Shown here: piece by piece, positions 1 to 9,245 of the stretch | Layout: each line of letters opens with the position of its first letter | Numbering within the stretch: the first letter of the stretch is position 1 | Virus record (IMG/VR): IMGVR_UViG_2675903654_000011 | Direction: 5' to 3' (one strand) | DNA: 9,245 nt | Origin: a virus | Taxonomy: Duplodnaviria > Heunggongvirae > Uroviricota > Caudoviricetes | The notes under the pieces: model-generated | Seen by the model: only the letters and a program-made list of their open reading frames with translations | Database searches by the model: none | Told to the model about the DNA's origin: nothing | Program-made: the position numbers and the translations under genes

Positions 1-504
1 ACGATTGAACAACGCGGACCACAAACGGCTGATGAGCTGGCTACATTGTTTGATACCACATCACGCAAAGTGTCTTCAACGCTGGCAATGGCAATCAGCA
101 AAGGTCGTCTGATTCGCGTAAATCAGGGCGGTAAATTTCGTTACTGCATACCGGGCGATAATTTACCAGCAGAGCCGAAAGCAGCATCGGTAGCGGAAAC
201 TGATGGTAAAGCCTTTCCTCAGCCTGCATGTGTTGCGTTACCAGTACAGGAAGCTGCAACACAGGAAGATATTAAAACAGAAACGATGGCGGACATTGTG
301 CAGTCGCTGCCATCGTTTACTGCAACGCGATCTGATGATTTGATTTTGCCATCGCTGCATTTGGCAAACCGCGAACTGCGTCGGGCGAAAAATCATGTCC
401 AGAAGTGGGAGCGTGTCTGCGCCGCGCTGCGTGAGTTGAACAAGCACAGGGATATTGTACGACAGATTACTGATTCTTCCCGCCATGTTGCATCGGAAAA
501 GTGA
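1..504 (+). CDS. Hypothetical prophage protein, 5' end lies outside the window (frame is open from nt 1); possible winged-helix-like segment
   Basis: Frame 1 has no stop from nt 1 to the TGA at 502-504, so the ORF-track start at 46 is only the first in-window Met. The next gene follows immediately with its own RBS. Confidence 0.55.
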
Positions 505-519
505 TTGCCGGAGGCGCTT

Positions 520-912
520 ATGGCAAAAGTATTTACACAAGAAGAGCGGGAAGAAGTGAAGGCGCGCATTGTGGAATTCGTGCGCCTGAGCGGACGAGAA
601 ACTTTTCGACAACTGGCAGATAAAACGGGTGTCAGTAAGACCGCTATTCGTCGTTTATCTGGTGCGCTTGCGGCCAGTGGTGATGTCTGGCTCTCTGGTT
701 GCGGGGTATTTCCATCAGAGCAGGCGTATCGCGTATGGCGTAAGACACCGGAGAAGGCTGCTGACCCGACACTGATTCGAAAGTTACCTGACGGAGAAAT
801 ACGTCGTTACAACAGACGGCAGAACATAATTTGTCGTGAGTGCCGCCAGAGCGAAGTTATGCAGCGTGTGCTGGCGTTCTATCGGGGAAACTTTCAGGAG
901 GTGATGTTGTGA
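520..912 (+). CDS. Helix-turn-helix protein of unknown function
   Basis: ATG at 520 sits 5 nt after GGAGG (510-514); the track's TTG at 505 is probably not the real start. The segment ETFRQLADKTGVSKTAIRRL looks like a classic HTH. The stop overlaps the start of the next gene. Confidence 0.6.
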   Translation: MAKVFTQEEREEVKARIVEFVRLSGRETFRQLADKTGVSKTAIRRLSGALAASGDVWLSGCGVFPSEQAYRVWRKTPEKAADPTLIRKLPDGEIRRYNRRQNIICRECRQSEVMQRVLAFYRGNFQEVML

Positions 913-1382
913 GTGAGTCGGCTACCATTCTCGACATGTGCTGTGGCAGTCGCATGTTCTGGTTTGATAAGAATGACGAACGGGCGATATTTAGCGATAT
1001 CAGAAAAGAAGAGCACACATTGTGTGATGGACGACGCCTGATTATCAGTCCTGACCTGATAGCAGATTTTCGAGCATTACCATTTGCAGACGCATCGTTT
1101 CCGGTTGTTGTATTCGACCCTCCGCATCTTGAGCGTGTTGGTGATAACGCCTGGATGGGAAAGAAATATGGACGGCTGAATAAAGATACCTGGCGAGATG
1201 ATTTGCGGCAGGGATTTAAAGAAGCCTTTCGTGTGTTGTGCCCACGCGGCGTTCTGATTTTTAAATGGAATGAAACGCAAATACCTGTTCGCCAGATATT
1301 GGTACTGACCGACAGAAAACCTGTTATCGGTCAACGAACAGGAAAAAACGATAAAACCCACTGGATTATTTTTATGAAATAG
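909..1382 (+). CDS. Small SAM-dependent (DNA) methyltransferase-like protein, probable orphan phage methylase
   Basis: GTG at 909 is preceded by AGGAGGT (895-901) and overlaps the upstream stop (GTGA). The protein carries ILDMCCGS (glycine-rich, motif I-like) and VVFDPPHL (DPPH, a variant of the (D/N/S)PP(Y/F/W/H) catalytic motif of amino-methyltransferases). The track's start at 840 would overlap the upstream gene in another frame and is judged too far upstream. Confidence 0.5.
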   Translation: MSESATILDMCCGSRMFWFDKNDERAIFSDIRKEEHTLCDGRRLIISPDLIADFRALPFADASFPVVVFDPPHLERVGDNAWMGKKYGRLNKDTWRDDLRQGFKEAFRVLCPRGVLIFKWNETQIPVRQILVLTDRKPVIGQRTGKNDKTHWIIFMK

Positions 1383-1630
1383 GCATCCAGTGAGTAGGTT
1401 CGTAAGGTTACAGATGCGTATATCTGAATAATTAAATTCAGTTCTGTAAATAAAATTTAATCCTTAACCGGAGGGATTCCTGCACCCTCAGAACATCAGG
1501 AGACCGCCCGAAAGGGCGGTAATGAAAAATGGCTGAATGAACCAAATGGCTACAAAACACGATTACCGGAATTGAAACGGTAGTAGACGATAAATCGTTT
1601 GTATGTGATGAAATAGTATTCAAAATCGAT

Positions 1631-1996
1631 GTGGTTAAAAACGTACTTACCGCATTTAAAGTCGCGCTGGTATCGCTGGAAGCCGAACCGGTGACATGGC
1701 GATATCGCTACGTGAGAAAAGGCGTTACGAACTTTCAGGAGAAGCCGTGGGTTGGTGACTGGAAATATGTACCGACAAAAGAGGATTGCAACGACAGGCC
1801 GAACTATGAAATTCAGGCGTTATTCACGGCCCAGCCTGTGCCACTGACACCCGAAGGATTGATTAAAGCGGTGCGCTTCTATGAACAGGTTAAGAGTGAA
1901 AATCCGCCAGTCGAAACCGGAGCATGGAAAGACGCTGTTGACTGGGTGCTCAAAGAGGCTTGTCAGGCTGTAAACATTGGCATCAAAGGAGAGTGA
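1631..1996 (+). CDS. Hypothetical prophage protein (121 aa)
   Basis: Long + strand ORF in the gene-dense early region. GTG start has no clear RBS, so the start is uncertain. It shares an N-terminal motif (VALVSLEAEPV) with the next large gene (IALASLEADPV). Confidence 0.45.
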   Translation: MVKNVLTAFKVALVSLEAEPVTWRYRYVRKGVTNFQEKPWVGDWKYVPTKEDCNDRPNYEIQALFTAQPVPLTPEGLIKAVRFYEQVKSENPPVETGAWKDAVDWVLKEACQAVNIGIKGE

Positions 1997-1997
1997 G

Positions 1998-2189
1998 ATG
2001 AACGGACAAATCTCAATTGTTCGACCGGGAGCATGTGACGATTGCGAGATACGAATGATTATTCGTCTGGCGATGGGGAAAACAATAACTGCTCTCATTA
2101 CTCCAGAAAATCTCGCATTAGCATTAACAGGAAAGTCAGACCTGCCAGTAGAGCTAAAGCTGCGAAATGTTGAGATTAAGGTGAAATAG
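1998..2189 (+). CDS. Hypothetical small protein (63 aa)
   Basis: ATG at 1998 is preceded by AAGGAG (1985-1990) and lies 2 nt after the upstream stop; it ends 2 nt before the next ATG, a tightly packed operon arrangement. The ORF track places the start at 1977. Confidence 0.45.
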   Translation: MNGQISIVRPGACDDCEIRMIIRLAMGKTITALITPENLALALTGKSDLPVELKLRNVEIKVK

Positions 2190-2191
2190 CT

Positions 2192-3613
2192 ATGACCACT
2201 ATTACCAAAGAGCGACTGCTGACAATCAAGCAGTGGCGCGAAACATACGGACCTGGTAGCAACGTTGTACTGCCAGCAGAAGAAGCGGAAGAACTGGCAC
2301 GGATTGCACTGGCATCATTGGAAGCAGATCCAGTTAAACGAGTTAACTCAGATCAGATGCACCGAGTCTGCTTAGAAGCTAATCGCTATTTAGATAAATA
2401 TGACGCGATGGCGAAAGAGGTAAATAAGTTGCTTGGACGCATCGCCCCGCCAGCGCCAGTATTTAACGGCGAATACGGTGACGCATATCAGGGCGCTCGT
2501 GAAGACCTGTCCATCTGGAAACGGCGAGCGCTTGAAGCTGATGAGCACGTTCGGCGACTGGAGCAAATCAATGACCACATGGTGAAAGAGGCGCAGGGAG
2601 AATCACGCATGGGCGAGCCTGTAATACGTGAGCCAGCACCGGTAGTGCCTGAAGAAGCAACTCCGGAAAACGTAGAAATGCTCTCTGGCTATGTTTCAAC
2701 GTACAAATTAACCGATAGCGAGCGCGATATTGCTGCCGAAATATGGAACGCCTGCCGCGCCGCCATGCTTCAGTCAGGAAACTTTCGGGAAAACAAGAAT
2801 TCGTCAACCAATAATTTTCGGGAAATCGAGGAAACGTCAACCAACTATCCGGCAATTCCTAGTGAGGTGTTGTCCGCAATCCTGAAGGTTGCCAGGATTC
2901 GTGCCGATTTCGATGATTTTGACGGTGACAGGCGAGGTATCGGTGATTGTCTGGATGAGGCTGAGCAAGAGCTTATCGTTACCATTAACAAATATGCCAG
3001 TCAGTTGGCAGCAGAACCGATAGCGACTAATGACGTTCGAGAGCAGCAGACAGCCGTTCCGCCAGTTCCGGAAATACAGGCTGATGTCGCGCAAGCAATT
3101 GAAAATCTCAAGCAGAAGCTAGTGGAATGTAATCGCTATAACTACTGCGCAGATGCAGTTAAAGGCGTAGAGGATGCCTGCCGTGCTGTTAGCTATAGCC
3201 AAGCCGACAATCAACCAGCATCTGGCAACCAGGCTGCCGAATCCAATCGCGGTAATGAGTGGACCGGCAATCCTGATATTGATAACGCCATCATCATGCT
3301 CGACCGCATAGATACGCTGGAAAATTGCGATGATGACCGTATTGAGGCTGTTAAGGCTGTTTTGCGTAGACTGGCTGGCAACTATCCGGTAACTCCGGAT
3401 GGTTGGATAAGCTGTAGTGAGCGAATGCCGAATACCAAAACAGCCGTTCTTGTTGCCGTGGAGTTTGACAGGAAAGGTGACTGGCGAATGAAATGGGCTA
3501 CTTACATCCCGGGGCATCCTGACGCTAATGATGGGTGGATAATTCCTGGTGCGTCGTGGAAACCGTCACACTGGATGCCGCTACCAGAACCGCCGCAGGA
3601 GGTGCGCCAATGA
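2192..3613 (+). CDS. Prophage protein with C-terminal DUF551-like domain (473 aa), function unknown
   Basis: The C-terminus (DGWISCSERMPNTKTAVLVAV...WKPSHWMPLPEPPQ) matches the recalled W...VLV...HWMPLPEPP signature of DUF551 tails in lambdoid early-region proteins. The central part is acidic and low in complexity. Confidence 0.7.
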   Translation: MTTITKERLLTIKQWRETYGPGSNVVLPAEEAEELARIALASLEADPVKRVNSDQMHRVCLEANRYLDKYDAMAKEVNKLLGRIAPPAPVFNGEYGDAYQGAREDLSIWKRRALEADEHVRRLEQINDHMVKEAQGESRMGEPVIREPAPVVPEEATPENVEMLSGYVSTYKLTDSERDIAAEIWNACRAAMLQSGNFRENKNSSTNNFREIEETSTNYPAIPSEVLSAILKVARIRADFDDFDGDRRGIGDCLDEAEQELIVTINKYASQLAAEPIATNDVREQQTAVPPVPEIQADVAQAIENLKQKLVECNRYNYCADAVKGVEDACRAVSYSQADNQPASGNQAAESNRGNEWTGNPDIDNAIIMLDRIDTLENCDDDRIEAVKAVLRRLAGNYPVTPDGWISCSERMPNTKTAVLVAVEFDRKGDWRMKWATYIPGHPDANDGWIIPGASWKPSHWMPLPEPPQEVRQ

Positions 3614-3693
3614 TCTGGCCTGAAGCCTTTGCAATTACAGGCGTTGCTATAGCTATTGATTTTTTAGTATATGTTATTTGTCGGTGGGGGTAA
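3610..3693 (+). CDS. Candidate small hydrophobic peptide (27 aa: MIWPEAFAITGVAIAIDFLVYVICRWG), not in the ORF track
   Basis: ATG at 3610-3612 overlaps the upstream TGA (ATGA coupling) and follows GGAGGT (3596-3601). The product has a single predicted transmembrane helix. Confidence 0.35.
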   Translation: MIWPEAFAITGVAIAIDFLVYVICRWG

Positions 3694-3728
3694 AAACGTT
3701 CGCCGGGATTCACACCAAAGGAGGGAAT

Positions 3729-3833
3729 ATGTCGGATGATATTTCACTGGCAATGGAAGGTGCGCTGGCTGTTATTGCTGTTGTGGGCGTTTACTGCCTG
3801 GTTGTGTTTTTGATGGATCGACTAGGGAACTGA
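3729..3833 (+). CDS. Candidate small membrane peptide (34 aa: MSDDISLAMEGALAVIAVVGVYCLVVFLMDRLGN), not in the ORF track
   Basis: Strong Shine-Dalgarno AAGGAGGG (3717-3724) lies 4 nt before the ATG. An acidic N-terminus is followed by one hydrophobic helix. A 22-bp perfect palindrome lies just downstream. Confidence 0.45.
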   Translation: MSDDISLAMEGALAVIAVVGVYCLVVFLMDRLGN

Positions 3834-3841
3834 ATTCATTA

Positions 3842-3863
3842 CGATATGGGAATTCCCATATCG
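3842..3863. repeat. 22-bp perfect palindrome CGATATGGGAATTCCCATATCG
   Basis: Read directly from the sequence: the segment equals its own reverse complement. It sits between the small-peptide ORF and the hok leader. Confidence 0.9.
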
Positions 3864-4021
3864 GGTAAAAACGGTTTGCGGTAAAGCGAGAGTTAAGTAG
3901 AATTGCTGCGGGTGCTTGAGGCTATCTGCCTCGGGCATGCCACCGTAAGGCAGACAGAGAAAAGCCCCAGTTAACATTACGCGTCCGGCAAGACGCTTAA
4001 CATTAATCTGAGGCCATATCT

Positions 4022-4234
4022 ATGCTCTACACACGTAGGTTAGCCTCTTACGTGCCGAAAGGCAAGGAGAAGCAGGCTATGAAGCAGCAAAAGGCGATGT
4101 TAATCGCCCTGATCGTCATCTGTTTAACCGTCATAGTGACGGCACTGGTAACGAGGAAAGACCTCTGCGAGGTACGAATCCGAACCGGTCAGACGGAGGT
4201 CGCTGTCTTCGTAGACTACGAATCTGAGAAGTAA
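4022..4234 (+). CDS. mok: mok-like reading frame (in-frame 19-codon N-terminal extension of hok)
   Basis: ATG at 4022 follows GAGG (4011-4014) and reads in frame into hok. The 70-aa versus 51-aa pair matches the chromosomal mokC/hokC arrangement, where both share a stop codon. Confidence 0.5.
   Translation: MLYTRRLASYVPKGKEKQAMKQQKAMLIALIVICLTVIVTALVTRKDLCEVRIRTGQTEVAVFVDYESEK
4079..4234 (+). CDS. hok: Hok/Gef-family type I toxin (51 aa), closest to HokD/HokC as recalled
   Basis: The product MKQQKAMLIALIVICLTVIVTALVTRKDLCEVRIRTGQTEVAVFVDYESEK is near-identical to the recalled HokD (RelF) sequence. AAGGAG lies upstream, and a structured 3' region with a terminator follows. Confidence 0.85.
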   Translation: MKQQKAMLIALIVICLTVIVTALVTRKDLCEVRIRTGQTEVAVFVDYESEK

Positions 4235-4301
4235 GAGACCAGGCGGGGGAGTAATCTCCCGCCACCTCTGATGTGTCAGGCATCCTCAACGCACCCGCAC
4301 T

Positions 4302-4326
4302 AAACCCGCTTCGGCGGGTTTTTTGT
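4302..4326 (+). terminator. Rho-independent terminator of the hok transcript
   Basis: Stem CCCGC (4305-4309), loop TTCG, stem GCGGG (4314-4318), then a T-run (4319-4324). Confidence 0.7.
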
Positions 4327-4509
4327 TGCGTGCTGAATGCGCAGGGTGAAAAATAACCATATATTTGATTATATACACAACAAAAAATAAAAGTCATTGT
4401 ACCTGCACATTAAATAATCAAATATACAGCGTGAAATAAATATTTTTCAGATTAATATTTTTGTCTCTATGTGGATATAACCGTTTGTACTTATAAACTC
4501 GGAGGCATC

Positions 4510-4722
4510 GTGGAAAAAATAAAGAAACTATTTAGTTGCAAATACGCAGTCATACGTCGTGATGACCTGTCAGTTATAGTCGAAATGGATTACTTCCCTG
4601 AAACCCCAAAATCAATGATGTATCGTAATGGTCGAAAGGCAATTTTTTTACCGATGAGGGTAAGTGACATTATGGGAAATGATAAACTGCTGGATGAATT
4701 GCGAGTCAGAGCATCCTGTTAG
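4510..4722 (+). CDS. Hypothetical small protein (about 70 aa)
   Basis: GTG at 4510 sits 4 nt after GGAGG (4501-4505), in the same frame as the track ORF 4471..4722. It is the first gene after an AT-rich intergenic region, so it may lead the operon that ends with the Q-like gene. Confidence 0.4.
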   Translation: MEKIKKLFSCKYAVIRRDDLSVIVEMDYFPETPKSMMYRNGRKAIFLPMRVSDIMGNDKLLDELRVRASC

Positions 4723-4793
4723 TATTGGCATTAATTCTGGTATACTACATAACGGGCTGAACACCCATTCTACTGCGCCAGCGGAGAACTACG

Positions 4794-5393
4794 ATGGCGC
4801 ATATACAACTGGTCAAACAAACCTCTTCCGGATTACTTCTCCCGGCGACACCGGAGAGTTGCGATTTTTTGCATCAAATCAAAATAGGCGAGTGGATACA
4901 CGCAGACTTTAAGCGTGTGCGTAACTACGCATTCCACAAGCGTTTTTTCAAACTCCTGCAACTGGGATTCGATTACTGGACTCCGGTCGGTGGGGCGATC
5001 ACGCCTCGCGAACGAGAACTGCTGTCTGGTTTCGTTGATTACCTGTGCGAATCAGTTGGTCGGGAACACACGCCAGCCCTGAGTGATGCCGCAGAGCAAT
5101 ATCTGAATACAGTTGCGACACGCAGAACCCGGGATACGGCATTGTTAAAGTCGTTTGAGGCTTTTCGCGAGTGGGTAACCATTCAGGCTGGATTTTACAC
5201 CGAACATTTTTATCCGGACGGTAGCCATGGGCGTCGGGCGAAATCCATCGCTTTTGCGAATATGGACGAAACCGAGTTTCAGCAGGTTTATAAATCTGTT
5301 CTGAATGTGCTGTGGAACTGGATTCTGTTCCGTAAATTTTCCTCTCCGGAACAAGTCGAAAATGTGGCCGCGCAGCTGCTGGAGTTTGCGTAA
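4794..5393 (+). CDS. YbcN-like (DUF1367-type) prophage protein (199 aa)
   Basis: ATG at 4794 with GGAGAA upstream. The N-terminus (MAHIQLVKQTSSGLLLPATPESCDF...) resembles recalled YbcN-family proteins. It sits directly upstream of a YbcO-like gene, as in the DLP12/lambdoid nin region. The stop overlaps the next start (TAATG). Confidence 0.6.
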   Translation: MAHIQLVKQTSSGLLLPATPESCDFLHQIKIGEWIHADFKRVRNYAFHKRFFKLLQLGFDYWTPVGGAITPRERELLSGFVDYLCESVGREHTPALSDAAEQYLNTVATRRTRDTALLKSFEAFREWVTIQAGFYTEHFYPDGSHGRRAKSIAFANMDETEFQQVYKSVLNVLWNWILFRKFSSPEQVENVAAQLLEFA

Positions 5394-5683
5394 TGGTGGA
5401 TTTACGTAAAGCGGCGCGGGGGCAGATGTGCACCGTCAGAATTCCTGGCTACTGCAATCACGATCCGGAAACGTCTGTGCTGGCGCATTACCGACTGGCG
5501 GGAACGTGCGGAACAGCGATAAAGCCACACGATATGCAGGCAGCGATTGCCTGTAGCTCGTGCCACGATTTAATCGACGGGCGGGTAAAAACCGGCGATT
5601 ACACCAAAGAAGAATTACGCCTGATGCATGCAGAAGGTGTTTTTCGCACACAAGAAATCTGGAGAAAGGAGGGATATTTATGA
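5393..5683 (+). CDS. ybcO: YbcO-like putative zinc-binding nuclease (96 aa)
   Basis: The product MVDLRKAARGQMCTVRIPGYCNHDPETSVLAHYRLAG...IACSSCHD matches recalled E. coli YbcO in length, cysteine/histidine spacing and N-terminus. The start overlaps the upstream stop. Confidence 0.75.
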   Translation: MVDLRKAARGQMCTVRIPGYCNHDPETSVLAHYRLAGTCGTAIKPHDMQAAIACSSCHDLIDGRVKTGDYTKEELRLMHAEGVFRTQEIWRKEGYL

Positions 5684-6234
5684 TTTACCCAACGAATACA
5701 GGAAAAAGCGGAGAACACCTTCGTCTCACCACGCTGGAAAGTGTCTGGATTCAGGGAAAACTACGTATGTGGGGGCGCTGGTCGTATATTGGCGGCGGTA
5801 AGACGGGAAATATGTTTAACCAGTTGCTGACCTCTAAAAAGCTAACAAAAACGGCAATTAATGAGGCGCTCCGGAGGATGAAAAAAGCAGGTCTGGACAA
5901 ACCTGAACTTGAGGCTTTTTTGCGGGATATGATCAACGGCAAGCAAAAAAGCTGGCTGGTGCATTGTACTGATGCAGAGGCGTTATGCATTGATCGGGTG
6001 ATTAGTGAAGTGCTGGCAGAACACCCAGGATTGATTTGTATCCTCCGGCAAAGATATGAAGGGCGGGGGATGAGTAAGCGCAAAATGGCTGAATTGCTAA
6101 ATGATGCACACCCTGAGTGGTGTTTTCGGACGTGCTGCAGTCGGGTAGATGTATGGCTAAATCTTGCTGAATATATGCTCTATCTGCCGATGCGTGATGC
6201 ATTCTCTTCCGGGTATTTAAAAACTGTCTGTTGA
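5680..6234 (+). CDS. Q: Probable late-gene antiterminator Q (Q21/Q82-like), about 184 aa
   Basis: ATG at 5680 follows AGGAGG and overlaps the ybcO-like stop (ATGA). It is the last gene before a PR'-like promoter and a terminator roughly 80 nt downstream, and the downstream lysis gene is S21-type. The call rests on context and on a motif (LESVWIQGKLRMWGRWSY) that is recalled only loosely; the family is not confirmed. Confidence 0.5.
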   Translation: MIYPTNTGKSGEHLRLTTLESVWIQGKLRMWGRWSYIGGGKTGNMFNQLLTSKKLTKTAINEALRRMKKAGLDKPELEAFLRDMINGKQKSWLVHCTDAEALCIDRVISEVLAEHPGLICILRQRYEGRGMSKRKMAELLNDAHPEWCFRTCCSRVDVWLNLAEYMLYLPMRDAFSSGYLKTVC

Positions 6235-6260
6235 CTCAATCTGTTATCCGGGGCTATATT
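6231..6260 (+). promoter_or_regulatory. PR'-like late promoter (-35 TTGACT, 18-bp spacer, -10 TATATT)
   Basis: TTGACT at 6231-6236 overlaps the Q-like stop codon; TATATT at 6255-6260. The layout parallels lambda PR' (TTGACT/TAAATT) lying immediately after Q. Confidence 0.5.
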
Positions 6261-6322
6261 CCTCACGCGCCAGCAAAATCTGGCGTCGGGATTAGGAACC
6301 CCGGATAGAGACCGCGACAGAC

Positions 6323-6345
6323 ACACGCCGCGAGCGTGTTTTTTA
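6323..6345 (+). terminator. tR'-like rho-independent terminator
   Basis: ACACGC (6323-6328), loop CGCGA, GCGTGT (6334-6339), then TTTTTT (6340-6345). Confidence 0.65.
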
Positions 6346-6507
6346 TTGTCGTATGCACGCGCACATCTGAATTATGGTGGGGCGTATGGGGGAGCTGAAA
6401 AGCTCGCCGGTTGGTTTCCCGGTAGTTCCTAACCCTGTACGTCTCACCACCCGATGATTAGGAACCTGACGGTGGTGATGGTTTAGAAACCACCAGAGGG
6501 CGTCATT

Positions 6508-7089
6508 ATGACAACTCAAATTTCTGTTGAAACTCTCTCCCCGATCACCCATAACCAGATTCCTGTTATTACCACCGAACTTTTGGCGCAGTTGTACGGT
6601 GCTGGAGTTAAGAACATTCAAAATAACTACGCCAGAAATGCTGAGCGCTTTATTGAAGGAAAGCATTTTTTCAAAGTGGCTGGCGATGCCCTGAAAAATT
6701 TGCGGGTAGCTTTAAACTACTCACAAAATTTGCAACCATCTTTAAGAGGGTTACAAATTTCCCCGAAAGCCCGCTCCCTCATCCTCTGGACAGAACGCGG
6801 AGCAGCCCGTCATGCCAAAATGCTGGAAACCGATCAGGCGTGGGATGTGTTCGAAAAGCTGGAAGACTGCTATTTCAGACAAAAGGATCCGTCAGCGCCA
6901 GTTTCATGCCAGAAAAGTTACGACACGCGAGTTCTCTGTTATCAGAGAGGCGGTGTCACTGTTTCCACAATTCAGTTACGGGATGATGATATTGTTATTT
7001 CCCTTGAGTCATGGCTGGAACTGGCGAGAGCCAATGGTTGGTTTGTTGTTCGCAGAGATAAACTGGTGGAAAGGTTGATGCAGCTTTAA
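6508..7089 (+). CDS. ORF6N / KilA-N-like domain protein, putative antirepressor-type regulator (193 aa)
   Basis: ATG at 6508 follows AGAGGG. The N-terminal segment ITTELLAQLYGAGVKNIQNNYARNAERFIEGKHFFKV resembles the ORF6N DNA-binding domain of phage antirepressors. An intrinsic terminator follows about 100 bp downstream. Confidence 0.55.
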   Translation: MTTQISVETLSPITHNQIPVITTELLAQLYGAGVKNIQNNYARNAERFIEGKHFFKVAGDALKNLRVALNYSQNLQPSLRGLQISPKARSLILWTERGAARHAKMLETDQAWDVFEKLEDCYFRQKDPSAPVSCQKSYDTRVLCYQRGGVTVSTIQLRDDDIVISLESWLELARANGWFVVRRDKLVERLMQL

Positions 7090-7188
7090 AAAAGTTCTTG
7101 CATTTTTGCACATAAACTGCTTCAATTCCTGTTTGCTTCGCAAAGCTGTATCGCGAGGCGAAACGCAAGTTTTTTTCGCACAAGGAAG

Positions 7189-7209
7189 CCACCGGAAGGT
7201 GGTTTTTTT
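7189..7209 (+). terminator. Rho-independent terminator after the ORF6N-like gene
   Basis: CCACC (7189-7193), loop GGAA, GGTGG (7198-7202), then seven T (7203-7209). Confidence 0.6.
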
Positions 7210-7332
7210 GTGTCCGTAATATACAGCAGCGCAATAAATTCGCTGGTGGTTATTAATACCGTTCTTTCAGCTTGCTGGCTTTTTCGACAAGAGTTATTGG
7301 TATGTCACGTTAACCGGAAAGGGTAAAAAGAC

Positions 7333-7530
7333 ATGCTGAAACAGCAGGATATGACAGAAACCGCCAGAGTTGTGTTTGATGAATTAAGCGTTACCGAACC
7401 GGCGACAGTCGGGGAGATTGCGCAGAATACTTACCTTTCACGCGAACGCTGCCAGTTAATACTGACCCAGCTGGTTATGGCGGGTCTGGCAGACTATCAG
7501 TGCGGTTGTTACAGACGCATTCAGTCCTGA
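7333..7530 (+). CDS. Small protein (65 aa), possible winged-helix DNA-binding fold
   Basis: ORF with a weak RBS (AAGGG). The pattern TVGEIAQNTYLSRERCQLILTQLVMAGLA resembles small FeoC-like winged-helix proteins. This is a weak inference. Confidence 0.4.
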   Translation: MLKQQDMTETARVVFDELSVTEPATVGEIAQNTYLSRERCQLILTQLVMAGLADYQCGCYRRIQS

Positions 7531-7563
7531 AGGCTTTTTATTTGTGGTAAATGGGCGGCTGGT

Positions 7564-7571
7564 GGGGGGGG
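7564..7571. repeat. Homopolymeric G8 tract within a G-rich segment (GGGCGGCTGGTGGGGGGGGCGGC)
   Basis: Read directly from the sequence. It lies about 95 bp upstream of the AraC-family gene start. Confidence 0.9.
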
Positions 7572-7665
7572 CGGCACCTGTCAGTCCTTTGCTTATGTGT
7601 TGATGATAATTTACCTTTTGGGGCTATAATTGAGCTAACCAATTGCTAATGAAAGTAAAATTATA

Positions 7666-8379
7666 ATGGCTGTTGTCTGTTCAGTTATCATGGTTTGCTC
7701 CCCAATTAATATTTTTCTTGAAAAGGATACGTTGTCACTTAAGCCAGGCTCAGTCGTTCTGGCCACCAAATGCATCAGGGAGCTTTTCCTTATGCATTAT
7801 GGCAAAGTTAAAATTGTCGATATAAGCGAATCCGTCGTAAGTCAATATCTGGAAAGTCAGCATAAGCTGACGAGGACTCGTCTGACTGACATTCCGCTTT
7901 ACCTGTTGCTGGAACCCAACAATCCTGCGTTGGCTGCGGCTTTAATTACCAGCCAGGGATTTTCCGGAGAGGTCACGGATATGTTTCTTATGATGGCCTG
8001 CCTGTCTCTGTTTGAAACAGATGAACGGATGTCATTGTTTTTAAGTGGATGTTTATCCAGCATAAGTGCCAAAGTCAGGGCGATAATTCAGACAGATATA
8101 TCAGCAAGCTGGACGCTTGGTGCGATTGCTCTACAGTTGCATATGAGTGAGAGTTTGTTAAAGACAAAACTGAAAAATGAAGGGGGCATGTTCAGTCGCT
8201 TGTTGCTGGAAGAGCGGATGCGTGTTGCTGTAAATATGTTATGTTCCCGGCATGGATATGGACAGGCTGTAGCAGAAAAATGCGGTTATTCAAGCAGGTC
8301 CTACTTTATTTCTGTATTTCACCGCTATTATGGCTTCCCGCCAGACAGATATGTATCCAGGCAAGGGCTTGATTATTGA
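7666..8379 (+). CDS. AraC/XylS-family transcriptional regulator (prophage-encoded), up to 237 aa
   Basis: The C-terminal 100 aa (WTLGAIALQLHMSESLLKTKLKNEGGMFSRLLLEERMRVAVNML...GYSSRSYFISVFHRYYGFPPDRY) is a typical double-HTH AraC domain. The start is uncertain: ATG 7666 overlaps a TATAAT hexamer, and ATG 7690 or 7792 are alternatives. Confidence 0.8.
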   Translation: MAVVCSVIMVCSPINIFLEKDTLSLKPGSVVLATKCIRELFLMHYGKVKIVDISESVVSQYLESQHKLTRTRLTDIPLYLLLEPNNPALAAALITSQGFSGEVTDMFLMMACLSLFETDERMSLFLSGCLSSISAKVRAIIQTDISASWTLGAIALQLHMSESLLKTKLKNEGGMFSRLLLEERMRVAVNMLCSRHGYGQAVAEKCGYSSRSYFISVFHRYYGFPPDRYVSRQGLDY

Positions 8380-8407
8380 TTTTCATCTGATTATTATTTT
8401 TTGGCTC

Positions 8408-8483
8408 GGCCCTTTAGCTCAGTGGTGAGAGCGAGCGACTCATAATCGCCAGGTCGCTGGTTCAAATCCAGCAAGGGCCACCA
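8408..8483 (+). tRNA. tRNA with CAU anticodon, ileX/ileZ-like (tRNA-Ile2 if lysidine-modified, otherwise Met)
   Basis: Acceptor GGCCCTT/AAGGGCC, D-stem GCTC/GAGC, anticodon loop CTCATAA, T-loop TTCAAAT, discriminator A, encoded CCA. Closely resembles recalled E. coli ileX. Confidence 0.85.
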
Positions 8484-8484
8484 A

Positions 8485-8561
8485 CCGCCACTAGCTCATC
8501 AGGAAAGAGCGTCAACCCTTTAAGTTGAGTGTGCGAGGTTCGAGTCCCCGGTGGCGGTCCA
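8485..8561 (+). tRNA. tRNA-like gene, isotype uncertain (positional anticodon UUU with a non-canonical C33)
   Basis: Acceptor CCGCCAC/GTGGCGG, D-stem GCTC/GAGC, anticodon stem TCAAC/GTTGA with loop CCTTTAA, T-loop TTCGAGT, encoded CCA. There is one A.C mismatch in the T-stem. It lies 1 nt after the previous tRNA. Confidence 0.6.
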
Positions 8562-8563
8562 GT

Positions 8564-8639
<76 letters not shown>

Positions 8640-8642
8640 TAT

Positions 8643-8717
<75 letters not shown>

Positions 8718-8723
8718 GTTAGA

Positions 8724-8769
8724 GTCTTTCAGTCTGCGATGATGGGAAATCCCGGAGTGACTGAAAGAC
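8724..8769. repeat. Perfect 11-bp inverted repeat GTCTTTCAGTC / GACTGAAAGAC with 24-nt spacer
   Basis: Read directly from the sequence, immediately after the last tRNA. A second 14-bp inverted repeat pair follows (TTATGAATGATCGC 8777-8790 and GCGATCATTCATAA 8836-8849). Confidence 0.85.
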
Positions 8770-8924
8770 GTTTAGGTTATGAATGATCGCTTTTTTTTGC
8801 AAAATTGCTGTGCAGAAATACTAACCTTCGGGCAGGCGATCATTCATAAGCACTCTGCTTTTATTCCGATTAACTGTGGGTGGTTTGTTGGATAGAGTGC
8901 TTTCCTGACTGTAGATCCAATTTC

Positions 8925-8949
8925 GCCCGCTTTTGCGGGCTTTTCTTTT
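8925..8949 (+). terminator. Rho-independent terminator about 60 bp upstream of the holin gene
   Basis: GCCCGC (8925-8930), loop TTTT, GCGGGC (8935-8940), then TTTTCTTTT. Confidence 0.65.
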
Positions 8950-9009
8950 CAAATCCCTTTCATCTCTCAGTGTAAAACTACGCCATCCGTTATTTGCGGA
9001 GGTGAGGCT

Positions 9010-9121
9010 ATGAAATCCATGGACAAAATTTCAACGGGCATTGCCTACGGCACCTCCGCAGGCAGTGCTGGCTACTGGTTTTTACAGTGGCTTGATCAAG
9101 TCAGTCCGTCACAGTGGGCTG
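9010..9121 (+). pseudogene. S: S21-type (pinholin) holin gene, interrupted after about 37 codons by an insertion sequence
   Basis: RBS GGAGGTGAGG precedes the ATG at 9010. The product begins [37 protein letters not shown], matching the recalled phage 21 S protein including the Met1/Met4 dual-start motif. After nt 9121 the frame runs into IS terminal sequence instead of the transmembrane domains. Confidence 0.8.
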
Positions 9122-9245
9122 TGAACCGCCCCGGGTTTCCTGGAGAGTGTTTTATCTGTGAACTCAGGCTGCCAGATCATCGTTTCCGATGGAAGCATAA
9201 TAAGCTTTTTCTGCTTCTGCCGGAGGAGTATGGCCCAGCCTTCCC
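9122..9245 (-). mobile_element. Terminal inverted repeat and adjoining end of an IS3-family element (IS629/IS1203-like), running off the window edge
   Basis: The terminus TGAACCGCCCCGGGTTTCCTGGAGAG begins at 9122 and matches the recalled right end of IS629 in reverse complement. The minus strand encodes a transposase C-terminus ending at 9164. Confidence 0.75.
9164..9245 (-). CDS. IS3-family transposase OrfB, C-terminal 26 codons (partial, continues beyond the window)
   Basis: Minus-strand translation of 9245..9164 gives ...[26 protein letters not shown] followed by a stop (complement of 9164-9166), about 40 nt inside the inverted repeat, as expected for an IS3-family orfB. Confidence 0.65.

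Follow-up and report, generated by a model that had tools for sequence, protein, structure and literature searches.

Two small open reading frames upstream of hok/sok in a lambdoid prophage probably encode single-helix inner-membrane microproteins

MgrB, AcrZ, MgtS, KdpF, and CydX are characterized small proteins of the inner membrane, where they modulate larger proteins. The two open reading frames described here (ORF1, 27 codons; ORF2, 34 codons) fall in the same size range, and their predicted products resemble these proteins in having a single hydrophobic helix, short charged tails, and no enzymatic domain. There is no sequence similarity, however, and ORF1 and ORF2 are prophage-borne, with ORF1 being present in multiple copies. 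The type I toxins Hok/Gef, TisB, Ldr, Ibs, ShoB, and ZorO are likewise small, hydrophobic, single-helix peptides. Hok/Gef features a periplasmic, Cys-containing domain that ORF1 and ORF2 lack, and type I toxins are under antisense-RNA or fold-back control, neither of which was detected for the two ORFs in the Rfam search.

Other comparisons concern location and expression. In the exo-xis and nin regions of lambdoid phages, the small accessory genes (orf60a, orf61, orf63, orf73, ea8.5, and ea22; PMC10834534 and PMC10789677) share their neighborhood with ORF1, i.e. early transcribed, tightly packed operons, but their products are soluble and 60–180 aa long, whereas ORF1 specifies a predicted 27-aa membrane peptide. 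Term searches of those two papers returned no small membrane ORF or 27-aa membrane peptide. Cistrons coupled by overlapping AUGA codons and translated by termination-reinitiation have been described (Huber et al. 2019, as cited in PMC11188072), and ORF1 shares with them the AUG/UGA overlap and a Shine-Dalgarno (SD) sequence within the upstream gene. Such coupling concerns how a cistron is expressed and not what its product does, and for ORF1 it is predicted from the arrangement of the sequence. For ORF2, the closest described system is ECs_5710 (XECs145) of the E. coli O157:H7 Sakai prophage Sp6, which is the same gene in another prophage copy and is likewise flanked by a DUF551-family gene on one side and a mok/hok locus on the other.

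The window, i.e. the whole 9,245-nt stretch of viral DNA that was analyzed (IMGVR_UViG_2675903654_000011), contains the following features in this region:

2192..3613, plus strand: upstream gene (473 aa), with an Ea22-like N-terminal/central part and a C-terminal DUF551
3598..3603, plus strand: SD of ORF1, GGAGGT, inside the DUF551 coding sequence (read from the sequence)
3610..3693, plus strand: ORF1, 27 aa, MIWPEAFAITGVAIAIDFLVYVICRWG; ATG at 3610, TAA at 3691-3693, ATGA overlap at 3610-3613
3688..3707, plus strand: left copy of an imperfect direct repeat, GGGTAAAAACGTTCGCCGGG, flanking the ORF2 cassette (alignment with 933W-type loci)
3718..3725, plus strand: SD of ORF2, AAGGAGGG (read from the sequence)
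3729..3833, plus strand: ORF2, 34 aa, MSDDISLAMEGALAVIAVVGVYCLVVFLMDRLGN; ATG at 3729, TGA at 3831-3833
3842..3863, no strand: 22-nt perfect palindrome, CGATATGGGAATTCCCATATCG, between ORF2 and the hok promoter
3863..3881, plus strand: right copy of the direct repeat, GGGTAAAAACGGTTTGCGG, including the hok -35 hexamer TTGCGG (3876-3881)
3876..3903, plus strand: putative hok promoter, TTGCGG-16 nt-TAGAAT (read from the sequence; invariant in an alignment of 933W, Tritos, and other loci)
3910..4234, plus strand: hok/sok locus (type I toxin-antitoxin), comprising the 5' region of the hok mRNA, sok (opposite strand), mok (4022-4234), and hok (4079-4234)

A Pfam profile search placed DUF551 (PF04448) at residues 404-469 of the 473-aa ORF (E 1.3e-20), which also matched phrog_60 and phrog_14306 in PHROGs. 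In the PGAP annotation of a record that is 100% identical, this upstream gene is broken into fragments. Its last codons contain the SD of ORF1, the GGAGG core of which is 7 nt from the ATG, and its TGA (3611-3613) overlaps that ATG. The SD-to-ATG spacing of ORF2 is 3-4 nt, near the lower limit of the functional range. On the other side of the pair, Rfam family RF01794 (sok/hok) matched 3910-4084 with 112.6 bits, and the 5' end of the hok mRNA would accordingly lie at about 3910, where this match starts. The ORF at 4022-4234 matched HOK_GEF (PF01848, E 1.1e-22) and phrog_251. The palindrome was considered as an intrinsic terminator and rejected: its hairpin is stable (-18.4 kcal/mol for the fold of 3826-3885, z = -3.2), but it lacks a U tract, and terminator prediction did not call it.

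The original prediction had placed two small ORFs with GGAGG-type SD sequences directly upstream of a hok type I locus; their positions, frames, and SD sites were all found in the sequence, and the sok/hok match begins downstream of the pair. Sites consisting of GGAGG, a 4-9-nt spacer, ATG, and an ORF of at least 20 codons occur just four times in the window, both strands included. They are the starts of two long genes, ORF1, and ORF2. The mean number expected by chance was 0.65 (200 dinucleotide-preserving shuffles).

ORF1 belongs to a widespread family. The fetched loci held 167 instances representing 68 DNA alleles, and 152 of the 167 (91%) were exactly 27 codons long. ORF1 DNA was present in 1716 of 5426 complete E. 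coli genomes (about one third), with up to 7 copies per genome, and Stx phages, including 933W, carry it. In many prophages, the homologs are located between Ea22-like/DUF551 genes and DUF4222-xis-int. In every record inspected, ORF1 exactly occupied an 84-nt stretch left unannotated in a tightly packed series of genes; its start overlaps the stop of the preceding gene, and 2-4 nt separate its stop from the gene that follows. No RefSeq or phage record that was inspected lists it as a gene.

The ATGA overlap was present in 22 of 22 unique contexts (located by peptide pattern). A GGAGG-like SD lay 5-7 nt 5' of the start in nearly all of 33 distinct 16-nt upstream contexts, which include at least four unrelated C-termini, and the start/stop overlap with an SD inside the upstream gene is the arrangement expected of a termination-reinitiation cistron. 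The ATGA coupling to the DUF551 gene that had been claimed is present (3610-3613), but the link is not specific: an NTGA overlap is generic to the ends of DUF551 genes (77 of 133 distinct junctions), ORF1 is also found behind genes without DUF551, and DUF551 genes in turn are coupled to many different genes on their 3' side. By eye, there was no slippery heptamer for a -1 frameshift 5' of the ATGA. A DUF551-ORF1 fusion was rejected; the 121-aa “DUF551” representative of the ORF1 cluster does not contain the ORF1 sequence and is thus a clustering artifact.

The peptide comprises an N-terminal MxWP(E/D)AF motif, about 19 hydrophobic residues, and a C-terminal ICRWG, and both end motifs are conserved. 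Selection was assessed over codons 8-27, the part outside the search pattern, and pN/pS there was 0.36, a sign of purifying selection. The entropies at codon positions 1, 2, and 3 were 0.42, 0.29, and 0.86, respectively, so that variation fell mostly at the third position. None of 54 cores had a stop codon in the ORF1 frame, and frame +1 contained a stop in 48 of them; the two other sense frames yielded pN/pS values of 0.88 and 1.64, with no signal of purifying selection. Frame-disrupting changes in related prophages had been named beforehand as the outcome that would speak against the ORFs. In the homologs, the frame and the peptide were kept, and change was biased to synonymous sites. Some ORF1 alleles are truncated or frameshifted. 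The allele in the window has Asp17 within the hydrophobic stretch, at a position that is Ala in the consensus of the family, and differs from the nearest allele by three non-synonymous and two synonymous changes; this copy may therefore be impaired. At the yfdS (DUF551) locus of K-12, the next gene is yfdT, and no ORF1 homolog is located there; that locus thus provides no K-12 start-site data for ORF1.

Both ORFs had been described as missing from annotation. This held for ORF1, but ORF2 is annotated: it is WP_001278450.1 (PGAP), identical in sequence (100%) to ECs_5710 of Sakai. That gene, as XECs145, was reported to be transcribed and translated in lysogens, and its product was predicted to reside in the inner membrane and to have one TM helix (Hücker et al. 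2017, PMC5597208). The call was for an N-terminally extended, 54-aa ORF that is multi-copy in O157, and it was based on footprints, not start sites; the values were a translatome RPKM of 346, a ribosome coverage value (RCV) of 4.35, and a coverage of 0.99 in LB, with an RCV of 1.14 in the BHI control (PMC5597208). Ribosome occupancy had been put forward as a check on both peptides, and for ORF2 these published data are positive. The size cut-off of the Sakai study was above the length of ORF1 (PMC5597208).

A short form of ORF2 (29 aa, ca. 45-55% identical) was found at the same place by the hok promoter in every locus inspected. This form starts with GTG or ATG at the aligned position, behind an AGGAGG of its own, and the ORF2 SD is retained in all long-form alleles. 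With both forms considered, frame 0 was the only frame open in all 11 alleles. Codon position 2 was the most conserved (entropy 0.23 vs. 0.60 and 0.73) and pN/pS was 0.48, values consistent with purifying selection on this frame in a small sample of 11 alleles from only two subfamilies. The long-form alleles are 91-100% identical, and the long form consequently provides little information.

ORF2 resides on a cassette of about 175 bp inserted between ORF1 and the hok promoter, with the direct repeats at its flanks; in the alignment, 933W-type loci have the hok promoter directly after ORF1, without the cassette. Promoter prediction found no promoter for ORF2 in the window. The two ORFs are not one unit: ORF1 is associated with the 3' ends of genes of the early operon, and ORF2 with the hok promoter.

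Both ORFs are thus present, conserved at the amino-acid level, and packed as genes are. Their products are most likely single-pass inner-membrane microproteins, judging from their composition. ORF2 and the ORF1 consensus each have a 19-residue uncharged run with a Kyte-Doolittle value of 2.1-3.0, and AF2 modeled ORF2 as a single helix (residues 3-33, pLDDT 90.6). The expectation of one TM helix per peptide accordingly stands for ORF2 and for the ORF1 consensus, but in the ORF1 allele of the window the segment is interrupted by Asp17. By the positive-inside rule, the acidic N-terminus of ORF1 would be periplasmic and its Arg cytoplasmic. The charges flanking the helix in the long and short forms of ORF2 predict opposite topologies. 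The profiles of Pfam, NCBIfam, PHROGs v4, and PADLOC gave no significant match for either peptide. Weak profile matches (best E 0.01, most above) differed by allele and were apparently driven by hydrophobicity. In the literature searched, no paper contained the peptide strings of ORF1 or ORF2 or the accession WP_001278450, and the supplements of “The Cryptic Bacterial Microproteome” had no match to the peptides.

We consider it likely that both ORFs are real lambdoid-prophage genes and that their products are single-helix microproteins of the inner membrane that modulate a host or phage membrane protein and do not kill. ORF1 would be a 27-codon cistron of the phage early operon. Ribosomes that end the Ea22-like/DUF551 gene at the UGA would restart at the overlapping AUG, assisted by the GGAGG 7 nt upstream. 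ORF2 would be a separate gene of 34 codons with its own strong SD, expressed from the prophage in uninduced lysogens. Each peptide, like the characterized bacterial small membrane proteins, would most likely bind to and modulate a membrane protein of the host or the phage. The roles originally put forward, i.e. toxin, superinfection-exclusion factor, or modulator of host membrane proteins, are conjectural.

The best-surviving alternative, albeit an unlikely one, is that one or both peptides are toxins akin to the type I toxins Hok, TisB, Ldr, Ibs, ShoB, and ZorO, depolarizing or permeabilizing the inner membrane when made, e.g. upon prophage induction or in abortive infection or exclusion. In length (27-34 aa), in having one hydrophobic helix, and in their charged ends, the peptides are reminiscent of such toxins, both ORFs adjoin a genuine type I locus, and in half of the distinct hok-upstream contexts there is a small hydrophobic ORF with its end at the hok promoter. 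The strong translation of ORF2 in normally growing lysogens argues against its being a toxin, a role that is a poor fit to an RCV of 4.35 in LB (PMC5597208). Type I toxins typically sequester their SD sites, but those of ORF1 and ORF2 are exposed and match the consensus. Weak promoter-like sites on the minus strand (3753-3726 and 3694-3666) could be taken for those of antitoxin RNAs, but they are not conserved; the one at ORF2 falls on the start region of that ORF and is not retained in the short form, and a conserved antisense promoter for ORF2 was thus rejected. No Rfam family, known antitoxin RNAs included, was found over 3596-3833 at E <= 1; a novel antisense RNA could escape detection from sequence alone. 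Neither peptide matched the HOK_GEF profile at E <= 1, and comparison of the ORF2 family by hhalign with an alignment of Hok sequences, some of them entered by hand, gave a probability of 0.5%; the notion of ORF2 as a truncated Hok paralog was therefore discarded. Finally, ORF1 is an ordinary operon cistron occurring in as many as 7 copies per genome.

Somewhat less probable still is the idea that the act of translation matters and the peptide does not. ORF1 would relay ribosomes to the next gene, and both ORFs would tune or insulate hok/sok by keeping read-through transcripts occupied by ribosomes as far as the hok promoter. The ATGA overlap at the start of ORF1 and, in exo-xis contexts, the 2-4-nt gap downstream lend themselves to such a role, as does the generic NTGA coupling at DUF551 gene ends. 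Relevant to hok are the stops of ORF1 and of short-form ORF2, located about 6 and 10 nt, respectively, 5' of the hok -35 hexamer. Any sequence would do for a relay ORF, however, and ORF1 has kept its end motifs, hydrophobicity, and 27-codon length while its third positions vary freely. Moreover, the conservation of codon position 2 in ORF2 is typical of a constrained hydrophobic peptide, and the upstream ORF is missing in 19 of 50 hok contexts.

The same conservation bears on the weakest alternative. The antisense frame that shares the wobble positions of ORF1 had a pN/pS of 0.366 and was open in most alleles; since this equals the sense value, selection statistics alone do not fix the strand of ORF1, and the case for the plus strand, as read from the sequence, rests on signals, fixed length, and packing. 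Among 94 contexts, the antisense open frame ranged from 22 to 192 codons without fixed ends, and the 62-aa minus-strand ORF at 3525-3713 was rejected as a real gene on this account. That the ORFs are non-functional, with conservation stemming from recent shared ancestry of a mobile prophage segment, a DNA or RNA element, or an opposite-strand gene, is very improbable: the near-identity of long-form ORF2 alleles, the antisense pN/pS, and the minus-strand genes called here by some annotators are outweighed by ORF1 alleles that retain start, SD, stop, and length at about 45-60% amino-acid identity, by the unfixed antisense ends, by neighboring genes that are all on the plus strand, by two ORF2 forms, 48-55% identical, with independent start signals at the same place, and by ribosome footprints on ORF2 (PMC5597208).

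With the preferred reading, i.e. membrane microproteins that modulate a partner, a functional tie to hok can be envisaged. About 25 of 50 distinct hok-upstream contexts contained a hydrophobic ORF, which belonged to one of three families unrelated to each other, and this, together with the placement of ORFs near the hok -35 hexamer, is suggestive of such a tie. In its fullest version, ORF1 would represent an undescribed and very common family of lambdoid membrane microproteins that, with the ORF2 family, is tied functionally to the adjacent hok; we regard this as a long shot. If it were true, the peptides might, for instance, modulate the membrane insertion or toxicity of Hok or determine how strongly hok/sok is expressed from read-through transcripts, and a type I toxin system would have a protein-level partner.

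Small phage membrane proteins are already a known class, and no concept is changed by these observations; ORF2 was already annotated and ribosome-profiled, and the ORF1 family is widespread and mostly unannotated. The practical value lies in two well-defined candidates and a correction to annotation. ORF1 illustrates that a 27-codon gene present in about one third of complete E. coli genomes can escape standard annotation. Genes of the exo-xis/nin region are reported to affect the lysis-lysogeny decision and the induction of Stx prophages. An overlooked membrane peptide such as ORF1 is a candidate cause of phenotypes of those regions that have yet to be explained. ORF2 is translated in EHEC lysogens without induction and may therefore affect the physiology of the host.

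The two tandem small-peptide ORFs of the original prediction were located on the plus strand, directly downstream of the 473-aa gene, and the Shine-Dalgarno (SD) sequences claimed for them were confirmed:

2192-3613, plus strand: Ea22-like/DUF551 gene, 473 aa (Pfam DUF551 at residues 404-469, E 1.3e-20)
3598-3603, plus strand: SD sequence GGAGGT of ORF1, 7 nt from the GGAGG core to the ATG
3610-3693, plus strand: ORF1, ATG 3610 to TAA 3691-3693, encoding MIWPEAFAITGVAIAIDFLVYVICRWG (27 aa)
3718-3725, plus strand: SD sequence AAGGAGGG of ORF2, 3-4 nt from the ATG
3729-3833, plus strand: ORF2, ATG 3729 to TGA 3831-3833, encoding MSDDISLAMEGALAVIAVVGVYCLVVFLMDRLGN (34 aa)

The spacing at ORF2 is short and still usable. 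Both strands of the whole window were searched for GGAGG followed by 4-9 nt, an ATG and an ORF of at least 20 codons. Four such sites were found (mean in shuffled sequence, 0.65); two belong to long genes, and the other two are ORF1 and ORF2.

ORF1-like peptides were detected by tblastn in 92 of 50,697 phage records, mostly at 50-63% identity (six were higher). Homologous loci were fetched by the DUF551 domain as an anchor (160) or by the DNA pattern of the first seven codons (120). All fetched loci together yielded 167 instances of ORF1 in 68 distinct DNA alleles, and 152 of the instances had exactly 27 codons. The remainder were mostly hydrophobic variants of 23-29 aa; two, with 40 and 109 aa, were read-through or fusion forms. 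The consensus reads M-x-W-P-(E/D)-A-F, ca. 13 hydrophobic residues, and V-Y-S-I-C-R-W-G. ORF1 DNA occurs in 1716 of 5426 complete E. coli genomes, in up to seven copies each, and also in phage-plasmid-sized replicons. The ORF is annotated in none of the RefSeq or phage records inspected; sporadic 27-aa GenBank entries exist (“putative prophage protein” of E. coli 042, “bacteriophage protein” of O111 strains). The peptide was not found in the literature searched, nor the family in the profile libraries searched. ORF1 belongs to the known class of small phage/prophage membrane proteins, and its family is essentially undescribed.

Selection on ORF1 was assessed over codons 8-27, outside the search pattern. 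The pooled pN/pS was 0.36, the entropies at codon positions 1, 2 and 3 were 0.42, 0.29 and 0.86, and none of the 54 distinct cores held a stop in frame; related prophages keep the frame and the peptide. The two other sense frames gave pN/pS values of 0.88 and 1.64. Because the antisense frame that shares the wobble positions of ORF1 gave 0.366 (an expected echo), the strand is not fixed by these statistics alone. That antisense frame was open for 22 to 192 codons in 94 contexts, with no fixed ends, and the plus strand carries all genes neighboring ORF1. Annotated records leave an 84-nt gap that the ORF1 homologue fills exactly: the preceding CDS reaches 3 nt into the gap, and the next CDS, often for a DUF4222 protein and followed by xis and int, begins 2-4 nt past the ORF1 stop. 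In four loci with exo-xis-type contexts (L016, L018, L026, L090), a conserved-looking 40-aa hydrophobic ORF (MSKVNVLIFSVIVGFGFSAGVHIYITWEKIINYVWSCFIK) lies 285-407 nt past the stop of the ORF1 homologue; it comes after a 77-aa gene whose start is 2 nt from the end of that homologue.

The ORF1 start codon overlaps the TGA of the 473-aa ORF as ATGA, and this overlap was present in 22 of 22 unique ORF1 contexts found by peptide pattern. The 16 nt upstream came in 33 distinct versions, nearly all of which hold a GGAGG-like site at constant spacing. The gene upstream of ORF1 differs between contexts and codes for a DUF551 protein, a MazZ-like pyrophosphohydrolase-domain protein, a protein of the L0139 type of 933W, or another hypothetical protein. 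An NTGA overlap with a following ORF (20 codons or longer) was seen at 77 of 133 distinct DUF551 gene ends, many of which come from Firmicutes metagenome bins. The SD sequence is often supplied by the conserved PEPPQEV-like codons at the C-terminus, and this end of DUF551 seems to serve also as a signal for translation coupling. Many unrelated genes occur as downstream partners, with ORF1 the commonest in E. coli lambdoid phages. Since the overlap is generic, the partners are many and ORF1 also follows non-DUF551 genes, a specific functional pairing is unsupported. For the proposed coupling to the DUF551 gene, the overlap stood as support for coupled translation.

PHROG matches cover the N-terminal and central parts of the 473-aa protein, PGAP labels neighboring genes in related loci ead/Ea22-like, and an Ea22 variant with a DUF551 C-terminus is described in PMC10834534. 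The ORF is intact in the window; in a 100% identical RefSeq record (L001, 2958-4214), PGAP gives two pseudogene fragments and a 62-aa DUF551 CDS, a split that looks like an annotation artefact.

Both ORFs were said to be missing from the ORF track; in the public records inspected, this held for ORF1 only. ORF2 is 100% identical to WP_001278450.1 and to ECs_5710 of prophage Sp6 (O157:H7 Sakai), and in an N-terminally extended 54-aa form it was listed as the novel gene XECs145, with a predicted inner-membrane location and one TM helix, by Hücker et al. 2017 (PMC5597208). Their values, obtained without start-site mapping and for a sequence that is multi-copy in O157 strains, were as follows (RCV, ribosome coverage value as defined in PMC5597208):

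LB: transcriptome RPKM 79, translatome RPKM 346, RCV 4.35, coverage 0.99
BHI control: transcriptome RPKM 121, translatome RPKM 150, RCV 1.14, coverage 0.84
BHI stress: transcriptome RPKM 73.3, translatome RPKM 1.1, RCV 0.01, coverage 0.37

Ribosome occupancy in uninduced lysogens is thus on record, and ORF2 is an already known, ribosome-profiled hypothetical protein. Its DNA is present in 674 of 5426 genomes (query coverage of at least 80%), in 3-6 places per listed O157 record.

Alleles of the 34-aa long form are 91-100% identical and therefore hold little evolutionary information. A 29-aa short form, (M/V)LVLKCALAIAAVMAIYCLAVVLMDRLSD, was found in phages Tritos, HannyBb and mEp460_ev081 and in several E. 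coli replicons, at 48-55% identity to the long form by protein alignment (41-50% by tblastn). An AGGAGG of its own precedes the short form, whose start codon (GTG or ATG) aligns with that of the long form. In all cases inspected it lies directly upstream of a hok promoter, with its stop ca. 10 nt before the -35 hexamer. Over 11 alleles of both forms, the ORF2 frame was the sole one open in all, pN/pS was 0.48, and codon position 2 was by far the most conserved (entropy 0.23 vs. 0.60 and 0.73), the pattern that constraint on hydrophobicity should produce in a peptide. A promoter-like TTGA(A/G)T-17 nt-CATATT is conserved ca. 60 nt upstream of the short-form start in five of six loci (L167-L171, L174) and is not evident in L168/HannyBb; the long form in the window has no equivalent upstream.

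The location upstream of a hok type I locus was borne out by the following features:

3688-3707 and 3863-3881: imperfect direct repeats GGGTAAAAACGTTCGCCGGG and GGGTAAAAACGGTTTGCGG, flanking the ORF2 cassette
3842-3863: perfect 22-nt palindrome CGATATGGGAATTCCCATATCG at the end of the cassette, EcoRI site at its center
3876-3903: putative hok promoter (TTGCGG 3876-3881, 16 nt, TAGAAT 3898-3903), by comparison with other hok loci
3910-4084: sok/hok (Rfam model, 112.6 bits)
4022-4234: Mok/Hok ORF (PF01848, E 1.1e-22)

Given this promoter position, the hok mRNA begins downstream of both ORFs and includes neither. A relationship of ORF2 to Hok was rejected by profile and alignment comparison. In 933W-type loci the ORF1 stop meets the hok promoter directly; the window has the ORF2 cassette (ca. 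3694-3862) in between, a ca. 175-bp insertion or deletion, and the hok -35 hexamer falls inside the right repeat. As RNA, the palindrome folds into a hairpin that lacks a U tract (3826-3885: -18.4 kcal/mol, z = -3.2). Long-form loci retain the palindrome and short-form loci lack it; it is a putative RNA end, insulator or binding site. Sub-threshold Rfam matches at 4237-4324 (rsmX, 27.3 bits; isrK, 24.1 bits; P9, 19 bits) overlap a terminator-like hairpin at 4302-4321, just after hok, and most likely reflect the structured 3′ end of the hok mRNA, not a separate sRNA.

A comparison covered 50 distinct sequences of the 250 nt that precede phage hok promoters (L303-L382). The ORF that stops at the hok promoter is an ORF1 homologue in 13 of them, an ORF2 homologue in ca. 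7 and an unrelated two-TM ORF of 81 aa (MQSDFLQLAIAF...) in five; 19 had no such ORF. Simple linkage within a mosaic region could explain this pattern, or it could point to a functional tie of these small ORFs to hok, which is very unlikely.

A 19-residue uncharged stretch (Kyte-Doolittle 2.1-3.0) is present in the ORF1 consensus and both ORF2 forms, and AlphaFold2 modeled ORF2 alone as one helix (residues 3-33, pLDDT 90.6). The prediction of one helix per peptide fits these sequences. The window allele of ORF1 is unusual in that Asp17 replaces the consensus Ala and interrupts the hydrophobic stretch. Codon 17 (3658-3660) is GAT, compared with GCT in the nearest sister allele and in Ala-17 alleles generally, which puts a charged residue halfway along the predicted helix. 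This allele accounts for 15 of the 167 instances, occurs also in O157:H7 TW14359, and has three non-synonymous and two synonymous differences from its nearest relative. The acidic N-terminus and C-terminal Arg of ORF1 suggest an N-out, C-in orientation by the positive-inside rule. The flank charges of the two ORF2 forms are opposite and predict opposite topologies.

That the ORFs encode type I-like toxins is unlikely: their SD sites are exposed, no antisense RNA of an Rfam family was detected, and ORF2 is highly translated in healthy lysogens. The proposal that the act of translation matters, and not the peptide, is quite unlikely in view of conservation at the amino-acid level. ORFs without function, or a gene on the opposite strand, are very unlikely given the fixed ends and start signals across diverged contexts.

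Both ORFs exist, are conserved as peptides and are arranged like genes. ORF1 would be translated by termination-reinitiation at AUGA within an early (nin or exo-xis) operon, and ORF2 would be expressed from the prophage with its own SD sequence. Both peptides would insert into the inner membrane as single helices. Characterized small membrane proteins act by binding a membrane partner, and by analogy these two may do so as well. Real genes, single-helix membrane peptides and partner binding together make up a probable account, with the uncertainty mostly in the mode of action. Both are credible genes: ORF2 already has an annotation, and ORF1 codes for a common microprotein that has been overlooked.

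What the first reader, a model, noticed from the sequence alone, without database searches (positions are those of the whole stretch)
3870..4330. Complete hok/mok type I toxin-antitoxin locus inside the prophage
A HokD-like 51-aa toxin has an in-frame 19-codon upstream extension (mok-like, as in mokC/hokC), a structured GC-rich 3' region (GGCGGGGGAGTAATCTCCCGCC) and a strong terminator. A Sok-type antisense RNA is expected on the minus strand overlapping the mok start (roughly 3970-4060). A candidate minus-strand promoter (TTGCCT-17 bp-TAACCT, complement of about 4038-4066) is visible but weak, so no sok feature is called. The locus may stabilise the defective prophage or provide phage exclusion.
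Basis: partly seen in the sequence, partly recalled or inferred. Interest (0 to 1): 0.45.

Follow-up and report, generated by a model that had tools for sequence, protein, structure and literature searches.

The report
Intact hok/mok/sok toxin-antitoxin cassette
This is an ordinary, apparently intact copy of the well-known hok/sok RNA-controlled killer-gene cassette, 96% identical over 436 nt to the experimentally studied hokW-sokW of Shiga-toxin phage 933W/Sp5, sitting in a lambda-like prophage of E. coli.

Summary
Window 3876-4327 holds a complete hok/mok/sok type I toxin-antitoxin cassette.

- **Toxin:** the 51-aa Hok (4079-4234) matches Pfam HOK_GEF (E 4e-23). It is 100% identical in protein to HokW of phage 933W/Sp5, which has been shown to be toxic.
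- **mok:** the in-frame ATG at 4022 corresponds to mokW and to K-12 mokC.
- **Leader:** it matches Rfam RF01794 at 112.6 bits.
- **mRNA folding:** the 5' end (tac) pairs with a 3' element (fbi, 4284-4296) in the predicted fold, which has a z-score of -8.7.
- **sok promoter:** Mutating the sokW -10 abolished antitoxin activity (Takada et al. 2021).

By homology, Sok is a ~71-nt RNA from 4030 to 3960 on the minus strand.

K-12 hokD is the rearranged relic of this cassette type. Homologs occur in 4725 of 5426 complete E. coli genomes, and 23 records are at least 99% identical. The finding is therefore correct but already known.

Side observations are a likely TadA Tyr47-to-Cys editing site, allelic variation of the Sok 5' tail, and a 22-nt palindrome upstream.

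The parts
3876..3903 (+). Candidate hok promoter: -35 TTGCGG (3876-3881), 16-nt spacer, -10 TAGAAT (3898-3903)
   Evidence: Read from the sequence. The -10 position keeps the pattern TAnnnT in most of the 27 aligned loci. Identity to 933W starts at about 3866 and includes both hexamers. The transcription start is inferred, not mapped.
3910..4327 (+). Full-length hok mRNA (inferred 5' end G3910, 3' end at the intrinsic terminator), about 415 nt
   Evidence: The Rfam sok/hok-leader model starts at 3910. The invariant block GGGTGCTTGAGGCT starts there in all 24 intact loci. MFE -175.7 kcal/mol, z = -8.7.
3910..3921 (+). tac (translational activator) element at the mRNA 5' end
   Evidence: Pairs with 4284-4296 in the MFE as 6+6 bp. 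Invariant in 24 of 24 loci; helix 98.3% paired. Present in 97 of 97 parsed IMG/VR copies.
3912..3938 (+). 5' hairpin of the nascent transcript (tac paired with the sequence just downstream), corresponding to the metastable hairpin described for R1 hok
   Evidence: 11-bp helix 3912-3922:3928-3938 in folds of 3910-3960 and 3910-4020. The concept is described in PMC9841398.
3964..3970 (+). ucb (anti-SD) element that sequesters the mok Shine-Dalgarno in the full-length RNA
   Evidence: GCC.CAG pairs with CUG.GGC at 4008-4014 in the MFE. Helix 4 is 92% paired, with 4 pairs changed on both sides.
4010..4013 (+). mok Shine-Dalgarno GAGG, 8 nt upstream of the mok ATG
   Evidence: Sequence. CTGAGGC is invariant in the hokD/W group.
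4022..4234 (+). mok reading frame, here in frame with hok (70 aa)
   Evidence: Same geometry as the annotated mokW and K-12 mokC. The frame varies among relatives: 57, 58 or 56 nt before the hok ATG.
4043..4047 (+). dcb element (GCCUC), which can pair with the mok SD region in the processed mRNA
   Evidence: This pairing is part of the Rfam consensus structure that the window matches. Forcing tac/ucb plus SD/dcb costs +16.6 kcal/mol in the full-length RNA but only +5 to +6 in the 3'-truncated RNA. The open form is not the MFE.
4079..4234 (+). hok toxin gene, 51 aa, preceded by SD GGAG (4066-4069)
   Evidence: Pfam PF01848, 81 bits. Protein 100% identical to HokW and 92% to K-12 HokD. RefSeq annotates it as WP_000813258.1, Hok/Gef family protein.
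4216..4222 (+). CUACGAA loop containing hok codon 47 (UAC, Tyr). Candidate TadA A-to-I editing site; A4218 would recode Tyr47 to Cys
   Evidence: 7-nt loop closed by helices 4212-4215:4223-4226 and 4207-4210:4228-4231. The stem shows compensatory changes, helix 19. Editing of the equivalent Tyr codon is reported for hokC/D/E. Not tested for this locus.
4242..4263 (+). GC-rich 3' hairpin, corresponding to the last stem-loop of the processed (truncated) hok mRNA that blocks 3' exonucleases
   Evidence: 9-bp helix. 95.5% paired, with 2 pairs changed on both sides across 24 loci (helix 20). The role is inferred from R1 mutagenesis.
4284..4296 (+). fbi (fold-back inhibitory) element complementary to tac
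   Evidence: CCUCAA-C-GCACCC pairs with GGGUGC/UUGAGG. Nearly invariant, and its changes keep pairing by G-C to G-U. Present in 92 of 97 IMG/VR copies. Homology to 933W ends just after it, at about 4301.
4302..4327 (+). Intrinsic terminator (8-bp stem, 4-nt loop, T run)
   Evidence: Shared with K-12 hokD and with 69 of 120 IMG/VR copies.
3960..4030 (-). sok antitoxin RNA, about 71 nt: 15-nt single-stranded 5' tail, long hairpin, then UUUU
   Evidence: Mapped from the annotated sokW, which is 71 nt with its 5' end 8 nt inside mokW, and from K-12 sokC, which has the same geometry. Fold -28.6 kcal/mol for the 71-mer. The 77-mer gives z = -5.4. It differs from SokW at 6 positions, all within nt 3-16. 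The transcript has not been observed in this strain.
4037..4065 (-). sok promoter: -35 TTGCCT (4065-4060), 17-nt spacer, -10 TAACCT (4042-4037)
   Evidence: Identical to 933W/Sp5. The -10 is the element mutated in the 'pro-less' construct of Takada et al.. In IMG/VR copies the -10 is TAACCT in 82 and TAATCT in 15; the -35 is TTGCCT in 82 and TTGACC in 15; the spacer is 17 nt in 97 of 97.

Best explanation
Window 3876-4327 is an intact hok/mok/sok type I toxin-antitoxin cassette. It is an allele of hokW/mokW/sokW of Stx phage 933W/Sp5 and the un-rearranged form of the K-12 hokD locus.

**Plus strand (inferred by homology with the R1 hok and hokW systems).**
- A promoter (-10 TAGAAT) makes a stable mRNA of about 415 nt from G3910 to the terminator at 4302-4327.
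- In the full-length RNA the 5' tac element (3910-3921) pairs with the 3' fbi element (4284-4296).
- The mok Shine-Dalgarno (4010-4013) is buried by the upstream ucb box (3964-3970), so nothing is translated.
- Slow 3' trimming back to the GC hairpin (4242-4263) removes fbi. The leader can then refold into tac/ucb and SD/dcb pairings.
- Ribosomes start at the mok ATG (4022). Their passage opens the hok start (4079). Here the two ORFs share a frame.
- The product is a 51-aa (or N-terminally extended 70-aa) inner-membrane peptide that collapses membrane potential.
- Tyr47 may be recoded to Cys by TadA editing, which would supply the second cysteine.

**Minus strand.**
- The promoter TTGCCT-17-TAACCT drives an unstable Sok RNA of about 71 nt (4030 to 3960).
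- Its 5' tail pairs with the mok start region, blocking translation and marking the duplex for RNase III.

**Trigger.** When sok transcription stops, Sok decays first and the stored hok mRNA is translated. In Sp5 this happens on prophage induction.

**What is shown and what is inferred.** Shown here: the presence, integrity and conservation of every element, and identity of the toxin and the sok promoter to an experimentally validated system. Inferred: transcription, processing and toxicity in this strain, and the biological role.
For: - **Toxin:** Pfam HOK_GEF E 4e-23 and PHROG 'MokW-like host killing' E 1e-32.
- **Leader RNA:** Rfam RF01794, 112.6 bits over the whole 157-position model.
- **Closest relative:** 95.9% DNA identity over 3866-4301 to 933W, where mokW, hokW and sokW are annotated. 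Hok protein is 100% identical to HokW. Window 4036-4241, including both sok promoter hexamers, is identical to 933W.
- **Experiments on hokW-sokW:** HokW is toxic from pBAD24. sokW expressed from its own promoter neutralises it. The -10 mutant loses protection and is rescued in trans. Both RNAs were seen on northern blots.
- **mRNA fold:** z = -8.7, with the tac/fbi pairing predicted.
- **Conservation across 24 loci from 10 or more species:** 85.8% of structure cells are paired against 37-44% in slid controls. tac/fbi is 98% paired. Compensatory changes occur in the ucb/SD/Sok hairpin and in the 3' hairpin.
- **IMG/VR sample:** tac, the mok ATG, the sok hexamers and the 17-nt spacer are conserved in 97 phage contigs.
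- **Sok geometry:** it matches the annotated sokC, sokB and sokW.
Against: - No expression data exist for this strain.
- The sok promoter is weak by consensus, at 4/6 and 3/6 hexamer matches, and the generic scan missed it.
- The thermodynamic model does not make the translatable 'open' leader the minimum-energy fold of the truncated RNA. It lies 5-6 kcal/mol above the MFE.
- tac never varies, so the tac/fbi helix has no double compensatory changes.
- Chromosomal hok loci tested by Pedersen and Gerdes did not mediate post-segregational killing, as cited.
- Six bases of the Sok tail and mok start differ from the validated sokW. Because Sok is cis-encoded, complementarity to its own mRNA is kept automatically.
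Confidence: 0.9

Rival explanations
1. The cassette is a silent relic, like the K-12 hokA, hokC, hokD and hokE loci. It looks complete but is not expressed or not toxic in its host, and persists only by hitch-hiking in the prophage.
For: K-12 chromosomal hok loci are inactivated by IS elements or rearrangement. Chromosomal loci tested did not give post-segregational killing. Some relatives in the sample are visibly broken: L012 has a mutated 5' end, L035 is relBE-type, and one IMG/VR copy has a truncated Hok.
Against: No IS, frameshift or deletion is present here. Every regulatory element is present. The toxin and the sok promoter are identical to the functional hokW-sokW. Regulatory elements are far more conserved than neighbouring loops: pairwise difference is 0.00-0.08 against 0.24-0.38. 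That pattern argues for ongoing selection.
Confidence: 0.07
2. Functional role A, from the nearest relative: the cassette is a lysis helper. On prophage induction Sok disappears, Hok is made before holin and endolysin, and lysis and phage release are accelerated.
For: For hokW-sokW in Sp5, sokW RNA vanished after mitomycin C and HokW appeared about 1 h before endolysin. Deleting the locus delayed growth arrest by about 40 min and halved the released phage.
Against: This rests on a single study with a two-fold effect. In 933W the locus sits at the far right end of the phage genome, whereas here it is between the DUF551 gene and ninB. This prophage appears to have a truncated holin gene and an IS at the lysis module, so a role in phage release may be moot in this host.
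Confidence: 0.35
3. Functional role B, the reader's suggestion: the cassette acts as an addiction or stabilisation module for the prophage, or as an abortive-infection defence against other phages.
For: R1 hok/sok mediates post-segregational killing and reduces T4 plating, as cited. hok genes are about four-fold enriched in prophages. The cassette moves as a unit with different flanks in different phages and plasmids.
Against: There is no direct test for any prophage hok. Chromosomal hok loci failed post-segregational killing tests, and hok is not enriched next to defence systems. Deleting hokW-sokW did not affect growth under normal conditions.
Confidence: 0.3
4. The 70-aa ORF (4022-4234) is the real and only gene product, a longer Hok, and there is no separate mok/hok coupling.
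For: mok and hok share a frame here, as in mokC and mokW.
Against: Close relatives with near-identical hok have the upstream ATG in the +1 frame (68 aa, unrelated sequence) or the +2 frame (19 aa, stop overlapping the hok ATG). The extension is therefore not conserved as protein. hok has its own SD (GGAG) and an invariant ATG. HokW alone, at 51 aa, is toxic.
Confidence: 0.05

Closest known systems
hokW / mokW / sokW of Stx2 phage 933W (AF125520.1), identical locus in Sakai prophage Sp5 (Takada et al. 2021, PMC8621323)
   Same: - 95.9% DNA identity over window 3866-4301.
- Identical Hok protein.
- Identical hok promoter, tac, Sok hairpin, sok -35 and -10, hok SD and fbi, and the 3' hairpin apart from one base at its foot.
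- mok in frame at 70 aa, and Sok of 71 nt with the same geometry.
   Different: - Six substitutions in the Sok 5' tail and mok start (4015-4033), and a different loop in the first leader hairpin (3940-3955).
- Homology ends after fbi. The window has the hokD-type intrinsic terminator, which 933W lacks.
- Location differs: between the DUF551 gene and ninB here, at the right end of the genome in 933W.
hokD (relF) of the Qin cryptic prophage, E. coli K-12
   Same: 92% Hok identity. The 3' UTR, fbi and terminator are the same, and the downstream neighbour (rem-like gene) is the same.
   Different: In K-12, homology starts only at the hok SD (about window 4063). The leader, mok start, sok and the hok promoter are replaced by relBE. 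The window has the complete upstream half.
hokC/mokC/sokC (gef) of E. coli K-12
   Same: mok is in frame with hok, and sokC starts 8 nt inside mokC. The leader is homologous, with an identical tac. Hok identity is 80%.
   Different: - K-12 hokC is cut by IS186 in its 3' UTR.
- The hokC-type Sok hairpin lacks the 16-18 nt that extend the hairpin in all hokD/W-type loci.
- The sok hexamers differ (TTGACC / CACTCT).
hok/mok/sok of plasmid R1 (parB), the paradigm system
   Same: Same architecture and regulatory logic: tac/fbi, ucb/dcb, mok-coupled translation and antisense Sok. The sok promoter sits at the homologous position; the R1 sequence used for this comparison is recalled from memory.
   Different: Only 44% Hok identity is reported for HokW against R1 Hok. 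R1 mok is in a different frame from hok (my own knowledge). R1 is plasmid-borne, with demonstrated post-segregational killing.

Membership tests
[quoted passage not shown] | Small (about 50 aa) hydrophobic Hok/Gef peptide with one transmembrane helix and the conserved L-C-E motif | tested here: met
   PF01848, 81.1 bits against a cutoff of 22. LCE at residues 29-31, and 15 invariant columns shared with HokB, HokC, HokD and HokW.
[quoted passage not shown] | Second C-terminal cysteine, either DNA-encoded or supplied by an editable UAC(Tyr)-GAA codon pair | tested here: met
   Codons 47-48 are TAC GAA, in a predicted CUACGAA loop. Editing itself cannot be tested here.
[quoted passage not shown] | Upstream overlapping mok reading frame with its own SD, whose translation leads ribosomes over the hok start | tested here: met
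   GAGG (4010-4013) and ATG 4022. The ATG position is conserved across relatives in any of the three frames. Translational coupling itself was not tested.
[quoted passage not shown] | Cis-encoded antisense sok gene with a promoter inside the mok/hok leader and an RNA overlapping the mok start | tested here: met
   The promoter is identical to the mutationally validated sokW promoter. The predicted RNA has a 5' tail plus a terminator-like hairpin. The geometry matches the annotated sokC, sokB and sokW. The transcript has not been observed in this strain.
[quoted passage not shown] | Long-range tac (5' end) / fbi (3' end) pairing that closes the full-length mRNA | tested here: met
   12 bp in the MFE. 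98.3% of cells are paired across 24 loci, with only one-sided changes because tac is invariant.
[quoted passage not shown] | ucb/mok-SD sequestration, with alternative tac/ucb and SD/dcb pairings in the processed mRNA | tested here: inconclusive
   The closed form is predicted and supported by 4 compensatory pairs. The open form fits the Rfam consensus. It is not the MFE of the truncated RNA: the penalty falls from 16.6 to 5-6 kcal/mol on truncation.
[quoted passage not shown] | Stable 3' stem-loop that ends the processed mRNA | tested here: met
   9-bp GC hairpin at 4242-4263. 95.5% paired, with 2 compensatory pairs.
[quoted passage not shown] | Toxicity of Hok and neutralisation by Sok | not testable with these tools
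   Inferred from 100% protein identity to HokW and identity of the promoter and hairpin to sokW, both tested by Takada et al..
hokW-sokW allele group (933W/Sp5) | Same Sok recognition tail, so that Sok and hok of the two loci would cross-neutralise | tested here: not met
   Six of the first 16 Sok nucleotides differ. The window carries tail allele CATATCTATGCTCTACACACGT and 933W carries TCAATCCATGCTGAACACATGT. Whether this prevents cross-talk is untested.

The most novel reading that the evidence does not exclude
The 16-22 nt around the mok start, which is also the single-stranded 5' tail of Sok, may behave as a specificity cassette. Among otherwise near-identical prophage hokD/W-type loci it exists in at least 20 alleles, while the flanking SD, the Sok hairpin and the sok promoter stay invariant. 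If this reflects diversifying selection, each prophage would keep a private toxin-antidote pair. Co-resident prophages could not silence one another's Hok, much like immunity groups. The window would carry the commonest allele.
Probability: 0.3. Interest if true: 0.4.

Novelty: already known. Interest (0 to 1): 0.12.

Why it matters
The practical value is mainly in annotation. RefSeq labels only the 51-aa 'Hok/Gef family protein' here and omits mok, sok and the mRNA elements. They can be placed with confidence by transfer from hokW-sokW. The locus also shows what K-12 hokD looked like before relBE replaced its upstream half. Biologically it adds nothing new: hok cassettes in lambdoid prophages are described, catalogued and, for the nearest relative, characterised experimentally. 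The allelic variation of the Sok tail and the predicted editing site may be worth a population-level look, but this window is not special for either.

Tried and rejected
- **Rfam 'sok' hit as evidence for the antisense RNA.** Rejected. The hit is on the plus strand and runs from the mRNA 5' end to the hok ATG, so it models the hok leader.
- **Generic sigma-70 scan for the sok promoter.** It did not report the site. The promoter call rests on homology and a published mutant instead.
- **MFE folding of 3'-truncated mRNAs to show the translatable 'open' leader.** The MFE keeps the 5' metastable hairpin and the ucb/SD hairpin. Only a reduced energy penalty for the open form could be shown.
- **Double compensatory changes in tac/fbi.** None exist, because tac is invariant.
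- **Do co-resident copies always carry different Sok tails?** Five of six genomes do and one does not. The sample is too small and contigs may be duplicated.
- **Is the tail uniquely hypervariable?** It is the most variable 16-nt window (0.38), but the 3' hairpin region comes close at 0.34-0.37. Relaxed constraint is an adequate explanation.
- **YUNR U-turn motif in the Sok target loop.** Checked by eye only. It is present in 933W (CUGA) but I could not find one in the window's loop (CUCUACACA). I gave this no weight.
- **NCBIfam.** Scores fall below the curated cutoffs for the Hok subfamily and HokA models, so nothing was taken from it.
- **Small ORFs upstream** (3729-3833 and 3535-3693): no Pfam or PHROG match.

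Full report
**What is in the sequence.**
- The plus strand of 3870-4330 carries a 51-codon ORF (4079-4234) preceded by GGAG. An ATG 57 nt upstream (4022) lies in the same frame and is preceded by GAGG.
- The short ORF matches Pfam HOK_GEF (81 bits, E 4e-23) and PHROG 251 'MokW-like host killing' (E 1e-32).
- Rfam RF01794 ('sok') matches 3910-4084 over its full length at 112.6 bits (gathering score 59). This hit is on the plus strand and ends at the hok ATG. It therefore describes the hok mRNA leader that contains the Sok target, not the antisense RNA itself.
- An intrinsic terminator lies at 4302-4327.

**Where the window comes from.**
- The window matches E. coli chromosome NZ_CP148401.1 at 99.99-100% identity in two blocks, with one 295-nt gap.
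- The RefSeq annotation and PHROG hits give this gene order: ydaT/ydaV-type replication genes, a DUF551 gene, hok, a rem-like gene, ninB (DUF1367), DUF1364, DUF1133, an isrK/C4 antisense RNA region with an ORF6N antirepressor-like gene, four tRNAs, and a holin gene.
- This is a lambdoid prophage.
- Only the 51-aa 'Hok/Gef family protein' is annotated at the locus.

**Closest relatives.**
- A 491-nt query around the locus finds matches in 4725 of 5426 complete E. coli genomes, with a median of 2 places per genome and up to 10. Twenty-three records are at least 99% identical.
- In the phage collection the best-annotated hit is Stx2 phage 933W: 95.9% identity over window 3866-4301, where mokW, hokW and the 71-nt sokW are annotated.
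- The Hok protein is identical to HokW and 92% identical to K-12 HokD.
- A base-by-base alignment shows identity to 933W through the hok promoter, the 5' end, the Sok hairpin, both sok promoter hexamers, the hok SD and fbi. The hok ORF has one synonymous change, and there is one substitution (4242) at the base of the 3' hairpin.
- Differences cluster in two places: the loop of the first leader hairpin (3940-3955), and 4015-4033 around the mok start.
- K-12 hokD is homologous only from the hok SD onward. Its upstream half is replaced by relBE.
- K-12 hokC shares the leader but is cut by IS186.

**The sok gene.**
Its true coordinates are the complement of 4060-4065 and 4037-4042.
- It is weak by consensus, and the generic scan missed it.
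- It is nonetheless the sokW promoter. Takada et al. (PMC8621323) inactivated sokW with primers that change TAGGTTAG to CCGGCTCG, which alters TAACCT to GAGCCG on the minus strand. That construct became toxic and was rescued by sokW in trans. They also saw sokW RNA on northern blots.
- Among 97 phage contigs carrying this cassette type, the -10 is TAACCT (82) or TAATCT (15), the -35 is TTGCCT (82) or TTGACC (15), and the spacer is always 17 nt.
- The annotated sokW, sokC and sokB each start 8-10 nt inside their mok.
- Transferring that geometry puts Sok at 4030 to 3960. The predicted RNA has a 15-nt unpaired 5' tail, a long hairpin and a UUUU tail.

**The mRNA switch.**
- The inferred full-length transcript (3910-4327) folds far better than shuffled controls (z = -8.7).
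- The MFE contains the long-range tac/fbi pairing, 3910-3921 with 4284-4296. It also buries the mok SD by pairing it with 3964-3970.
- Across 24 intact loci from Escherichia, Shigella, Kluyvera, Pseudocitrobacter and others, 85.8% of structure cells are paired, against 37-44% when partners are slid.
- tac/fbi is 98% paired. The ucb/SD/Sok hairpin has four pairs changed on both sides, and the 3' hairpin has two.
- A nascent-transcript hairpin (3912-3922 with 3928-3938) corresponds to the metastable hairpin described for R1.
- The translatable open form (tac/ucb plus SD/dcb) fits the Rfam consensus, but it is not the MFE of 3'-truncated RNAs. Truncation lowers its energy penalty from 16.6 to 5-6 kcal/mol. 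This step is therefore consistent with the model but not demonstrated.

**The in-frame mok.**
- In-frame mok also occurs in mokC and mokW.
- Close relatives place the same ATG 57, 58 or 56 nt before hok. These give a 70-aa fusion, a 68-aa product in another frame, or a 19-aa peptide whose stop overlaps the hok ATG.
- What is conserved is an upstream start with its SD, not a Mok protein.

**Function.**
- Everything above supports an intact, R1-type regulated killer cassette.
- Its role in a prophage is not settled.
- The only direct data come from hokW-sokW. Sok disappears on induction, HokW appears about an hour before endolysin, and deletion delays lysis and halves phage yield.
Chromosomal hok loci failed post-segregational killing tests, and hok is not enriched near defence systems, although it is enriched in prophages.
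- In this window the holin gene is truncated and an IS1203 end follows it. The prophage is therefore probably defective, and a lysis-helper role may no longer apply.

**Verdict.** The system is already known: named, annotated in 933W, characterised in Sp5, and catalogued at scale. Interest is low.

Noticed in passing
window 4216-4222 (A4218): hok codon 47 is UAC (Tyr) followed by GAA. It sits in a predicted 7-nt loop, CUACGAA, which from my own knowledge is the same heptamer as the tRNA-Arg(ACG) anticodon loop that TadA edits. This fits the reported A-to-I Tyr-to-Cys recoding of hokC, hokD and hokE, which would supply the second cysteine for the disulfide bond.
   Followed up: partly
window 4015-4033: The Sok 5' tail and mok start form the most variable 16-nt window of the transcript among hokD/W-type cassettes: pairwise difference 0.38 against 0.10 overall. 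There are 20 alleles in 97 phage contigs, and the window's allele is the commonest (20 of 97). Co-resident copies differ in 5 of 6 genomes. This could be a specificity determinant or merely an unconstrained loop.
   Followed up: partly
window 3842-3863: A perfect 22-nt palindrome, CGATATGGGAATTCCCATATCG, lies immediately upstream of the hok promoter -35, with no T run after it. It is absent from 933W and present upstream of the cassette in 12 of 120 IMG/VR hits. Its function is unknown; it could be a hairpin insulator or a protein-binding site.
   Followed up: partly
window 3688-3873: An 11-nt direct repeat, GGGTAAAAACG (at 3688 and 3863), brackets a segment of about 175 nt. The segment carries a 34-aa hydrophobic ORF (3729-3833, with a strong SD, no family match) and the palindrome. 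In 933W the hok cassette follows directly after the ORF that ends at the first repeat, so this looks like a small insertion.
   Followed up: partly
window 3981-3996: All hokD/W-type loci carry 16-18 extra nucleotides (GCGTCCGGCAAGACGC) that lengthen the Sok and target hairpin relative to hokC-type loci and the Rfam consensus. This gives a 71-nt Sok rather than about 59 nt.
   Followed up: partly
window 6254-6454 and 6508-7089: Rfam hits to c4-a1b1 (6254-6307), isrK (6267-6344) and C4 antisense RNA (6370-6454) lie just upstream of an ORF6N-domain antirepressor-like gene. This resembles a P1/P7 immI-like or Gifsy-1 isrK-type antisense-controlled antirepressor module.
   Followed up: no
window 8408-8717: Four tandem tRNA genes (anticodons CAT, TTT, TGT and TCC) lie upstream of the lysis genes. 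RefSeq labels the CAT one tRNA-Ile.
   Followed up: no
window 9121/9122 to 9245: Relative to the otherwise identical record NZ_CP148401.1, 295 nt are missing at this junction. The deletion truncates the class II holin gene and removes a DUF1327 remnant. The last 124 nt match the stretch of the record that runs into the IS1203 transposase gene. This suggests a decayed lysis module.
   Followed up: partly
window 2192-3613: This 473-aa ORF has a C-terminal DUF551 domain and matches many different PHROGs along its length. PGAP annotates the same stretch in the matching genome as three DUF551 fragments or pseudogenes, so it looks like a mosaic or fused gene.
   Followed up: no
window 3910-4084: The Rfam family named 'sok' (RF01794) matches the sense strand of the hok leader. 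Annotation pipelines that take the name at face value would place sok on the wrong strand and at the wrong length.
   Followed up: yes

Follow-up and report, generated by a model that had tools for sequence, protein, structure and literature searches.

The interval from position 6508 to 8379 of the phage DNA analysed here (9,245 nucleotides in all, hereafter called the window) most probably consists of two independent and already known prophage modules, an antirepressor cassette and a psrB-type regulator module, which were set side by side by recombination at the cargo site of the late operon. The result is a mosaic whose parts are of known kinds, and the understanding of either system is unchanged by it. 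Its main value lies in correcting the annotation, as the gene of an AraC-family regulator is read as psrB, in the prophage of a chicken isolate, and the "ORF6N protein" is re-read as the antirepressor payload of a switch gated by RNA, as in the IsrK system of Gifsy-1. Such readings help to predict which prophages of multi-lysogens need no SOS signal for their induction and which bring in regulators that rewire the host. The three ORFs on which the first-pass annotation was based (6508-7089, 7333-7530 and 7666-8379) are real, since their coordinates were confirmed and the same ORFs are annotated as genes in Escherichia coli Z1323CEC0019, a chicken isolate whose genome is identical across the stretch. 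All features described below lie on the plus strand.

The left border of the interval is a gene of the DUF1133 family coding for a Q-like antiterminator (5680-6234), with a Pfam DUF1133 match at E=1.2e-106, a weak Phage_antitermQ match of 27.5 bits and membership of PHROG 753, "anti-termination protein Q-like". Four tRNA genes were found on the other side (8408-8717) by ARAGORN, by the Rfam tRNA model and in the RefSeq annotation, with the anticodons CAU (Ile in the RefSeq annotation), Lys-UUU, Thr-UGU and Gly-UCC, and the holin gene starts at 9011. The proposed placement of the cargo between Q and S is borne out by these borders, as is the proposed combination of four tRNAs and no toxin, no stx gene being present within the window. 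The Q-to-holin interval, the place of the tRNAs and a terminator after the Q-proximal segment are shared with the Stx phages 933W, VT2-Sakai and phiSTEC1575-Stx2k, but these carry toxin genes where the window has none, and PR'/qut is a candidate here. The holin gene of the window is interrupted by an IS element, and the lytic read-out may therefore be lost.

The AraC-family gene (7666-8379, 237 aa) lies between the Q and lysis genes of a lambdoid prophage, next to the tRNA genes. The AraC domain call was upheld by profile searches (Pfam HTH_AraC, E=3.4e-13; HTH_18, E=9.8e-10); the C-terminal AraC-type double helix-turn-helix matched the structure of the GadX DNA-binding domain (3mkl, E=5e-19), and the best full-length curated matches were YdeO and GadX, which both regulate the gad system. 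The protein was then compared to the three prophage regulators of this kind in E. coli O157:H7, namely PsrB (z2104, in OI-57), PsrA (z1789, or Sakai ECs_1087) and the more distant PatE (z0321). It is 99.6% identical to WP_000301797.1, a protein located inside the published OI-57 coordinates of EDL933, from which it differs by one amino acid, 91% identical to ECs_1087, 92% to the copy of the Stx2k phage and 37% to the Sp1 regulator, which is PatE by its position. ECs_1087 was taken as psrA according to PMC13502914, which gives it that name; the OI-50 region of the corrected EDL933 assembly contained no AraC homologue, and z1789 was not located there. The identity of 91% agrees with the published identity of 90% between PsrA and PsrB (PMC10877973, PMC8565820), and from the position in OI-57 and this 90% relationship to psrA we infer that WP_000301797.1 is z2104/PsrB. 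As judged from these identities, the AraC gene is effectively psrB, and its product would regulate acid resistance and type III secretion. The first-pass annotation had guessed at a Psr/PatE-type regulator, correctly, but had held membership to be undecidable from sequence, whereas identities of 99.6% and 91% settle it. RefSeq labels the gene only as "helix-turn-helix domain-containing protein". PsrA and PsrB activate gadE/hdeA, raise acid resistance and indirectly repress type III secretion of the LEE (PMC10877973, PMC8565820).

The surroundings of the gene are also those of PsrB and PsrA, with a small gene upstream, a tRNA-Ile(CAU) gene 28 bp downstream and a position between Q and the lysis genes, in addition to the double helix-turn-helix of the product. 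The order small gene, AraC gene, tRNA-Ile is the same in Sakai Sp4, in EDL933 OI-57 and in the Stx2k phage; in phiSTEC1575-Stx2k the tRNAs and stx2k are immediately preceded by this small gene and the 92% identical AraC gene. The window differs from the PsrB and PsrA loci by the ant cassette inserted between Q and the PsrB module and by its tRNA set, which is Ile-Lys-Thr-Gly here and Ile-Arg(-Arg) there.

The small gene (7333-7530) codes for a 65-aa helix-turn-helix protein (PHROG 331, E=1e-36), and its dN/dS of 0.06-0.21 against relatives indicates a real gene under purifying selection. The earlier description of its product as winged-helix-like stands as plausible in its fold, whereas profile matches stayed below threshold: no Pfam family scored above its cut-off (the best was TrmB, with 17.9 bits against 25.6), and searches of NCBIfam and of the PDB sequences gave no match. 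The AlphaFold model (pLDDT 85) is a three-helix helix-turn-helix, with helices at residues 4-18, 26-31 and 37-49 and a short helix at 53-59 where a winged helix has its beta-hairpin wing. The best Foldseek matches of this model were all winged-helix domains (PcaR/IclR, PefI and Z-alpha, TM 0.63-0.66), with probabilities of up to 0.98 but E values of about 0.5. Q genes of several types are followed by homologues of the gene in Escherichia, Salmonella, Klebsiella and Buttiauxella, with a DNA methyltransferase gene, not an AraC gene, as the usual next neighbour. The leader preceding the gene (7214-7332) hardly varies between loci whose upstream contexts are of four kinds and contains a Chi sequence (GCTGGTGG, 7242-7249). 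The intergenic region after the gene (7531-7665) is conserved to about position 7600, a part that holds a second Chi sequence at 7558-7565, and is specific for AraC loci beyond that point. The promoter-like element noted earlier before the AraC gene was recovered in this specific part, as ATGATA-16-TATAAT at 7603-7630.

Between ant and this leader lies a segment, 7090-7175, that depends on the type of Q and putatively holds the late promoter PR'/qut. In loci devoid of ant an equivalent adjoins the DUF1133 gene, which is there joined directly to sequence homologous to 7088 onwards; the segment is common to DUF1133 loci, and where Q is of another type the sequence in its place is unrelated. It contains a weak promoter-like TTGCAT-17-TTCAAT at 7098-7126, and these proposed PR' hexamers were missed by a consensus scan. 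An intrinsic terminator (7178-7213), predicted from its fold (-23.9 kcal/mol, z=-6.4) and the T-run that follows, comes next and would also end the ant transcripts. The consensus scan gave its hairpin, at 7189-7209, on the minus strand only, and the plus strand was confirmed by folding. In 5 to 6 loci, including some without ant, the terminator has kept its position with changed stems. The hairpin that the first-pass annotation had assigned to the cargo as its own terminator is a real terminator, but probably not a private one, since it is also present in ant-less loci. It looks like the tR' of the late operon, because its position is kept without ant and the segment preceding it varies with the Q type. 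A short RNA is predicted between 7127 and 7210 and may be the HnrS sRNA of PMC13502914. It is conceivable, though we consider it rather doubtful, that the hairpin terminates the ant operon only and that the 65-aa gene and psrB are autonomous morons, expressed from their own promoters and without a Q-dependent transcript. The promoter-like site before the AraC gene, the expression of psrA in lysogens and the weakness of the proposed PR' hexamers fit this view, but not the position of the hairpin directly after Q where ant is missing, the change of the preceding segment with the type of Q, or the location of the unit of small gene and AraC gene upstream of stx2k and the lysis genes, where Stx phages have PR'-tR'. 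Transcription of the two genes as morons and as part of the late operon are mutually compatible, and the late-operon reading is retained below.

Upstream of this late-operon module, the ant gene (6508-7089, 193 aa) is read as the payload of a cassette of the immI/IsrK type, because an IsrK/C4 control region lies directly upstream. This antisense-RNA region, immediately 5' of ant, had been overlooked in the first reading, and the RNA genes of the IsrK-type switch are without annotation in the records examined. The cassette begins with a promoter resembling PisrK (TTGACT-18-TATATT, 6231-6260, 10 of 12 consensus positions matched), which is kept in Gifsy-1 and VT2-Sakai and whose predicted start, at about 6267, is where the Rfam isrK match begins. 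The IsrK-like sRNA (6267-6344; 69.4 bits, gathering threshold 50) has its own terminator at 6323-6344 and contains two target mimics, b1 (TTAGGAAC, 6292-6299), inside a hairpin loop, and a1 (GAGACC, 6308-6313). The Rfam c4-a1b1 model also matched at 6254-6307, marginally, with 47.8 bits against a gathering threshold of 46.7. Next is a C4-type antisense RNA (6370-6454; 67 bits, gathering threshold 45, E=1e-12), which takes the structure of its family in a fold of -42.9 kcal/mol and presents the loop a' (TGGTTTC, 6412-6418) and b' (GTTCCTAA, 6425-6432). The ant gene starts 54 nt after this RNA. In its translation-initiation region (6444-6507), a hairpin formed by 6444-6451 and 6471-6478 shows b2 in its loop (6458-6465, the same sequence as b1), followed by a2 (GAAACCA, 6486-6492) and the Shine-Dalgarno sequence GAGGG (6496-6500), so that one C4 target abuts the ribosome-binding site of ant. 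The C4 loops and these targets are exact complements of 7-8 nt in the window. Pairing was assessed by searches for exact complements, as RNAduplex applied to the whole RNAs gave uninformative long duplexes, and intermolecular pairs were compared on ungapped sequences, as the one-base gaps introduced by MAFFT were inconsistent in b' and b2. Across 9 phages, b1 and b2 are identical to each other and pair exactly with b', in 6 sequence versions that show compensatory changes; a' and a2 likewise match as complements in these 9 phages, in 5 versions, and a1 follows in most of them. Among the 9 phages, the b version of the window is common only to strain YC21-F17. No LexA box was found near ant by motif search, and there is thus no sign of direct SOS control of this gene.

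In the immI region of P1 and P7 (c4, icd, ant), target and antisense RNA come from one transcript, out of which the latter is cut. The c4 RNA exposes two segments, and these pair with a1 and b1 upstream and with a2 and b2 downstream, at the ribosome-binding region; the specificity of the antisense RNA varies between the phages, as in their heteroimmunity, and the payload is an antirepressor. The window shares with immI the Rfam C4 and c4-a1b1 matches, the covariation of loops and targets and an antirepressor payload, but here the cassette belongs to a lambdoid phage, the upstream target segment forms an sRNA of its own with a terminator, no coupled ORF similar to icd is present, and Ant is an ORF6N protein.

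A likeness that extends to gene order is seen with the isrK-orf45-anrP region of Gifsy-1 (Hershko-Shalev et al. 2016, PMC4825925), with which the window has in common a homologous promoter, an IsrK RNA, an antirepressor-like protein, a C4-like region corresponding to the STnc1160/orf45 region and the order Q, isrK, ant, tRNA, lysis. Alignment of the ant leader with the Gifsy-1 isrK locus and the ant leader of VT2-Sakai gave 87% column identity. However, AntQ of Gifsy-1 has no detectable similarity to the DUF1133 Q-like protein and belongs to another family, the pairing segments differ (b is TTGGCGT in Gifsy-1 and TTAGGAAC here, a is ATCACCG and GAAACCA, respectively), and, unlike in Gifsy-1, no Rfam match to isrJ was found after ant in the window. 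The homologue of orf45, moreover, is truncated here and uncoupled from ant. In Gifsy-1 this leader ORF is needed for translation of AnrP (PMC4825925). Its length ranges from 14 to 45 aa in the 9 phages, and it overlaps the start codon in Gifsy-1 only; since the homologue in the window has only 27 aa, and 50 nt separate its end from the ATG of ant, the coupling mechanism of Gifsy-1 cannot apply here unchanged.

The ORF6N call for the product of ant was confirmed (Pfam E=4.1e-19, 69 bits against a cut-off of 27.8). Ant belongs to PHROG 2379, "anti-repressor" (E=1e-90), and 13 further PHROGs give the family the same label, these being annotations and not tests. It is 54% identical to Gifsy-1 AnrP over its full length, with a C-terminal half that is weakly similar. 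Expression of AnrP increases transcription of antQ and induces Gifsy-1 (PMC4825925), and by analogy with AnrP, the Ant protein of Phi24B and other Ant proteins, Ant would inactivate a prophage repressor and thereby promote induction. A CI-like repressor of the prophage (WP_000410105.1) is encoded upstream of the window. A different role for the protein, as a DNA-binding transcription factor or as a defence or exclusion protein making use of an RNA-gated cassette, is unlikely. ORF6N is a domain of the DNA-binding type, the P22AR/ANT C-terminal domain of the Ant proteins of Stx phages is absent, PADLOC gave weak matches to the candidate defence family PDC-S05 (E=2e-6), and neither a solved structure (PDB sequence search) nor a curated NCBIfam model was matched; against this stand the full-length similarity to a protein whose expression induces Gifsy-1 and, as annotations, the PHROG labels.

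The two modules, the antirepressor cassette and the PsrB module, occur independently of each other. Of 5426 complete E. coli genomes, 725 contained the PsrB module and 125 the ant cassette, whereas the joined pair was found in 35, at no less than 99% identity and in strains that include O145:H28 (RM12581 and RM13514 being examples of carriers) and some O157:H7. DNA-homology breakpoints fall between the three genes, and the ant cassette of Stx phages is located in the nin region. The first-pass annotation had suggested an undescribed, self-contained three-gene circuit of regulation or anti-repression; selection of the three proteins as one such unit is very improbable, for although the genes are adjacent, on the same strand and all predicted to code for nucleic-acid-binding or regulatory proteins, and the exact arrangement recurs, the 35 near-identical copies fit the inheritance of a single mosaic and are uninformative on selection for linkage, and the unequal distributions, the breakpoints, the strong terminator that parts ant from the other two genes and the usual pairing of the 65-aa gene with a methyltransferase all speak against it. 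As far as these comparisons tell, the three genes are separable modules and not one new three-protein circuit.

A working scheme can be proposed for the two modules, in which the functional steps are all carried over from homologues. In the first module (6231-7089), the RNA-gated antirepressor cassette, a promoter that looks constitutive would give a 78-nt IsrK-like RNA stopping at its own terminator, and transcripts reading through would contain the C4-type antisense RNA and then ant. As in P1 immI, a' and b' of C4 would pair with a2 and b2 close to the Shine-Dalgarno sequence, on its 5' side, and leave ant untranslated. The short IsrK RNA could titrate C4, because the same two target sequences, b1 and a1, are present in it, and translation of ant would then be switched on, as has been shown for IsrK and the antirepressor of Gifsy-1 (PMC4825925). 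Ant, like AnrP and other Ant proteins, would next inactivate a prophage repressor and so lead to induction. The second module (about 7090-8400), at the start of the late operon, is proposed to comprise in order the Q-type-specific promoter region, the tR'-like terminator, the leader, the 65-aa helix-turn-helix gene, psrB and the tRNAs. PsrB, expressed in the lysogen from a promoter of its own, would increase gadE/hdeA expression and acid resistance and indirectly decrease LEE type III secretion, and after induction RNA polymerase modified by Q would presumably pass the terminators towards the lysis genes.

More tentatively, the versions of a and b might constitute an RNA addressing system among prophages and, separately, the 65-aa helix-turn-helix gene might be a controller, so far unstudied, of the cargo slot in the late operon. 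If this were so, the address versions would decide which sRNA turns on the antirepressor of which resident prophage, and the heteroimmunity of P1 and P7 would extend to polylysogenic EHEC, strains with many prophages. The 65-aa gene itself is widespread, has conserved Chi sites on its flanks and mostly has a DNA methyltransferase gene as its partner.

The window is a segment of a lambdoid prophage, and sequence comparison showed no difference from the E. coli Z1323CEC0019 chromosome over positions 5600-9124. The three ORFs named in the first-pass annotation were all found, as were the tRNAs and the hairpin, which confirms the observation, and its domain calls were borne out by profile searches. 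The ant gene (6508-7089) matches Pfam ORF6N (E=4e-19) and the 'anti-repressor' family PHROG 2379 (E=1e-90), the AraC-type gene (7666-8379) matches HTH_AraC and HTH_18, and the 65-aa gene (7333-7530) gave a strong PHROG 331 match, with winged-helix matches at sub-threshold level only. A Q-like gene (5680-6234; Pfam DUF1133, weak Q-antiterminator match) lies upstream of ant, and four tRNAs (8408-8717; Ile(CAU)-Lys-Thr-Gly) and a holin gene starting at 9011 complete the interval.

Mosaic in structure, this interval combines a PsrB module with an IsrK/C4-ant cassette, each belonging to a described kind, and the pieces are modules independent of one another. In typical O157:H7 genomes the homologue of window 7088 onwards comes immediately after the DUF1133 gene, without ant, and in Stx phages the ant cassette is located in the nin region. 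Among 5426 complete E. coli genomes, at a coverage of 80% or more, the small gene with psrB was counted in 725 and the ant cassette in 125, the two being joined in 35. These counts and the DUF1133 loci without ant leave the earlier proposal of a new three-protein circuit unsupported.

Three elements, each above its gathering score, were detected by Rfam search between the Q gene and ant: isrK (6267-6344, 69.4 bits), whose match ends in a terminator, the a1/b1 target element (6254-6307, 47.8 bits) and the C4 antisense RNA (6370-6454, 67 bits). The promoter-like TTGACT-18-TATATT (6231-6260) is consistent with a start at 6267. With these elements ahead of it, ant forms the payload of a cassette gated by RNA. 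The whole ant leader aligned with the Gifsy-1 isrK locus and the VT2-Sakai ant leader at 87% column identity; Gifsy-1 has the same gene order (Q, isrK, anrP, tRNA, lysis), and its AnrP is 54% identical to the window Ant. Translation of anrP from the read-through transcript is switched on in Gifsy-1 by the short IsrK RNA, after which AnrP increases antQ expression and triggers prophage induction (PMC4825925).

The C4 loop b' (GTTCCTAA, 6425-6432) is exactly complementary to TTAGGAAC, which stands at two sites: b1 in an IsrK hairpin loop (6292-6299) and b2 in a hairpin loop of the ant leader (6458-6465). The C4 loop a' (TGGTTTC, 6412-6418) is complementary to a2 (GAAACCA, 6486-6492), three bases 5' of the ant Shine-Dalgarno sequence, and the a1 of the window (GAGACC) pairs with a' with one G-U. 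In a cross-phage comparison, b1 equalled b2 and both were complementary to b' in 9/9 phages, in six versions; a' was complementary to a2 in all nine, in five versions, and a1 tracks a' in most. These matched changes count as evidence for genuine C4/IsrK/ant-leader pairing. In the immI logic of P1 and P7, an antisense RNA blocks the initiation region of the payload gene. The C4 antisense RNA would likewise cover the ant initiation region, of which the released IsrK RNA would be a mimic.

The ant cassette of the window has an antisense specificity of its own and lacks a coupled leader ORF. In Gifsy-1 the orf45 frame couples translation, but it is not conserved across phages, its homologue measuring 27 aa in the window and anywhere from 14 to 45 aa in other phages; what is conserved as a mechanism is therefore the pairing between RNAs, not a leader peptide. 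The orf45 homologue of the window (6374-6457) ends in ATGA, within which a mini-ORF of 10 codons (6454-6486) begins; this mini-ORF covers b2 and stops 21 nt upstream of the ant ATG. Given this overlap and the mini-ORF, a short-ORF relay could replace the Gifsy-1 orf45-anrP coupling.

The hairpin first noted at 7189-7209 belongs to a 36-nt stem-loop (7178-7213; -23.9 kcal/mol, z=-6.4 by folding) followed by a T-run. The 80-90 nt upstream of this terminator are common to DUF1133 loci; loci carrying two other Q types have unrelated sequence there. Loci of all Q types compared retain the terminator, though its stems have changed, together with the leader 3' of it. Region 7090-7213 thus appears to be a Q-specific late promoter region with tR', its hexamers TTGCAT-17-TTCAAT being weak, and the ant cassette seems to have been inserted between it and the Q gene. 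If 7098-7126 is a promoter, the lysogen would produce a terminated RNA of ~75-85 nt (7127-7213), a counterpart of the Stx-phage PR'-tR' transcripts. HnrS is a multicopy prophage sRNA (PMC13502914).

In Sakai prophage Sp4 a small ORF (ECs_1086), an AraC-family gene (ECs_1087, named psrA; PMC13502914) and tRNA-Ile follow one another as in the window, and the AraC protein of the window shares 91% identity with ECs_1087 read over its full-length frame. According to reviews, PsrB (z2104) is encoded in OI-57 of EDL933 (1,849,324-1,929,825), and PsrA and PsrB are 90% identical (PMC10877973, PMC8565820). Within these coordinates, the corrected EDL933 assembly carries DUF1133, the 65-aa gene and the AraC-type WP_000301797.1, with tRNA-Ile after it. 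Because the identity of the window protein to WP_000301797.1 reaches 99.6%, the gene is assigned by sequence as psrB carrying a single amino-acid substitution, with WP_000301797.1 equated to z2104 by position; the initial guess of a Psr/PatE-type regulator was thus right. The presumed PatE, encoded at the end of Sakai Sp1, shows 37% identity over the full length, including the first 42 residues, and this favours a start codon giving 237 aa over the shorter reading frame annotated in Sakai. Among curated families, YdeO and GadX were the best full-length matches, consistent with a gad-system regulator. In phiSTEC1575-Stx2k, a 92% identical AraC copy and the small gene lie immediately upstream of the tRNAs and stx2k. 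In Sakai Sp4 (L004, 18343-19390), ECs_1086 is frameshifted beyond codon 49, and psrA is annotated from an internal ATG as 195 aa, the 237-aa frame being intact and conserved to PatE.

The 65-aa gene is under purifying selection (dN/dS 0.06-0.21, synonymous sites saturated against Klebsiella and Buttiauxella). It is present in prophages of several enterobacterial genera, after Q genes of three Pfam families and most commonly upstream of an N6/N4 DNA methyltransferase; with such varied Q neighbours and this usual companion, it is no dedicated partner of the AraC gene. In EHEC-type loci psrB sits where the methyltransferase stands elsewhere. The AlphaFold model is a confident three-helix HTH, closest to winged-helix domains, and a controller-like role for the slot downstream would be no more than conjecture. 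After Q in several genera, the small HTH gene recurs as a pair with the methyltransferase 150 nt downstream (about 3001-4400 in each of L018, L020, L022 and L023, from Salmonella, Klebsiella and Buttiauxella prophages). The sequence between the two genes is highly conserved, possibly as an operator or an RNA structure.

Chi (GCTGGTGG) occurs only twice in the window, on the + strand (7242-7249 and 7558-7565), flanking the 65-aa gene at -91 and +225 relative to its start. The pair is kept in 8/9 E. coli loci examined, and the downstream site also in the Salmonella, Klebsiella and Buttiauxella loci despite saturated synonymous sites; this downstream site is part of a conserved intergenic element, immediately to the left of where the AraC-type loci part from the methyltransferase-type ones.

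At the tRNA position, Ile-Arg-Arg is usual in related prophages and Stx phages, in contrast to the window set, which shares only its first tRNA with Sakai Sp4. Within 9011-9245, the holin gene is broken at ~9122 by one end of an IS629/IS1203 element, 100% identical to the Sakai and L002 (apparently Z1323CEC0019) copies, and the lysis cassette is probably defective, the holin gene being interrupted. In the otherwise identical Z1323CEC0019 the element lies ~295 bp further on, so the window comes from another strain. A hok/sok type I toxin-antitoxin locus lies at 3910-4234 (sok, Rfam 112.6 bits, 3910-4084), and a Hok/Gef gene is annotated at the corresponding place in L002.

Follow-up and report, generated by a model that had tools for sequence, protein, structure and literature searches.

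The stretch of DNA analysed here (hereafter the window) is the whole of the 9245-bp contig CYFR01000107.1 from the short-read draft assembly GCA_001285905.1, and it ends 124 nt into a multicopy insertion sequence (IS) repeat. It opens with a partial DUF1627 product (1-504) and carries a complete hok/sok type I toxin-antitoxin module (3910-4234), in which sok gave an Rfam match of 112.6 bits (3910-4084) and Hok/Gef is encoded by a 51-aa open reading frame (4079-4234; Pfam E = 4e-23). Further along lie the genes of a Q-like DUF1133 protein (antiterminator; 5680-6234), an ORF6N protein of the antirepressor type (6508-7089) and an AraC-type regulator (7666-8379), and four tandem tRNA genes (8408-8717) fill the space between the AraC-like gene and a holin gene, S, at the right end of the window. 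An earlier note on this DNA, written from the letters alone, had listed regulators, tRNAs and hok as prophage cargo, and all of these were recovered in our annotation. The first tRNA (anticodon CAT) was called Met by ARAGORN and Ile by PGAP in an identical relative, and is presumably a lysidine-modified Ile2 tRNA; the other three are Lys-TTT, Thr-TGT and Gly-TCC. No stx gene is present between the tRNA genes and S in the window.

Between the Q-like DUF1133 and ORF6N genes, Rfam matches above the gathering score were obtained for isrK (6267-6344), the C4 antisense RNA (6370-6454) and the a1/b1 targets (6254-6307). Judged by these matches, the region (6254-6454) looks like an RNA-controlled module of the P1/P7 c4-ant or Gifsy isrK kind, placed in a lambdoid late-regulatory region. 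Two further observations concern differences from related records. Positions 2192-3613 form an uninterrupted 473-aa open reading frame whose only DUF551 domain lies at the C-terminus (residues 404-469), and PGAP annotates three DUF551 fragments or pseudogenes instead in NZ_CP148401.1, which is 100% identical over this segment; either the annotations disagree, or the protein has an unusual, uncharacterised N-terminal extension. Upstream of the AraC-type gene, a spacer homopolymer of eight G residues (7564-7571) corresponds to nine in CYGN01000105 (L008), which may be due to an error of sequencing or assembly or else mark a tract near a promoter that is prone to slippage.

The spacer between the tRNA genes and the holin gene contains perfect inverted repeats with 11-nt arms (8724-8734 and 8759-8769) and 14-nt arms (8777-8790 and 8836-8849), as well as a putative terminator-like GC hairpin followed by a T-run (GCCCGCTTTTGCGGGC TTTTCTTTTC; 8925-8950, plus strand) just upstream of the holin ribosome-binding site, a feature that belongs to the setting of the late transcript. 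A 10-nt inverted repeat pairs the holin Shine-Dalgarno region (8995-9004) with codons 14-17 (9051-9060), a pairing that is not used in the predicted minimum free energy fold; in that fold, a small hairpin (z = -2.2) takes in both start codons of the holin gene.

The holin remnant and the IS629 end

What remains of the holin gene (9010-9121, plus strand) comprises codons 1-37 and the first base of codon 38 of an S21-type class II holin, or pinholin. As read from the sequence, the Shine-Dalgarno motif GGAGG (8998-9002, plus strand) stands 7 nt 5' of the first ATG, and the gene starts with the dual-start motif ATG AAA TCC ATG (9010-9021, plus strand; Met1-Lys2-Ser3-Met4), its product beginning MKSMDK. 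In phage 21, Met1 gives rise to the antiholin S21-71 and Met4 to the holin S21-68 (PMC9636201). The remnant encodes the N-terminus, the first transmembrane domain (TMD1) with its YWFLQW patch, the loop LDQVSPSQ, which joins TMD1 and TMD2 in S21-68 (bioRxiv 10.1101/2021.04.20.440580), and residues W36-A37. These 37 residues alone scored 56.3 bits against Pfam PF04971, 'Bacteriophage P21 holin S' (profile positions 1-33 of 64; gathering cut-off 26 bits), the intact 71-aa holin of a relative scoring 121.5 bits, and the remnant is 100% identical to the intact 71-codon gene of NZ_CP148401.1 as far as 9121.

The earlier note had named the gene an S21-type pinholin with a normal ribosome-binding site and MKSMDK dual start, and had placed its start exactly; its statement that everything from the first transmembrane helix onward is replaced has to be rejected. 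The break follows residue 37, two residues beyond the loop LDQVSPSQ, so that TMD1 and the loop are kept, and antisense IS sequence stands in place of TMD2, the helix of the heptameric pinhole, and of the charged, cytoplasmic C-terminal tail. The intact holin has a Kyte-Doolittle peak of about 2.1 near residues 43-46, in the hydrophobic stretch of TMD2 (residues ~40-50), and no such peak appears at residues ~40-50 in the Kyte-Doolittle profile of the holin::IS fusion. Because TMD2 is both necessary and sufficient for pore formation by S21-68 (bioRxiv 10.1101/2021.04.20.440580) and has been lost here, the product of the window gene cannot form holes. The gene is almost certainly cut at the IS629 tip and non-functional.

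From exactly 9122 the window reads TGAACCGCCCCGGGTTTCCTGGAGAGTG..., and its last 124 nt (9122-9245, minus strand) are the right (IRR) end of an IS629/IS1203 element of the IS3 family, counted from its tip, the contig stopping inside the element. All 124 nt are identical to the right end (L001 4718-4841) of a 1310-bp element of E. coli Z1323CEC0019 (L001 4718-6027), a match far beyond chance. This complete copy is 100% identical over its full length to IS629 as annotated in the Stx phages VT2phi_272 and CP-1639, and PGAP labels it as an IS3-like element IS1203 family transposase with a programmed frameshift. The terminal inverted repeat IRR, TGAACCGCCCCGGGTTTCCTGGAGA (9122-9146), matches IRL, TGAACCGCCCCGGAAATCCTGGAGA, at 22 of 25 positions, as compared at both ends of the complete copies in L001 and L002, and the left end of IS629 reads ...CCAGGATTTCCGGGGCGGTTCA. 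On the minus strand, the window holds the 3' end of the transposase gene orfB (9164-9245), namely its last 26 codons and the stop codon (9166-9164); the translation from 9244 to 9164 is identical to the C-terminus encoded by the L001 transposase CDS (4760-5973). Alignment to the IS629/IS1203 reference, which the earlier note had proposed as a check, thus bears out both its IS629-like, IS3-family terminus, to the exact nucleotide (9122), and its transposase C-terminus on the minus strand.

Read on the plus strand, the 37 holin codons continue into antisense IS sequence as a chimeric reading frame (9010-9245) that is still open at the contig end. Were the IS complete, this frame is predicted to stop after 115 codons, a length obtained by splicing the L001 element onto the window and thus extending beyond the observed window sequence. 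Exact look-ups of the 78-aa and 115-aa S'::IS products in the protein collection found neither of them, a known partial control being absent from it as well.

The junction in near-identical prophages

Over positions 1-9121, the window is identical at 9120 of 9121 positions to NZ_CP148401.1 (E. coli Z1323CEC0019), the sole difference being a T at 7133 (A in the relative), in the spacer after the ORF6N gene. An identical holin-IS junction occurs in a second IMG/VR record, 2693429524_000009 (L013), whose 9020 bp correspond to window positions 213-9232 and whose contig ends are different. T7133 is common to these two records only, all other relatives, outgroups included, having A at this site. By this comparison, T7133 reads as a derived private SNP that works as a clone marker and assigns the second record to the same clone as the window. 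When the junction was searched for as a 44-mer and a 20-mer, IMG/VR returned one match, this second record, and GTDB representative genomes and JGI metagenomes returned 0; the 5,426 complete E. coli genomes searched lacked it, as did the phage collection. The junction therewith offers a clone-specific marker for strain typing. Neither microhomology nor any shared sequence was found where holin and IS meet, and the break falls exactly at the IS tip, which indicates an end made by transposase rather than by slippage or end-joining.

Beyond 9121, the alignment to NZ_CP148401.1 jumps by 295 bp to an IS629 end that lies in the same orientation within DUF1327/ydfR. The prophage of this strain is lambdoid, is integrated beside ttcA (the Rac site) and has intact intR and xisR genes. 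Its S gene is likewise intact (71 codons), and the IS interrupts codon 62 of DUF1327/ydfR. No target duplication is present at this lysis-cassette copy (flanks GAC versus ATC), and its far side runs into mid-Rz (...SSAEASSASGMGNDATVELS...); the remainder of DUF1327, the endolysin gene and about 105 Rz codons, about two thirds of the gene (intact Rz, seen in L016, has 160 aa), have already been deleted. Intact cassettes, such as those of L004 and L007, continue from the holin into DUF1327, a lysozyme with a Gly/Ala-rich, SAR-like N-terminus (L007 3280-3813) and Rz/Rz1.

The left boundary of the IS takes three forms. It reads ...CATCAGAC|TGAACC in CP148401, in AIBK01000090 (L009, L021) and in IMG 2548876950; ...CATCAG|TGAACC, 2 bp shorter, in CYGN01000105 (L008), the single Velvet-era draft contig on which this variant rests; and ...GGGCTG|TGAACC, 295 bp shorter, in the window and in IMG/VR 2693429524_000009. 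The segment missing from the last two corresponds to L001 4423-4717 (CGATTGGTG...CATCAGAC). Three nested flank endpoints (0, -2 and -295 bp) are thus found at one IS tip in prophages that are at least 99.9% identical (over up to 9.1 kb), and among them the lineage of the window is the derived one. No IS-free close relative was found, the IS-free records (L004, L007, L011 and L017) being only 97-99.6% identical in the shared region. L018, considered as a further junction variant, was rejected as an unrelated prophage with an intact DUF1327. Queries that include the IS end match the NZ_CP148401.1 chromosome at 37-40 places, depending on the search, and the majority of these are presumably ends of IS629.

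The prophage of NZ_CP148401.1 contains two inverted IS629 copies (L002 4803-6112 and 19417 onward) with their IRR ends facing inward. These bracket 13.3 kb that begin in the early region and reach the lysis cassette, with truncated genes flanking both copies, and the 13,411-bp record AIBK01000090 is exactly the segment between them. Inversion of this 13.3-kb segment by recombination between the two copies is possible. Two genes, one for a PD-(D/E)XK nuclease and one for an HTH protein, have been cut short by the early-region copy, a further sign of prophage decay in the relative.

Possible histories of the truncated cassette

Comparison of these records leads us to favour, with a probability of roughly 0.6, an IS-anchored deletion in which an IS629 copy already in place lost 295 bp of its flank, with S not resuming beyond the IS. 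The ancestor would have carried IS629 in the same orientation 295 bp further downstream, in DUF1327/ydfR and without a target duplication, and would already have lacked the endolysin gene and about 105 Rz codons on the other side of the element. A later, transposase-dependent event would then have eliminated 295 bp, so that the left boundary, until then at DUF1327 codon 62, came to lie at holin codon 37. By the simplest route, a second IS629 copy would have inserted in the same orientation at holin codon 37, duplicating CTG, and homologous recombination between the two direct copies would have removed one of them together with the 295 bp in between. Alternatively, intramolecular transposition might have led to an adjacent deletion with the same product. 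The two-step route is assumed because IS3-family transposition by copy-out-paste-in regenerates the donor and by itself deletes no donor flank (bioRxiv 10.1101/2023.06.07.543989). In EHEC, IS629 is documented as a cause of both gene inactivation and genomic deletion, and its IEE-dependent excision is accompanied by IS-adjacent deletions of a few nt to more than 40 kb (PMC9943667; bioRxiv 10.1101/2023.06.07.543989).

The argument for a deletion from a pre-existing copy is an indirect one, of phylogenetic parsimony across five or six records. Three independent insertions in the same orientation within 300 bp are improbable, and would be conceivable if the site were an IS629 hotspot. Since the three nested endpoints favour an IS-anchored deletion, the rest of S and the endolysin gene probably do not lie beyond the IS; the sequence expected there is the 3' part of Rz, joined in mid-Rz (ATCCTCAGCCGAAGCC / ATCCTCAGCCGAAGCCTCC). 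How and in which direction the 295 bp were lost, and what follows past 9245, we infer. A search of IMG/VR for the IS left end followed by ATCCTCAGCC gave one match, L014, which belongs to a genome other than that of the window. 41-mers taken from the far flank of the CP148401 type likewise matched no contig of genome 2693429524, a result that speaks for neither side.

The same window sequence is predicted by a history that stops one step earlier, with the second IS629 copy in holin codon 37 (CTG duplicated) and the older copy still in place 295 bp downstream in DUF1327. The order would then be IS, a holin frame resuming for 34 codons, the DUF1327 remnant and the older IS, again with no endolysin. 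Such a state is the obligatory intermediate of the insertion and recombination route, and it fits both the phylogenetic nesting and the high IS629 load of the relative. It would, however, place two 1.3-kb direct repeats 295 bp apart, an arrangement that on general knowledge is recombinationally unstable. Moreover, the 103-aa DUF1327'::IS product expected from its inter-IS contig of about 546 bp was not in the protein collection, although an 80-aa control of the L009 type also went unfound there. Likewise, no IMG/VR contig of genome 2693429524 carried a 41-mer of the missing 295-bp segment, with the qualification that so short a contig would escape viral calling. On balance we regard persistence of both copies as unlikely, if still worth keeping in mind.

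A more ambitious version of the deletion history holds that the IRR end is a recurrent generator of deletions, having produced the 0, -2 and -295 bp endpoints in turn, and that the 295-bp step was selected for removing a lethal orphan pinholin. If true, this would amount to a stepwise, IS-driven detoxification of a defective prophage; we consider it quite doubtful.

The earlier note had read the locus as a holin gene disrupted by an insertion. That an IS629 end cuts the gene at 9122 stands; that it did so as a fresh simple insertion is doubtful, as near-identical relatives carry the IS end 295 or 293 bp downstream. A simple insertion into an intact cassette would have left a 3-bp target site duplication (TSD), with the rest of S, DUF1327, the SAR endolysin gene and Rz/Rz1 following the element. 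The break exactly at the IS tip agrees with this, intact cassettes of the same type exist (L004, L007), and related cassettes have received such insertions from IS629 and IS2. In EPSSH018 (NZ_CP125889.1), IS2 has entered the same S21-type holin at codon ~33 (L024 1556-3107; 5-bp TSD GTCCG), 13 bp upstream of the position of the window breakpoint, and an IS629-like element (97.6% identical) lies in ydfR (L024 3413-4722; 3-bp TSD TAC), 300 bp downstream of IS2; in 14EC007, an IS lies inside the Qin lysozyme gene. Yet in all records with at least 99.9% identity to the window, DUF1327 already contains the IS, and none retains the endolysin gene where the far side is visible, so that a simple insertion would need an unsampled IS-free ancestor and two or three independent hits in the same orientation within 300 bp. 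The far junction that it predicts, GGTTCA-CTG-CGATTGG (the IS left end, CTG and the rest of S, CTGCGATTGGTGTACTGG), had 0 matches in IMG/VR, and the absence of the window junction from all 5,426 complete E. coli genomes also speaks against it. We therefore judge a fresh simple insertion to be very unlikely.

Finally, an assembly artefact, in which a chimeric contig end joins the holin to a repeated IS end, was rejected as extremely improbable: the contig is a short-read draft that ends inside a multicopy repeat, and contig ends are its least reliable part, but the join falls at the biological IS tip, no k-mer is common to the holin and IS sides, so that a de Bruijn assembler cannot make it without spanning reads, and an independently stored record of other length (9020 versus 9245 bp) and other contig ends has the same junction together with T7133.

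Consequences for lysis and comparison with known systems

With its holin truncated before TMD2, the window prophage cannot carry out pinholin-triggered, holin-dependent lysis. The loss of the holin had been proposed as what makes this prophage lysis-defective. The defect itself is borne out, TMD2 being lost and with it the pore, whereas the holin is a doubtful cause: given that the sister lineage already lacks the endolysin gene and about two thirds of Rz, the truncation is probably a secondary lesion, and if the favoured history is right, the lysis defect arose earlier, through those losses. Nor does it follow that the prophage is locked in, as had also been suggested, because excision needs no lysis genes and the relative retains intact int and xis. 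On its own, a pinholin dissipates the proton motive force, so that it kills the cell even when no endolysin is made (for the pathway, see PMC9636201); loss of TMD2 from such an orphan pinholin could for this reason have been favoured by selection. More speculatively, a TMD1-only product, made from the Met1 and Met4 starts behind the intact ribosome-binding site, might serve as a trans-acting antiholin that counters S21-type pinholins encoded by other lambdoid prophages in the same cell; TMD1 was reportedly found to inhibit TMD2 (Park and colleagues, 2006).

Taken as a whole, the event is one of ordinary prophage decay, in which both components and the kind of event were already known, and it has little importance beyond annotation. 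It does carry a caution, namely that where a gene stops at an IS tip at the end of a contig, a simple insertion should not be assumed. Near-identical relatives point to a lysis cassette eroded step by step from an IS anchor, in which the endolysin gene and Rz went first, followed by 2 bp and then by 295 bp reaching into S.

Of the known systems, the S21 pinholin/antiholin of phage 21 resembles the window remnant in the MKSM dual start, the aromatic patch YWFLQW, the loop LDQVSPSQ and the match to PF04971. Unlike it, the window copy is without TMD2 and the C-terminal tail, and no partner endolysin is visible. IS629 (also IS1203 or IS1203v) of EHEC O157 prophages has the same TGAACCGCCCCGG inverted repeats as those found at the window boundary. 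The complete copy of the relative has orfA and orfB with a programmed frameshift, and simple insertions of IS629 give a 3-bp TSD; in contrast, the window holds the tip only (124 nt), and no TSD flanks the sister copy. The presence of IS629 in prophage late regions, which the earlier note had called a known route to prophage domestication, is indeed a familiar theme: position polymorphisms of IS629 inside O157 prophages are well documented (PMC3271280; PMC10810198, for example PA2 versus PA8), and the element also resides in Stx phages.

Recurrent IS erosion of lambdoid lysis modules, as in the window, is likewise seen in the holin::IS2 cassette of EPSSH018 and in cryptic lysis cassettes of the K-12 type (essD-ydfR-rrrQ-type). 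The EPSSH018 cassette shows simple insertions with TSDs and has kept both gene halves, the lysozyme gene and Rz, whereas the window lineage shows an apparent loss of flanking sequence. A parallel may also be drawn with the IS629/IEE deletions of EHEC, where one endpoint is fixed at the end of an IS3-family element and the other varies, as appears to be so here (by 2 bp and 295 bp). Those deletions are described together with the element's excision; in the window its end is still present, and the mechanism is a proposed one. Variable flank endpoints at a fixed IS end are also said to have been described by Cooper et al. in 2001 for the IS150-anchored rbs deletions of the E. coli long-term evolution experiment. 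The nested endpoints reported here add a minor case from nature in which an IS629 end persists and its flank has apparently been lost, and which can be compared with models of IEE-dependent deletion.
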